From: Aulosira sp. ZfuVER01
GTDB lineage: Bacteria; Cyanobacteriota; Cyanobacteriia; Cyanobacteriales; Nostocaceae
NCBI GenBank assembly: GCA_034530615.2
Contig: JAVRCV020000006.1
Span: 96,001-160,000, forward strand
Length of the DNA stretch: 64,000 nucleotides
Reading direction: 5' to 3'
Shown: one piece after another, positions 1-64,000 of the stretch
How the letters are laid out: each line of letters begins with the position of its first letter
Position numbering within the stretch: the first letter of the stretch is position 1
The notes under the pieces: model-generated
What the model was told of the DNA's origin: nothing
Databases searched by the model: none
The model's input: only the letters and a program-made list of their open reading frames with translations
Translations under genes and position numbers: made by a program

Positions 1-452
1 TCACGTGCTTGTCGATGAAAAGAGCAAACTGTACCAAATACTTCACCTTCAGAAGTTTGCAAAGGTATCCCTAAATATGCTCGATAACCTGGTGCTGGTC
101 TGCCATATTCTGGATTAGTAACAGCATCTTCAACAGCCAATGTTCGCTTAATTTGCATGACTGTAGCAATGAGCCGACCATGTAGTGCATAAACACGAGG
201 TGCATCTTCAGCCATGTCAATACTACTTGCTAAAATAGTTTCAAAACCTTCTTGGCAATAGGTAACAACAGTCCAATCAACTCCTATTAATTCGCTGACT
301 CCGCAGGCAATATTGTGCAAATAGCAGCTCAGTTCACCAGTACGATAGTTCAAAGAGGATAAAAGTTCTATGATCCGTCGCTCACGCTGCCATCTTTGGG
401 TTTGCAACAACATTTGATCTTCACTGGCTTTGCTCATAGATGCCTGTTGCAT
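1..452 (-). CDS. GAF-domain sensor protein (probably a histidine kinase), N-terminal part; runs off the window edge
   Basis: Manual translation from ATG at 452 gives MQQASMSKASEDQ...LAVEDAVTNPEYGRPAPGYRAYLGIPLQTSEGEVFGTVCSFHRQAR, open to position 1. The YLGIPL..GEVFGTVC segment is a GAF signature. Confidence 0.75.
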   Translation of the reverse strand, partial: MQQASMSKASEDQMLLQTQRWQRERRIIELLSSLNYRTGELSCYLHNIACGVSELIGVDWTVVTYCQEGFETILASSIDMAEDAPRVYALHGRLIATVMQIKRTLAVEDAVTNPEYGRPAPGYRAYLGIPLQTSEGEVFGTVCSFHRQAR

Positions 453-881
453 GGTTTAACAAAATAATTTCAAAAAGTTAAATAATAAATTTTCTATTCT
501 AAATAGAAATTTAGAACATCAAGCTAGTAGCTTTTCAAGATAACTTTGATGGTTTCATCAGGTTTTTAGCTCTAAATTCAGTACTAAAATTTTGACGACG
601 AACCTGACAAAGTTGTTATCTGCGCAGTACTAGTTTGATAGAAAGATTTTACTAGAGATATATGCGATTCGTATACAGCATAATTATGAAAATTTACTTA
701 AATAAACTTAAATTGATGCAAGATATGCTGAAACCTTAGATTTTGCTGAGAAATGCCTAAGAAATTTCTCGACAAAATATCAGCTTTAGAGATGTAAATC
801 TTTAGATATGCATAATTTTTTTATTCTTAATTCAAGCAACAATCAATTTAAAGCTCAAGCACAAATAAGGAATTTGTAATT

Positions 882-1406
882 ATGCAATTAAGACATTTAT
901 TAATAGCAAGTACTGCATCGATATTGATGCTTGGTTGTGTTGGTCAAGTTTCTAATAGCCAAGATGTTAAAAGTTCGGGAAATGCTGTTGTTACTAAAGC
1001 ATCGACGCCAGCGACATCTTTAGCCCAGTCAACAAAAGCTCAAAACACCACTGCTATTAAGTCAGGCACATTTTTTTCTGGAGAACATACAACTAAAGGA
1101 ATAGTGCGTATTACTACCAAAGATGGCAAATCTATTCTAGAGCTTGATAAGTCATTTAAAACCTCTACCTCAGGGCCAGACTTAGTAGTAGTTTTGCATC
1201 GTTCAGATAACGTATTGGGTTCAACTCAGCCACCATCCTATTCATTGAAAAAAGGTGATTATGTGGTTCTTGCTCCCTTACAAAAATACAATGGCGCTCA
1301 AAGTTATGCCATTCCTAACAACATTAACCTAGCAGATTATAAATCAGCTGCGATTTGGTGTCGTAAGTTCAATGCTACTTTTGGTGCTGCCAAGTTGAGT
1401 GGTTGA
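882..1406 (+). CDS. DM13-domain lipoprotein
   Basis: Lipobox-like signal (LMLGC); GEHTTKG, GPDLVVVL and IWCRKFNATFGAA motifs typical of DM13. Confidence 0.85.
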   Translation: MQLRHLLIASTASILMLGCVGQVSNSQDVKSSGNAVVTKASTPATSLAQSTKAQNTTAIKSGTFFSGEHTTKGIVRITTKDGKSILELDKSFKTSTSGPDLVVVLHRSDNVLGSTQPPSYSLKKGDYVVLAPLQKYNGAQSYAIPNNINLADYKSAAIWCRKFNATFGAAKLSG

Positions 1407-1581
1407 GGAATGGCAGATGGCAGATGGCAGGAGGCAGAAGGGAAGGAGGATGAGGAGACGCGAGGAAGTGAGAAATAATAAATGAAAAAAGACAAATGAT
1501 TCAACACTTTTTCAAGGTAATAGGAACAATTAAGATGCCTGGATTGAAGACTTCAGGATTAAAAATATCAGGAGAAACTTT

Positions 1582-2379
1582 ATGAAGTTAGAAGGAAAAG
1601 TTGCTTTAGTTACTGGTAGCAGTCAAGGAATTGGACAGGGAATAGTCCTACGTCTTGCTCAAGAAGGGGCGAATGTTGCGATCAACTACCGCTCTCATCC
1701 AGAAGGTGCTGAGGAAACTTTGGCTAAGGTACAGGCGGTTGGCGGTAATTGTCACATGGCGCAGTGTCCAAAATCTCAAGGTTACACTGTGAAGGCAGAT
1801 TTGGGCAGTGTTAATGAGGTACGTCAACTAATTGCCGAAAGCATTCAGCATTTTGGCAAGTTAGATATTTTGGTGAATAATGCAGGAATTGAAAAACACG
1901 CTCCTTTTTGGGAAGTTGCAGAAGCAGATTATGATGCGGTGATGAATGTCAATTTAAAAGGAGTTTTCTTTGCCACTCAAGCTTTTGTTCAACATCTAAT
2001 TGAAACTCAGCGCACTGGCAAAATTATTAATATTAGTTCGGTGCATGAAGAGTTACCATTTCCCAATTTCACGGCTTACTGTGCCAGCAAAGGCGGAATG
2101 AAAATGCTGACTCGCAACTTAGCAGTTGAATTGGGCGCTTTGGGAATAACTATTAATAATGTTGCACCAGGAGCCATAGAAACTCCTATTAATACTAAAC
2201 TGTTAAACAATCCAGAAAAATTGGGGGCACTGTTACAAAATATTCCGCTTGGTCGTTTGGGTCAACCACAAGATGTTGCTTCCTTAGTGGCATTCTTAGC
2301 TTCTGCTGATGCTGACTACATCACAGGTAGCACGTTCTTTGTGGATGGTGGATTGTTGTGGAACTATCAAGAACAGTAG
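1582..2379 (+). CDS. SDR family oxidoreductase (glucose 1-dehydrogenase-like)
   Basis: TGSSQGIG, NNAG, YCASKGG and ISSVHE motifs; SD AGGAG upstream. Confidence 0.9.
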   Translation: MKLEGKVALVTGSSQGIGQGIVLRLAQEGANVAINYRSHPEGAEETLAKVQAVGGNCHMAQCPKSQGYTVKADLGSVNEVRQLIAESIQHFGKLDILVNNAGIEKHAPFWEVAEADYDAVMNVNLKGVFFATQAFVQHLIETQRTGKIINISSVHEELPFPNFTAYCASKGGMKMLTRNLAVELGALGITINNVAPGAIETPINTKLLNNPEKLGALLQNIPLGRLGQPQDVASLVAFLASADADYITGSTFFVDGGLLWNYQEQ

Positions 2380-2392
2380 GGGGAAGAAAACT

Positions 2393-3106
2393 ATGTTAGA
2401 TTCATCTCTATTTATTCCAGTTATCCTGGGTACTCCCCGTAAAGGACGCCAAAGTGAATATGTTGCGAAGTTTATTGTTGAACAGGTTGCCGTACGCGAT
2501 CGCTTACATACCGAACTGATAGATATTAGAAATATAGCGATCGCAACTGATGATGCAGGTGAATCGATCAAAGATCCTCAGTTTGCTGCAACTATGGAAC
2601 GGGCTGATGGATTAATTATTGTTGCACCAGAATACAATCATGGCTATCCTGGTTTGCTCAAGCACGTACTTGATACCTGTCTCAAAGAATACATCCATAA
2701 AGCTGTGGGATTGTGCGGTGTCTCAGCAGGGCCTTTTGGTGGTACAAGGGTTATCCAAAACTTATTACCTGTAATGCGGGAGTTAGGGCTAGTCACAATT
2801 TTTTATGACCTCAACTTTGGCGATGTTCAGAAATTATTTGATGAGTCAGGTAATTTAATCGATAAACCAACCTACATTCGCCGTATGCAAAGGTTTATGG
2901 ACGAGTTAGTTTGGATGTCCACAGTCTTAAAATATGGGCGGGAAGTAGTCAGCTTAGAGAAGCAAGATAATAACCAAGTTAATCTTCATGCCAACAAGCC
3001 TTGTCCGGAGATGGCTACGCGCATGGGTGTAGATGCAATGGAGACTGTACTGCAAGTTGGGCTATGTACTCAGACTGGCAAGGTGGAAGCTACTCCGCTT
3101 AGTTGA
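2393..3106 (+). CDS. NADPH-dependent FMN reductase family protein
   Basis: GTPRKGRQS, PEYNHGYPGLLK and SAGPFGG motifs. Start moved to the ATG at 2393, just after the SDR stop. Confidence 0.85.
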   Translation: MLDSSLFIPVILGTPRKGRQSEYVAKFIVEQVAVRDRLHTELIDIRNIAIATDDAGESIKDPQFAATMERADGLIIVAPEYNHGYPGLLKHVLDTCLKEYIHKAVGLCGVSAGPFGGTRVIQNLLPVMRELGLVTIFYDLNFGDVQKLFDESGNLIDKPTYIRRMQRFMDELVWMSTVLKYGREVVSLEKQDNNQVNLHANKPCPEMATRMGVDAMETVLQVGLCTQTGKVEATPLS

Positions 3107-3163
3107 GCTTTGATTTTGAAACGCAGAGGTGCGCAGAGTTTTAATGAATGAGAGGTAATTAAA

Positions 3164-3661
3164 ATGACAGTCAATCTACAAGGAGTAGTGCAGCAACCAG
3201 GGCAAGGTTCTTCCTATTGGGTGCTGGGAGATTTGTACACTTTTAAGGCAGTGGGTGAAGATACTGGCAAAGCTTATGCTTTAGTTGAGATTACCGTGCA
3301 ACCACAGAGTGGTACACCACCCCATATTCATAATCACGAAAACGAATCTTTTTATATTCAAGAGGGAGAGTTGGAATTTCAGCTTGATGAGCAGATAGTT
3401 GTAGCGACTCCTGGCACTTTTCTCCATTCTCCCAAAGGTCAACTCCACAGGTTTACAAATGTCAGTACAGAACCAGCAAAATTATTGTGTTGGATAACAC
3501 CAGCAGGATTAGAGACATTTTTCATAGAAGTAGGTGTGCCAGCAGGAGAGATAACGCAGTCACCAACGGTTAGCCCCGCGGATATCGAAAAAGTCATAGC
3601 AGCAGCCCCAAGATATGGACTGGAGATTATTCCTCCACCAAGTGAAACGCCCGCAGGCTAG
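3164..3661 (+). CDS. Cupin domain protein (quercetin 2,3-dioxygenase-like)
   Basis: PPHIHNHENESFYIQEGE and PKGQLHRF cupin motifs. Confidence 0.85.
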   Translation: MTVNLQGVVQQPGQGSSYWVLGDLYTFKAVGEDTGKAYALVEITVQPQSGTPPHIHNHENESFYIQEGELEFQLDEQIVVATPGTFLHSPKGQLHRFTNVSTEPAKLLCWITPAGLETFFIEVGVPAGEITQSPTVSPADIEKVIAAAPRYGLEIIPPPSETPAG

Positions 3662-3730
3662 AAGCTCTACCATGACTCACATTTTTGCCTCATCCCGCCC
3701 ACAACAGAAGGCTAATATTAGCTAATGACT

Positions 3731-3755
3731 AAGACACATCATACCCATGTGTCTT
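3731..3755. terminator. Hairpin downstream of the SDR-reductase-cupin operon
   Basis: AAGACACAT-7 nt-ATGTGTCTT is a perfect 9-bp inverted repeat. Confidence 0.4.
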
Positions 3756-3880
3756 ATCATGTCCGTTCAAACGGCCGTCATTGCGATCGGAGGGAAGCAA
3801 TCTCAAAAACCCCGCGATTTCGTCGTTCCACTGGGTTTCACTCGCAATGACATATTAAGGGTAATTTGCTGGACATCATA
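3755..3880. repeat. Nested palindromic element (MITE/REP-like)
   Basis: Outer imperfect IR TATCATGTCC (3755-3764) / GGACATCATA (3871-3880) encloses the perfect IR GTCATTGCGA (3777-3786) / TCGCAATGAC (3842-3851). Confidence 0.6.
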
Positions 3881-4111
3881 TCAAGCACTAAAACCAAGCG
3901 CAGCAAAGGCACAAATGCGTGTCTCTGCTTTGGGAACTTATTGCCACCAAGCTACTCAAATTTATTGTTGGCACTAATTACTGGCTAGCTGCGTCACTTA
4001 GCTGACTCAGCTATATCTGCATCAGTTTTTCTAATGCAATAATTTAGTGTTTGTATTGTGTGGAATGTTATAAATTAACGTCCTCTATTCAGCATAAATA
4101 TTTAGGCAGTA

Positions 4112-6337
4112 ATGGCAACTCTGTTTCATCTCAAAACTATACGGGTTAACGCTTGGTTAGCCAACTTAACATCCATAGTGAAATTGCCTTTGGTGCGTCC
4201 AAGTTGGCGGTTAATTAAGCGCCTGCTCCCATTTCTGTTTGCGATATCATTTGCTACAGTTTTACTGCTGGAAAACCTTACCCCTGCAACGGCTCAACTA
4301 TCCCAGCTACCTCCTCAAGAAATTCGCGGAGTTTGGCTAACTAATAATGATTTTGATATTTTGAGCGATCGCTCTAAACTCCAAGATGCAATTGGGCAAC
4401 TGCGCCGACTGAACTTTAACACTATTTATCCTGTAGTTTGGAATGATGGTTATCCAAAATATCCTAGTGCAGTAGCAAAACAAGCAGGTATTCCTTTTTT
4501 CTTCAAAGGTAAAGAAGGCCACGACATAATTGCAGACATCGTTACTCAAGCCCGTGGTCAAGGAGTACTCGCCATACCTTGGTTTGAGTTTGGTTTTATG
4601 GCTCCCCTCACTTCAGAACTAGCATCAAACCATCCAGATTGGCTGACGCAAAAGCAGGATGGAACCCAAACTTCGATTAGTGCTGCGGGTGAGGTAGCTT
4701 GGCTGAATCCCTTTCACCCAGAAGTGCAAAAGTTTATTACCGATCTCGTCTTAGAAATCATCACCCAATATAACGCTGATGGGATTCAATTTGACGACCA
4801 CATGAGCTTACCGTTTGAATTTGGTTACGACAAGTACACAATTAATTTGTATACTCAAGAAACTGGTAGCCCTCCTCCGCCCAATCCTCACGCCCAAGCA
4901 TGGAAGCAATGGCGAACTGATAAAATCACAGCTTTTATGGTTCAGCTCAACCAAGCTGTGAAAGCCCGAAAACCCAACGCAATTTTCTCTGTTTCTCCCA
5001 ATTACTACGACTTTGCTTACAAATATCAACTCCAAGACTGGCTGAACTGGGTGCGGTTGGGCGTTGTAGACGAGCTTGTTGTCCAACTTTACCGTAACGA
5101 TCTGGACAGTTTTTACAGTAAACTTACAAGCCCAGAAATTATAGAGACACAACAATTAATACCGACTGGTATCGGTATTATGGCAGGGTTGAGAAATCGC
5201 CCAGTTTCTATGCAACAAATTCAGTCTCAAGTACGGGCGGCTAAACAACGCGGTTTAGGTGCCACCTTTTTCTACTACGAAAGCCTTTGGGATTATGCAC
5301 CAGAATCAGTCGCACAGCGACAAGCTGGATTTCTAGAACTTTTTGCTAATCCTGCTGTGCGCGATCCTTCCCAATTTACAGCCCGTAAGCCCAGTTTTAA
5401 TACCATATCAGTTCCTTTATATCTAAAAGGTTCCATTGGTCAACGGGTGCGAGGCTATTTTATGGAGGTAGCCATAGCAGGTGGTCAGCCAAAACGTTTA
5501 TTAATGGATACAGGCTCATCTGGGTTGAGAGTTCCTCAAGAATTTTTAGGTAATGCTCCCATCAAAAGAACTGGTCAAATTATCAAGGAAGTTTTAAATG
5601 ATGGTACTGTCCTGGAAGGAGAGTTAGTTTACACTACTATGCAGATTGGTCTCATCGCCACAGAAGAACCTGTTCCTGTGCAAGTCGTGACTAGTCGCCA
5701 ATGTATTCCCCAAAAACCTAATTGCTCTGCAAAAAGTAGTACATCATTCTCCGGTATTATCGGTGTCAACTATTCTGAAAAAGCTCTTCCCTATAACCCA
5801 TTACGAAAACTACCAGGAAATATCAGTAACGGATTTATCGTGACTGGTAATGGCGGTAGTAAAAATAACGGTAGCCTAATTCTCGGTTTAACAACAAATA
5901 ATCGAGATGGTTTCAAGATGGTTTCCTTAAGTCAACAACCTGCGATTAGTGATATACCCGGTAATCGGTGGGACTCCAGAGTTAACGGAGTTTGTTTAAC
6001 TATTTCTGGGAGTTCTATGAAAAATACCTGTAACGGTAAAATAGTCGCTGATACAGGAACAAGCAGTGGTTTTACTGAAGTTAAGTCTGCTTCGCTGATG
6101 GGTAAACTCAAACCAGGAAGATTACGGACAGAAAATGCTGTGAAGGTGTCAATTCCTGGGGTTTTTGACTATAATTTGGCACCGGGAAATCGTGACGGCT
6201 TTAATTTGTGGAACATCAGTATCTCTGCAAAAGCGGACAATCCTGTGGTTGTGAATAGTGGGATTGCATTTTTTGACAAATACGATGTACTGTTTGACCC
6301 AGTGAATGGACAACAGGGTTTTCGCAGCCGTAGGTGA
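4112..6337 (+). CDS. GH10-like (DUF187/YddW-DigH type) glycoside hydrolase fused to a C-terminal aspartic-protease-like domain
   Basis: EIRGVWL, NFNTIYPVVWN, PWFEFG, WLNPFHPEV and DGIQFDDH motifs; C-terminal LMDTGSSGL and VADTGTSS; hydrophobic N-terminal segment. Confidence 0.85.
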   Translation: MATLFHLKTIRVNAWLANLTSIVKLPLVRPSWRLIKRLLPFLFAISFATVLLLENLTPATAQLSQLPPQEIRGVWLTNNDFDILSDRSKLQDAIGQLRRLNFNTIYPVVWNDGYPKYPSAVAKQAGIPFFFKGKEGHDIIADIVTQARGQGVLAIPWFEFGFMAPLTSELASNHPDWLTQKQDGTQTSISAAGEVAWLNPFHPEVQKFITDLVLEIITQYNADGIQFDDHMSLPFEFGYDKYTINLYTQETGSPPPPNPHAQAWKQWRTDKITAFMVQLNQAVKARKPNAIFSVSPNYYDFAYKYQLQDWLNWVRLGVVDELVVQLYRNDLDSFYSKLTSPEIIETQQLIPTGIGIMAGLRNRPVSMQQIQSQVRAAKQRGLGATFFYYESLWDYAPESVAQRQAGFLELFANPAVRDPSQFTARKPSFNTISVPLYLKGSIGQRVRGYFMEVAIAGGQPKRLLMDTGSSGLRVPQEFLGNAPIKRTGQIIKEVLNDGTVLEGELVYTTMQIGLIATEEPVPVQVVTSRQCIPQKPNCSAKSSTSFSGIIGVNYSEKALPYNPLRKLPGNISNGFIVTGNGGSKNNGSLILGLTTNNRDGFKMVSLSQQPAISDIPGNRWDSRVNGVCLTISGSSMKNTCNGKIVADTGTSSGFTEVKSASLMGKLKPGRLRTENAVKVSIPGVFDYNLAPGNRDGFNLWNISISAKADNPVVVNSGIAFFDKYDVLFDPVNGQQGFRSRR

Positions 6338-6399
6338 AAAATCTTTGCTGCATCTGCGCCAGCAAAAAGCTCTCAAATAGGCAGTGATACAATTATCTC

Positions 6400-6672
6400 A
6401 TGCAGTTTGAGTGGAGCGAGAACAAAGCGGCAAGCAAACTCTCAAAGCATGGGGTCTCATTTGAGGAAGCCAAAACTGTTTTTGACGATCCTTTTTATGT
6501 TGATTTCTACGATCCAGATCATTCTGAAGATGAGGAGCGATACCTTATTGTTGGAGAGTCAAATCGAGGGCGATTGCTGATTGTGTCATATACCGAAAGA
6601 GGAAATTCAATTCGCCTCATTAGTGCTAGAGAAGTGACACGAACCGAGCGACAAGTCTATGAAGAAGGATAA
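6400..6672 (+). CDS. BrnT family toxin (DUF497)
   Basis: MQFEW..K, KHGVSFEEA, HS..EERY, and IRLISAR motifs. Confidence 0.9.
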   Translation: MQFEWSENKAASKLSKHGVSFEEAKTVFDDPFYVDFYDPDHSEDEERYLIVGESNRGRLLIVSYTERGNSIRLISAREVTRTERQVYEEG

Positions 6673-6931
6673 ATCAAAAATGGAAGATGAGCTACGAGCA
6701 GAGTATGACTTGAAAAGCTTACGAGTCAGAAGATTAGGCTCTGGAAGAAAAAGTTTTGGTGGAACTACTGTGCGCTTAGAACCTGATGTTGCACAGATGT
6801 TTCCCAGTGCTGATGCAGTTAATGAAGCGTTATGATTTCTGATCAGAGTGATGCGAGATAATCAAGCATTTGCTCCCATCGCTCAGGCTAACAAGTTGTT
6901 AGAGCAGACTGACGAAAGTCCTCAGGGCTAA
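6659..6931 (+). pseudogene. Antitoxin partner of BrnT with a premature stop
   Basis: Overlaps the toxin end. Reads MKKDKSKMEDELRAEYDL...VRLEPDVAQMFPSADAVNEAL*FLIRVMRDNQ...PQG*, with in-frame TGA at 6833-6835. Confidence 0.75.
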
Positions 6932-7071
6932 GTCTAAGCTTGTTTTTTTATAGTGCGATCGCTCTGGGTTTACTTGAAGAAAAAGGCTACTGCGATCGCA
7001 AAAAAACCTGGAATATGCAATTAACTATAAAATCAAACTAGGTTTATCACAAGAATGCGAGCAATTCTGCT

Positions 7072-7613
7072 ATGAAGACGTTGGCTAAATGGTCTGTAGA
7101 CGACTATCATCGCATGATTGAGGCAGGCATTCTGCGCGGTCGTCATGTGGAATTGCTAGCAGGCGAAATTGTCGAGATGAGTCCAGAAACGCCAATTCAT
7201 TACACCACAGCAAAACGAGGTGCAAAATATTTAGAAGAATTGCTGTCAGGTAAAGCTGATGTTCGTTTCGATGGCCCAATTACACTATCCAACTCCGAAC
7301 CAGAACCTGATATTGCAATTGTTCGACTTCCAGAATTAACCTATAGCGATCGCCATCCTGCACCTGCTGATATATTCTGGATTGTGGAAGTTGCCAACAC
7401 TAGCTTAAAAAAAGACTTGGATCTCAAAGCAGCGATTTATGCAACGGCTGGAATTCCGGAATATTGGGTTTTAGACTTATCTACCAAGCAAATGATTGTG
7501 TTCAGAAACCCTCAACCTGGTAAGTACACTGAAGAATATACTATTGCGTCAGAAGGATTACACCACTAGCTTTCCCAGAAGTTTCAGTTTCTGTAAATGG
7601 GCTTTTCTCCTGA
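7072..7613 (+). pseudogene. Uma2 (DUF820) family endonuclease-like gene with frameshifted C-terminus
   Basis: WSVDDYHRM, EPEPDIAIV, VEVANTSL and GIPEYWVLDL motifs. The ORF stops at 7569, while the typical ending ITPLAFPEVSVSVNGLFS* continues in another frame to 7613. Confidence 0.75.
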
Positions 7614-7894
7614 GAGGATGCGATCGCACTATCGCTTAGAGTTGACTTGAAGAGAACAGGTAGTGCGATCGCCCACGTCTCATCTTTCAAACCATCTGCG
7701 ACTGTTACATCCCAATCACTATCAACTTCAGCAGATGCTTGTCGGTAAGCTTCCTCTAGTTCCCGGTTACGTAGCAATTCTAATGCTTCTTCAATCACTT
7801 GAGAACGAGATTTACATCCTTTATTCAGCTTGTAATTTTCGATAAACGCCACTAAAGACGGTGGTAGAGAAATGGATAGTTTTTCGACATTCAT
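7541..7894 (-). CDS. CopG/ribbon-helix-helix antitoxin whose stop codon and partner toxin were lost
   Basis: MNVEKLSISLP...KSRSQVIEEALELL...WDVTVADGLKDETW, then unrelated read-through after the HIP1 site at 7665-7672. Confidence 0.75.
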   Translation of the reverse strand: MNVEKLSISLPPSLVAFIENYKLNKGCKSRSQVIEEALELLRNRELEEAYRQASAEVDSDWDVTVADGLKDETWAIALPVLFKSTLSDSAIASSQEKSPFTETETSGKASGVILLTQ

Positions 7895-7996
7895 ATTCTT
7901 ACCTATTAGTAGCAAAAATAATTCCTACTAATATAGTAGCTAAATTTTGAATCGCAAAAGTGCGATCGCATAACAAGGGCAAATATCGCTTCTCCT

Positions 7997-8028
7997 GTAG
8001 GGTGCGTTGTCGCAAAATGCAACGCACC
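7997..8028 (+). repeat. GTAG-type REP-like palindrome
   Basis: GTAG followed by GGTGCGTTG (8001-8009) ... CAACGCACC (8020-8028), a perfect 9-bp IR. Confidence 0.65.
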
Positions 8029-8149
8029 ATTAATGACAAAGCATTTTATTACTTACAAGTGTCTAGCTACTTCCTATTAACTTTTATCAAGTTCGATAAC
8101 TTTAAGCGTATTTTGTTAACGTCCCGCATATAACCAGGAGATGCGATCG

Positions 8150-8526
8150 CTACCAATTGATTACCGCTAAAAACGTCACCTTGGCAAATTCCCGATCCGC
8201 AGTTACCAAACTTGCTGAATTTAGGATTGCCATTGCTGCAATTACTGCATCAGGTAATTTCAACCGATACTGCTGCCGAAGTTCAATGATTTTTTCAATC
8301 AACATTACATTACGCACTGTCAAGTCAACAACCTCCACTCGCTGAAGAAACTGTTGAAAAAGCAGGCGATCGGCTTGATTCAATCCAGGAAACGCCAGAA
8401 ATTCGATTTGGCTTATAACAGAAATCCCTATCCAATAGCATTTTGCAGTAGTTGAATGAGTTGAGAATTTCCTTGAAGTAGAGCTACAATCGCATTCGTA
8501 TCCAAGAGGTAGCGATTACCACTCAT
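8150..8526 (-). pseudogene. PIN-domain (VapC) toxin, frameshifted
   Basis: ATG at 8526 gives MSGNRYLLDTNAIVALLQGNSQLIQLLQNA. After a frameshift near 8436 it continues WIGISVISQIEFLAFPG...LKLPDAVIAAMA..LVTADREF..VINW*. Confidence 0.85.
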
Positions 8527-8740
8527 TCCGTAGAGTCCTTTGCATCGCTACCGCATTTCCTTGCCAAGTTAACCGTCCTACCAAGTCAGCAAAATCATAC
8601 TTGGGTTTCTGGTTCTCGTCTGAAGCAACCGGATTTAAAACAACTACTATATCTACTTCAACCGCAGGTAACTGAGTTGGAATGTTCAAATGCAAATACC
8701 CTGATTCATCGGTTTTCGTCGTTAGTTTTAGAACTTCCAT
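8516..8740 (-). CDS. Putative antitoxin upstream of the PIN toxin
   Basis: Small protein ending QRTLRNEW* that overlaps the vapC start, a typical type II TA layout. Start set at MEVLK. Confidence 0.7.
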   Translation of the reverse strand: MEVLKLTTKTDESGYLHLNIPTQLPAVEVDIVVVLNPVASDENQKPKYDFADLVGRLTWQGNAVAMQRTLRNEW

Positions 8741-8874
8741 TACCAAATAAATTACTAAAGCTGATTTTATTTTATATCTACTTTCTATCAAAATTTTAGG
8801 GATGGTTTCGCAACCACCCCTATATTCCCCTCTTATTTAGAATTTACTTGTAGCACCCTTAGTGAAAAATATAA

Positions 8875-10491
8875 TTACTCAGAAATATTAACCAAACTAT
8901 CAACTGGAGAAGCGGCCAATGTGGGAGCTTGAAATAGACGTGAGTAGAGACTTGATGGTTGCTGGTGAGCAACAACTGGTAGAACTTCGCGTGCATGAGC
9001 AGCTAATTCTACTGCCTTCACATCGTAAGTTTGGGTGATTAACTTTGGATAGAAGCCAATACCGATGATGGGAACCAACAGACAAGCTGTAATAAACAGT
9101 TCGCGGGGTTTAACATCAGGGATGAATTTATCGAGATGTAACTCTTCGCTTTGCTTACCGTAAAACACTTGACGCAACATCGACAGTAAGTAAATCGGAG
9201 TCAAAATTACACCCACTGCTGAGAGTAGTACAACTACAATCTTGAAGCTAGAACTGTAAACATCACTGCTAGCGATACCCAAGAACACCATCAATTCACC
9301 AACAAAGCCACTCATTCCTGGTAAAGCTAGAGAAGCCATTGAACCGGCTGTAAACAGCGCGAAGGTGCGGGGCATTACCTTACCCATACCGCCCATCTTA
9401 TCCATCATCAAGGTGTGGGTACGTTCGTAAGTCACACCAGACAAGAAGAACAAGCTAGCAGCAATTAAACCGTGAGAAACCATCTGGAGGACAGCGCCGC
9501 TAAGTCCAATTTCTGTGTAAGACGCAATCCCAATCAACACAAACCCCATGTGGGCAATTGAAGAGTAAGCCAAACGACGTTTGAGGTTTGTTTGAGCAAA
9601 GGCGCAACAAGCACCGTAGACAATATTCACTACACCCAAGATTGCCAACACAGGGGCAAAGGTAACATGGGCATTAGGTAACATTTCAATGTTGAAACGG
9701 ATTAGTGCATAACCACCCATTTTCAGCAACACACCAGCCAAAATCATGGAACCAGGTGCAGATGCTTCACCGTGGGCATCAGGTAGCCAAGTATGTAGAG
9801 GGAAGATTGGCAATTTAACGCCAAAGGCAATTAAGAATCCGGCGTAAACTAATAATTCAAATGCTTTGGGATAATTCTTCATTCCTAGAGTCGCCATGTC
9901 GAAGCTGACGGTATCTCCAGAGAATGCCATTGCAAAACCAGCTACCAGAATAAATATTGATGCGGCAGCAGTATAGATAATAAACTTAGTTGCAGCGTAG
10001 CGGCGGTTTTGTCCACCCCAAATCGAAATCAGCAAGTACACAGGTACTAACTCGATTTCCCACATTAAGAAGAACAATAGTAGATCCTGGGCCATAAACA
10101 CGCCAAGCTGGGCGCTGTACATCACCAGCATCAATCCATAAAATAAACGCGGCTTGTTGGTTACTTTCCAAGCCGCGAATATTGCTAGGGTGTTAATTAA
10201 GCCGGTCAGTAACACTAGAGGCATTGATAAACCATCAACTGCTACAGACCAATTCAAACCTAACTGTGGTACCCAAGAATATTTTTCTACAAGTTGGAAG
10301 GTTGAATTGTGGAAGTCGTAGTTATGCCAAAAGGCATAAATCATTAGGGCAAAGTCTGCTATTGCTACTCCCAAACCATACCAGCGAACGGTTTTACCTT
10401 CTTTGTCGGGAATCAGCGGGATGGCTAGAGATGCCATCAGCGGCAAGAGAATTATGGCCGTTAGCCAAGGAACTTCAATAGTGTTCATCAC
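8875..10491 (-). CDS. ndhD: NAD(P)H-quinone oxidoreductase subunit 4 (NdhD1/D2 type)
   Basis: [41 protein letters not shown] and AYSSIAHMG motifs. Confidence 0.95.
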
Positions 10492-10824
10492 TTTGTTACG
10501 AACTGTTTACAATCTGCTTTTAATTGCAGTATATTAACGAATTTGTACTTTTGTAAACGTAATTTATCCCTAGGATGGCAAATCTTAAGATTTAGATAGT
10601 GATAAATACTCATCATTTTTACCGTCCACAATTCTAATTGTAAAGTTTTGCAACGTCAATGTGGGTTGAATATTTCTTTTGGTCTGAGATAAAAATCTCG
10701 GTTAAGCTCTATAAGCCAATAAAAAAGGCGGCTAATGCCACCAATTGACGCTAAATTTTTTCTGCAAGAATTTGGGTATTATGTGTGGTGAGTGCTTACT
10801 CGCAATATTATTAAGGGGATAAAA

Positions 10825-11050
10825 GCAGAGGGCAGTGGTTCGACTTCACGGCAGTTGAGCGTAGTCGAAACTCAACAACGGGGCAATGGCAGAAGGAAAG
10901 AATTTACTGATTAAATCTCCCGCTTCGTTGTTATCCCACCAGAGAATCAATTCTCTGGCTAATAGGTCAACTCTACTAAAGTAGACTAAGCCGCATATTT
11001 CAGTCCACTTGAGTGGACTTAAGCTATTAGCCCTGCACTTCAGTTTAGGG
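10825..11050. repeat. Cluster of short palindromic dispersed repeats
   Basis: Several IRs: GTTGAG..CTCAAC, CAGAGAAT..ATTCTCTG, TCTACTAAAGTAGA, AGTCCACTTGAGTGGACT. Confidence 0.45.
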
Positions 11051-11096
11051 AAGGATAATTGGCAGCACGATATTTTGACTATTAGAAAAATGCAGG

Positions 11097-11606
11097 TTAA
11101 ACGATGCGATTGACAATTGTCCATACATCCCCATCCGATCGCACATGGGGAACGGAGATAGTCTTGAACCCGGTAATGAAAGGCTTGTAATAAACTTGCC
11201 AATAGAGGGGACTTAACTCATCGGCGCAAGACTTCAGCAGGCGGATTTCGGTTGCAAGTTCTCCAGCTAGTTGATTAATGCGTTGAGCATGAATCTGAGC
11301 CGCGCTTCTAGCTTCTTCTAGCTGCTGCTGTAGGGTAAGTTGTTTGGATTCAATTTGCCAACGTGCTAACTCAGCTTGTTTTTGTTGTAGTTGAACTTCT
11401 AAAGCCGCGATCGCATCATCAATTCCTTTGAGTTCTACAGCTAATTGGGGATTTTCCCTAGCAAAGCGACGGTAAGCTTCAGCTATGGCGATGGGTGAAT
11501 CATTCTGACTCGACACTACATTATTAATATTGAGAGCAGCACGTTCTTGCTTGAGAGCCTGAACTTGTTGGCGAAGCGCTGCTATTTCTGCTTGAATCTG
11601 CTGCAT
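11097..11606 (-). CDS. Hypothetical coiled-coil protein, probably co-transcribed with thrB
   Basis: 169-aa Q/E/L-rich ORF starting 9 nt after the thrB stop. Confidence 0.75.
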   Translation of the reverse strand: MQQIQAEIAALRQQVQALKQERAALNINNVVSSQNDSPIAIAEAYRRFARENPQLAVELKGIDDAIAALEVQLQQKQAELARWQIESKQLTLQQQLEEARSAAQIHAQRINQLAGELATEIRLLKSCADELSPLYWQVYYKPFITGFKTISVPHVRSDGDVWTIVNRIV

Positions 11607-11615
11607 AATTCCTGT

Positions 11616-12539
11616 TTATCCTTGTTTGGTGCTTCTTGCGCCTTGGTTATCCAGAGAAAGCGATCGCACAACAGCTGTAATTCCTTCTTCTTGCCAAGCA
11701 GTTCGCATCGCCGCTTCTACAGATTGGGAATGTTCTACATCCGCTAAAGCCAACAGTGTCGGCCCTGCGCCACTAATTACCATGCCATAAGCACCAGCTG
11801 CCACAGCCGCCATATTCACGGCATCGTAACCAGAAATCAAAGCTTTGCGATAGGGCTGATGTAACTTATCTTGTAAAGCTGTCTTTAACCATTCTCCCTT
11901 ACCAGTTGCCAAGCCCCGCAACAATAAACCCAAGTGAGCAGTATTGAAAATTGCATCAGTACGACTTACCTCAGTTGGGAGAACTCGCCGCGCCTCTGCC
12001 GTTGAAAGTTCAAAATCAGGAATCGCTACCACTGGGACAACATTTTCCTGCCAAGGTACATCACAAATTTCCCAACCTGCGCCACTGCTAGCCGCCAGAC
12101 GACATCCGCCTAATAAAGCGGGAACGACATTATCAGGATGTCCTTCCATTGAGATCGCTAATTCCATCACTTGCAACTGCGAGAGAGGTTCTCCAGCCAG
12201 TTGATTAGCCGCAACTAATCCACCCACAATTGCTGTAGCTGAACTCCCCAAACCCCTCGCCAATGGCACACCTAGCTGAATCTCAATTTTTACGCTTGGT
12301 GGTACCTGCTCTATATATTGATAGAGCTTCACAAACGCCTGATAGAGTAGATTGCTCTCATCAGTTTGTACCCCTTCAGCTTCTTCACCTGTGACATGAA
12401 TAATTAACCCGCCTTCATCTAAGCGAGTAAACTGAAACTTGTTGTATAGCGTTAAAGCTGCACCGATGCAGTCAAAACCAGGCCCCAAATTAGCAGTGGT
12501 GGCGGGAACAGTAACAGTTACACCAGAAACAACAGACAT
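11616..12539 (-). CDS. thrB: Homoserine kinase
   Basis: VPATTANLGPGFDC, PLARGLGSSA, EGHPDNV and ISGAGPT motifs. Confidence 0.97.
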   Translation of the reverse strand: MSVVSGVTVTVPATTANLGPGFDCIGAALTLYNKFQFTRLDEGGLIIHVTGEEAEGVQTDESNLLYQAFVKLYQYIEQVPPSVKIEIQLGVPLARGLGSSATAIVGGLVAANQLAGEPLSQLQVMELAISMEGHPDNVVPALLGGCRLAASSGAGWEICDVPWQENVVPVVAIPDFELSTAEARRVLPTEVSRTDAIFNTAHLGLLLRGLATGKGEWLKTALQDKLHQPYRKALISGYDAVNMAAVAAGAYGMVISGAGPTLLALADVEHSQSVEAAMRTAWQEEGITAVVRSLSLDNQGARSTKQG

Positions 12540-12644
12540 CTGCAAATCTCACTAATCAATCAACCAGCATCCCATGTAAATGTCATTTTTTGCCATTGCT
12601 CATTTGTTATTTCTCCCTGATTGGCACAATATTTTAAGTTTTGC

Positions 12645-12945
12645 GTTGGGGATGCGTAGGCGTAGCCCGTCGTAGCAGCGGCTTCCGCTGATCTGTTAGG
12701 GCAGCGTAAAGCCTACGGCATAGCTACTCTTCCAAAACGCCTTTGACGAACGCTTAGAGCAACGCAGGAGCGTCACTTTTCAAGACAGCCATTCACGCCA
12801 GGTTTTGGCACAACCAAGGATGAAAATATTAATCCTTCCTTCTGCCCTTCGGGTGAGGCTCCTTCGTCGCTAACGCCAGTCGCTCATGGGGGTTTCCCCC
12901 ATGACCGCGCTGGCTCACCTCCTGCCTTCTGCCTCCTGCCTTATT
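12645..12945. repeat. Composite of Nostoc-type short dispersed repeats and STRR units
   Basis: GC-rich intergenic patch with ACGCCAGTCGCTCATGGGGGTTTCCCCCATGACCGCGCTGGC hairpin flanked by CTGCCTT/CTGCCTC heptamers. Confidence 0.6.
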
Positions 12946-12983
12946 TTCAAGCTAGACATCGCATCTTCCCCTGATGCAAAATT

Positions 12984-14801
12984 CTACTGTGCTTTCCTAA
13001 ACCACTCGCTAATTCCATCAGCTAGCACTTTTGCCATTTTCTTCTGTTGTTCTGGGTTCACTACCTGCTCAAATTCTTTAGGATTACTCATAAAACCTAA
13101 TTCCAGCAACACCGATGGTGCAGCAGTGGGACGTGTCAGCGCTAGGTTATCCCAAAATACACCATAGGAAGGTCTGCCTAGGTTTTTGACCACATAGTTG
13201 TGCAAAAATAATGCTAGGCTGTGGGCTTGGGTGTTATACCAAAAAGCTGCAAATCCCTTGATTCTTTCCGCATCACCATCATCGGGTAGGGAGTTGTGAT
13301 GAATAGAAAGCGCGATCGCAGGTTCTTCTTTACTAATAATTGCCTGCCGTTCTACTAAGGATACATCTTTATCATCTTCCCGGGTTAATACCACCGTTGC
13401 CCCACGTTTCACCAACTCATCCCGCAGCAACTTAGATACGACCAAGTTGACATCTTTTTCTAAATAGCCAGTTGGGCCACTGGCACCTGATTCTTTACCC
13501 CCATGTCCGGGATCTAGTAAAATCCTGATACCGGATAAAGGTTTGCGTGTTTTGTCTTTGATTGCAGGCGGATGACGCAAAGCTAAGACCAGGCTCGTAC
13601 CTTCGTATCTCAGCTGATATCCCCACTGTTGAGATTTTTTGAGATTAAAGGTGTATTTAACCTGTCCGGGAGCCACTTGTTGCCAATCTAGGCGAGAAAT
13701 TAGGGGACTATCATCCGTGCGAACAATATCTGTTTGGGCGGTGGTGTTGTAAAGTGTGAGGCTGAAAGAATTAGTGCTTTGTTGTACGCTTACAGGAACG
13801 GGAACTTCTAGCGGGAAAACAATCTCTGTGGCGCTAGGAAGTTGTCGATAACCGACACTGCGGATGATTGTGCGTGGTGAAATAGCATCTGGTAAAATTT
13901 GGGTTTCTTTACTATTAATCCAAGCACCATAATCTAGACGTAACCATTCACCTTCTTTCCCTGTGACTGTGGCTCTGGTTCCTTTGGGTAGTGGTGTGAG
14001 TCGAGAATGGTCAGTACTTGGGCCAGTGCGAGCAACGCCTGAGTCTGCTGTTACTTCTACAACTGGTAAATTTGCAGGTCTAAGAATTTGGATTTTGCCA
14101 GTACCAGACTGAGTTACAGTCTGACCATTAAGTGTCAGTCTAAATTCTGGTATACCCAAATCAATATTTTTGCCGGAATCTGGAGTGACAGCACCGGAAA
14201 TTATATTGGTACTGTTAGTTGAAGAATCAGGCTGTTGTGCTACGGTGCAACCCTCATACCTTCCTGCGATAGACTGGTTAGCAGGTTGATTTTTTCCCGT
14301 TAAGGCTGCCAAATTACTTGGTAGTTGTGCCTTGATGGGTTGGGGTGCAAGAGCAATAGTTTGATTAGCCAGGTTAACAGCAACACTGGCGTTAGAGGGT
14401 GCGATCGCGCTAAAACAAATCAATTCCCCTGGTAGTCTGGCAATGTCAGCTGCTGGCGTAAGAGAATCTTTGGCAAAGGCTAAACCTTTTGGTAGCTGAG
14501 TCTGAGTGGTAAGTCTTGTCACCTTAATCTGAAGTTCTTGATTTTGGTGGCGCACAGTAAACAAATTATCTCCCAATTGCAAGGGAAAACTTGGCGCAAA
14601 ATGACCAGCCTTGCTGCGGGTAACTGGCTTACCATTAACTAACACCTGACCATCTGATGGTGCAGTACCCAGAAAAAAGATTTTTTCCGCACTTGTTTGG
14701 TAGTTTGTCTTGGGAAAAACAACTACAAGAGATGAATCTGCCAATGCTACTGAGGAGGTGACAACAAGGCTTAATAATACTAGTCCTATGAGTTTTTTCA
14801 C
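12984..14801 (-). CDS. N-acetylmuramoyl-L-alanine amidase (SH3-like plus Amidase_3)
   Basis: Signal peptide; ARTGPS SH3b-like segment; LDPGHGGKE, EKDVNL, SIHHN and LLELGFMSN motifs. Confidence 0.92.
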   Translation of the reverse strand: MKKLIGLVLLSLVVTSSVALADSSLVVVFPKTNYQTSAEKIFFLGTAPSDGQVLVNGKPVTRSKAGHFAPSFPLQLGDNLFTVRHQNQELQIKVTRLTTQTQLPKGLAFAKDSLTPAADIARLPGELICFSAIAPSNASVAVNLANQTIALAPQPIKAQLPSNLAALTGKNQPANQSIAGRYEGCTVAQQPDSSTNSTNIISGAVTPDSGKNIDLGIPEFRLTLNGQTVTQSGTGKIQILRPANLPVVEVTADSGVARTGPSTDHSRLTPLPKGTRATVTGKEGEWLRLDYGAWINSKETQILPDAISPRTIIRSVGYRQLPSATEIVFPLEVPVPVSVQQSTNSFSLTLYNTTAQTDIVRTDDSPLISRLDWQQVAPGQVKYTFNLKKSQQWGYQLRYEGTSLVLALRHPPAIKDKTRKPLSGIRILLDPGHGGKESGASGPTGYLEKDVNLVVSKLLRDELVKRGATVVLTREDDKDVSLVERQAIISKEEPAIALSIHHNSLPDDGDAERIKGFAAFWYNTQAHSLALFLHNYVVKNLGRPSYGVFWDNLALTRPTAAPSVLLELGFMSNPKEFEQVVNPEQQKKMAKVLADGISEWFRKAQ

Positions 14802-14982
14802 AGCGAGATCACAGAAGATTTCACATTAGTTACTGTGGCACAATGACCAAGAAAGGATGAAGGCTAAAGGCTAAAGGATGAAGGTTAAAGAATCTTTGCC
14901 CTTGATATTCCCACAGGGTAGGTTTAAATTTCATACTTTATACTTCATACTTCATATTTCAGATGACGGGATGTATTTTTAG

Positions 14983-16629
<1,647 letters not shown>

Positions 16630-16640
16630 CACCACAGTGA

Positions 16641-16675
16641 ATTCAAAATTCAAAATTCAAAATTCAAAATTCAAA
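16641..16675. repeat. STRR heptamer array (ATTCAAA)x5
   Basis: Five perfect tandem copies just after pyrG. Confidence 0.9.
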
Positions 16676-17002
16676 ATGAATAAAGCGTAAGCGTTTCGTT
16701 GAATTTGGAATGGATGGTTTCTTGACGCTGTGCTTTACCAACATCGTTTTACTTAACTGAAAAGTGACAAAGCCAAGCGTTTGGGCATTTTGTCTATCCT
16801 ATAGACCGATGACTGCTACTCTACTTTGTAAGAATGGCTGACACTGAACTCATAAGGTATGGCATCTTTATTCCCACCGTGCTGTACTAGTGTAAGCTGA
16901 CAACAGTAATTTAAAATTCACAGTTAACAGTAGCTTTTTTGTGCTTTAAATTGTGAATTTTTATAAAGGAACAGTGACATCACGGGGACTTGAGGAGATT
17001 TT

Positions 17003-17425
17003 GTGGCGTACTGGGTGAAAATCCTTTACGAGAGGAAAAAATACGTAGTCAATTTCGACCGTATTAATGCCTTTTGTTATGAACAAAACGGCAGAGTAAC
17101 CTTTTGGCTACCCGATTCTGCTATTCCAATTGTGATTAACCCACAAAGTAACCCGCAAGATTATCAAAAAATTTTGAAATACATAGAACGTGTGACAGGT
17201 TTGGAACTAGATGATGCCTATTGGGTGAAAATTATTTATGAAAACAACGAATATGTAATTAACCTGACTTGCATCAGTTCCTTTTGCCAAGAATCTAACG
17301 GCAGGATAACTTTTTGGTTACCTGATGGTACTATTCCCATCGTCATCAATCCTGTAAGTAATCCAGAGTCTTATCAAAAAGTTTTGCAATATGTCCAAAA
17401 AGCGACAGGGTATTCGTTGTCTTAA
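17003..17425 (+). CDS. Hypothetical protein made of two ~70-aa internal repeats
   Basis: AYWVKI.YE...YV.N...I..FC...NGR.TFWLPD..IPIVINP.SNP..YQK occurs twice; SD GAGGAG before the GTG start. Confidence 0.85.
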   Translation: MAYWVKILYERKKYVVNFDRINAFCYEQNGRVTFWLPDSAIPIVINPQSNPQDYQKILKYIERVTGLELDDAYWVKIIYENNEYVINLTCISSFCQESNGRITFWLPDGTIPIVINPVSNPESYQKVLQYVQKATGYSLS

Positions 17426-17521
17426 ATGGTAAGGCAGGAGGTAGAGGGCAGAGGGATTAGGGGGACGCGGAGAATGACAAAGGACAAATGCCTGATGCCC
17501 CATGCCCAATACCTATTAATT

Positions 17522-17920
17522 CTAGGTGCTTGGAGTATTGCTGTTGTGGGTTGATTCTTTTGCACCAGCTTTTAAACGGCTAGCAATGCTTTTGCGGATG
17601 CGATCGCCTTTACGCACACCACCTGCCATCTCATATTCGTAGCTGTCTTTGCCGTATTTCACAGCAACTCCCAGTAGCATGTAAGTAGAGAGATCGCCCA
17701 AGGTTTTCTCTAATTCTTTAATCTCGCTTTTGTAAGCCTCAACCACGCACACAGCAGTATTATAAGACTGGATTTTACTGCGCAATTTTTCGATTATTTG
17801 TATCATATTTTCCAAGTTCCGATTATTCCCAAAATCTATGTTGGGATCAATCGCCTGGAGTCCGTAGGTTCTTAATACAGCTTTTTCTAAAACACGTGAT
17901 TTCTGTTTTTGACGAGGCAT
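17522..17920 (-). CDS. Hypothetical protein (YGKDS.EYEMAGG.RK family)
   Basis: 132-aa ORF with SD AAGGG and a central coiled coil; resembles a recurrent uncharacterised cyanobacterial family. Confidence 0.75.
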   Translation of the reverse strand: MPRQKQKSRVLEKAVLRTYGLQAIDPNIDFGNNRNLENMIQIIEKLRSKIQSYNTAVCVVEAYKSEIKELEKTLGDLSTYMLLGVAVKYGKDSYEYEMAGGVRKGDRIRKSIASRLKAGAKESTHNSNTPST

Positions 17921-18194
17921 GGGTGTATCCCTTGTATAGTATTTTAAAGCTAGCTTGCCTTAGCGAAGGTGCATTTCGGTTCAGCAATATTCGCAAATAA
18001 TTGCAATTTTTATAAAAATTAATTTAAGTCATTTTACGAATGTCAATTTAAGTTGGGGGTGCGAAGTAACAACAAAACTTGTTGTCCTAACGACAGAGGT
18101 TACGGAAGTAACGACAGCTTCTTTATAAGCGCGATCGCACTTTGCCGGAAACTATAAATACTGCGTCCCTTTATCTTCTCGTCCCCATGTCTTC

Positions 18195-21100
18195 TTACCG
18201 CCACCATCGCCCTACATCCACAACCCCATGCGCAATTTCTGCCATTGTCGCTTCACCACCCAACGCAAAGATAACTGGAAACAACGCCTTGATATCTGGT
18301 AGCAAGATAGGGCGAGTGTGAAGGGACAGCTCGTGCAGGACATCTCGCCAGAAGGGGAAAATGTCCCCAGACAGTATTTGTGAACAACCGGAAGCTAATG
18401 CTATCAGGACTTGGACACGAGACTCCTCAGACTCAATTGCCCTAGCAGTGGAGAGTGCTTCTTTTAACAACTCTGGTGGTAGTTTCTCAGCTAATGCTAT
18501 CAGGAGTTCGGCGCGAGACTTCTCATGCTCAATTGCACTAGTAGTGGTGAGTGCTTCTTTTAATAACTCTGGTAGTTTCTTGGCTAATGCTATCAGGACT
18601 TGGGCACGATCGCTATCATTCTGAATTTCTCTGGCGGCGGTAAGTACTTCTTTTAACAACTCTGGTGGTAGTTTCTCGGCTAATGCACTCAGGACTTGGG
18701 CGCGATTCCACTCAGACTCAATCATCCTGGCGGTGGAGAGTACTTCTAGTAATAACTCTGGTGGTAGTTTCTCGGCTAATGCACTCAGGACTTGGGCGCG
18801 ATACTTCTCATCCTGAATTTCTCTGGCGGCGGTAAGTACTTCTTTTAACACCTCTGATGGTAGTCTCTCGCCTAATGCTATCAAGAACTCGGCGCGATAA
18901 TAATCATCCTCAATTACCTTAATGGCAGAGAGTACTTCTTTTAACAACTCTGGTAGTCTCTCGCCTAATGCTATTAAGAACTCGGTGCGATTGCCGTCGT
19001 ACTCAATTGCCTGAATGGCGGAGATTACTTCTTTTAAAAACTCTGGTCGTAGTTTCTTGGCTAATGCGATTAGGACTTGGGCGCGATAATTATCATACTC
19101 AATCGCCATAGCAGTGGTGAGTGCTTCTTTTAACAACTCTAGTGGTAATTTATCGGCTATTTCACTCAGGGCTTCGGTGCGATTCCACTCAGACTCAATC
19201 GCCTTCACGGCAGTAAGCGCCTCTGGCAATAATTCAGGTAGTTTCTCGCCCAATGCTATCAGGACTTGGGCACGATAGCTATCATTCTGAATTTCTCTGG
19301 CGGCGGTGAGTGCTTCTTTTAACAACTCTGGTGGTAGTTTCGCAGCTAATGCTATCAAGGCATTGGCGCGAGACTTATCATCCTGAATTGCCTTAGCGGC
19401 AGTGAGTGCTTCTTTTAACAACTCTGGTGGTAGTTTTGCAGCTAATGCTATCAAAGCTTTGGCGCGAGACTTATCATCCTGAATTGTCATAGCAGTGGTG
19501 AGTGCTTCTTTTAACAACTCTGGCGGTAGTTTCTCGGCTATTTCACTCAGGCTACGGCCGCGATACCACTCATCTTGAATCGCCCTAGCAGTGATGAGTG
19601 CATCTGGCATCAACTCTGGCGGTAGTTTTTCGGTTAATGCACTCAAGACATCGACGCGAGACTTCTCATCCTGAATCGTGTTCACGGCGGTGAGTACTTC
19701 TTTTAACAACTCTGGTTTTAGTTTCTCGGCTAATGCAATCAGGACATCGGCACGATACCCCTCATCCTGAATTGCCATAGCAGTGATGAGTGCTGCTTTT
19801 AACAATTCTGGTGGTAGTTTTTTGACTAATGCAATCAGGACATCGGCACGATGCCCCTCATCCTGAATTGCCATAGCAGTGGTGAGTGCTGCTTTTAACA
19901 ACTCTGGTGCTAGTTTTTTGACTAATGCTTTTAGAGCCTCGGCGCGATACCACTCATTCTGAATCGCCTGAATGGCGGAAAGTACTTCTAGCAACAACTC
20001 TGGTGGTAATTTCTCGGCTAAGGCAATCAAGGCATTGGTGCGAGACTCCTCATCTTGAATTGCCTGAATGGCGGAGAGTACTTCTAGCAACAACTCTGAT
20101 GGTAGTTTCTGGGCTAATGCTATCAAGGCATCGGCGCGAGGCTTCTCATCCTGAATCGCTCTAGCAACAGTGAGCGCTTCTGTTAACAACTGTGGTGGTA
20201 GTTTCTCGGCTAATGCACTTAGAGTAGGGGTGCGATAATACTCATTCTGGATCGATCCAGCACAGGCTAGTGCTGCTTCTAACAATTCTGGTGGTAGTTT
20301 CTTGGCTAGTGCAATTAGCGCATTGGTGCGATCGCTATCAGGGTAAATCACCGTAGCAGTGGTGAGTGCTTCTGGCCACAACTCTGGCAGCTTCTCGGCT
20401 AATGCACTCAGAGCTTTGGCTCGTTGAGCTTTAGACTCAAGTGCTCTAGCAGTGGTGAGCGCTTCTTTTAACAACTCTGGCGGTAGTTTCTCTGCTAATA
20501 CTATCAGTGCAAGGGCGCGATAGAACTCGATTTGAATCGCCGTAGCAGTGGTGAGTGTTTCTGTCCACAACTCTGGCAATTTCTCGGCTAATACAATCAG
20601 GACTTCGGCGCGATACTGCTCATCCTGAATCGCCCTAGCAGCAGTGAGTGCTTCTTTTAACAACTCTGGCGGTAGTTTCTCAACTAATTTACTCAGGGCA
20701 TTGGCGCGCTTGCCCTCATACTGAATCGCACTGACGTTGTTGAGTGTTTCTGTCCACAACTCTGGCTGTTTCTCGGCTAATGCAATTAGTGCTAGAGCGC
20801 GATCGCTATCATCCTGAATTGCCCTAGCGTCAGTGAGTGCTTCTGGACAAAACTCTGGTAGTTTCTGGATTAATGCACTCAGAGCTTTGGCTCGATACTC
20901 CTCATACTCAATCACCCTGGCAATAGAGAGTGCTTCTTTTAACAACTCTGGTGGTAGTTTCTCGGCTAATGCTATCAAGGCATCAGCGCGAACATAATCA
21001 ATCTCAATCGCCTTGGCGGCGGAGAGTGCTTCTTTTAATAACTCTGATGGTAGTTGCTTGGCTAATGCTATTAAGGCATTGGCGCGATCGCTCTCATCCG

Positions 21101-23237
21101 GTATTGCCTTGGCGATGGTAAGTGCTTCTTTCCACAACTCTGGTGGTAATTTCTCAGCTAATACACTCAACGCATTGGCGCGATAGTAGTCATTCCTAAC
21201 TGCCATAGAGGCGGTGAGTGCTTCTGTCCACAACTCTGGTAGTTTCTCGGCTAATGCTATCAGTGCAGGAGCGCGATCGCTATCATCCTGAATTGCCCTA
21301 GCGGTAGTGACTGCTTCAGAAAGTACTAGTTTCTCTAAATTGGCTGGCAAATAGTTGACTAACTCAACAACAGTTTCTACTTTCTCCTTTGGTTCTGGTT
21401 TTTGCAGGGCGTAAGCTAATCCCTGTTCAGGAGTCCAGATTTTATTTTTGACTAACGCCACCAGCATTTTGGCAGGTAAATTAGCTGCCAAACTATTCAA
21501 GGAAGCTGTAATCAAAGCATAGCGACACTGCAAACCTACCACTTGAGGCAGTGTTGATTCACTCCAACTCGCTTCAGCTAATTCCCAAGCACGAAAAATA
21601 TCTGTGATGTAACCTCCAGTTTGTCCCACTTTCTCCCGCGCTTCATGCCAGCCATTGCTTCCTGTTAGCGATTCCTCCCACAATAAAGAGTGAATTTCTT
21701 CTACCCGTTCAGCCTTTTCTAAATGCCAAACTAAATTTTGATGAATGTAACCATCATTAGCTAAGGTATGCCAGAGGTTGTTTTGCGTCTTTTGTTGATA
21801 GCGTTCTAGCAGTTGGCTGTGTGCAGCAATTAATTCCAAACCCATCCCTACAGGAGGAGATTTAGTTAAGCGATTACGAGCGACATCATGTAATAAGTCA
21901 TGTAACCTGTAGCCTCTCCACTCGACACCCCCAACAAATACAGGTGCATCAGATTGAAGTAAGGCATCATTCCAAAGTAGCTCTAAACATTCATTAGCTT
22001 CATCCTGGGATTTCATCTCCCATAATGTCACGGCCATTGGTGCGGCTATGGTGACATCTTCTGGTAACACTCCCAACCAAATAAAATTTTCCCAGGCTTG
22101 TTGGTCGTAGTCTTGTAAAGCTTTCAGGCTTAAATTAAAAGTTGCTTCTAAAGAATTTTCTTGACGCGGCCCGTATAAGACTTTTAAATTTGCAACCTCT
22201 TGTTTCAAAGCGGTTTCCAGCTTCTCCCATGTAATTCCCCATTTGACTCTGGCTGCTACTAAATTCAGAGCAATGGGCAGGTATCCTACAGTTTCGGCTA
22301 CTCTCAAAGCCTCTGGTTTTTCTACTTCTGTGATTTCTCGTTCTAAAGACTTAGAAAGTAATTCCAGCGATTCTGCTGGCGTCATCAAATTCAATTTCTG
22401 CAAATAAGCACCAACGCTATCAGCCACATCAGCCCGCCGCGAAGTAATTAATAGCTGCGATTGGGAACCTGCTACCATAAAGGGTTTAACTTTATCTGGT
22501 TCCCAAGCATCATCAACTACTAATAAAACTGTTTTATCATGTAGCAAACTTCGCAAATGTGTTGAAGTTCCCTCTACATTCACAGCACGAAATTCGTAGT
22601 CTCCCAAGGCTTGCACCCAGCTACTTAGTAGGGCAAGAATATCTGGTTCTTGTCCTAAAGTTGCCCAAAGCACACCACCAGAAAAACGTTTTTGGATATC
22701 CTCATCATGGGCAAGGGCTGTAATTAAAGTTGTCTTACCTATGCCACCTAAACCGTGAATTGCACTGATGAGCAACGCACCAGCAGCAGATGTATTTGCC
22801 AGTAGACGAGCTTTGATTTCTACAGTAACTTGTGGGCGATCGACAAAATTAGCAGGTAAACTCGGTGCTTGAAAAGGTCTGTCAATTGGGCGACGATAAT
22901 TAATAGTCAGGCTGCCTTCTACTCGACCGACAATAATATTGTTGTCACCCTTGATATTTTGCACGACATTTTCGTTACCGGAAATTGTTTGTGCAAACTC
23001 AGGCTGAATATGGGGATTTAAACTAGTTACAGCAGCTTCATCCTTTTCTGCGTTACCTAAAATTGGTTGTTTAACCTGAGACGGAATCTGAGGATTTAAA
23101 TTAGTTTTAGCAACTTCATTTCTCAGTAGATGTTGCTGACGTTTTAATCTTCGACGCTTCCCTTTTAAAAAGCCAGCTAACTTAGATAAAAAAAGTCTTA
23201 TCCGCTTCCATAACCTTCTCAGGCTGATTTTTTGCAC
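18195..23237 (-). CDS. NLR-like STAND protein: N-terminal putative amyloid motif, NB-ARC, APAF1-like helical region, ~31 HEAT/TPR-like repeats
   Basis: Walker A GLGGIGKT, Walker B LLVVDDAW, ITSR, GYLPIAL (GLPL-like) and LHDLLHD (MHD-like); SD GGGAG before the GTG start. Confidence 0.92.
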   Translation of the reverse strand: MQKISLRRLWKRIRLFLSKLAGFLKGKRRRLKRQQHLLRNEVAKTNLNPQIPSQVKQPILGNAEKDEAAVTSLNPHIQPEFAQTISGNENVVQNIKGDNNIIVGRVEGSLTINYRRPIDRPFQAPSLPANFVDRPQVTVEIKARLLANTSAAGALLISAIHGLGGIGKTTLITALAHDEDIQKRFSGGVLWATLGQEPDILALLSSWVQALGDYEFRAVNVEGTSTHLRSLLHDKTVLLVVDDAWEPDKVKPFMVAGSQSQLLITSRRADVADSVGAYLQKLNLMTPAESLELLSKSLEREITEVEKPEALRVAETVGYLPIALNLVAARVKWGITWEKLETALKQEVANLKVLYGPRQENSLEATFNLSLKALQDYDQQAWENFIWLGVLPEDVTIAAPMAVTLWEMKSQDEANECLELLWNDALLQSDAPVFVGGVEWRGYRLHDLLHDVARNRLTKSPPVGMGLELIAAHSQLLERYQQKTQNNLWHTLANDGYIHQNLVWHLEKAERVEEIHSLLWEESLTGSNGWHEAREKVGQTGGYITDIFRAWELAEASWSESTLPQVVGLQCRYALITASLNSLAANLPAKMLVALVKNKIWTPEQGLAYALQKPEPKEKVETVVELVNYLPANLEKLVLSEAVTTARAIQDDSDRAPALIALAEKLPELWTEALTASMAVRNDYYRANALSVLAEKLPPELWKEALTIAKAIPDESDRANALIALAKQLPSELLKEALSAAKAIEIDYVRADALIALAEKLPPELLKEALSIARVIEYEEYRAKALSALIQKLPEFCPEALTDARAIQDDSDRALALIALAEKQPELWTETLNNVSAIQYEGKRANALSKLVEKLPPELLKEALTAARAIQDEQYRAEVLIVLAEKLPELWTETLTTATAIQIEFYRALALIVLAEKLPPELLKEALTTARALESKAQRAKALSALAEKLPELWPEALTTATVIYPDSDRTNALIALAKKLPPELLEAALACAGSIQNEYYRTPTLSALAEKLPPQLLTEALTVARAIQDEKPRADALIALAQKLPSELLLEVLSAIQAIQDEESRTNALIALAEKLPPELLLEVLSAIQAIQNEWYRAEALKALVKKLAPELLKAALTTAMAIQDEGHRADVLIALVKKLPPELLKAALITAMAIQDEGYRADVLIALAEKLKPELLKEVLTAVNTIQDEKSRVDVLSALTEKLPPELMPDALITARAIQDEWYRGRSLSEIAEKLPPELLKEALTTAMTIQDDKSRAKALIALAAKLPPELLKEALTAAKAIQDDKSRANALIALAAKLPPELLKEALTAAREIQNDSYRAQVLIALGEKLPELLPEALTAVKAIESEWNRTEALSEIADKLPLELLKEALTTAMAIEYDNYRAQVLIALAKKLRPEFLKEVISAIQAIEYDGNRTEFLIALGERLPELLKEVLSAIKVIEDDYYRAEFLIALGERLPSEVLKEVLTAAREIQDEKYRAQVLSALAEKLPPELLLEVLSTARMIESEWNRAQVLSALAEKLPPELLKEVLTAAREIQNDSDRAQVLIALAKKLPELLKEALTTTSAIEHEKSRAELLIALAEKLPPELLKEALSTARAIESEESRVQVLIALASGCSQILSGDIFPFWRDVLHELSLHTRPILLPDIKALFPVIFALGGEATMAEIAHGVVDVGRWWR
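18393..21300 (-). repeat. About 31 tandem coding repeats of 93/96 bp (31/32 aa)
   Basis: Consensus [DE]xxRAxALIALAEKLP(P)ELLKEALTAARAIQD, counted by eye. Confidence 0.9.
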
Positions 23238-23269
23238 TGTGTTAACTCCCCAATATTCTGCCTCTTTAA

Positions 23270-23719
23270 CTAATTGATAGTTACATGATCTCCTGCTCTA
23301 GCAATAGACTTATTACCATCACCCGCAATATTCTGCACTTGGTTCTCATTGCCAGAGATTGTTTGATTAAAGCTATTCACAACTTTAGAAATTGTGTCTG
23401 CATCTTCCTGCATTAAACGAGCAATTTCCGCAGCTAAATTTTTATCTTCATCGAGTAATTTCTTGAGTTGTTTCTGGAGTGTTTCCTTGGCATCTGCATC
23501 ATCAGGAGAACTTGCCAACTCTTCTGCTGCACCTTTCGCCATTGGCTTGGCTTCTACCTTTGGTTGCAACTTACTCCACAAAGATTTAGCCTTTTCCCAG
23601 TCATTAGCGCCCAAGCTTTCACCCAGTTTCTTACCAGCTTCTTCGGCTGCTGTCTGTCCTACTTTGAGCAAGTACGGTAAAAATGGGGTTAAGAAAGTAG
23701 TTAAAGTTACTATATCCAT
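23270..23719 (-). CDS. Small helical Bell-like putative effector with a C-terminal putative amyloid motif
   Basis: Start MDIVTL (SD GGAG 7 nt upstream); hydrophobic N-terminal helix, then WEKAKSLWSKL and PDDADAKETL; C-terminal QTISGNENQVQNIAGDGNKSIARAGDHVTIN matches the NLR N-terminus. Confidence 0.8.
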   Translation of the reverse strand: MDIVTLTTFLTPFLPYLLKVGQTAAEEAGKKLGESLGANDWEKAKSLWSKLQPKVEAKPMAKGAAEELASSPDDADAKETLQKQLKKLLDEDKNLAAEIARLMQEDADTISKVVNSFNQTISGNENQVQNIAGDGNKSIARAGDHVTIN

Positions 23720-23887
23720 TTGTTTACTCCGATTGTAAAGACGTAGAATACTGGTCAATTACCACAAATGACTCTGTATTAACATCTAAAGAATCAGGGG
23801 TCAAACTCAGGGGAAATACTTAATATGGTCGCCTAGTTTGGCGATCGCTACCTCTGTTACGTACTAGTAAATGCGATCGCCTACTCA

Positions 23888-24436
23888 TTACTCACCAGCA
23901 AAGAAAGCAAACTCCGATTTAATATTCCAACGCCTACCGTCGTGAATTAATAAAGTCAACTTGTCGGCAGTAAACTCAAAATGTAACTGCCGATTTTCAA
24001 ATTCTGGCCAAGCTGCTTTAAAGTTCTGTCGCGTTAAGTCCCGAAAAGCCACTGTCATGTGGGGTGCAAAGGGGCGAGTTTTGCCAACTTTGTCTACAAT
24101 GCCCAAACTTGCTTCTACATACGCCATTAAATCTGCTTGCAGAGTCAACAGTTCTTGGCTTCTCACCACATCTATATATATGACGCGGGGGGCAAAGGCA
24201 GCAAACCCACTCAGCGTAACGGGTAGTGGTTTTTGTTCGCTAGCAAACTCCCTAATAGATGCTTCTAGCCGTGACACATCGCTATTTGCCCATTCAAAAG
24301 GCGGTTGCAGCGTAATGTGAGGCGGAGACTTTTGCGCATGACTGCTGGCGTAGTTGTCAGCAAAGTACTGCTTGATTTGATTAGCGTAATCTTGAATGTC
24401 TTGCGGTGGTAGTAGGGCAATAAAAAAGCGGCTCAT
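23888..24436 (-). CDS. 2H phosphoesterase (2'-5' RNA ligase family)
   Basis: Two HxT motifs: PPHITL and PHMTV. Confidence 0.9.
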   Translation of the reverse strand: MSRFFIALLPPQDIQDYANQIKQYFADNYASSHAQKSPPHITLQPPFEWANSDVSRLEASIREFASEQKPLPVTLSGFAAFAPRVIYIDVVRSQELLTLQADLMAYVEASLGIVDKVGKTRPFAPHMTVAFRDLTRQNFKAAWPEFENRQLHFEFTADKLTLLIHDGRRWNIKSEFAFFAGE

Positions 24437-24547
24437 TCAATTTTGGATTTTAGATTTTGGATTTTAAATTAAGATTGAGCAGCAAAGGCTGGTAGGAAGA
24501 TATTACAACTAGATGACGATGGAAAAATTCTAGAGGTTGAAAGTTAA

Positions 24548-24814
24548 ATGCCTTGGTTTGTAAAGATTGAAGCAGGTAAAGTGGATAAACCTACCTTTGA
24601 CCAATACGTAGCCGCCCATAAAGCTTACGTTCAGGATTTGATTACTAAAGGACACAAAGCCAGAACAGGATACTGGGCAGAATTCGGAGGCGGGATGATG
24701 CTGTTTGAGGCAAAATCGATGGACGAAGCCCAAGCAATTGTAGCCCTTGACCCATTGGTACAAAACGGTTGTGTGAATTATCAGCTACACGAATGGCGAA
24801 TTGTAGTGGAATAA
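24548..24814 (+). CDS. YciI family protein
   Basis: H..Y, GGGMMLFEA and DPLVQNG motifs. Confidence 0.85.
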   Translation: MPWFVKIEAGKVDKPTFDQYVAAHKAYVQDLITKGHKARTGYWAEFGGGMMLFEAKSMDEAQAIVALDPLVQNGCVNYQLHEWRIVVE

Positions 24815-24850
24815 CACCAATTACTGAATTTTAGTGTTATTCTATTAATA

Positions 24851-24947
24851 GACCTGGACCTATGCGACTTCAACGCCCAAATCTTGTCAGGACCGGAAGG
24901 TAGCAGCAATACGGGATGCTTGTGGTAGGCGTAGAATCCGGGTCGCC
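24851..24947 (+). ncRNA. ffs: Signal recognition particle RNA (4.5S)
   Basis: Domain IV motif TCAGGACCGGAAGGTAGCAGC; terminal pairing GACCTGGA / TCCGGGTC. Confidence 0.92.
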
Positions 24948-24972
24948 CTATTTGTAGGAGCGTTCAGCAGCA

Positions 24973-25359
24973 ATGCCTGGTTTTGGAGATATTGTTCAAA
25001 AAGCTTTTTACCTCGGTGTTGGATTAGCTTCTTACGCGGGTGAGAAAGCAGGGGGAAAACTAGCCGAACTGCGATCGCAAGTCCAAAAACTGGCAGATGA
25101 AATGGTGGCAAAGGGCGAAATGACAACGGATGAAGCCCGTCGCTTTGTCGAAGATATGATGAAGCAAGCTCAACAGCCCCAATCATCTGGTGCAGCTACA
25201 GACAAAACACCGCCTGCTGAACCTCGCCGCATCGAAATTTTAGAGGAAGATGAAGAGCCAACGGCTAAAGATTCTTCAAGCGATGATGATGTAGATGGAT
25301 TGCGTGCCCAAGTGCTAGAACTACAAGAAGAGTTAAAACGGCTGCAACGTGATGAGTAG
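24973..25359 (+). CDS. Phasin-like family protein
   Basis: KAFYLGVGLA...DEMVAKGEMT.DEARRFVEDM pattern and a C-terminal coiled coil. Confidence 0.7.
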   Translation: MPGFGDIVQKAFYLGVGLASYAGEKAGGKLAELRSQVQKLADEMVAKGEMTTDEARRFVEDMMKQAQQPQSSGAATDKTPPAEPRRIEILEEDEEPTAKDSSSDDDVDGLRAQVLELQEELKRLQRDE

Positions 25360-25490
25360 CCAATAACAGCAATTTAGCAAAAGCACAAAACACAGTAAAT
25401 TTTTGAATATACTTTGTTTAGGATCTACCTAGTACTTCCAGCCAGGTCACACTGAGCGCTCTATTTATAGCCAGTAAAGGCGTCAAGTTT

Positions 25491-25886
25491 ATGGACAAGT
25501 GGCAGAAAGATTTGATTGACATCATTGAGACTGTGGCTGTTGAAGTAGAACACTTTTTCTTAGGAATGAGTGACATGGTAGACGCTTTTTTAGAACTGAC
25601 AGAAGAAATTACTGAGCAGGTACACACTACAATTGCCACTGAAGTTGACCAGTATTTACACGACCTAGCCGAACCAATGATGGAGGTTTACTGGGAACTA
25701 GAAGACGTAGTAGGAGATGTAGATCCGGGTTTTCCTTATCCAGTTGAACCCACACCAGATAAAAACCCCGCCTGCGTTGGTTGCACTAACTACCACGGTC
25801 AAGTATATGGTGGTAATTTGTTAGTTTGTGCCATGCATCCCCACGGCTGGGATGATAGTAATTGTCCAGACTGGGAACAGGAGTAG
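25491..25886 (+). CDS. Hypothetical protein with a Cys/His-rich C-terminus
   Basis: Acidic helical N-terminus; PACVGCTNYHG...CAMHP.G...CPDW. Confidence 0.8.
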   Translation: MDKWQKDLIDIIETVAVEVEHFFLGMSDMVDAFLELTEEITEQVHTTIATEVDQYLHDLAEPMMEVYWELEDVVGDVDPGFPYPVEPTPDKNPACVGCTNYHGQVYGGNLLVCAMHPHGWDDSNCPDWEQE

Positions 25887-25946
25887 GGCAAGGGAAGCAG
25901 AGACGCGGGGATGGCTAGACGCGGAGACGCGGAGAATGGCATATAA

Positions 25947-25983
25947 CAAATGACAAATGACAAATGACAAATGACAAATGACA
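25947..25983. repeat. STRR heptamer array (CAAATGA)n overlapping the queF start
   Basis: About five tandem copies; the ATG within the last unit is the ORF start. Confidence 0.85.
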
Positions 25984-26376
25984 ACTGACACCAAAGAAAT
26001 AAAGTATGGCGAACGTGAGATTGCGGAAGGGCAATTAATTACCTTTCCGAATCCGCGTGTGGGTAGGCGATATGACATTAGCATTACTTTGCCGGAGTTT
26101 ACCTGTAAATGTCCGTTTTCCGGCTATCCAGATTTTGCGACGATTTATATTAGCTACGTACCTGATGAGCGTGTAGTGGAATTAAAGGCACTCAAGCTTT
26201 ACATTAACAGTTACCGCGATCGCTATATTTCTCACGAAGAGTCGGCTAATCAAATTCTCGATGATTTTGTCGCCGCTTGCGATCCCCTAGAAGCAACGGT
26301 AAAGGCAGATTTTACTCCCCGTGGTAATGTGCATACAGTAGTAGAAGTGCGGCATCACAAGCCAGCGAATCAGTAA
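25978..26376 (+). CDS. queF: NADPH-dependent 7-cyano-7-deazaguanine reductase (preQ1 synthase)
   Basis: PEFTCKCPFSGYPDFA, VELKALKLY, SHEE and PRGN motifs. Confidence 0.96.
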   Translation: MTTDTKEIKYGEREIAEGQLITFPNPRVGRRYDISITLPEFTCKCPFSGYPDFATIYISYVPDERVVELKALKLYINSYRDRYISHEESANQILDDFVAACDPLEATVKADFTPRGNVHTVVEVRHHKPANQ

Positions 26377-26382
26377 TATCGT

Positions 26383-27435
26383 TTACTTAGAAATTCCTTT
26401 GGACGCAGACTGCACCTGAACTACAACTGTTGGAGAAAGAGGAATATATCCTAGTTCTTTACTCGATTTTTGTCCTTCAGTCACAGCCCAGTCAATAAAC
26501 TTTTTTAGTTCTTGGGCTTTGACTGGGTTTTGATATTGTTTATAAGTTAGCAGCCAAGTGTAAGTAACGATAGGATAAGATTGCTTGCCTGTGGGATCGC
26601 TAATAAAACTAATCAAGCTATTAGCAGGTAATTTGACTGCTTCTAAGGTTCTCGCCACCGACTCTGGTGTGGGGATAATGTAATTACCAGATTTATTTTC
26701 CAAAGCAGCCACAGGTAGTTTATTAGTGGTAGCGTAAACATACTCCACATAGCCAATAGCTCCTGGGATTTGTTGAATTTGGGCGGTAACACCTTCATTC
26801 CCCTTAGCACCAATTCCCACTGGCCATTGTATAGATCTACCAGCCCCGACTTTACTTTTCCATTCGGGATTGACAGCACTTAGATGTTCTGTAAAAACGC
26901 TGGTTGTACCACTTCCATCAGATCTGTGTACAACCTTAATTGCTAAATTAGGTAAATTTACACCTGGATTAGCTACAGCTATTTGAGGATCGTTCCAATT
27001 CGTAATTTTTCCTAAAAAGATACCTGTGTAGACTTGGCGTGATAATTTTAGCACCGTTGGTATTTCTGGAAGATTGTAAGCTAGCACTATCGACCCAGCA
27101 GTCATGGGTAAAGCGATTACTCCTCTTTTTACCTTCGCCGCTTGTTCATGTGTAATTCCTACATCACTAGCGGCGAAGTCCACAGTACCATCGATGAGTT
27201 GTTGTACTCCTACACTGCTTCCTAGAGATTGATAGTTAATTTCTACATTGGGATTTCGTTGGTTGTAATCTGCAATCCAGCGCTGGTATAAAGGTGCAGG
27301 AAAACTTGCTCCAGCACCAATCAGAGAAACAGTCTTGATGGTTGTAGAATCAGCAGCACAGGAAGCAATACTCAACGAGACAGCGATTAGAGGTAGAAAG
27401 TAAGGCAATCGCTTAAATTTAAGTTGAGTAGTCAT
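26383..27435 (-). CDS. pstS: Phosphate ABC transporter substrate-binding lipoprotein
   Basis: Lipobox IASC; GAGASFPAPLY, VDFAASD, HRSDGSGTT, GKQSYPI motifs. Confidence 0.95.
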   Translation of the reverse strand: MTTQLKFKRLPYFLPLIAVSLSIASCAADSTTIKTVSLIGAGASFPAPLYQRWIADYNQRNPNVEINYQSLGSSVGVQQLIDGTVDFAASDVGITHEQAAKVKRGVIALPMTAGSIVLAYNLPEIPTVLKLSRQVYTGIFLGKITNWNDPQIAVANPGVNLPNLAIKVVHRSDGSGTTSVFTEHLSAVNPEWKSKVGAGRSIQWPVGIGAKGNEGVTAQIQQIPGAIGYVEYVYATTNKLPVAALENKSGNYIIPTPESVARTLEAVKLPANSLISFISDPTGKQSYPIVTYTWLLTYKQYQNPVKAQELKKFIDWAVTEGQKSSKELGYIPLSPTVVVQVQSASKGISK

Positions 27436-27579
27436 ACCAATCTTGAGTTCCAATGTTTAATTAATAGCCCTGGCAATTCTCCAGGCTGTATCTGTACTGA
27501 TGAAAAAGGAAATTTTATTCAAGAAATTTGTTAGCTATATATTGTGACGATAATTTTACTCAAAAGCAATCTATAAATT

Positions 27580-28989
27580 TCATAAATTAGATGCTAGAGA
27601 GCCTGTAGGTTTAGTATCATTGCCATCTTCTAAGGGATTACTCAACTTATCTAAAATTTCCAAAACTTGCTGTTCAAAAGCAACTTGGGCGCGATTAGTT
27701 TTACCACCAACAAAAAGGCGATCGCCTTTTTGCAATGCCCAAATTTGTGAGTGAGAAAAGTAACTCATCACCACACCCAACATTAATAAAGCAAATCCTG
27801 TGTACACAATTGGTATACCGGGATCGGCTTTAATTTGTAAGCCAGTGCTGCCAATTAATTCGACAATTTTTAGCCTTACCCCATTAACTTGAGTAGCCAT
27901 TCCCGCACGCACAGTATCAATCAACTTACCCGTGGCATCGTAAATTAATACCATACCTTGTAAGTCTTTAGCTATTAAAGAAACGCCTTCACTTAAATCT
28001 GGTTTTGTGGGAATCCAAGTACCCCAAATGCGCCCTTGTCCATTGGTGTCCAATGGTGCCATTGGCAATTGGAAAATGGGGCTGTTATTAAATTTAACGC
28101 GAACACCTGAAAGTCCCCAATCAGTTTGATAGAAAGTGACGCCATGATAACGCAGAGGTTGATTAACAAAAATCTTTTTGTGGTCAACTTCCTGTCCCTG
28201 ATTATTTAAGACAGACATATCTGAATAAAACTGGTCGATTCCACCACTAGGGGTATAGTCAATCCAAAATCGATTAACTCTTACAGACCAATCTTTAGGA
28301 ACTTGAGATAAGGCTAAAGGCCCCGCATCGATAATATTTTTTACCTGAAATGTATCGCCGCTGGGAACCATTTCTTGAGCAACAAAACCAGTCATCGCTC
28401 CCCAAATTCCTCCTAAAAGAATTGTGACGATACCGATATGAACGATAATCGGGCCGATGCGTCCAACTATTCCTTTACGGGCGTAGAGAATATCGTTTTT
28501 TTCTTGAAAAATCTTATAACGCTGCTTTTTTAATATTTGAGTAAGCGTACTCAAGGAACCAGTATCTAGTTCTGCACTCAAAGCTAATTTTTGAAATTGT
28601 CGCGGTTCATCGTAATATTTCCATCTTTGGGCAGCTTTTAAAGCTGGGAGTTGGCGAGTAAAAGTACAAGCAGTCAAACTAGTACCAAATAACACCAGCA
28701 AACTAAGAAACCACCAAGTCCGATATACATGATCTAATCCGACTACTTGAATCACCTTCCAACTCAGGAAGCCAAATAAGGCTGGATGTTCTGGGTAGTT
28801 AGCTTGATAAAATGCCGGTGACTGACCTTGTTCGATGACAGTACCGCTAACGCTAAATAAGGCAATTAATAGTAAAAGTGCGATCGCTAACCGTAAATCT
28901 GTAAGTACAGGTAAAAACTCTCGTCGCAAGAAGCGCCCAAGTAATGACCACCAACTTGATTCTGTGGTCGTTGAATTTTCTGTTGTCAT
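27580..28989 (-). CDS. ccsB: Cytochrome c biogenesis protein Ccs1/CcsB (ResB family)
   Basis: [32 protein letters not shown] and [10 protein letters not shown] motifs. Confidence 0.93.
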
Positions 28990-28992
28990 TGC

Positions 28993-29733
28993 TCAAAAAC
29001 TTCCAAAGGGAATGCGCGAAATTAAGGAAAACACACCAAAGCCTACCAACAACACACCGCTAACTGGATTAATCCAACCAGACCAACGACGCAATTCCAA
29101 CAGCTTTTTAATTGCAGCTGTAAAAGTACCTGCCAAAATTAATGGTGCTACATAGCCTACTGTGTAAGCAATTAGCAAAATAGCCCCTAAAATTAAGTCT
29201 TGGGTATTCGCCACCCAACCCAGCAAGCTAGCTAAAACTGGGGTACTACAAGGTGAAGCAACTAAGCCAAAAGTCAAGCCAATAGAGTAGGAACGCACTC
29301 CTGGCGGTAAATCTTGCGAAATCCAATTAGTTTCGCCCAAGGAAGGAAATTGTAGAGGTAATGCTTCCAGTAGGTTTAACCCCATGAGAATGGCGATAAT
29401 GCTGACAATAATCGGTAAACCCATTCCCACTTGACCGTAAACTTTGCCCACAAAAGCTGCTATTACTCCCAATCCTGCTAACGTGGTTGCTAATCCCAGC
29501 GCGAACCAAGTTGATTGGGCTGCTGCTTGCAGACGGCTTTTCGCTTCATAGCCACCGATATAGCCAATGGTAATTGGCAGCATAGAAAGCATACAGGGCG
29601 TCAGGCTCGTAAGTAGACCAGCCGCAAAAATAATGCCAATACTCACCACGCTGAGATGTCCCAATTGGTTAGAGACAAGGGTATTGGCAAATTGTTCTAG
29701 TTTGTACAGTTGGATTTGCAAAGTCTCAAGCAT
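28993..29733 (-). CDS. ccdA: Cytochrome c biogenesis thiol:disulfide transporter CcdA
   Basis: TSLTPCMLSMLP and ASPCSTPVL motifs; adjacent to ccsB. Confidence 0.93.
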   Translation of the reverse strand: MLETLQIQLYKLEQFANTLVSNQLGHLSVVSIGIIFAAGLLTSLTPCMLSMLPITIGYIGGYEAKSRLQAAAQSTWFALGLATTLAGLGVIAAFVGKVYGQVGMGLPIIVSIIAILMGLNLLEALPLQFPSLGETNWISQDLPPGVRSYSIGLTFGLVASPCSTPVLASLLGWVANTQDLILGAILLIAYTVGYVAPLILAGTFTAAIKKLLELRRWSGWINPVSGVLLVGFGVFSLISRIPFGSF

Positions 29734-30010
29734 GGGGCAGTATGACAAGGAAATGCTTACTATGCTTGAATTTTAGCTTAGTTTGGGACTTTGGGTGGGA
29801 GTCAGAGGCGAAGGCGATCGCTTCTTTGGGATGTATTCTACTCTGCCATAAAAATCTCTGTTGCTTATTTCTCAGTGCCTCTGTGGTTTAAAATTTTTGA
29901 CCACGGAGAACCGAAGACACAAAGGTAAAAAGGTTTTCATCCGTCTTAACGTATCCGGCCTAATGAATACAAATGCAAAATATGAATAAAATCAGCATCT
30001 AAATATAAAT

Positions 30011-30754
30011 TCAAGCTGTGAGTAAACTTTGTTTAGTGTGTGTTGCCTGAACAAAAGCCTGAAAAATCCTTTGATGATTGGGGTCGTTAGCTGATAGTTC
30101 CGGATGCCATTGCACGCCAATAGCCCAAGGATGATGTTCGTGTTCCACGGCTTCAATTACCTGGTCTTCTAAAGCATGAGCAACCACGCGCCATCCAGGA
30201 GGCACTTTGTGTACTGCTTGATGATGCCAAGAAACTACAGATATCAGAGAATTTTCTACACATTTAGCTAAACGACTTTCTACATTTATCTTGACCATGT
30301 GTTCGGCTGGTAAACGTCTCCCAGGTTCAGGATCTATACGATGTAATACTGATGTACCATACACTTCTGGGACATGGGGAATGAGAGTCCCGCCAGAAGC
30401 GACGATGAGAATTTGCAAACCCCGGCAAATACCTAACACAGGTAAATCATGCTCAAGGGCAAAGCTGGCTAGTTTTAGTTCAAAAGCATCGCGATCGCCA
30501 TCTACAGAATAAATGCTAGGGTGGTCACAACCGTTGTACCAAACAGGATTAATATCTCCACCACCAGAGATAATCAAGCCATCTAGCGGTTCTACAAGCC
30601 TCGCAGGCTCGCTTTCTCCCGGTGGTAATAATATGGGAGTACCACCTGCCGCACGAACAGAATCTATGTAAGCACTGGGCAGAGAAAATGGTAATGTATC
30701 TTTACGGCCATAAGTTGTAATCCCAATCAAGGCATTTCGTGATTTTTTACTCAT
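30011..30754 (-). CDS. Gamma-glutamyl-gamma-aminobutyrate hydrolase family (peptidase C26)
   Basis: ISGGGDINP, LGICRGLQ, SWHHQAV and VQWHPE motifs. Confidence 0.9.
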   Translation of the reverse strand: MSKKSRNALIGITTYGRKDTLPFSLPSAYIDSVRAAGGTPILLPPGESEPARLVEPLDGLIISGGGDINPVWYNGCDHPSIYSVDGDRDAFELKLASFALEHDLPVLGICRGLQILIVASGGTLIPHVPEVYGTSVLHRIDPEPGRRLPAEHMVKINVESRLAKCVENSLISVVSWHHQAVHKVPPGWRVVAHALEDQVIEAVEHEHHPWAIGVQWHPELSANDPNHQRIFQAFVQATHTKQSLLTA

Positions 30755-31121
30755 AGTTTTTCTTTGCTCCCAAGGTTTTTAAAGTTTGGATTTGTAATTG
30801 TGTGAGCTTAACCACATCTGTTATATCCATACCTTCATTGACTGTGGGAGATTTCCGTGGTTTTTTCAATTCTGCTGTTTCTCTATACCAATGCATAATT
30901 ATGTAGTCTTAAATGCTATATCTTTTTAAAGTGTGCCCATCTGCACTAAAAGGCGATAGCTCCAATGGTTAAATCTAGAGCATGGTATAATAAAACACAT
31001 TAATTCATTAACCATCAGTTATCTTACCCCTACCTATCAGCACAATTAATCAGGGGATCGCTTGCTGTATTGTTCACATTTTGTTACAAAAGTACAAAGA
31101 ACTTCTAGAGACCAAAACCTC

Positions 31122-31916
31122 ATGTTCGGCGGACTTACTGGTTTAACAGATTCTAAAGGCACAGACTGGGGAGAGCGAATGCTCAACACAGTCGCTAGCC
31201 AAACGATTCGCCACCTGTTTACCCAAAGCGAGTCAGTAGAAGTCTTTGTGCGCTGCTATCCCTCCAGCAAACTGTTGCAAGGCAGCATTGATAGTTTCAA
31301 AATGAGTGGACGTGGCTTAGTCATCCGTAGAGATTTTGCGGTAGAGGAGATGTCCTTTGAAACGGATGCAGTGGCTATTGATTTCAGCTCGGTTTTAGGT
31401 GGCAAATTAACTCTCAAACAACCCACCCAAGCGATCGCCCAAGTAATATTATCAGAAGCTGGTATTAATCAGGCTTTTAATGCTGAACTGGTAAGAAAGC
31501 GTTTAGTTAACCTTTCTCTACCTGCTTTAACTGCTTTATCCGGTGGTAAACCAGTCTCTTTCCCAGAAATTCAGGTACAACTATTACCAGAAAGTCGCCT
31601 ACGGATTTTGGCAAAGGCAGATTTAGATAATGGCGAACTTGTACCCCTGAGTATGGTTGTCAGCCTAGCTGTGGAACGGCGGCGACGGGTTTCTTTCCAA
31701 AACCCTCAAATTGAACTTGACTCTGTACCAGAAGCACAACGGGAAATCTCACGGACTTTGAGTTTAGCCTTGGTAGAAATTTTAGATAATATGGTCGATT
31801 TGGATCGCTTTGACCTAGATGGGGTAAAAATGCGACTCAACCGTTTAGAAACTGAAGGTCAAAAATTAATTTTCAGTGGATATGCTGAAATTGAGCGTAT
31901 ACCTAGTACTTCTTGA
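31122..31916 (+). CDS. DUF2993 (LmeA-like) protein
   Basis: KLLQGSIDSF...G.GLVI and LKQPTQAIAQVILSE.GIN.AF patterns; start set at MFGGL. Confidence 0.75.
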   Translation: MFGGLTGLTDSKGTDWGERMLNTVASQTIRHLFTQSESVEVFVRCYPSSKLLQGSIDSFKMSGRGLVIRRDFAVEEMSFETDAVAIDFSSVLGGKLTLKQPTQAIAQVILSEAGINQAFNAELVRKRLVNLSLPALTALSGGKPVSFPEIQVQLLPESRLRILAKADLDNGELVPLSMVVSLAVERRRRVSFQNPQIELDSVPEAQREISRTLSLALVEILDNMVDLDRFDLDGVKMRLNRLETEGQKLIFSGYAEIERIPSTS

Positions 31917-32066
31917 TATCGTAGATTAACGTGTATAAATAGAGCGACTTCTTGCTTTGTTAGGCGCAAAAAACCCAAAGTTGTTCTTAGCGCCTAACCT
32001 CATATCGTTATTCATGCATATTATTATTTATCTATTACAGCAGATGATAATAAAATACTTATCACT

Positions 32067-32321
32067 ATGTCTAACTCTGCTAATGTCGCGCAAGTTTTTA
32101 GCACATTAGCCAACCTAACAAAGGAACTTCAGCCATTTATAAGAACAGATGACTTAAGAATCGAGTTTGATATTAAAGGTAACGTTTATCTGATTGGGGA
32201 TGACTTTCAGGAACAAATTCATGCCAATTTTTCTTTGTGGCGTGAAGTTAGGAACGAAACAAGAATCTTGATTGCAAAAAACCGTTCGCAGTATAAACCG
32301 CCTGAAAATATTAGCCTTTAA
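32067..32321 (+). CDS. Hypothetical protein
   Basis: 84-aa ATG-initiated ORF filling an intergenic gap. Confidence 0.55.
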   Translation: MSNSANVAQVFSTLANLTKELQPFIRTDDLRIEFDIKGNVYLIGDDFQEQIHANFSLWREVRNETRILIAKNRSQYKPPENISL

Positions 32322-32434
32322 CAGGAAAGACAAGTAGTTGCACCGTTATATTTACTTTAAAAAAATTAAAAGCTACCTAGAAAACTCTAGGCAGCTTTAT
32401 AATCACAAAGATTGTGAAATTCAAAAATATTTTT

Positions 32435-33826
32435 CTATCGACCAATACCTACATATTGGAACCCAGCCCGAACTAAGGTTTCAGGGTCGAGGAAGTTACG
32501 ACCATCAATAATCACAGGGTGATTCATCAATGTTGCCATCTTCACGTAGTCTAGATGGCTAAACTGCTGCCATTCAGTGACCAGTACCAAAGCATCGCAG
32601 CCGTCGGCTAGTCTTTCAGCATCGGTTTCCACCAGCACACCGGAAAGACCATGACGTAGACCAGTTTGAGAAACAATTGGGTCGTAAGCTTTAACTTTGG
32701 CTCCGAGTCGGTTCAGCTGTTCAATCAGGTTGAGTGCTGGAGCATCGCGTAAATCATCGGTATCTGGCTTAAAGGTCAGCCCAAGTAGACCTACAGTTTT
32801 ACCTTTGAGAATTTTGAGTACTTGCTGAAGTTTTTCGAGAGCAATTAGCCGTTGGCGTTCGTTAACGCTGACAGCAGATTTCATTAGCTGGGCTTCATAG
32901 CCATAGTCATCAGCAGTATGAATTAAGGCTGCAACATCTTTGGGGAAGCAAGAACCACCCCAACCAATACCAGCTTGTAAGAATTTGTTACCGATGCGAG
33001 AGTCTAAACCAATGCCTTTCGCTACTTGGGTGACATCAGCACCGACGCGATCGCAAATGTTAGCAACTTCGTTAATAAAACTAATTTTGGTTGCTAAAAA
33101 GGCATTAGCAGCATATTTAATCATTTCGGCTGAACTGAGGTCTGTTACCAGCACTGGCACAGGCGCTAAAGATTTATCTTCAGCGTACTGACGTTCCACA
33201 ATCGGAGTATACAGTTCTTTCATTAAAGCGATCGCTTTTTGGCTATTGCCTCCCAACACAATGCGATCGGGGTTAAAAGTGTCGTAGACTGCCGATCCTT
33301 CGCGCAAAAACTCTGGATTGCTAACTACATCAAAATGAGATGCAATCTCCGGCAATTTATCCTCAGTTGCAACACCACCTGCGGGTACTAGTGTTTTTTG
33401 GCGTTCAGCGATGCCATCCAAAACAATCATTCTTACCCAATCACCAGAGCCAATAGGCACGGTAGATTTATTGACGATTACTTTATAACCACCATTGAGA
33501 TGGTTGCCGATGCCACGGGCCACAGCCTCAACATAACGTGTATCACTTTCACCAGTTGGTAAAGGTGGTGTTCCCACAGCAATGAAAAGAATTTCACCGT
33601 GGGCAACTCCAGCAGCCAGATCTGTAGTGAATTCGATTTTTCCTGCATGAATCGCAGTTTGCATAATTTCCGAGAGTCCCGGCTCGAAAATTGGCGACTG
33701 CCCAGACTTCATTAACTTGACTTTCTCTTCGTTATTATCAACACAAATAACATCGTGCCCGATATGAGCCAAGCAAGCGCCTGTAACTAAACCAACGTAA
33801 CCAGTACCAATTACGCAAACACGCAT
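32435..33826 (-). CDS. ugd: UDP-glucose 6-dehydrogenase
   Basis: GTGYVG, KSTVPIG, SNPEFLREG, GWGGSCFPKD and FKPDTDDLR motifs. Confidence 0.97.
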   Translation of the reverse strand: MRVCVIGTGYVGLVTGACLAHIGHDVICVDNNEEKVKLMKSGQSPIFEPGLSEIMQTAIHAGKIEFTTDLAAGVAHGEILFIAVGTPPLPTGESDTRYVEAVARGIGNHLNGGYKVIVNKSTVPIGSGDWVRMIVLDGIAERQKTLVPAGGVATEDKLPEIASHFDVVSNPEFLREGSAVYDTFNPDRIVLGGNSQKAIALMKELYTPIVERQYAEDKSLAPVPVLVTDLSSAEMIKYAANAFLATKISFINEVANICDRVGADVTQVAKGIGLDSRIGNKFLQAGIGWGGSCFPKDVAALIHTADDYGYEAQLMKSAVSVNERQRLIALEKLQQVLKILKGKTVGLLGLTFKPDTDDLRDAPALNLIEQLNRLGAKVKAYDPIVSQTGLRHGLSGVLVETDAERLADGCDALVLVTEWQQFSHLDYVKMATLMNHPVIIDGRNFLDPETLVRAGFQYVGIGR

Positions 33827-33958
33827 TCTCTTTAACTCCTCATTATTTTATTTCTTTTTGAGTTTGGAAGTTTTCAGCATAAACTTGCGTACAGGTAAAA
33901 AAACAACCTAGTATAGATCGCAGCCTGCACGAAAGTTCAGGGCGATGCTCGGCACCGA

Positions 33959-34909
33959 TCAGTGAACTAACTGCTTTGTATCAGTTTTGATCCGATTGCG
34001 AAAATCTTCTATTGTCAGTTTTAACCCTTGTTGTAGCGGAACGGTAGGTTCCCAATTTAACAAGGTTCTGGCCTTGGTAATATCTGGACGGCGGCGACGT
34101 GGATCGTCAGAAGGTAGTGGCTCAAATTTAATCTTGGCGTCTGGGTTGATTTGGTTTTGCACTGCCTGTGCCAATTCTAAAATGGTGTATTCATCAGGAT
34201 TTCCCAGATTCACTGGTCCAACATAATCGCTATTCATTAGCCGGATAAAGCCTTCCACCAAGTCAGAGACGTAGCAGAAACTACGGGTTTGCGAACCATC
34301 ACCATAGACTGTTAAAGGTTTACCTCGCAGGGCTTGAACTATTAAGTTGCTTACTACCCGACCATCGTTTTCTAACATCCGAGGTCCATAGGTATTGAAA
34401 ATACGTACAACTCTAATATCAACGTTATTTTGTCTGTGGTAGTCAAAAGCTAAAGTCTCTGCAATGCGTTTGCCTTCGTCGTAGCATGAACGCACTCCAA
34501 TTGGATTAACATTACCTCTATACTCTTCGGTTTGAGGATGAACTTCTGGATCGCCATACACTTCACTAGTAGAAGCCAAGAAAAATCTGGCTTTTACACG
34601 TTTAGCCAATCCCAACATATTTAGTGTCCCCATCACATTAGTTTTCACAGTTTTGACGGGATTGTACTGGTAATGCACTGGAGAAGCAGGACAAGCCAAA
34701 TGATAAATTTGATCTACTTCTAACCTAATGGGTTCGGTGATATCGTGGCGGATGAGTTCAAAGTATGGATGATTTATCCATTTAAGTATATTTTGCTTGT
34801 TACCTGTGTAGAAGTTATCTAAGCAAATGATTTCATGCCCATCACCGATTAAGCGTTCGATGAGATGGGAACCAATAAACCCGGCACCACCCGTCACTAG
34901 AATTCTCAT
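33959..34909 (-). CDS. UDP-glucuronic acid decarboxylase family protein
   Basis: [30 protein letters not shown] and CYDEGKR motifs. Confidence 0.95.
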
Positions 34910-35279
34910 AGTTATCCAGTTAATTACAAATATTTTCAGTAGTTCTTCTGTGTATTTTTTAACTACCCAATTGAGGTAAAAAATACTCCAGAAGAATATG
35001 GTTAGCTAAACAGATGTTGTTAGATTTACCAAATTTCCGAACGGTATAATTTTGTTACACCATGTTTCAATTTTTGAACAATTCCATTAGCAAAATAACA
35101 AACATCGTCTGAAGATTGTAGCTTCAGATTACAGAATTCATCAAATCTTCAACAATATTAAGTATTTTTAGAATTAAATCTGTCAAATTTTATGGCCCAG
35201 AAAAAAGCTGATTTGGCAATATCTCTTAAGATAGGTAAGGGTATGGGTAAATCAATCAACTCTAATTTTTTAAGTAACT

Positions 35280-37415
35280 TTACGTAGTAGAGGTAGTACT
35301 CGGAACTCCTATGGGTAGAATTACTGTTTGCGTGCGCTGCGGTTCCCCAAGCATAACGATAGAGCAATTAAGTTGACTAGCTAACTGAGTTGTCACATCA
35401 CTAATAGCTAAACCACCAGGACTGGTACGATTGCGTATAAAAGGTAACACAACTAAATCATATAATCTTGCTGCCTGTAAAATGGCTTGAGCCACATTCT
35501 CATGGGCGATAATTTGAATTTCTGGGGGATTGGGCAAAGCCAATTTAGACACTAGTAAAGCAAGATGCGATCGCCTAGCAGCAATTTTGCTAGAACTGGT
35601 ACGTCGCTCGCACACATTCAGTACAGTCACTTGGGCTTGATTGGAGTCTGCCAACATTTGGGCAAAATGCACAGGCTGTAAGGTTGGTGCCATTAAGTTT
35701 TCTATTGGAACTAAGATCCGTTGAATTTTTTTCGGAGAGTCTACTAAACGAGTCACTGCTACAGGACAGTGGGATGCCCAAAGAACATTATCGATGACGT
35801 TACCAAATAAACGCGCTCTTAACCCAGTGCGTTTACCCCAACCCATAACAATCAAACTAGCCTTTTGTTCGCGAGCTGCTCTGCTAATTCCTTGAGCAAA
35901 GGCATCATCAATGCGTAGCAGAGGTTCTGCTGTGACACCTAAGACCCGGCTTTGTGCTGTAGCTTTTGCTAGTAGACGTTCACTCCGCTGCAAAGAAGTT
36001 TCTAACTGTGGTGCATCCATGTGAGCAGCAGCAGTAGCGATCGCCAAAGGTACAATTCTGCCCTTGGCTTGGCGTGCTAACAATGTCGCCAACTCAATTA
36101 GATACTGCTGAGTTTGGGGATTGTAGATGGGTACAACAATGGTAAAAGCAGTGTCGGTCTCTTCTATTTTCTGCTCAGGTTGGGTTTTTGGTGCTGGGTC
36201 TGTAGCACTTGATGAAGCTAACCCGACCGCTACCCGACTGGTAACTAATGGCCCTAGGGTTGATGTCACAAGCATCACAGCAACAACGCTATTTAAGACT
36301 TCCGATGACAATAATCCAATGCGATACCCTACTAACGTTGCTGCTAGTGTTGTCCCTACTTGAGGAAGCGATAGCGACCACATTGTTAGCATTTCCTGCC
36401 AGTTGTAGCGGTATAACAGTTTTGCTAACAATGCTGCAATCAATTTGCTGGCAATCAAACCAAATACAAACAGCAGGGTCAATTGGAGATTGGTAATGCT
36501 TTTGGTAAAGGTAGGTAAATCGATCAGCAAACCAAGATTAATAAAGAAAATGGGAATGAATAGCACACTACCAACAAACACCACCTTTTCTTTAACCGGC
36601 CCTTCGCCCAAAACTTCATTGACTGCCAAACCTGCTAAAAAGGCTCCAATAATTTTTTCTACCCCAATCAATTGAGCACCTACAGCAGCGAGAAACACTG
36701 TCAGCAGCACAAATAAAAACTGGTTGCCCTCTTCACCTCCCGATCGCCGGAAAAATTCTTTACCTACCCAATCAAAGCCGACTAAGACAACAACAGAGTA
36801 AATAGTTAACCAACCCAACAAAGTAAGTAGCTTTGCTAAGGTGAATCCTCCGGCATTAGTGGAAGCCGCACACAGGGCTAAGATCAAGAGAGCGCCAATA
36901 TCAGTAAAAGCCTTGGCTCCAATGGTGATGGTAACAGCTTCATTTTTCAGAACTCCCAGGCGATTAATAATTGGATATGCTAAGAGAGTATGGGAAGCGA
37001 ACAATGAGCCAATAAATATTGATGTTACCCAGTCAAAGCCGAATATCCGCCCTAACAAGCTTCCTATGACTAGGGGAATACTAAAGCTCAAGCTGCCAAA
37101 CCCTAAAGAGCGATTTTTCTGACGATAGAACTGCTCTAAGTCAACTTCTAATCCTGCTACAAACATTAAGTAGACTAGCCCAATATCTGCTAGCAGGTTC
37201 ATAATCTCTGATTCTGTTTGGAATAAATTCCAGCCTGACGGACCAAGTACTACCCCAGAGAAGACCAAACCTACTAATCCTGGCAGTCTGAGCCGCTCAA
37301 ACAGAATCGGCACCACGAGGATAACTACCAGCAAAATAGCAAAGGGAACAATTGGTTCTTTGCCTAAGATTTGGGAGGTTTGTTCCAGTGCAAGAACTTG
37401 TAAGATGAGTTCCAT
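35280..37415 (-). CDS. Cation:proton antiporter (CPA2) with C-terminal USP-like domains
   Basis: About 12 TM segments with GLVYLMFVAGLE and IIGAFLAGL; C-terminal LIVMGW..LFGNVID..CPVAV. Confidence 0.9.
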   Translation of the reverse strand: MELILQVLALEQTSQILGKEPIVPFAILLVVILVVPILFERLRLPGLVGLVFSGVVLGPSGWNLFQTESEIMNLLADIGLVYLMFVAGLEVDLEQFYRQKNRSLGFGSLSFSIPLVIGSLLGRIFGFDWVTSIFIGSLFASHTLLAYPIINRLGVLKNEAVTITIGAKAFTDIGALLILALCAASTNAGGFTLAKLLTLLGWLTIYSVVVLVGFDWVGKEFFRRSGGEEGNQFLFVLLTVFLAAVGAQLIGVEKIIGAFLAGLAVNEVLGEGPVKEKVVFVGSVLFIPIFFINLGLLIDLPTFTKSITNLQLTLLFVFGLIASKLIAALLAKLLYRYNWQEMLTMWSLSLPQVGTTLAATLVGYRIGLLSSEVLNSVVAVMLVTSTLGPLVTSRVAVGLASSSATDPAPKTQPEQKIEETDTAFTIVVPIYNPQTQQYLIELATLLARQAKGRIVPLAIATAAAHMDAPQLETSLQRSERLLAKATAQSRVLGVTAEPLLRIDDAFAQGISRAAREQKASLIVMGWGKRTGLRARLFGNVIDNVLWASHCPVAVTRLVDSPKKIQRILVPIENLMAPTLQPVHFAQMLADSNQAQVTVLNVCERRTSSSKIAARRSHLALLVSKLALPNPPEIQIIAHENVAQAILQAARLYDLVVLPFIRNRTSPGGLAISDVTTQLASQLNCSIVMLGEPQRTQTVILPIGVPSTTSTT

Positions 37416-37556
37416 AGGTAGAACTTGAAAGGGCAATAATAAAGCTGCGATTACTGTGAAAGCAATCGCCCGATCAATATAACTGCAAAAACCACCTTGA
37501 GTAAAACTTAAAAAAAACTTAACTTACCACTACTTAGACAATCGTCTAAAAACTAC

Positions 37557-38213
37557 CTATGGGTGAACCTGACTCAAAATAAACCGCAAGCGATCGTAGT
37601 CATCTTTCAGCAGCAAGCTGAGGGTACGTCCGGCTTTGATGAGCCATTTGCGATCGGCTTTTCGTAACTGATAAACCTCTCGAATAGCCGCCGCAGTCAA
37701 AGACTCTATCGGCGCGCCTTTGATAGAAAGTAGCGTCTGCAAAAAATCCAGATCTTCAGTAAATTTAACAATTGTTTCTGGTTCACAGCGATAAACGGCT
37801 TGATGAATTTGCGGGGGACGGGGTGGTAAATATTGATATACCCGTTGGCTAAAACTTTGGGTATGAGAAGGCTGTTCAAACCCCACGATCGCAGCGCGAA
37901 ACTCGGTTTTGAGCATGGCAAATATTTGGGGTTGTTCCTCTCGCAAGTCTTGCAAAGACAACCCTAAGGCCACCGCACGGTGTACAGAATCTATCGGCAT
38001 TGTTGTGGCGTAATACACCACTGCATAAATTTGGTTGCCCGATTCTTCATCGATAGAACAAACCCAGCTACCAAAGGGAGGCATAGGGGGAAAACTTAAG
38101 TCTTCCGGTTCTAAACACTGTGCCAGGAATTCCGTAGTAGTGGTTTCGATCACCTCAGCAATATGGTTAGGATGGCGATCGCTAGTGGCAAACTGTGGTA
38201 GAGGAAGGCGCAT
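37557..38213 (-). CDS. HAS-barrel domain protein
   Basis: HIAEVIETTTTEFLAQC, PPFGSWV and QYLPPRPPQIH motifs of this cyanobacterial family. Confidence 0.7.
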   Translation of the reverse strand: MRLPLPQFATSDRHPNHIAEVIETTTTEFLAQCLEPEDLSFPPMPPFGSWVCSIDEESGNQIYAVVYYATTMPIDSVHRAVALGLSLQDLREEQPQIFAMLKTEFRAAIVGFEQPSHTQSFSQRVYQYLPPRPPQIHQAVYRCEPETIVKFTEDLDFLQTLLSIKGAPIESLTAAAIREVYQLRKADRKWLIKAGRTLSLLLKDDYDRLRFILSQVHP

Positions 38214-38282
38214 AGTAGTCTTGTGTGATTGGTCATTAGTCATTAGTCATTTGACAAAGGACAAATGACTAATGACTAGTAA

Positions 38283-38477
38283 TTATTTGCCTTTTTTCTT
38301 GCCTGTGGTCTCTACAGTTTCCAATTCGCTCAAGCGAAAGGTAACTAATTTATCCCAGTTACCACCCTCAAACAATACCGCTACCTTGCCATCACTTACC
38401 CGTTGTACGAGTCCTTCATAGCGATAATAGGTATCTGCGGGATTTTTAACCCGAACAGTTGCTCCAGGCAGGATCAT
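38283..38477 (-). CDS. ndhS: NAD(P)H dehydrogenase subunit S
   Basis: MILPG..V.V....TYY...[26 protein letters not shown]. Confidence 0.95.
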
Positions 38478-38571
38478 GATTTTATCCTCGCTTATTTCCT
38501 GTTATATAGCTTAATACTTCTCAGGAGTCCAAAGTCAAAAGTCTACAGTTTAGAGACTCTTGACTCTTGAC

Positions 38572-39888
38572 TCATGAATAATACTTCTGGCGTTGGCGAA
38601 AGTTTGCTACAGATTCTACTATTCCTAAAGCAATAAAGTTGGTCAGCATAGCAGAACGTCCGTAACTCATCCAGGGTAGGGGAATTCCAGCTACAGGTGC
38701 TAAACCCACTGTCATGCCAATATTAACAATTAGCTGAAAGACAATCATCGACAAAACACCAATAGCCAACAACGAGCCAAAATTATCTTTAGCAGTCTGA
38801 GCTACGTGCAGTAGGCGGAAGCAAATTAAACAAAAGACAAAAAGTACAATCAAACAACCCACAAAACCAAATTCTTCCCCCACGGCGGAGAAAATAAAGT
38901 CTGTATGCTGTTCAGGTACAAAATTTAGTTGGGTCATTGGGCCTTTGAATAGACCCCATCCCCAAATTTCGCCTGCACCAATGGCAATTCGAGATTGGAT
39001 CAAGTGATACCCAGCACCCAGGGGGTCGTGTTCGGGGTTAATGAATACACTAAGCCGGTCTTTTTGATAACCTTTGAGTACATGATTCCAGGCAAAAACA
39101 CCTAATTCACCACCTAGCATGTTGAGACTCCATGCACCTATGGCTCCCAGACCAAATTTTCGCCACGGAAGAGTCTGCCAACCAACAATAGCCATTGCTC
39201 CTGCCCAAAATAATCCTAATGGGCCAAAGGATAATTCTTTAAACAAAACTATCGGTTCTGATAACGGCCAAGAGATGCTAAATAAAATAGCGGCAACTAT
39301 AGGAGAAATCATGAGTATCAACCAGCCTGGGTTAGCATTTGCCCAGTAAAGCATCCCTAAGACGATCGCACCAAAGACCAATGATGTTGCCAAGTCCGGT
39401 TGCAAAAATACTAATCCCCAAGGAATAGCAGTGATTGCCAAGGCTCTAAAAACACTCTCAATGGTGGAAGCTGTGCGTTTGTGTAGCAAAGCCGCAAGGG
39501 TAATAATGATACCTACTTTGGCAAACTCGGAGGGTTGAACATTAAAACCTGCAATACTAATCCACCGCTGTGCCCCTTTAGCGCTAGTACCAGCGATCAT
39601 TACGGCAATGAGGCTAAAGTTTGTCAATCCATATGTTACCCAGTGCCACTGAAGCAGATTTTCATAACGGATACGAGCTAGAAATAAGGCTATAAACATA
39701 CCAATACTAGCTACCAGCCAGTGCCACCACCAGTCAGTTACTGGCTGCTTTAATTCCGTGCTGAGGATCATGATGCCGCCAAAGATACTGACAGCAATAG
39801 GCAAACAAAATAGTAACCAATCTACTTGCTGCCAAGGTTTGACCCAATTCTTCCAGCGAATTTTGGGGAGCGAACTTTTTAACAACAT
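38572..39888 (-). CDS. rodA: Rod shape-determining protein RodA (SEDS)
   Basis: GAQRWI, VQPSEFAK, LQPDL, PEQHTDFIFS and GIPLPWMSYG motifs. Confidence 0.95.
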   Translation of the reverse strand: MLLKSSLPKIRWKNWVKPWQQVDWLLFCLPIAVSIFGGIMILSTELKQPVTDWWWHWLVASIGMFIALFLARIRYENLLQWHWVTYGLTNFSLIAVMIAGTSAKGAQRWISIAGFNVQPSEFAKVGIIITLAALLHKRTASTIESVFRALAITAIPWGLVFLQPDLATSLVFGAIVLGMLYWANANPGWLILMISPIVAAILFSISWPLSEPIVLFKELSFGPLGLFWAGAMAIVGWQTLPWRKFGLGAIGAWSLNMLGGELGVFAWNHVLKGYQKDRLSVFINPEHDPLGAGYHLIQSRIAIGAGEIWGWGLFKGPMTQLNFVPEQHTDFIFSAVGEEFGFVGCLIVLFVFCLICFRLLHVAQTAKDNFGSLLAIGVLSMIVFQLIVNIGMTVGLAPVAGIPLPWMSYGRSAMLTNFIALGIVESVANFRQRQKYYS

Positions 39889-39989
39889 TGTGTGAGTTTA
39901 GACTTTAACTTGTAAATTTTAAATTTAGTGACTACTAAAAATCTGTATTCCTAGGCTGTGACCCAGGAACCATATAGAATTGGAATTTC

Positions 39990-41060
39990 TTATGTCAAGG
40001 CTGCAACTGATACTTTACCAGCAATGGCCAAGGCGATCGCAGTTAATGCTTTAGCGGACGCTGAATCTGGCTCGGCAACAACTATTGGTACACCGCTATC
40101 ACCACCAACTCTTGTCGAAATTTCTAAGGGTACGCGCCCCAACAATGGGACTCCCAGTTCCGCCGCAGTTTTCTCACCACCACCGGAACCAAAGATATCG
40201 TACTGCGTATCTGGCATATCTGGGGGAATAAAATAGCTCATATTTTCTACTATTCCCAATACTGGTACGCTCATCTGCTGGAACATCCGCAGTCCTTTGC
40301 GTGAATCTAACAGTGCTACGTTTTGAGGTGTAGTCACAATTACTGCGCCTGCCATCGGTACTGCTTGAGTTAAAGTTAATTGGGCATCCCCCGTTCCTGG
40401 TGGCATATCTACAATTAGATAGTCCAGTTCTCCCCATTCCACTTGATAGAGAAATTGCCGAATTACGCCATTTAACATTGGTCCTCGCCAAATCACTGGC
40501 TGATCTCGGTCAATTAAAAAGCCCATTGAGACTAATTTCACGCCGTGATTAAAAGCAGGTTCGAGTATGTCACCTTTGTCACTAGGGCGGACTGTAATTT
40601 GAGCATCAGTCAGTCCGAGCATGGTGGGATCGTTGGGTCCGTAAATATCGGCATCAAGTAAACCAACTTTTGCACCTGTCTGCGCTAGAGCAACTGCTAC
40701 ATTGACTGCTACTGTACTTTTACCAACACCACCTTTACCACTGGAAACAGCAACGATATTTTTCACACCAGTGACGCCCGTGCGATCGGGTAAGCTTTTT
40801 TGTTGAGGTGTTTCTGCTGTCACTTCTACGCTGACATCTGTCACGCCTGGCAGCTTTTTCACTGCTTTTTGACAGTCTTCAACGATAAACTCCCGTAAAG
40901 GACAGGCGGGTGTAGTCAACACTAAAGTGAAACTCACCTTGCCACCATCAATTTTGACGTTGCGAATCATATTCAGTTCTACCAGACTTTTCTGGAGTTC
41001 TGGGTCTTGTACTGGTCGCAACACTTCTAGAACCGAGCGAGAATCGAGAACATCGTACAT
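39990..41060 (-). CDS. mrp: Mrp/NBP35 (ApbC) Fe-S cluster carrier ATPase
   Basis: N-terminal DPEL..TTPACP domain; SGKGGVGKST, WRGPM and DMPPGTGD motifs. Confidence 0.93.
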   Translation of the reverse strand: MYDVLDSRSVLEVLRPVQDPELQKSLVELNMIRNVKIDGGKVSFTLVLTTPACPLREFIVEDCQKAVKKLPGVTDVSVEVTAETPQQKSLPDRTGVTGVKNIVAVSSGKGGVGKSTVAVNVAVALAQTGAKVGLLDADIYGPNDPTMLGLTDAQITVRPSDKGDILEPAFNHGVKLVSMGFLIDRDQPVIWRGPMLNGVIRQFLYQVEWGELDYLIVDMPPGTGDAQLTLTQAVPMAGAVIVTTPQNVALLDSRKGLRMFQQMSVPVLGIVENMSYFIPPDMPDTQYDIFGSGGGEKTAAELGVPLLGRVPLEISTRVGGDSGVPIVVAEPDSASAKALTAIALAIAGKVSVAALT

Positions 41061-41274
41061 AAAAATTAAATTTCAAATTTCAAAAAGAAGAAATGCATTT
41101 GTGGCAAGTAACTTAACTACTAACTGGATACTTTACTTGTGCTGCGATCGCTGTAATAAAACTTAAAAAAAATACATAATTAATCGATGGTAAATATTCG
41201 GTTTTTTGATGGATTTGTCATTTCTCTTTTATCCTTTGTTATTTCCTTCTCCCCAATGCCAAATTTCCTATTCC

Positions 41275-41799
41275 CTAAAAATCAAAACAACTGTCATTGA
41301 GATTTTTTTTCTGGCTGGGAACTGCTTGCAATGCAGCTTTTTCTACGGCTTCTACTAGGGAACGAGCCACGCGATCGACATAAGGACGGGACAAAGACCA
41401 GATTAAAGGCGACAACCAACCCCGTAGGGTCACAGAATAAGATAAACAAGTACCACACACTGTGGACTCTACTCGGTAAGTTATTCGTTCCTCAATCCCA
41501 GGAATCGCCAACACTCGGATACTCAGCATTTCTTGAGGATTAACACGCTCCACAAAAATCCGAATCGGAATTGGCGAAAAGCGCGTCACTGCTTGGAAAA
41601 TTAATCCGGGTTTAGGTACTAATCCGTAAGGTACATTAGTACTCTTGAGTAGTGGATGCCAAGAAACGTCTGTGAAGTTTACCACCTGTTGCCAGAGTTC
41701 ATCTACAGAAGCAGAACTAATTTCTCGATATGTTCGCACCAGAGAAGCGCAAAATCTACGACGTTTACGGTGAATAAATTTTGATAAACAACCTCGCAT
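41275..41799 (-). CDS. SRPBCC family protein
   Basis: 174-aa ORF with SD AGGAGG and an S.ASVDELWQ.V helix-grip-like start. Confidence 0.65.
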   Translation of the reverse strand: MRGCLSKFIHRKRRRFCASLVRTYREISSASVDELWQQVVNFTDVSWHPLLKSTNVPYGLVPKPGLIFQAVTRFSPIPIRIFVERVNPQEMLSIRVLAIPGIEERITYRVESTVCGTCLSYSVTLRGWLSPLIWSLSRPYVDRVARSLVEAVEKAALQAVPSQKKNLNDSCFDF

Positions 41800-42251
41800 T
41801 TGCTTAATCCTCCTAGCTAAACACTTTCTGGGAACTCTGGCATGGTGGGCAATTATACTCAGCCCTCAAATCGAACTTTCTCAAAATTGCCCTAACTATA
41901 GCAAGCCCCATAGGTTGCAAACACTAGTACGATTATTGGGAGTTGACAAGCCCCAGCTTGTGAAACTCTTGAGCATTTCAGTCAAAACCTTGAAATCTCA
42001 AGGTTGAGAGTGCTAGTAACTCATTCGCCAGAGTCTGGTGTAAACACCAGAATATTTCCATCAAGAAATTAAAAAAAAACTGCATTCAATATACAAGCCT
42101 ATACGCATTTGAGGGAAAATAACTCTAGTCTTGCTAATCAATCGTAGAAATGCTTGACAAGTAAGAAAAAATCAGATTTTACCTTGTATTTGGTCAGAAA
42201 TTTTTAATTATTTCTGATTTTTTGGAAATTGTAATTTAGGTTCGGGAATCT

Positions 42252-43304
42252 ATGTTGATCAACTCGCAAACCCCAACTCTGGACTTAGACTCATCCAAGT
42301 TTCTACCAGCAACTGACGCTAAACAGAGAGTCAGTCAGTTCATGCAACAGTTACAAGACGAAATCACTCAAGCCTTGGGAGATTTGGATGGTGCTGGTAA
42401 GTTTCATGAAGATAGCTGGAAACGGCCAGAAGGAGGTGGAGGGCGATCGCGTGTTCTGCGTGATGGCGCAATATTTGAACAAGCTGGTGTAAACTTTTCT
42501 GAAGTTTGGGGTTCCCATTTACCAGCGTCAATTTTAACCCAACGTCCAGAAGCAGCCGGACACGGTTTTTATGCTACAGGTACTTCCCTGGTGTTACACC
42601 CGCGCAACCCCTACGTACCAACTGTGCATTTGAACTACCGCTATTTTGAAGCTGGGCCAGTTTGGTGGTTTGGAGGTGGTGCCGATTTAACACCTTACTA
42701 CCCCTTTGCCGAAGATGCTAAACATTTCCATCAAACACTGAAGCAAGCGTGCGATCAACATCACCCAGAGTATTACCCAGTCTTCAAGCGCTGGTGTGAT
42801 GAATATTTCTATCTCAAGCATCGCGGCGAGACAAGAGGAATTGGGGGTCTATTTTTAGATTACCAAGATGGTCAAGGTGCTATCTATCGTGGACCCGATC
42901 CAAATGGGGAAGCAGCTAAATATAGCAACCAGGTAGGAACAATACCCCAACGCACTTGGGAAGAATTGTTTGCCTTGGTGCAAGACTGCGGTCGAGCCTT
43001 TTTGCCAGCTTACGCACCAATTGTAGAACGGCGCAATGGAATTGAATATGGCGATCGCGAACGGAATTTTCAACTCTATCGTCGGGGAAGGTACGTAGAA
43101 TTCAACTTGGTTTACGATCGCGGTACAATTTTCGGTCTGCAAACCAACGGACGTACGGAATCGATTCTGATGTCCCTACCACCTTTAGTGCGTTGGGAAT
43201 ACGGGTATCAACCAGATGCTCATACTCCAGAAGCCGAATTGTATGAAACTTTCTTGAAGCCTCAAGATTGGATAAATTGGACACCCACTAATAGCGCTGA
43301 ATGA
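42252..43304 (+). CDS. hemF: Oxygen-dependent coproporphyrinogen III oxidase
   Basis: [28 protein letters not shown] and [15 protein letters not shown] motifs. Confidence 0.98.
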
Positions 43305-43706
43305 GCGTTGATGAGTATTGAGTTGGGAGTAAAACATCACAAAGCAATCCTGCAAAATCAAAATAGGAATGTTTCTGTTGTTTGCTTTACATCTCTATAC
43401 TTTGCTTCTATTTTCTCTTCTTCTTATGTCAGCGCTGATCTGAGTACTCAGCCCTGTTTTAGTGAGTTAAACTACTAAAGAAAAGCACCTAGTAAAAAAG
43501 GGTGACATTTTTAGCTGTAGCTTGTTAATCTCAAGTATCAGCACTAAATTGTTCTGTTAGTGGTGAGTCAATTAATTTACTAAGTTCCTGGATTTCATCC
43601 TCATCACAAGAGCATGGAAATTTCCAGAAAAGCAAGTCTTTTGACTCACCAGTAACAGTCTTAAATACAGTAGTTAACTTTGACAGGACTGCCGCAGGGA
43701 GGCTCA

Positions 43707-44075
43707 GTGATTCAGATAGAGCAAAAAACCCACATCACCCAAGATGGTAATACCGTTATTGTCTTGGCACCAACAGGGCGCTTAGACATCACCACCGCTT
43801 GGCAATTTCGGCTGAAGTTACAGGAATGTATTTCCAAACTCAGTCGCCACGTAGTTGTGAATCTTAGTCAGGTAAACTTTATTGATAGTTCTGGTCTTAC
43901 TTCTTTAGTAGCCGGGATGCGTGACGCCGATAAACTCAAGGGTAGCTTCCGAATCTGTAATGTACATACAGAAGCAAAACTTGTGTTTGAAGTTACAATG
44001 ATGGATACAGTCTTTGAAATCTTTGAAACTGAAGAGGAAGCTTTAGAAGGTGTGCCTCGTAGCATCGCCAGCTAG
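43707..44075 (+). CDS. STAS-domain anti-sigma factor antagonist
   Basis: GRLD and VNFIDSSGL motifs; GTG start after SD GGAGG. Confidence 0.9.
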   Translation: MIQIEQKTHITQDGNTVIVLAPTGRLDITTAWQFRLKLQECISKLSRHVVVNLSQVNFIDSSGLTSLVAGMRDADKLKGSFRICNVHTEAKLVFEVTMMDTVFEIFETEEEALEGVPRSIAS

Positions 44076-44099
44076 AACTGTGCTGAGTTGTCAGTTTTG

Positions 44100-44275
44100 A
44101 GAAGCCAGCGCCTTGCTTTGGTTGCCAAAATTGTAGTCACTGGCGTTGCTGAGTTGAAGAATTGAGAAAAGCTACAGAAGTGAAGAGTATAGACAATGAC
44201 TATTTTCCACAACTTCGTACTCAGCGAGAAGTTGCAAGGAGGGTTTCCCTCCAGGCAAACTTCGGTGGCTCAGAA
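44100..44275. repeat. Short dispersed palindromic repeats between convergent genes
   Basis: GAAGTT..GGAGGGTTTCCCTCC..AACTTC hairpin and a CCAGCG/CACTGG-type element flanked by GCTGAGT/ACTCAGC units. Confidence 0.5.
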
Positions 44276-44276
44276 C

Positions 44277-44873
44277 TCAGTACTGATTTCGCTTAGTATA
44301 GCGGTAAGGGCCTAAAATAGCTCCCCAAGTAGCTTTGCCAGTTGCTATATCAATTCCTTTATCGTAGCTGTGAAATTCTGTCGCAGAGGCTTCAAAACCT
44401 AAAGAAACTTGTATAGTGTTGCCTTGATAAGTAAAACGGCAACTAGTATTCGGTACTGGAGTCGCCACAAACTTATAGCAGTGAGGCGCTAGTGTTTGCT
44501 GGGTAATAGTGAGGACGCAACCCGGTAATAACTCTAATTGGTCAGGTGTCAAAGTATCGAGTAAAGTGGGATTGCGACCTGCACCTTGTAAACTGCCTGG
44601 ATCTTTAGGCATATAATATTGCACTTGCAGGTGTCCATCAAAGTCACGCCCTGCTTGTAACCGCATAATTCTCTGGCGGTAAGGATTATCTAGGTTGATA
44701 ATACTGGCTTGTTCAGCAAATAATGTAATACTGTCTTCTGTAAACAAATTAACTGGCCTTTGCCATAGGCGCAAGTGAACGTACCAAATAGGATCGGCTA
44801 TAGCTTGTTCTTTATTGTCAAATTCACCAGCCAGGTATTCGCCTAGATCTGTTAACTGTGAGGATAAGCTCAT
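44277..44873 (-). CDS. cpcT: CpcT/CpeT family phycobiliprotein lyase
   Basis: LAGEFDNKEQA..P.WYVH, PYRQR, and SYDKG.D..G..WG motifs. Confidence 0.88.
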   Translation of the reverse strand: MSLSSQLTDLGEYLAGEFDNKEQAIADPIWYVHLRLWQRPVNLFTEDSITLFAEQASIINLDNPYRQRIMRLQAGRDFDGHLQVQYYMPKDPGSLQGAGRNPTLLDTLTPDQLELLPGCVLTITQQTLAPHCYKFVATPVPNTSCRFTYQGNTIQVSLGFEASATEFHSYDKGIDIATGKATWGAILGPYRYTKRNQY

Positions 44874-45092
44874 AAATTTAGATGCACAATTTATCAAAAG
44901 TCCAGAGTCAATAGTCCTAAGTTTTTTGACCAATGACCATTGACAGCCTCAACTAGACATCGCAAGATACGCAGCTTGAGTCCTGTTTGAGTGAAAATAT
45001 TGTAAACCGCCCACTTACAAGTTGAAACCCGAACTTGGCAAAGTAGCCTTTAAGCGAGACAATAAAACTACGTCGCCCTTAACATTTTCTTT

Positions 45093-45800
45093 GTGAATAC
45101 CGTCCGTACTGTTTCTGATACTAAGCGAACTTTCTACACTGTTCACACCCGTCCAATCAACACGATTTATCGTCGGGTAGTGGAAGAGTTGATGGTGGAA
45201 ATGCATTTGCTGTCAGTAAATGCCGATTTTAGCTACAATCCGATTTATGGCTTGGGCGTCGTCACTACCTTTGACCGCTTCATGCAAGGCTACCAACCGG
45301 AACGGGATAAGGAATCGATTTTTAGCGCCTTATGTCAGGCTGTAGAGCAGGATGAGCAACGCTACAAGCAGGATGCTGAAAGATTGCAAGAAGTGGCTAA
45401 AAGTTTACCAGCCAATGATTTAATTGCGTGGCTCAGTCAAACTACCCACTTAAATCGAGATGCTAACTTGCAAGAGCAATTGCAAGCGATCGCCAACAAT
45501 CCTAACTTTAAATACAGCCGCTTGTTTGCAATTGGTTTATTTTCTTTATTAGAACTGTCAGATCCAGAATTAGTAAAAGACGAAAAGCAACGCAACGAAG
45601 CTCTAAAAAATATTGCTAGCGGCTTGCATCTGTCTGATGAAAAATTGAGCAAAGATTTGGATCTGTATCGCTCTAACTTAGACAAAATAGCACAAGCACT
45701 AATAGTGATGGCAGATATGCTCTCCGCCGATCGCAAAAAACGCGAACAGCGGAAACAACAATCTACTACTTCAGTTGCACCTCCTAGTGCTAATGAATAG
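45093..45800 (+). CDS. psb29: Photosystem II biogenesis protein Psb29/Thf1
   Basis: RTVSDTKR.F, IYRRVVEELMVEMHLL and KYSRLFAIGL motifs. Confidence 0.96.
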   Translation: MNTVRTVSDTKRTFYTVHTRPINTIYRRVVEELMVEMHLLSVNADFSYNPIYGLGVVTTFDRFMQGYQPERDKESIFSALCQAVEQDEQRYKQDAERLQEVAKSLPANDLIAWLSQTTHLNRDANLQEQLQAIANNPNFKYSRLFAIGLFSLLELSDPELVKDEKQRNEALKNIASGLHLSDEKLSKDLDLYRSNLDKIAQALIVMADMLSADRKKREQRKQQSTTSVAPPSANE

Positions 45801-45850
45801 TCAATAGTCAATAGTCAATAGGAATAAACTTTTACTATTGACTATTGACT
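45797..45850. terminator. Hairpin made of inverted STRR units between convergent genes
   Basis: (AATAGTC)n followed by (ACTATTG)n. Confidence 0.6.
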
Positions 45851-45865
45851 TTCAACTTGAAGTAT

Positions 45866-46231
45866 TTATACACCCATTAGACGGTAAATCAAATTGTTGA
45901 TGATAGTGAGTGCAAACGCCCCTAAGACAGCACTCCAAATGCCGAAACGTAAGCGAAAGCCTTCTACTAACCAAGCCGCAATACTAAAACAAACAACGGC
46001 AATCATAAATGTGAATAAGCCGGATAATAAGTTGAAGGTAAGCAAACTCGGTACTGCAAATAAAAGGCGCAGAATTGGTCTAACTAATGTAGTGACAATG
46101 CCAAGCACGGCCGCTGATAAGAAAGCTTTGTTTGGAGTATCAATTTCTACTCCTAAGGGTAACTTACTAATAATTAACAAGCTGACAGAAGTTACCAACC
46201 AAACAATTAAAATTGTCCAAATTTCATTCAT
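45866..46231 (-). CDS. 4-TM membrane protein (phage holin family 4 / YvlD-like)
   Basis: LIISKLPLGVEI, A.VLGIV..LVRPIL and LVEGFRL motifs; start set at MNEIW. Confidence 0.8.
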   Translation of the reverse strand: MNEIWTILIVWLVTSVSLLIISKLPLGVEIDTPNKAFLSAAVLGIVTTLVRPILRLLFAVPSLLTFNLLSGLFTFMIAVVCFSIAAWLVEGFRLRFGIWSAVLGAFALTIINNLIYRLMGV

Positions 46232-46914
46232 GGCCACAACCCCTGAAACGTGAATGGCGAACGGCGTTGAAACTAAAGCAGTCCCAATGAGAAAATTTTC
46301 ATCACCATAGTATGAAAAGCAAGAGAGACACGGTGAGACATTGCTGAACTCCGCACTCAGCACTTTCAAACTAGTCCCTCACGAGAAAATCCCATAACTC
46401 AGGGATTGAAAAATCCTTCTTCCCCTGTTCCCCATTTTCAAGTTAGGAGAGAGAAGATAAAAGGTTGACAAATGGGGATTTGAACTTCACCTGAAAGTCA
46501 GCTTAAGAAATCCCCTAAGACAGATTGCAATTCTTTGCAGGGGGTCTTAAACTCCGATGGCATTTAGGTGGGGAATGTGAATATTTGTCCTCTACATTCT
46601 GTTTTCTGCACTTAGGTGGATAAATTACTGAGTGTATCGGCAGAAAAATTTTTGAGAATTAACTTATTACTTGTAAATTAGCAGATTTTTTTTATTTAAC
46701 CAAAATTTATTTTAGATATCTTTAGGTTTTAGAGCAGATTTCAAGGCAAGAGAGGTTACAAGGAGGACTAGCTTGGCAAACACGCATGGGTAGCGCGTAT
46801 GCAAGGTAAATTAGGTTTTCCCTCCTTGTCTTCCCTTATTTGATTTTGTAGAGACTGCTGGGGTGAGCATTAGATTTTTATGTCTCTCATTACCTCAATC
46901 CCAGCGGCTCAGTA

Positions 46915-47556
46915 TCACCTTTGAGGAGCAGAGTTAGTTTTGCCTGGTGTTGTTGACTTGGGAACTACAGGAGCAATACCTGGATTAACAGAATTAGGAT
47001 TGCGGGGAAAGTTAGGAGTAATATTACCTTCGGGATTAATTCCAGGTACAGGTGCGTTGTTTGGTAAAGAATTAGTACCAGGATTAATAGGGAAGGATGG
47101 AATTACAGGTAGGTTTGAATTAGATGTTTGAGATGGTCCTGGTATAATTCCCAAAGCTACGCGATCGCCTCCCACTTGTCGCAGTAAATCCAATGTCTCA
47201 ATCACATCGTTGTATGTTGCTGTCCGCGACGCATTCAGCACTAAAACACCGGTAGGATTTTCTTGGACATACTTCTTTAAAATATCTGCCAATTGCTCTC
47301 GTCTGACCATTTGTTTTTCTACGTAAGTCTGACCTACAGCATCAATAGTCACAGGTAATATATTGCTATTGCCCTGTAAACTCGCTGTGGGTGATGTACC
47401 AGTGTTAGCTTTAGGCAAATCAATATTAATTGCTTGTTGGCGAGTAAATTGCAAAGCCGCTAACAGAAAAAATGTCAGGATGCAAAAAACGACATCAATT
47501 AAGGGAATGAGTTGAATTTGGAAATCTTCAACCGGAGTATGCAAATTAACTTTCAT
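46915..47556 (-). CDS. exbD: Biopolymer transport protein ExbD/TolR
   Basis: LIPLIDVVFCILTFF and IDLPKA motifs; Pro/Asn-rich tail. Confidence 0.9.
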   Translation of the reverse strand: MKVNLHTPVEDFQIQLIPLIDVVFCILTFFLLAALQFTRQQAINIDLPKANTGTSPTASLQGNSNILPVTIDAVGQTYVEKQMVRREQLADILKKYVQENPTGVLVLNASRTATYNDVIETLDLLRQVGGDRVALGIIPGPSQTSNSNLPVIPSFPINPGTNSLPNNAPVPGINPEGNITPNFPRNPNSVNPGIAPVVPKSTTPGKTNSAPQR

Positions 47557-47600
47557 TGTTTTACACTTATGTATGCTTGGTTCAAGAATTGAATTCTTAG

Positions 47601-48359
47601 CTATTGTTCCGGATCTAAAGAATCAGTTCCATCTGAAATTTCTGGAGAATCAGAAAATTTGTTTCTGCCTCGTTTTCGGGGTGGGGTGAAATTTTCTCGT
47701 GAAGATTCCCGCAGAATTATTGATGGTTGATTGCTAAAATCAGGTGGCGATTGACGGTAGAGCAACTCCAAATCATTCCCAGCTTTCCGAAAAACTTTGA
47801 CCTGGTTGACTACAAAACTTTGAAATAGGCGATAAAACACCAAACTAACAATGGCGACTATTAGCCCAGTTGCCGTACTAATTAGGGATTCGCCAATACC
47901 TGTAGTTACCCCGGCTGTAGATTCGGTTCCCAAGTCACCAATACGAATTGCTCGCAGAGATTGGATTAGGCCTAAAACCGTACCTAACAAACCCAAAAGT
48001 GGTGCAAGAGCAATCACAGCTTCTAAAAGTTTTTCACCCCGCCGCATTCCAGCTAACTCATCTTCTGCGGTTGCTTCCAAAGCCAAGCGAAAAGTTTCTG
48101 TATCGGGTTTCAATAAGCGTAAGGGGGCGAAGAGAAACCTACCTATGGGCTGATTAGTTGCTTGTTTGGCAATTTCCGCAGCTGTTTCCCAATTCTCAGT
48201 GGCAGCATCTAAAACGCGATCGACTATTTCTTTTTCTTGAGTTAAAATTCGCAGCCAGAACCAAAAACGCTCAAAAATTACACTCAAAGCTAAAATCGAC
48301 AGTGCCAGCAAAGGCCACATTGCTGGGCCGCCCTTGTGAAACAAATCTAAAATATCCAC
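47601..48359 (-). CDS. exbB: MotA/TolQ/ExbB proton channel protein
   Basis: [14 protein letters not shown] and [13 protein letters not shown] motifs. Confidence 0.9.
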
Positions 48360-48582
48360 TGTTTCGGTCTCCTCCCGCCATATCTAGAGCAAATATGCTA
48401 AAGCATTTTAATTCTAGAGATTAATGTAAAATGAGGGGCTTCCCAAAAATAAATTTCTCAAGAAACTGAAAACCCAATGTGAACTAGAGAACTGTGCGTA
48501 GTAACCCAGAAGCAAGAATATCATGACTTGAGAGTTAGTTTAGCTGTAGGAATTTTAATAAAAAATTTTAACGAAAATACTG

Positions 48583-49644
48583 TTAAGTCCTTGAGACTGC
48601 TGTGCTAACTTGCTGCCGGATAGGTAATTGAATTACAAATTCACTTCCTTCACCAAGGGTAGAAAAACACTGCAATTTGCCTCCATGTTTTTCGTTGATA
48701 ATTTGATAGCTAATTGCCATGCCCATACCTGTGCCTTTACCCACAGGTTTGGTAGTGAAGAAGGGATTGAAGATGCGGTTTTTCACTTGTTCCGGCATTC
48801 CTAAGGCGTTATCAGCGATCGCAATTTCCACCCACTGCGAATCATTAACTGAGGTGCGGATGGTAATCTGACTGGGATTTTCTTCTATTTCCTGATAGGT
48901 GCGCTTGAGGTTTAGCTCGTCTAAAGCATCTATGGCATTCACCAAAATATTCATCAAAACTTGATTGAGTTGTCCGGGATAGCATTCTATGTAGGGCAAG
49001 TTACCATAATCCCGAATTACTGAAATTGCTGGACGTTCTGGTTTGTCTTTGAGACGGTGTTGCAAAATCAACAGCGTACTTTCAATTCCTTCATGAATGT
49101 CAACTACTTTAAATTCCGCCTCATCCATGCGGGAAAAGTTCCGTAACGATAGCACAATGCTACGAATTCTGTCAGTCCCCATTTTCATCGAAGCTAGCAT
49201 CTTCTGTAAATCCTCGATCAGGAACTCCAGATCGATTTCCTCAGCTAAGGCTTGCACCTCTGAATCATTGCTGGGATGGCGTTGTTGATAGAGATGGATC
49301 ATTCTGAGCAAATCTTGAGTGTAGCTGTTCAAATGAGTAATATTACCGTGGATAAAGTTCACCGGGTTGTTGATTTCATGTGCCACACCTGCCACCAGTT
49401 GACCAAGACTAGACATTTTTTCACTTTGAACAACTTGTGCTTGGGTGCGCTGCAATTCACTCAAAGTAGTTTTGAGTTCGACAGTGCGTTCTTCTACCCT
49501 GTCTTCTAACTCTGCCTTACTGTTTTCTAACGCCGTAAAAGATTCACGCAATTGCCCTGCCATGTGATTAAAGGAATTGGCAAGTGTATTGAGTTCCTGA
49601 ATGTTACTAATCCCTCTTTTGTTACTTTCAGCAGAGAATAATCC
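48583..49644 (-). pseudogene. N-terminally truncated histidine kinase (half HAMP + HisKA + HATPase)
   Basis: EKMSSLGQLVAGVAHEINNP, NAIDA, FFTTKPVGKGTGMG motifs. The frame extends upstream of ATG 49563 as SNIQELNTLANSFNHM (HAMP helix 2) to a stop at 49645-49647. Confidence 0.7.
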
Positions 49645-50126
49645 CTAAGTCTTATTATTGGGTTATTTATCAACAAGCTAAGTTAAATGAGAAAATGATC
49701 ATGCGATCGCTCAATTGATGATTTTGTCTAAGGTTCAGATTGGGTAGAGTATTATTCTCTCCCCGTAGTGATAAAAGAGGGATAAGAACCATCTGTAGTG
49801 GAAACGTTTTAAATATGCCGGAGTAATGCTTGTTCATCGTTAAGTTAAATTTTTTTCTAGCGTTAGTGCTTCACCTAGCGAAGACTAAGTAATTTTATGC
49901 AAAATATTTAAAATAAATACTTAGATACTTAGTATTCCCACATAAGATAAATAATCAACACCCAAATTGATATGAAACACTAGGGAATAAGGCATGAGGC
50001 ATAGGTTAGTCCACCGTACCCATGTTTTGAAAGCAGCAGCGATCGCCCCATCAAAAATTCCTGGGCATGAGAAAATCAGATAACACAATCGCAAAAGTTG
50101 CGATTAAAGGCATAGAAGGAAAAAAG

Positions 50127-51818
50127 ATGTCGGAGAATTTGAGAAGTCAGGTTGTGACGCAAGGGGTGCAACGATCACCTAATCGCGCTATGCTGCGTGC
50201 AGTTGGTTTCAAAGATGAAGATTTTAATAAAGCCATTGTTGGTATTGCCAATGGTTATAGCACTATCACCCCTTGCAATATGGGGATCAATCAACTAGCG
50301 CAAAGGGCAGAAGTTGCTGTTAAAACTGCTGGGGCAATGCCGCAAATATTCGGCACAATTACTATTAGTGACGGTATTTCGATGGGAACTGAAGGGATGA
50401 AATATTCCCTAGTATCACGAGAAGTAATTGCAGACTCCATAGAAACTGCCTGTACTGGGCAAAGTATGGATGGAGTGCTGGCGATTGGTGGTTGTGATAA
50501 GAATATGCCAGGGGCAATGCTAGCGATCGCCCGCATGAATATCCCTGCTATTTTTGTTTACGGTGGCACTATTAAACCCGGACATTACAACGGACGGGAT
50601 CTAACTGTTGTCAGTTCTTTTGAAGCTGTAGGTCAATACAGTGCTGGCAAAATTGACGAAAATGAACTAATAGAAGTCGAACGCCATGCTTGTCCTGGTG
50701 CTGGTTCCTGCGGTGGAATGTATACAGCTAATACCATGTCTTCTGCTTTTGAAGCAATGGGGATGAGTTTACCCTACTCTTCCACAATGGCAGCTGAAGA
50801 TGCAGAAAAAGCTGACAGTACAGAAAAATCAGCATTCGTCTTAGTTGAAGCAATTCGCAAACAACTTTTACCCCGCCAAATTATCACCCGCAAATCTATC
50901 GAAAATGCCATTTCTGTAATTATGGCAGTGGGTGGTTCAACAAATGCAGTCTTGCATTTTTTAGCGATCGCTCGTGCTGCTGGTGTAGAACTAACTTTAG
51001 ATGACTTTGAAGTAATTCGTGCCCGTGTGCCAGTTTTGTGCGATCTAAAACCAAGTGGTAAGTATGTGGCTACTGACTTACACAAAGCTGGTGGTATTCC
51101 CCAAGTGATGAAAATGCTACTGGTACACGATTTGTTACATGCAGATTGCATCACCATCAGCGGTCAAACAATTGCCGAAGTATTGGCAGAGATACCAGAA
51201 GAACCTGCTGCTAACCAAGATGTGATTCGTCCTTGGAATAACCCCATGTATGCCCAAGGTCACTTAGCTATTCTCAAAGGTAATCTAGCAACAGAAGGTG
51301 CTGTGGCCAAAATTACTGGTGTGAAAAAGCCTGTAATTACTGGGCCAGCAAGGGTATTTGAATCAGAAGAAGCTTCTTTAGACGCTATCTTGGCAGGTAA
51401 GATTAAGCCTGGTGATGTCCTCGTCATCCGCTATGAAGGGCCCAAAGGTGGCCCAGGTATGCGGGAAATGCTAGCTCCCACCTCAGCAATTATTGGTGCT
51501 GGCTTAGGCGATTCTGTGGGATTAATTACCGATGGACGTTTCTCTGGCGGTACTTACGGCATGGTAGTAGGTCACGTTGCACCGGAGGCTGCTGTAGGTG
51601 GTGCGATCGCTCTCGTGGAAGAAGGTGATAGCATCACAATTGATGCCCCTGCGCGTTTATTACAGTTGAACATCTCCGATGAAGAATTAGCTCGTCGTCG
51701 TGCCAATTGGCAACCTCCTGCACCTCGTTATACCAAAGGTGTGCTCGCTAAATATGCCAAATTAGTAGCTTCTAGCAGTCTTGGTGCAGTTACTGATTTA
51801 GATTTGTTTGATAATTAG
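50127..51818 (+). CDS. ilvD: Dihydroxy-acid dehydratase
   Basis: [38 protein letters not shown] and TDGRFSG motifs. Confidence 0.98.
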
Positions 51819-51937
51819 TTATTACTTCCGAAGTTTTGGTAAATTTTCTGAGAATATAAGTAACTGGCTCTATTTTATAGAGCCAGCTTTTTTGGGAGAT
51901 TTGAAATTTGTTTATTTTGAGATCGTTACCAAAATTG

Positions 51938-52516
51938 CTACTTACAATCCTCACAATTCCACTCGACTTTTAAAAAGCCCTTATTATCATTGAATGCTTC
52001 TCCATGATTACTATCACCAGTATCATTAATTGTAAATAAAACTGTTTCATTTGGACCTAATTCCAATGTTTTCTGGGAACCTACAAAATAGTATTCTCCT
52101 TTCTGACGAACTATCAAAGATCCCTCTGGAAAACCAGGCAAATTGTAATTCTGAGTAGCTTTAGGAAAGTGATTATTTCCATCAGCACTATTAGGTTCTA
52201 AATTAGAGTTATATGTCCACTTACCTGTAGCAAAGAAGTGAAATGTTCGACTCGAAGAGTACTTATTAACAAAAGCTGTACCTAGTGGTTTTTTAGCTTC
52301 CACTGTAAATTTTCCCTCAGTCTGTTGAGAGACAGGTGAAGAAGTAGCAGCATTTGTAGATGGAGTATTAGCTTGTGTTGGTGTTGATGGATGTGTACTT
52401 TGGACTACAATTGTCAGAATAGCTGCAATTCCTGCTCCTCCACCTAAAGCTGTCAAAATGCCAGATAAGCTTGTCCAAAAACCACTTTGTTGTTTGTTGT
52501 CATTCATAGACTGCAC
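51938..52516 (-). CDS. Membrane-anchored or secreted protein, possible LecA/PA-IL-like beta-sandwich
   Basis: N-terminal TM segment, S/T/P linker, then ATGKWTY, GSLIVR and FTIND...FNDNKG.L.V. Confidence 0.65.
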   Translation of the reverse strand: MQSMNDNKQQSGFWTSLSGILTALGGGAGIAAILTIVVQSTHPSTPTQANTPSTNAATSSPVSQQTEGKFTVEAKKPLGTAFVNKYSSSRTFHFFATGKWTYNSNLEPNSADGNNHFPKATQNYNLPGFPEGSLIVRQKGEYYFVGSQKTLELGPNETVLFTINDTGDSNHGEAFNDNKGFLKVEWNCEDCK

Positions 52517-52835
52517 TCTGATTTCTCAAACTAGGAAACTTAGTTGCTTTCATGCTGTCAAAAAAGAACCACAACGGTAAAAATGCGGATTCCGGAAAAA
52601 TTAGCAGATCTCCCAATCCTGATTGCTAAAGTAAAAGCATCATATTTATGAAAATTTACTAACCTTGATTCAGTAAATTTTCGGTAACTCTCATACTTAG
52701 CAGTAGCTATATCACCGTAATTGCATAGCACAAGCATAGTACCCATGTTTGTAGAGGCGAGCTGCTTCCTTTTTGATTTTTTAAATAATTTTACTAGTAT
52801 TTTAATTAATTCAGATATTTGTAAAGCTTTAGTGA

Positions 52836-52865
52836 ATTTACCTATTCATAGTCTTTTCTTAATCT
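52836..52865 (+). promoter_or_regulatory. Candidate Pho box (SphR site)
   Basis: ATTTACCT-att-CATAGTCT-ttt-CTTAATCT: three 8-mers at 11-bp spacing resembling CTTAACCT, upstream of a nuclease/phosphatase gene. Confidence 0.45.
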
Positions 52866-53234
52866 TAGTTCAGTAAATTCCAGGTGACTATTTACACGAG
52901 TTAAACTACTAAGCGCTAAATTTTTGTAATGAACAGAACAATATTAGACGCAGTACGGCCTGTTTAAAAATAGGTCGCTATTTTGTGCATCTTAATTGAC
53001 AGATTCACAAACCGCCTTCTGAACAAGCGTATTTTCTCGCATTTAATTACTAAATTATGGCACCTACAAATTTGAATCTAGGTGATATTGCGATCGCTGG
53101 CTGGCAAATATTTCCAGCTATGGCATAACCAACTCTGTGATTGCTGCATTTATAGCATCAATGTAGTGCATTTTTCCTGATGTTTTTATTCAGTTTCTTT
53201 GTTCATTCAGTTCATCAACTAGGAGATTTTATCT

Positions 53235-56200
53235 GTGGCAGTTAATCCTGGCGATATCGCTTTTGTTGGCGTAAATTCTACCGATCCAGATCAGTTTGCA
53301 ATCCTTGCCTTAAAAGCAATTGCTCCTGGTGATACGTTCTATGTAACTGATGGTGGTTACATCTCACTCACGAATGTCGCAAACACAACGTTTCGGGCAA
53401 CGGAAGGTTTCCTTCAGTACACCGCACCTGCTGGAGGAATCGCTGCGGGTAGTGTCATCCTGATTAATGCTGGTAGTGGTAACTCTCCATCGGTCTCTCT
53501 CAATGATGGCGGTGCTGCCGGAACTGTGACACTTCTTGCTAATAGCAGTAATAACACCACCAATTTCTCATTTTCCACAAGTGGTGATTCACTCACTGCC
53601 TATACAGTTACAAGTGGGACATACTTGACTGGTACACCCACGCTGATTGCTTTTATTGACTTTGGGGTTAATCCTTATGGTTCGGGTTCAGCGCAAGCAT
53701 CGAACATCCCGACCATTTCTGGAGGTCAGGTTCTCGACCTTGCTAATCTCGACAATGCAATCTTCACCAATGCCTCAAATGTATACTCTCAGACTATTTC
53801 TGCTCTGAGTACTGCTAGCAACTTCACCCAGCAGGAAGCAGCACCCTACGACCTTACCACACTGGCTTCGGCTCCCATCACAACGATACCCAGCGTTACT
53901 CTTTCACTCAGTACTACCACAGGTTCTGAAGCAGAGCAGACAGCAATCACTGTTAGCGTCACAGCCGCTAGTGCGGTTTCTGGGGATCAGACAGTTACGT
54001 TAGGCGTCAGTGGCACAAACATCACAACGGATGACTACGCCCTCAATAATACGGCGGCGAATACCGTCACCATTACAATTCCAAATGGCCAGACAACGGG
54101 TACTGCAACTTTCAAGATTGCTGATGATACACAACCTGAGGGAACTGAAACCGCAACTCTGAGCATCAGCAACCCCTCCTCTGGAATTGCTTTGGGAAAT
54201 GTAACGACTCAAAACATTACAATTACTGACAACGATAGCGTTGTGGATTTGTCTAAGTATGTCCGGATTGGTCGGTATGATTTACCTGAACCAACCCGTA
54301 CTGCTGCACCAGGCAACAGTTTGCTTGCCAAAGAAGCCTCAGCAGTGACCTACAACTGGGACACGGACACGCTGTTTGTTGTTGGGGATGGTGGTACATC
54401 GATTGTTCAGGTTACAAAAACCGGACAGCTAATCAACTCCATGACATTAGCTCCTGGCAGTAGTCCCCAAGGCACAGAATTTTATGATACGGAAGGATTG
54501 ACCTACTTTGGCAATGGCAAGTTTGTCCTCATCGAGGAGCGCTACAGACAAGCTAACTTGTTTACGTATGTTGCAGGTGGCACGCTGCAAAGATCTGATG
54601 TTCAAACCGTCAAGCTTGGTACAACCGTTGGCAATATCGGGATTGAAGGCATCTCCTACGACCCATTGACAAGCGGATTCATTGCTGTAAAAGAGTTAAA
54701 TCCAGAAGGAATTTTCCAAACAGGCATCGATTTTAATGCAGGTACTGCAACCAACGGTTCGCCTACAACAGACAATTCAACCAACCTTTTCAATCCGGCT
54801 CTGGCAAACCTCGCAGACTTGTCAGATGTTTTCGCTCTATCTAACCTGCCCGCTTTAAGTGGAACACCAGATTACAACAACCTACTGATCTTGAGTCAAG
54901 AGTCGGGCAAAATTGTCAACATCGATCGCTCTGGAAACATTCAAAGTTCACTAACGATTATCGGCGATCCAGATAACCCGTTGTCTGTGACAGACCAGAC
55001 TAATGAAGGTCTGACGATGGATCGCAATGGCATTCTATATGTCGTTAATGAAAATGGTGGTGGCGATGCCAACCACCCACAACTCTGGGTCTACGCACCG
55101 TCTTCAGTGCCAAACCAAGCTCCGACCGCGATCGCGCTGAAAAATCAAGTCAATGCGATCGCAGAAAATACCAGTACTACAACACGGATTAAAGTAGCAG
55201 ATATTGCTATTACTGATGATGGGCTGGGAAGCAATAATCTGACTGTGACTGGATCTGATGCTAACTTCTTTGAAGTTGATAGCACTGGATTATACATCAA
55301 AGCCGGAACCGTTCTAGATTACGAAACCAAAACTAGCTATAGCATCAACATTAATGTAGACGATCCAACCGTTGGCAGTAACCCAGATGCCACCACACCT
55401 TACACCCTAAATGTTACTGATGTTGTCAATGAAGGTTCTGCCAGTACCTCATTAAAAATTACTGAAGTGGCTCCTTGGTCGAGTGGCAATAGCACCCTGG
55501 CTGCCGATTGGTTTGAGGTGACAAATACTGGCTCCAGTGCGGTAAATATTACTGGTTGGAAGATGGATGATAACTCTAATTCCTTCGGTTCAGCAGTTGC
55601 CCTCAATGGCATCACTAACATCGCTGCTGGCGAGTCGGTTATCTTCATCGAAAGTTCTGATCCAGCAGTCATTCAGAACTTCAAAGCCTTATGGTTTGGT
55701 GCTAATGCGCCCGCGAATCTGCAAATCGGCACTTACTCTGGTTCAGGGGTTGGCTTAAGTACATCGGGGGATGCTGTTAACTTATTTGACGGCGGTGGCA
55801 CACTACAAGCTAATGTCACCTTTGGTGCTTCTCCAGGAAGTGCTCCATTCTCAACCTTCGACAATTCAGCTGGTCTGAACAATGTAGCTATCTTACAACT
55901 GAGTACTATCGGACAACATGGTGCTTTTGTTGCAGTAGACAATATCAATGAAATCGGTTCTCCAGCTACAATTGCTGCGCCTTCACCCGCCTATGCTGTA
56001 TTTAACTTCAGCATAGGTAACTATAGTGTCACAGAGGGCAATACACCTGGCTTCTCTACCAACGCCACGGTGCGAATTTACCGCACTGGCGATGTATCTG
56101 GGACGAATAGCGTACAGCTGAAGCTAAGTGATGGCACGGCAACAGGTAGCGGTCTTTCTGTTCCTGTGCAAAGTACCCTTCAAGGGACTAGCACTGGCTC

Positions 56201-59200
56201 GACCCCTTACATCCTGCCTGTCGCATCGGGTGTAAAGGTAATATCCCTTCTGACCACAGACAACACAGGAGCTAAACCCGACGACACCGTACCTAAAGTG
56301 AGCGGTGGTACCTACGGCATGGACGGTATTCCTGATGGTCTGGGAGCTTTCGACAATGGCGACGGCACCTTTACCGTGCTAATGAACCATGAGTTAGGGA
56401 ACACGAATGGCGTAGTGCGGGATCATGGCGCAAGAGGTGCTTATGTCTCCAAGTTTGTGATTGACAAGAGTACTCTCCAAGTTGTCTCTGGTGAGGACTT
56501 GATCAAGCAAATTTATGGTTGGAATTCCACTACTCAAAGTGTCAATACTACTGCTCCCATCACCCTGGCAATCAACCGCTTTTGCTCTGCTGACCTCCCC
56601 GCTGTCACAGCTTTCTACAACCCCAACACAGGGCTTGGGTCTCAAGCGCGAATTTTCATGAATGGGGAAGAAGGCGGTACAACGGGTTATCAATTTGCTA
56701 CGGTTGTCACTGGGGCTGATGCAGGGAAAGCCTACGTTCTCGGCAAATTTAATCTCTCTACCAATGGTTCTGGTTTGTCAGGTGTGGGGGGTTGGGAAAA
56801 TGCCCTTGCCAATCCCTATGCTCAAGACAAAACTATCGTCATCGGCAATAACGATGGCGGTACTGGCATTATGAATAATGCGGTTGCTGTTTATGTCGGT
56901 ACGAAGCAAAGCACGGGTACTGAGGTTGACAAAGCTGGTCTTACCAATGGCATCCTTAAGTTCATCAGCGTTGCGGGTAACTCTGCGGAAATTGCTAATG
57001 CTACAACTCGTGCCACCAATATCACGAATGGCACTCGATTTATCCTCAGCAGTACTGCCTCAACAACATTCTCCCGCCCCGAAGACGGAGCATGGAACCC
57101 CCTCGATCCTCGCCAATACTTCTTCGCCACCACCGATCGCCTTGACCAAGTATCGGATGGAGTGGGGACTCAGATTGGGCAGACTCGCCTGTGGCGCTTG
57201 ACCTTCGACGATATCACTAACCCAGATGCTGGAGGGACGATCGATCTGCTAATTGATGGTGACACAGTCAATGGCGTAAAAGTCAATATGTTTGACAACA
57301 TCAGCATTGATAAGTATGGTCACATCTTGCTGCAAGAGGATGTGGGTGGTGCAGCACACAATGGCAAGATTTGGCAGTATGACATTGCCACAGACACCTT
57401 AAAACAAATTGCAAAACACGATCCTGCTCGTTTTGGAGATATTGGTGTTGCTGCAACTTCACCGTTTAATAACGATGAAGAATCTTCTGGAATTATTGAT
57501 GTTCAAGACATTCTAGGGCCCGGTTGGTTTTTGACTTCTGACCAAGCCCACTACACTACAGGGGTTACGACATCGCAAGTAGAAGGGGGACAGCTACTGG
57601 CAATCTTTAATCCAGATACCTACAACGCGGCAATTGATTATAACAACACGCCGATTACGGTTACGTTCAACCCTGGCGAGACGTACAAGGATGTACAGAT
57701 TCCGATCGCCGGAGATTTCACACCGGAAGCTAACGAAACCGTTAACTTGAGTTTGGTGAATCCCAGTGCAGGTACAGTCATTGGCACTAAGCAGCCTAAC
57801 GCAGTGTTAACTATCAACAATGACGATCTACCTCCTAGTGCCCGCATCCATGACATCCAGGGAGCAGGGCATATTTCACCCCTCAATGGTCAGAACGTCA
57901 CCAATGTACCAGGTATTGTTACTGCCATAGCTAGCAACGGATTTTACTTACAAGATCCCATCCCCGATAACGACGATCGCACTTCTGAAGGAATCTTTGT
58001 CTTTACTAGTTCTGCTCCCACAGTTGCAGTGGGCGATTACATCCAGGTGAGTGGTAAGGTTTCTGAATTCCGTCCAGGAGGCAGTGCCAATAATCTGACG
58101 ATTACGGAGATTACCAGTTCCACCATCAACAAGCTATCGTCTGGTAACACGCTGCCTGCTGCTACCATTCTGGGCAACGGTGGTCGCACCATCCCGACAA
58201 TAGTAATTGAAAACGATGCCACTAATGTAGAAAGCAGTGGTGTATTTGACCCCGCAAACGATGGCATCGACTTTTATGAAAGCCTAGAAGGAATGCGGGT
58301 GCAGATTAACAACCCAGTCACCACTTCTCCAACCAATTTCTTTGGTTCTTCTGAGGAAATCTGGGTGCTGGCAGACAATGGAGCCAATGCCACTAGCCGC
58401 ACTGCTCGTGGCGGTAGCTTGATTACCTCAACCGACTTTAACCCAGAGCGAATTCAGATTGATGACCTGATAAACTCGGCTTTAACTCTGCCCACTGTAA
58501 ATGTGGGCGCTCGACTCAGCACGATTACAGGCGTGGTTAACTATGACTTCAACAACTACGAAGTATTGGTTTCTACAGAGCCAACAGTAGTGCAGGCATC
58601 CTCTCTGCAAAAAGAAGTTACTAACCTGACTTCCACAGACCCCAATAAACTAACAGTTGCCACTTTCAACGTTGAGAACCTCGATCCGGGCGATGATGCC
58701 TCTAAGTTCAACGCCCTTGCCAGTGCGATCGCCAACAACCTGAAATCCCCCGACATCATCAGCCTAGAGGAAATTCAGGACAACAACGGCCCGACGAACG
58801 ATAGCGTCGTTGATGCCAGCGTTACCTACCAAAAATTAATTAATGCGATCGCATCTGCTGGTGGCCCCACATATCAATATCGGCAAATTGACCCAGTAGA
58901 CGATACTAATGGCGGTGAACCTGGTGGTAATATCCGCGTCGGTTTCTTGTTTAACCCCAATCGTGTCAGTTTTGTAGATCGTCCTGGTGGTACTTCCACT
59001 TCCAATACTACAGTTAGCAACGCCGGGGGAACTGCTACACTTTCTGCTAGTCCTGGTTTAGTTGACCCGACAAACTCAGCTTTTAATAGCAGTCGTAAGC
59101 CTTTAGTTGGTGAATTTACTTTCAACGGTCAGACTGTGTATGTCATAGGCAATCACTTTAACTCTAAAGGTGGCGACCAACCTTTATACGGGCCGAATCA

Positions 59201-61055
59201 ACCGCCAACACTCAGTAGTGAAGTGCAGCGCCAGCAGCAAGCCACAATAGTGAAAAACTTTGTGCAGAGTATTCTAGCTATTAACCCTAACGCCAATGTG
59301 GTTGTAGCAGGTGACTTGAATGATTTCGAGTTTTCCAATCCCCTGAATACGCTCAAAAGTGCCGGACTTAGTGCTTTAATTGAAACGCTACCTGCAAATG
59401 AGCGTTACACCTACAACTTTGAAGGTAATGCTCAAACTCTGGATCATATCCTGGTAAGTGGCAACTTGTTCAATAAACTCGATGGGTATGATGTAGTACA
59501 TATCAATTCAGAGTTTGCCGACCAAGTTAGCGATCACGATCCCAGCGTAGCCAGGTTTAGTTTGCTACCTAATCAAGCACCAACAGCAGTTAACCTCAAT
59601 AATCCACTCACGAGTATCAATGAAAACAGTGACATTAGTAGCCGGGTGAAAGTGGCAGAGATTGCGATCGCAGATGATGGTTTAGGCAAAAATAATCTGA
59701 GTCTAAGCGGTACAGATGCTAGCTTCTTTGAAATCGACAATTCCATTCTCTATCTCAAAGCAGGAACCAGCCTCGATTACGAAAGCAAATCTAGCTACAA
59801 TGTCACAGTTACAGTAGACGATCCCACAGTCGGTAATACTCCCGATGCTACTGCCAACTTCACCTTGACTGTCAATGATTTCAATGAAGCACCTACAGCA
59901 GTTACATTAAACAATTCAACTACCAGCCTAGCGGAAAACAGCAACACTACTAGCCGGATCGAGTTAGCAGAAATTGCGATCGCAGATGATGCACTGGGTA
60001 CAAATAACCTCAGTCTGAGTGGTACAGATGCGGGTTTCTTTGAAATCGACAATTCTGTTCTCTACCTCAAGGCGGGAACCAACCTCGATTACGAAAGCAA
60101 ATCAAGCTACAAAATTACAGTTGCGGTTGATGACCCGACAGTAGGCAATAATCCCGATGCTACTGCTAACTTCACTTTGACTGTCAATGATGTCAATGAA
60201 GCACCAATTGCTAAGAATGATAGCGCCACTACTACTGATATTAAGCCAGTTACAATTAATGTGCTGGCGAATGATAGCGACCCAGATAGCGATCCACTCA
60301 GTATTAGCAGCTTTACTAATCCTAATGGTGGTACGGTGGTGAAGAATCAGGATAATACCTTCACTTATACTCCTGACATTGGCTTTTCTGGTAGTGATAG
60401 CTTTGCCTACACCGCCAGCGATGGGAAAGGTGGTACTGGGACAGCAACCGTCAACTTGACTATAAACCGTGTTAGTACTGGAATTTTTGGTACTTTAAAT
60501 CAGGATAATCTCACAGGCACCAACCAAAACGATCTAATTGGCGGTTTAGCTGGTGACGATGTACTTAAAGGTGGTAACGGTGACGATACTATCTATGGTG
60601 GTCTTGGTAACGACAGCCTCGGTGGTGAAAATGGTAACGATATCCTATATGGTGATAGCGGCAATGATACCTTACTAGGTGGGAATGGTGATGATGTCTT
60701 AGTTGGAGGTAAGGGAAGCGACTTCCTAACTGGTGGGAATGGTAGCGATCGCTTTTATTTAACTGGTAATAGTACTGGTGAATTCGACACTATCACTGAC
60801 TTTGTGCATGGAGTTGACTCTATTGTTGTCTCCAAGTCTGAATTCGGACTGAGCCAACTACCAGGTGTACTTAACTCCAGTTTGTTCTGGTCTGGTATCA
60901 GTGCTAATACGTCGAGCAATCGCTTTATCTACAATTCAAGTACAGGGAACCTATTCTTTGATGCAGATGGAACTGGTAGCACAACACAAATTCAAATAGC
61001 CCAGTTAACGAATAGGGCAATCCTTACCAGTAGCGATATTACAGTCATTGCATAG
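53235..61055 (+). CDS. Giant secreted RTX-type protein: Calx-beta, SdiA-regulated-like propeller, cadherin, lamin-tail, PhoX-like, ExeM/NucH-type nuclease, cadherin x2, Ig-like, Ca-binding repeats
   Basis: SD AGGAG before GTG; RFCSA, RPEDG, FDNI, QED and ESSGII (PhoX-like); IHDIQG, ATFNVENL, NHFNSK, GDLND, LDHIL and SDHDP (EEP nuclease); C-terminal GGNGDD nonapeptides. Confidence 0.9.
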   Translation: MAVNPGDIAFVGVNSTDPDQFAILALKAIAPGDTFYVTDGGYISLTNVANTTFRATEGFLQYTAPAGGIAAGSVILINAGSGNSPSVSLNDGGAAGTVTLLANSSNNTTNFSFSTSGDSLTAYTVTSGTYLTGTPTLIAFIDFGVNPYGSGSAQASNIPTISGGQVLDLANLDNAIFTNASNVYSQTISALSTASNFTQQEAAPYDLTTLASAPITTIPSVTLSLSTTTGSEAEQTAITVSVTAASAVSGDQTVTLGVSGTNITTDDYALNNTAANTVTITIPNGQTTGTATFKIADDTQPEGTETATLSISNPSSGIALGNVTTQNITITDNDSVVDLSKYVRIGRYDLPEPTRTAAPGNSLLAKEASAVTYNWDTDTLFVVGDGGTSIVQVTKTGQLINSMTLAPGSSPQGTEFYDTEGLTYFGNGKFVLIEERYRQANLFTYVAGGTLQRSDVQTVKLGTTVGNIGIEGISYDPLTSGFIAVKELNPEGIFQTGIDFNAGTATNGSPTTDNSTNLFNPALANLADLSDVFALSNLPALSGTPDYNNLLILSQESGKIVNIDRSGNIQSSLTIIGDPDNPLSVTDQTNEGLTMDRNGILYVVNENGGGDANHPQLWVYAPSSVPNQAPTAIALKNQVNAIAENTSTTTRIKVADIAITDDGLGSNNLTVTGSDANFFEVDSTGLYIKAGTVLDYETKTSYSININVDDPTVGSNPDATTPYTLNVTDVVNEGSASTSLKITEVAPWSSGNSTLAADWFEVTNTGSSAVNITGWKMDDNSNSFGSAVALNGITNIAAGESVIFIESSDPAVIQNFKALWFGANAPANLQIGTYSGSGVGLSTSGDAVNLFDGGGTLQANVTFGASPGSAPFSTFDNSAGLNNVAILQLSTIGQHGAFVAVDNINEIGSPATIAAPSPAYAVFNFSIGNYSVTEGNTPGFSTNATVRIYRTGDVSGTNSVQLKLSDGTATGSGLSVPVQSTLQGTSTGSTPYILPVASGVKVISLLTTDNTGAKPDDTVPKVSGGTYGMDGIPDGLGAFDNGDGTFTVLMNHELGNTNGVVRDHGARGAYVSKFVIDKSTLQVVSGEDLIKQIYGWNSTTQSVNTTAPITLAINRFCSADLPAVTAFYNPNTGLGSQARIFMNGEEGGTTGYQFATVVTGADAGKAYVLGKFNLSTNGSGLSGVGGWENALANPYAQDKTIVIGNNDGGTGIMNNAVAVYVGTKQSTGTEVDKAGLTNGILKFISVAGNSAEIANATTRATNITNGTRFILSSTASTTFSRPEDGAWNPLDPRQYFFATTDRLDQVSDGVGTQIGQTRLWRLTFDDITNPDAGGTIDLLIDGDTVNGVKVNMFDNISIDKYGHILLQEDVGGAAHNGKIWQYDIATDTLKQIAKHDPARFGDIGVAATSPFNNDEESSGIIDVQDILGPGWFLTSDQAHYTTGVTTSQVEGGQLLAIFNPDTYNAAIDYNNTPITVTFNPGETYKDVQIPIAGDFTPEANETVNLSLVNPSAGTVIGTKQPNAVLTINNDDLPPSARIHDIQGAGHISPLNGQNVTNVPGIVTAIASNGFYLQDPIPDNDDRTSEGIFVFTSSAPTVAVGDYIQVSGKVSEFRPGGSANNLTITEITSSTINKLSSGNTLPAATILGNGGRTIPTIVIENDATNVESSGVFDPANDGIDFYESLEGMRVQINNPVTTSPTNFFGSSEEIWVLADNGANATSRTARGGSLITSTDFNPERIQIDDLINSALTLPTVNVGARLSTITGVVNYDFNNYEVLVSTEPTVVQASSLQKEVTNLTSTDPNKLTVATFNVENLDPGDDASKFNALASAIANNLKSPDIISLEEIQDNNGPTNDSVVDASVTYQKLINAIASAGGPTYQYRQIDPVDDTNGGEPGGNIRVGFLFNPNRVSFVDRPGGTSTSNTTVSNAGGTATLSASPGLVDPTNSAFNSSRKPLVGEFTFNGQTVYVIGNHFNSKGGDQPLYGPNQPPTLSSEVQRQQQATIVKNFVQSILAINPNANVVVAGDLNDFEFSNPLNTLKSAGLSALIETLPANERYTYNFEGNAQTLDHILVSGNLFNKLDGYDVVHINSEFADQVSDHDPSVARFSLLPNQAPTAVNLNNPLTSINENSDISSRVKVAEIAIADDGLGKNNLSLSGTDASFFEIDNSILYLKAGTSLDYESKSSYNVTVTVDDPTVGNTPDATANFTLTVNDFNEAPTAVTLNNSTTSLAENSNTTSRIELAEIAIADDALGTNNLSLSGTDAGFFEIDNSVLYLKAGTNLDYESKSSYKITVAVDDPTVGNNPDATANFTLTVNDVNEAPIAKNDSATTTDIKPVTINVLANDSDPDSDPLSISSFTNPNGGTVVKNQDNTFTYTPDIGFSGSDSFAYTASDGKGGTGTATVNLTINRVSTGIFGTLNQDNLTGTNQNDLIGGLAGDDVLKGGNGDDTIYGGLGNDSLGGENGNDILYGDSGNDTLLGGNGDDVLVGGKGSDFLTGGNGSDRFYLTGNSTGEFDTITDFVHGVDSIVVSKSEFGLSQLPGVLNSSLFWSGISANTSSNRFIYNSSTGNLFFDADGTGSTTQIQIAQLTNRAILTSSDITVIA
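59571..60200 (+). repeat. Two tandem ~312-bp cadherin-like coding repeats (a third copy near 55110-55430)
   Basis: N[QE]APTAV.LNN...FFEIDNS.LYLKAGT.LDYESKSSY...VDDPTVGN.PDATANFTLTVND repeated. Confidence 0.85.
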
Positions 61056-61150
61056 CAGAGTCATAATAAGCACGTTTGTAGAGGCGCGATCGCTGCTAGT
61101 TATTTAAGACCTACGCGAGCAAAATGCGAACGACAACCTGATTCTTGCGT

Positions 61151-61180
61151 AGCGGTAATTTTTGAATTACCGCTACTTTT
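61151..61180 (+). terminator. Rho-independent terminator-like hairpin
   Basis: AGCGGTAATT..AATTACCGCT followed by a T-rich tract, after the giant gene. Confidence 0.65.
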
Positions 61181-61346
61181 GTTTTTTGTGGGGAAGTTCT
61201 ATCAATACTTTCGTTTACTAAATATTAAATCTAAATACTATCCTAGAAATAGAAGATGAAAAATATATAGAAAAGAAGTATAAGGACAGGTGAGGACGTG
61301 CGAATGAAAAGATAACAACTGATTATTAACTATGGACTATTTAAAA

Positions 61347-62075
61347 ATGGCAAATATTAACAAATCACCCATCATTCGCTTAGAAGATATCTTTAAAATC
61401 TACGGCAGTGGCGAAACCGAAGTAAAAGCACTTAATAATGTGAATTTGACTATCGATGAAGGTGAATATTGTTCAATTATGGGGCCTTCCGGCTCAGGTA
61501 AATCCACCGCCATGAATATTATTGGCTGTTTGGATCGCCCCACTTCTGGAAGTTACTATCTAGACAATATCAATGTGGCGCAAATGAACGATAAAGCATT
61601 AGCGCACATTCGCAACAAAAAACTAGGGTTTGTCTTCCAACAATTCCACTTATTATCTCAACTGACAGCCTTAGAAAATGTCATGTTACCGATGGCGTAT
61701 GCTGGGATCAATGCCACCGAAAGACGCGATCGCGCTACCGAAGCTTTAATGAGAGTCGGCTTAGAAAATCGTCTGAACAACAAACCCACTCAACTCTCTG
61801 GCGGACAACAACAAAGAGTAGCGATCGCTCGCGCCATTGTCAATCGTCCCGTTGTTCTTCTAGCCGATGAACCCACTGGCGCACTCGATTCACGCACAAC
61901 CCAAGAAGTCTTAAGTATCTTTAGCGAATTGAATGCCAGTGGTATTACAGTAGTCATGGTCACTCATGAACCAGATGTAGCCCGTCAAACCCAGCGTATT
62001 GTTTGGTTCCGTGATGGTGAAGTTGTACACTCACACCTCACTCCAGCCGATTTAACTCATTTGGCTGCATCGTAA
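61347..62075 (+). CDS. ABC transporter ATP-binding protein (LolD/MacB-like)
   Basis: [33 protein letters not shown] and VTH motifs. Confidence 0.93.
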
Positions 62076-62175
62076 ATCATGAAAAAATTAAAGTCCGTGT
62101 AGACGGACTTTGTTTGTTTAGCTGCGACTTCTAATCGCTATGGCAAAAATAGGTAATAAATGGGGATTTGCTGAA

Positions 62176-62706
62176 TTACAAACTTGATGTTTTGCCAGTT
62201 TGTGCTTGCGTTTCAATCGGCTTGACATCAGTGTAGCCCATATTGCCTGCGATCGTTCGCAGCACAGACATTTGTCCTTCAAAATCTAATCCTTCAAGTT
62301 GGGAAAGTAGATTGTCAATTTTATCTGTGGTTTCATAGTCGTCTGGGATATCAACTACCCGATCTCCCATAGCTACAGCCCAAGCATACCAAACCAGCAA
62401 CTGGTTATTTTCTTTTAAAGCACCATAAGCACGTGAATAATCTGTAGCCTCGCGATTCACAATTTGTCGCATAATTGCCAGTTGCTCTTCATCGGATAAA
62501 TCCAAATAGTCTCCTAGCAAGAGAGGAGCTAAGTTTGGTTCAGCCGCAGCTGGAGCAGCCGGAGTGATTGAATCCCCCATTTTTTCATAAACAAAATACA
62601 ACCAAGCTAGTTTGCTATCAGTATCTAAAGCATTAAAAGCTTCTACTGCTTTTTGAGTTTCATTGGTCAAAGCTTGAGAAAAGGTTTTATCTTGGCTAGC
62701 GGTCAT
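62176..62706 (-). CDS. Helical carotenoid protein (OCP N-terminal domain homologue)
   Basis: F..L..D.KLAWLY..Y..MG.SITPAAP, EQL..MR, YSRAYGAL..N.QL..WY and GQMSVLR motifs. Confidence 0.88.
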   Translation of the reverse strand: MTASQDKTFSQALTNETQKAVEAFNALDTDSKLAWLYFVYEKMGDSITPAAPAAAEPNLAPLLLGDYLDLSDEEQLAIMRQIVNREATDYSRAYGALKENNQLLVWYAWAVAMGDRVVDIPDDYETTDKIDNLLSQLEGLDFEGQMSVLRTIAGNMGYTDVKPIETQAQTGKTSSL

Positions 62707-62921
62707 CGTTTGTCTCCAAGGCAATTTAACGTATCAAACTTAGGGTTAACAAAGATTAATCATTAGAATCTACTGCCAAGAGAAAGAGATTTATTAATTT
62801 TAACTTAGAGGTTTTATCTATCTTTTAATAGAAGTAAGAATATCTCCAAAGGTGTCAATGATTTAGCAGATCGCTTTGATAGGATTACCTTAGCAAGTGA
62901 AAAAATACCTAGGAGTAATTT

Positions 62922-63296
62922 ATGCCTGATGAAGTAAAGCCCAATGTCAACGAAGCTCCTACCCATGATGCACAATTAGCAGCCGAAAACATAGCTGCTG
63001 GTGAAGAAAAAGCGCCATCGGTAGATTTTGAAGCTGATTACGCCGCTGCACAGCAATTTAGTGTCAGTGATATCGACCGTACAGGCGAAGGTGCTAAAGC
63101 AGCCGAAGCAGCAACAGCGCCTAAACAAGAACTTTCAAAACCACAAGAAGTCAGAACACAATCACAAGCAACAGGTAATCCTGAGGATTATGCAGATATG
63201 GCTAAAGAGGTTGGTGGCTCTAAAACAGAGGGTGCAACTAACATCGATGACGATCTAGTGAAAAAAGCTTTAGAAAAGGGTCAATCAAAAAATTAA
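62922..63296 (+). CDS. Hypothetical acidic hydrophilic protein
   Basis: 124-aa ORF with SD AGGAG. Confidence 0.8.
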   Translation: MPDEVKPNVNEAPTHDAQLAAENIAAGEEKAPSVDFEADYAAAQQFSVSDIDRTGEGAKAAEAATAPKQELSKPQEVRTQSQATGNPEDYADMAKEVGGSKTEGATNIDDDLVKKALEKGQSKN

Positions 63297-63357
63297 GTTT
63301 GCTCAACATAGTCAAAAGTCAGTAGTTATATTTTCAATTTGAACTATAGACTTTTGA

Positions 63358-63993
63358 CTATTTATTACGTAAAACCTTTAAAAGCTCACTTGGATGATGA
63401 ATTAAAAAATCTGGTTTTTGTTTGGCTAGAACTTCTGATGAATTAAATCCCCAAGTTACTGCAATTACCTGGATATTAGCCTTCTTTGATGCTTCAACAT
63501 CTCTAGTTTCATCACCAACATACGTAACTTCGTTTGGTTTGAGCTGCTTTTGCCGTAATACATTATTGATAATGGTTCTTTTGCCAAAAATTGTTACTCC
63601 TGAGTAGATAAAATCAAATAAACTAGCTAAATCATTGATTTTGAGGAATTCATTGACATTATCTTTAGAATTAGAAGTAATAATTCCTAGCTTATAACCT
63701 TGAGACTTAAGTTCTATTAAGGCTTCTTGAATTCCTGGAATAGGTTTAAATTCATGAATCTTGTTTTTTAATTCTGCTTTAACTTTTTTAACTAAAAAAG
63801 GGATTTTAAATACTGAGATACCTGCATATTTAATAATTTCCCTAGAAGTTAAATTTCGCAGCAGAGCTAATTCCTGTTGAGTGATCTGTACATAACCAAA
63901 CTCTAAAGCCAAACGATTAGCAATACTGACAAGCGCATCTACTGTATCTGCAATCGTGCCATCAAAATCAAAGATAATTACTTTCTGAGTCAT
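63358..63993 (-). CDS. HAD-family hydrolase (phosphoglycolate phosphatase-like)
   Basis: FDFDGTIADT, ITSN, YVGDETRD and AVTWGF motifs. Confidence 0.92.
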   Translation of the reverse strand: MTQKVIIFDFDGTIADTVDALVSIANRLALEFGYVQITQQELALLRNLTSREIIKYAGISVFKIPFLVKKVKAELKNKIHEFKPIPGIQEALIELKSQGYKLGIITSNSKDNVNEFLKINDLASLFDFIYSGVTIFGKRTIINNVLRQKQLKPNEVTYVGDETRDVEASKKANIQVIAVTWGFNSSEVLAKQKPDFLIHHPSELLKVLRNK

Positions 63994-64000
63994 TCTGTTG

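Follow-up and report, generated by a model that had tools for sequence, protein, structure and literature searches.

A probable Bell/BASS-NLR gene pair of Aulosira sp. ZfuVER01 sharing a 31-residue motif

Introduction

Filamentous bacteria have been described to carry two-gene modules in which a Bell-type protein is paired with an NLR through BASS motifs, and for two of the motif classes, BASS1 and BASS3, Dyrka et al. reported fibrils and prion behaviour (10.1101/2020.01.06.895854). The same logic is known from the fungal HET-S/NWD2 system (HRAM), where the N-terminal motif of the NLR templates the C-terminal prion-forming region of the neighbouring pore-former. HET-S/NWD2, however, is eukaryotic, uses a HeLo domain, a NACHT-WD NLR and two effector-side pseudo-repeats, and has no sequence relation to the pair described here.

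In bacteria, Ibarlosa et al. showed BASS11-dependent abortive infection by E. coli Bab/Agp (10.1101/2024.11.07.622273), the sole bacterial case with a shown defence function. Like the pair described here, Bab/Agp comprises a small helical protein with a hydrophobic first helix and a C-terminal motif that has its counterpart at the N-terminus of the sensor encoded next to it. The Agp sensor has a TPR-GreA/B-C-PIN architecture, while the sensor described here is an NLR. Furthermore, the Babybell domain has about 80 amino acids, compared with 121 in our Bell domain, and the Bab motif, of about 20 amino acids, belongs to another class; no sequence or fold match was detected between the two effectors. 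Paired short modules on an effector and an adjacent NTPase, co-varying by lineage, are also found in the EAD-coupled NTPase systems of Kaur et al. (2020, 2021). In that work, EADs are presented as adaptors that interact homotypically and are for the most part helical, while the motif described here has no match to the Pfam EAD models.

Here, we analysed a window of 64,000 nt from Aulosira sp. ZfuVER01 (contig JAVRCV020000006.1; all positions follow window numbering), which holds a small gene and an NLR gene that share a 31-residue motif. The pair probably forms a Bell/BASS-NLR module of two genes, as known from filamentous bacteria. A sequence-only reading of this DNA had implied that the system was new; this is not supported, because the kind of system is published and an orthologue of the pair is found in its data set.

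Results

The two genes are collinear, and the GTG start of the NLR lies 32 nt past the effector stop codon, with the sequence GGGGAG 8 nt upstream of it (Table 1). A consensus scan found no terminator-like site in this spacer. No promoter site was found upstream of the small gene by a consensus promoter scan, a null result that is uninformative. An alternative in-frame TTG upstream of the effector ATG would give a protein of 162 amino acids, but in 71 of 71 effector homologues the protein starts at or close to the MD... position. Between the NLR GTG and the motif, reading of the sequence found no in-frame ATG, GTG or TTG.

Table 1 Features of the gene pair and of the segment that carries it.
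Feature	Position	Strand	Basis or detail
Bell-type effector gene, 149 aa	23270..23719	-	ATG 23719; stop TAG 23272-23270
Predicted helical Bell domain, aa 1-121, including hydrophobic N-terminal helix aa 3-17 (D2)	23357..23719	-	AF2
Effector-side 31-aa BASS-type motif, aa 119-149	23273..23365	-	Motif comparison
32-nt spacer, GGGGAG at 23251-23246	23238..23269	-	Sequence
NLR gene, 1680 aa, GTG start	18195..23237	-	ORF and Pfam
NLR N-terminal extension, aa 1-82: basic amphipathic stretch, then Pro-rich linker	22992..23237	-	Orthologue alignment
78-nt tandem duplication in NLR, 1.9 copies, 78% matches	22973..23119	-	Repeat finding
NLR-side 31-aa BASS-type motif, aa 83-113	22899..22991	-	Motif comparison
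NB-ARC, aa 141-350	22188..22817	-	Pfam PF00931, E 2.6e-22, 79.7 bits (cut-off 23.5)
APAF-1-type helical domain, aa 471-520	21678..21827	-	Pfam PF17908, E 2.1e-6, 28.1 bits (cut-off 22.8)
Sensor repeats, 30.7 copies of 96-nt unit, HEAT-like solenoid	18394..21317	-	TRF, AF2, Foldseek
Accessory 5.8-kb segment holding both genes	18110..23882		Comparison with G008 and G006

The AF2 model of the effector, based on 51 sequences, has seven helices within aa 3-121 (pTM 0.70). The mean pLDDT per block of 10 residues is 76-93 over aa 1-120, and residues 123-149, with pLDDT <50, form a tail that is disordered in the monomer model. For comparison, the Bell model of Dyrka et al. has five helices, and the Bell protein has been described as 120-140 amino acids long, with an all-helical N-terminal domain of about 100 residues, against 149 residues here. 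The protein starts with M-D, followed by the hydrophobic helix aa 3-17; the 22 closest homologues all have D2, and P12, P15, L17 and W48 are invariant in the 51 effector sequences. We found 71 homologues, and all those with a source name are annotated as hypothetical. Pfam, NCBIfam and PADLOC gave nothing above cut-off for the effector, and its sub-threshold matches in Pfam and NCBIfam are of coiled-coil type only. In a search for fold kinship with Babybell, HeLo or MLKL-type helical death domains, Foldseek with the model against the PDB returned nothing at E ≤0.001, the best Z of a VIA wide search was 4.3, and the effector profile found nothing below E 0.13 among PDB sequences; these null searches are not informative on whether the fold is new. 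Since the model has no significant match to a solved structure, its putative kinship with pore-forming helical domains rests on the sequence pattern and on the classification of Dyrka et al. Membership by their homology search for Bell proteins is indirect and comes via an orthologue 90% identical to the window effector; the C-terminus of this orthologue is printed in their Bell-side file. The sequence and the model support an effector composed of a Bell-type helical domain and a disordered tail; the acidic D2, the hydrophobic N-terminal helix, the predicted helical bundle 1-121 and the tail agree with its earlier description as Bell-like.

The partner carries the Pfam domains NB-ARC and APAF1_C, and its translation shows the Walker A and Walker B sequences GLGGIGKTT and LLVVDDAW, so its earlier naming as an NLR holds. 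Pfam found no recognisable effector domain in it. The motif lies 82 residues from the N-terminus, past a conserved basic extension, while the usual place for such a motif is the extreme N-terminus. Most Nostoc-type orthologues keep this extension; among the orthologues, L029 and L035 lack it or have a short one, and L034 has a double zinc ribbon in its place. The 78-nt duplication has produced a degenerate, proline-containing half copy directly upstream of the NLR motif, and this two-copy layout is also found in NLR orthologues.

The sensor repeat has, by TRF, a period of 96 with 72% matches. Its unit is a helical hairpin of 31/32 amino acids, and a pattern search found 29 units. The AF2 model of NLR residues 640-960 is all helical (pLDDT 89.9), and Foldseek aligned the repeat model to HEAT solenoids, CAND1 (TMq 0.68) and PP2A-A (TMq 0.66). 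The predicted structure of the repeats is a HEAT-like solenoid; the NLR definition names TPR, WD, ANK or LRR repeats. Positions 5, 9, 11, 12 and 15 of the unit are variable, while R13 and L17 are invariant. No Pfam repeat model matched the units at E ≤1, and their Atlas neighbours are unnamed.

The two motif copies align without gaps, with 19 of 31 amino acids and 58 of 93 nucleotides identical, and different codons are used at 11 of the 19 identical residues. The motif coordinates, both counts at the residue level and the 32-nt gap given by the sequence-only reading were all reproduced. When the 8.03-Mb genome was cut into six-frame ORF segments and the Bell tail was slid over all their 3,814,040 31-mers, the NLR gave 19 identities and the runner-up 12. 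With each single motif as phmmer query, the other gene was the top non-self match (E 0.0014 and 8.9e-5), followed by runners-up at E 0.075 and 8.4. The match between the effector tail and the NLR is far beyond chance. The effector-side and NLR-side copies contain 5 and 6 N, 3 and 2 Q, and 4 and 4 G, respectively, so that N+Q+G make up 12 of 31 residues in each, and neither contains proline, as had been noted; the flanks on the NLR side are Pro-rich. The pseudo-repeat of about 10 amino acids that had also been described is visible by eye, with I at 121, 131, 139 and 148 and G at 123, 133 and 143, but it is only loose.

In 13 genomes, the two copies differ at synonymous sites to a degree close to saturation (pS 0.54-0.98), while their protein identity is 13-19 of 31 residues. 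Among orthologues, pN/pS is 0.37 for the effector-side motif (14 orthologues) and 0.19 for the NLR-side motif (13 orthologues). Judged from these substitution patterns, both copies are under purifying selection and kept at the protein level, as the codon differences had earlier suggested. Each side has its own conserved consensus, and 14 columns of the NLR-side motif are invariant among 16 aligned orthologues.

A complex prediction of three NLR motif copies with one Bell tail scored 0.49, compared with 0.02 for the best of three controls. Of the 157 solved complexes in the benchmark, 116 passed the mark, as did 2 of 215 mismatched pairs, and the passes scoring ≤0.60 comprise 18 of the 157 solved complexes and both passing mismatches. 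At least 91% of the contacts agree between runs, with a partner pLDDT of at least 64. The prediction, made with purpose-made alignments for a job unlike the calibration set, lends weak support to an association of the NLR motif with the Bell tail.

To follow the motif among relatives, we used 76 usable gene pairs of 100 loci. The score between tail and N-terminus has a median of 62.5 for cognate and 25 for non-cognate partners. In 48 of the 76 pairs, the cognate score exceeds that of every partner with an unrelated Bell tail, although this count overstates the number of independent events because the related loci are kin. Bell tail and partner N-terminus switch class together across the 76 pairs, in about ten motif classes grouped by eye; the co-variation of homologous pairs, proposed earlier as a check, is thereby seen. 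Most loci encode a STAND NTPase as the downstream partner, with NB-ARC in at least 39 of the 76, nSTAND1 in 10, NACHT in 3 and iSTAND in 2. The motif class of the window is found in 23 of the 71 effector homologues and is paired in 19 loci, in records of Nostoc, Brasilonema, Calothrix, Rivularia, Fischerella and Oscillatoria; for comparison with the BASS criterion of at least 5 pairs, these 19 were counted without a redundancy filter at the authors' threshold. A MAFFT alignment shows a shorter motif, of about 22 amino acids, in Leptolyngbya-type relatives. Pfam EAD10, with a cut-off of 24.1 bits, matches the tails of two relatives: P0044 scores 27.9 bits (E 2.4e-6), and P0047 falls below the cut-off with 20.7 bits.

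Previously, an orthologous pair has been listed in supplement 1 of PMC8086366, where BAY13571.1 and BAY13572.1 stand in the Bell-side and NLR-side files of 'BASSother' ('class not assigned'), respectively. According to the authors, the motifs of this group were missed by their BASS1-10 profile HMMs (PMC8086366). The Bell protein of locus L002 is the one 90% identical to the window effector; over its C-terminal 100 amino acids it reads letter for letter like BAY13571.1, and the NLR of this locus does so with BAY13572.1 over the first 150. The listed pair has the motif, gene order and NB-ARC partner of the window pair; it comes from another genome and has 18 motif identities, compared with 19. 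By this filing, the motif lies outside the named BASS families; the sequence-only reading had been unable to assign it to one. In the literature searched, the listed pair occurs as a data-file entry, with no motif family name, description or experiment found for it, and no BASS12 or later family was found there. A possible likeness of the window motif to the BASS4 entries of the supplement was considered from a comparison of passages by eye.

The tails of paralogous pairs match BASS9, BASS10 and BASS7 entries of the PMC8086366 supplement. The BASS9/BASS10 pairs of Nostocales belong to the same Bell family, with 47-52% identity over aa 1-111 to 1-137, and share architecture and genus with the window pair; a second such pair is present in the window genome. 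However, their tail motif is unrelated to that of the window, and their NLRs have TPR where ours has the 32-aa HEAT-like repeat. In a paralogous clade, a -1 frameshift seems to fuse Bell with the NLR next to it, and slippery heptamers are present at the junction.

Discussion

In a Bell/BASS-NLR module, the NLR would be the sensor, with its NB-ARC ATPase, about 30 HEAT-like repeats of 32 amino acids and variable surface positions. The 149-residue protein would be the executioner, its Bell domain sheathing the hydrophobic N-terminal helix and its 31-residue tail being unfolded at rest. The repeats would bind a ligand, most likely phage or other non-self, and the NLR would then oligomerise, bringing several N-terminal 31-residue motifs together. 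The clustered motifs may adopt a cross-β fold and act as a template for the matching Bell tail, the folding of which would free the N-terminal helix to attack the membrane and kill the cell in the filament. We infer amyloid formation, templating, membrane attack, cell death and a defence role of the pair from the literature and from E. coli Bab/Agp. As the BASS1-10 HMMs missed this motif class, we extrapolate from other classes in supposing that it behaves as an amyloid. Points that weigh against the module reading are the place of the NLR motif behind the basic extension, the Bell model with no significant structural match, the housekeeping neighbourhood and the lack of a PADLOC family for either protein.

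The motif could also be a homotypic adaptor of EAD type, which would act by ordinary stoichiometric binding, for example by β-strand pairing, without self-propagating amyloid templating. The EAD10 match in the tail of P0044, and the sub-cut-off one in P0047, would fit this, and so would a complex score of 0.49, which suits plain binding as well as templating. Furthermore, the EADs of Kaur et al. are presented as paired, encoded in adjacent genes, co-varying, non-enzymatic and homotypic (PMC7159879, PMC8195603), and the passages of Kaur et al. in PMC7159879 contain 'amyloid' 0 times. However, EAD10 heads the TPR-GreA/B-C-PIN architecture, which is that of Agp, and for the Agp motif BASS11 amyloid formation and signalling through templating have been shown, so at least one 'EAD' is an amyloid motif. 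A tail that is N/Q/G-rich, proline-free and disordered in the monomer model is more in keeping with amyloid signalling motifs than with a folded adaptor, and the window effector has no EAD10 match at E ≤1; we consider plain adaptor binding unlikely.

Another explanation, which we regard as improbable, is that the small protein regulates the NLR, as a cap or inhibitor on the NLR motif that keeps the receptor silent, with the output of the NLR lying elsewhere. Residue 2 is acidic and is followed by a hydrophobic helix with P12, P15 and L17, a pattern that is shared by Bell, HeLo-like and Bab death domains and speaks against a mere cap. Bell tails in relatives match partners of NB-ARC, nSTAND1, NACHT, iSTAND and CHAT type, which is easier to reconcile with a shared output module than with a specific inhibitor, and putative long fused forms, for example of 560 and 1029 amino acids, are found among the Bell-bearing ORFs of some loci. 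What a regulator would account for is an NLR with an extra degenerate half copy, a basic extension and no recognisable effector domain of its own; this last feature makes the direction of signalling unreadable from sequence. It is hardly credible that the similarity is a leftover of duplication or gene conversion, or that the two genes are one frameshifted gene, with a motif that has no signalling role. A leftover is at odds with near-saturated synonymous sites beside the retained protein identity in 13 genomes and with the separate consensus kept by each side. A frameshift would draw on the NLR frame, which in the window genome is open for 25 nt before the Bell stop, and on the slippery heptamers at that junction in the paralogous clade. 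But the window Bell gene ends in ...ACT ATC AAT TAG with no slippery heptamer, the NLR has its own GTG and GGGGAG, and the Bell and NLR frames of orthologues do not overlap (gaps of +19 to +186), with a different frame offset in L002. Frameshift fusion at the window junction was rejected.

Within the Bell/BASS-NLR reading, we tentatively propose, at somewhat less than an even chance, that the motif stands for a BASS family of its own, as yet without a name, in heterocyst-forming and some filamentous cyanobacteria. It would be distinguished by four features, namely a length extended by about 10 amino acids, the receptor-side half copy with the basic extension, the 32-aa-repeat sensor and the frameshift wiring of a sister clade. 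From the alignment, the 31-residue motif appears to be the Leptolyngbya-type motif of about 22 residues with one extra unit of about 10. The proline-bearing half copy and the basic amphipathic extension could gate nucleation or put the nucleus at the membrane. As parts of the same tentative proposal, the motif would be coupled to a new hypervariable sensor of 32-aa HEAT-like repeats, and the sister clade would have dropped the receptor-side motif and would use programmed -1 frameshifting to fuse Bell with the NLR. If true, the latter would mean that one killer can be wired to one kind of sensor in two interchangeable ways. The motif is unnamed yet recurrent in 19 pairs, and the sensor repeat lies outside the TPR and WD types. 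With the window pair, the Bell/BASS-NLR class gains a well-documented cyanobacterial example; both the design principle and an orthologous pair have been published, and no new question is opened by it.

As judged by comparison with two close relatives, the gene pair lies on an accessory segment. In G008 and G006, which lack the 5.8-kb segment, the flanks are only 177 and 115 nt apart; they correspond to window positions 17529-18109/18111 and 23883/23892-24055/24062 and are 88-94% identical. Relatives with the empty chromosomal site are ready-made controls for a defence or cell-death function in filamentous cyanobacteria. The neighbours of the pair are housekeeping genes, with no defence island, and PADLOC has no family for either protein (E ≤0.01) or for the neighbours. 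No target duplication or terminal inverted repeats were seen at the borders of the segment. Palindromes of the sequence GCGATCGC, which are common in such genomes, lie close to both borders.

The gene pair and its shared motif

The two genes are separated by a spacer of 32 nt, counted from the stop codon of the small gene to the start of the large ORF, and a GGGGAG is found 8 nt 5' of the GTG start. The C-terminal 31 residues of the small protein, hereafter the tail, align to residues 83-113 of the large protein, the NLR copy, with 19 identities. Eleven of these 19 identical residues use differing codons; at the nucleotide level, the identity is 58 of 93. The gapless match, the codon differences and the spacing noticed in the sequence-only reading were all confirmed.

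Positions of the two genes and of the domains of the large protein
Feature	Position	Strand or protein	Evidence
Small ORF, 149 aa	ATG 23719 to stop TAG 23272-23270	minus	ORF reading
Large ORF, 1680 aa	GTG 23237, end 18195	minus	ORF reading
NB-ARC	aa 141-350	large protein	E 2.6e-22
APAF-1-type helical domain	aa 471-520	large protein	domain search

An HMM built from both copies matched only these two genes (E 1.3e-20 and 3e-18) among 70,412 six-frame ORF segments of the 8.03-Mb genome, and the third-ranked match had an E of 0.014. Since both copies are in the model, this search is circular, and it was therefore redone with each motif singly; the best non-self match was then the other gene of the pair (E 0.0014 and 8.9e-5). 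Among the 3,814,040 31-mers of the genome, the NLR copy has 19 identities with the Bell tail, against 12 for the second best match of the tail. The match is not due to chance.

In comparisons of orthologues, the tail (14 sequences) has a pN/pS of 0.37, the NLR copy (13 sequences) one of 0.19 and the helical part of the Bell protein one of 0.20. Between the tail and the NLR copy within a genome, pS is 0.54-0.98 and the identity is 13-19 of 31. By these values, the likeness is old and kept at the protein level, as had been proposed, and does not stem from a fresh duplication or gene conversion. A duplication relic and a frameshift fusion at this locus were rejected by the analysis of copy divergence and by inspection of the junction.

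The small protein

The small protein matched no family above the cut-off in Pfam, NCBIfam or PADLOC. A database search gave 71 homologues, and those with a source name are all called "hypothetical"; most of the named ones come from Nostoc, Brasilonema, Desmonostoc, Kamptonema and Leptolyngbya, with one Chloroflexi record. The AlphaFold2 model, made from 51 sequences, comprises seven helices in residues 3-121, with a pTM of 0.70 and a mean pLDDT per 10-residue block of 76-93 in the helical part, while tail residues 123-149 have a pLDDT below 50. Residues P12, P15, L17 and W48 are invariant across the 51 aligned sequences. Helix 1 is hydrophobic and directly follows M-D. Dyrka et al. characterise Bell proteins by a hydrophobic N-terminal helix and an acidic second or third residue (10.1101/2020.01.06.895854). 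Judged from its sequence, the small protein shows this pattern, in agreement with the initial description of a Bell-like effector. Fold and sequence searches of solved structures with this model, in which kinship to Babybell and HeLo was asked, gave no convincing match.

The large protein

The NB-ARC domain identifies the partner as an NLR, as had been claimed. The region 3' of the APAF-1-type domain has 30.7 copies of a 96-nt unit with 72% nucleotide matches, and 29 units of 31/32 aa are recognisable at the protein level. Residues 640-960 were modelled by AlphaFold2 as regular helical hairpins (pLDDT 89.9), and the best structural matches of this model are HEAT-repeat solenoids, CAND1 (TMq 0.68) and the PP2A A subunit (TMq 0.66). 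No Pfam repeat model matched the large protein at E <= 1, and the nearest Atlas clusters are without names. In the repeat unit, R13 and L17 never vary and positions 5, 9, 11, 12 and 15 have an entropy of 2.2-3.0 bits, a pattern that recalls the internally conserved, surface-variable NLR repeats discussed by Dyrka et al. (10.1101/2020.01.06.895854).

The NLR copy is preceded by an 82-aa basic extension (window 22973-23237), in which a basic amphipathic stretch is followed by a degenerate half copy of the motif, which contains proline and arose from tandem duplication of 78 nt (1.9 copies). This layout is kept in most Nostoc-type orthologues; among the collected loci, the extension is replaced by a double zinc ribbon in L034, a Fischerella record, and is absent or short in L029 and L035.

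Co-variation of tails and partners

Whether homologous gene pairs co-vary, a question raised by the sequence-only reading, was addressed on 100 loci. Of these, 20 come from genomes of relatives and 80 from named records, the search of which gave 177 relatives among 279 candidate stretches. A locus was used (76 of 100) when it had a Bell ORF that was complete and 100-260 aa long and, downstream on the same strand, an ORF of 150 aa or more; the 24 loci that failed on either ORF were left out. Each tail was scored by local alignment against the first 200 residues of the partner. The median score was 62.5 with the own partner vs 25 with partners of unrelated tails, and the cognate score was above every such non-cognate partner in 48 of the 76 pairs, although these counts are not independent events, since the loci are kin. 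The 28 misses comprise 7 loci of a paralogous clade with a putative frameshift, 12 whose downstream ORF lacks a STAND or CHAT domain, and 9 with a STAND partner and a weaker or missed match.

The Bell N-terminal domain is common to relatives with tails of quite different classes. About ten visibly distinct motif classes, grouped by eye, each match their own partner, and pairs with the motif class of the window were found in 19 loci, in records under the names Nostoc, Brasilonema, Calothrix, Rivularia, Fischerella and Oscillatoria. The partner bears NB-ARC in at least 39 of the 76 loci, nSTAND1 in 10, NACHT in 3, iSTAND in 2 and CHAT in 3; it has generic AAA/ATPase hits only in 4 and shows TPR only in 2, is unrelated in 7 and has no domain in 6. 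In loci L059, L060 and L068, the partners of the Bell domain are CHAT (caspase-like) proteins with a matching motif.

In the seven loci of the paralogous clade (L007-L011, L015 and L099; L007:1840-1990), the NLR has neither the N-terminal motif nor an obvious start. At the end of the Bell ORF, five loci have C_CCA_AAG TAA and two have A_AAA_AAG TAA, with the heptamer directly before the stop. Both heptamers are of the classic slippery type for -1 shifts. In all seven loci the NLR lies in the -1 frame, which stays open through the slippery site; together with the missing motif, this suggests that a programmed frameshift yields a Bell-NLR fusion in this clade. The Aulosira genome also has a second Bell/NLR pair, of BASS9/BASS10 type, close to a contig end (C3:71564-74413); the open frame of its Bell gene begins inside the domain, and the hydrophobic helix of the N-terminus is missing.

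Relation to published systems

The gene-pair layout seen here is the very one from which Dyrka et al. derived Bell domains and ten BASS families; they found 91.3% of pairs to be collinear, with short gaps, and listed BASS7-10 as cyanobacteria-specific (10.1101/2020.01.06.895854). In the PMC8086366 archive, BAY13571.1 (file "Bellside_class_not_assigned") and BAY13572.1 (file "NLRside_class_not_assigned") read, by eye, like the tail half of the Bell ORF and the start of the NLR of the collected locus L002, respectively. The L002 Bell protein is 90% identical to that of the window, so an orthologue of the pair has already been catalogued without a family name, consistent with the initial failure to assign the motif to a named BASS family. 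Paralogous tails of the collected loci correspond to BASS9, BASS10 and BASS7 entries of the same archive. Ten bacterial families are still counted in a 2025 paper (PMC12261475), and a BASS12 or later family was not found in our literature search. The pair is thus a further member of the known Bell/BASS-NLR kind, with an orthologue already in print.

Proposed mechanism and alternatives

By analogy with the published systems, ligand binding by the repeats would oligomerise the NLR, and the clustered NLR motifs would fold into a cross-beta template. This would then template the Bell tail, and Bell helix 1, once released, would attack the membrane. When three NLR motif segments and one Bell tail were predicted as a complex, the score was 0.49, vs 0.02 for the best of three controls; at least 91% of contacts agree among runs, and the partner has a pLDDT of 64 or more. 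Of 157 solved complexes, 116 pass the mark, as do 2 of 215 mismatched pairs; at scores of 0.60 or below, only 18 of the 157 pass it, together with both passing mismatches. This job was run on our own alignments and is unlike the calibration set. The prediction lends weak support to an association of the NLR motif with the Bell tail.

The main rival to templating is ordinary homotypic binding of the tail and the NLR motif. Pfam EAD10 matches the tails of two relatives (P0044 and, below the cut-off, P0047); EADs are described by Kaur et al. as paired homotypic adaptors (PMC7159879), and EAD10 as heading TPR-GreA/B-C-PIN proteins (PMC8195603). Agp of E. coli has this same architecture and bears BASS11, an amyloid-forming motif that drives Bab-dependent abortive infection in this host (10.1101/2024.11.07.622273). 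Prion behaviour and fibrils were demonstrated for BASS1 and BASS3 by Dyrka et al. (10.1101/2020.01.06.895854). That the small protein is instead a regulator is less likely. The interpretation of the pair as a candidate prion-like signalling or defence system is supported.

Genomic setting

The neighbours are housekeeping genes, for CTP synthase, an Amidase_3 protein, an NDH subunit, a LigT-like phosphoesterase, QueF, a phosphate-binding protein and ResB. Of the 15 genomes of the genus, 3, including this one, have an orthologue with at least 82% identity, and 11 have Bell-domain paralogues. In two related genomes, G008 and G006, sequences 88-94% identical to the window flanks are only 177 and 115 nt apart, so window 18110-23882 is an accessory segment of 5.8 kb. 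In a third, G001, the pair and the LigT gene are on different contigs. Neither transposon-like borders nor direct or inverted terminal repeats were seen at this segment; GCGATCGC palindromes lie near both of its borders (window 18129-18148 and 23838-23880).

A 140-aa ORF (window 17003-17425), which matched no family above the cut-off, consists of two mutually repeating halves of about 70 aa, about 69% identical at the DNA level in a comparison that included relatives. An element of about 40 nt between the LigT-like and YCII genes (window 24432-24477) has hundreds of counterparts, 85-100% identical, across all 15 genomes of the genus and looks like a short dispersed repeat.
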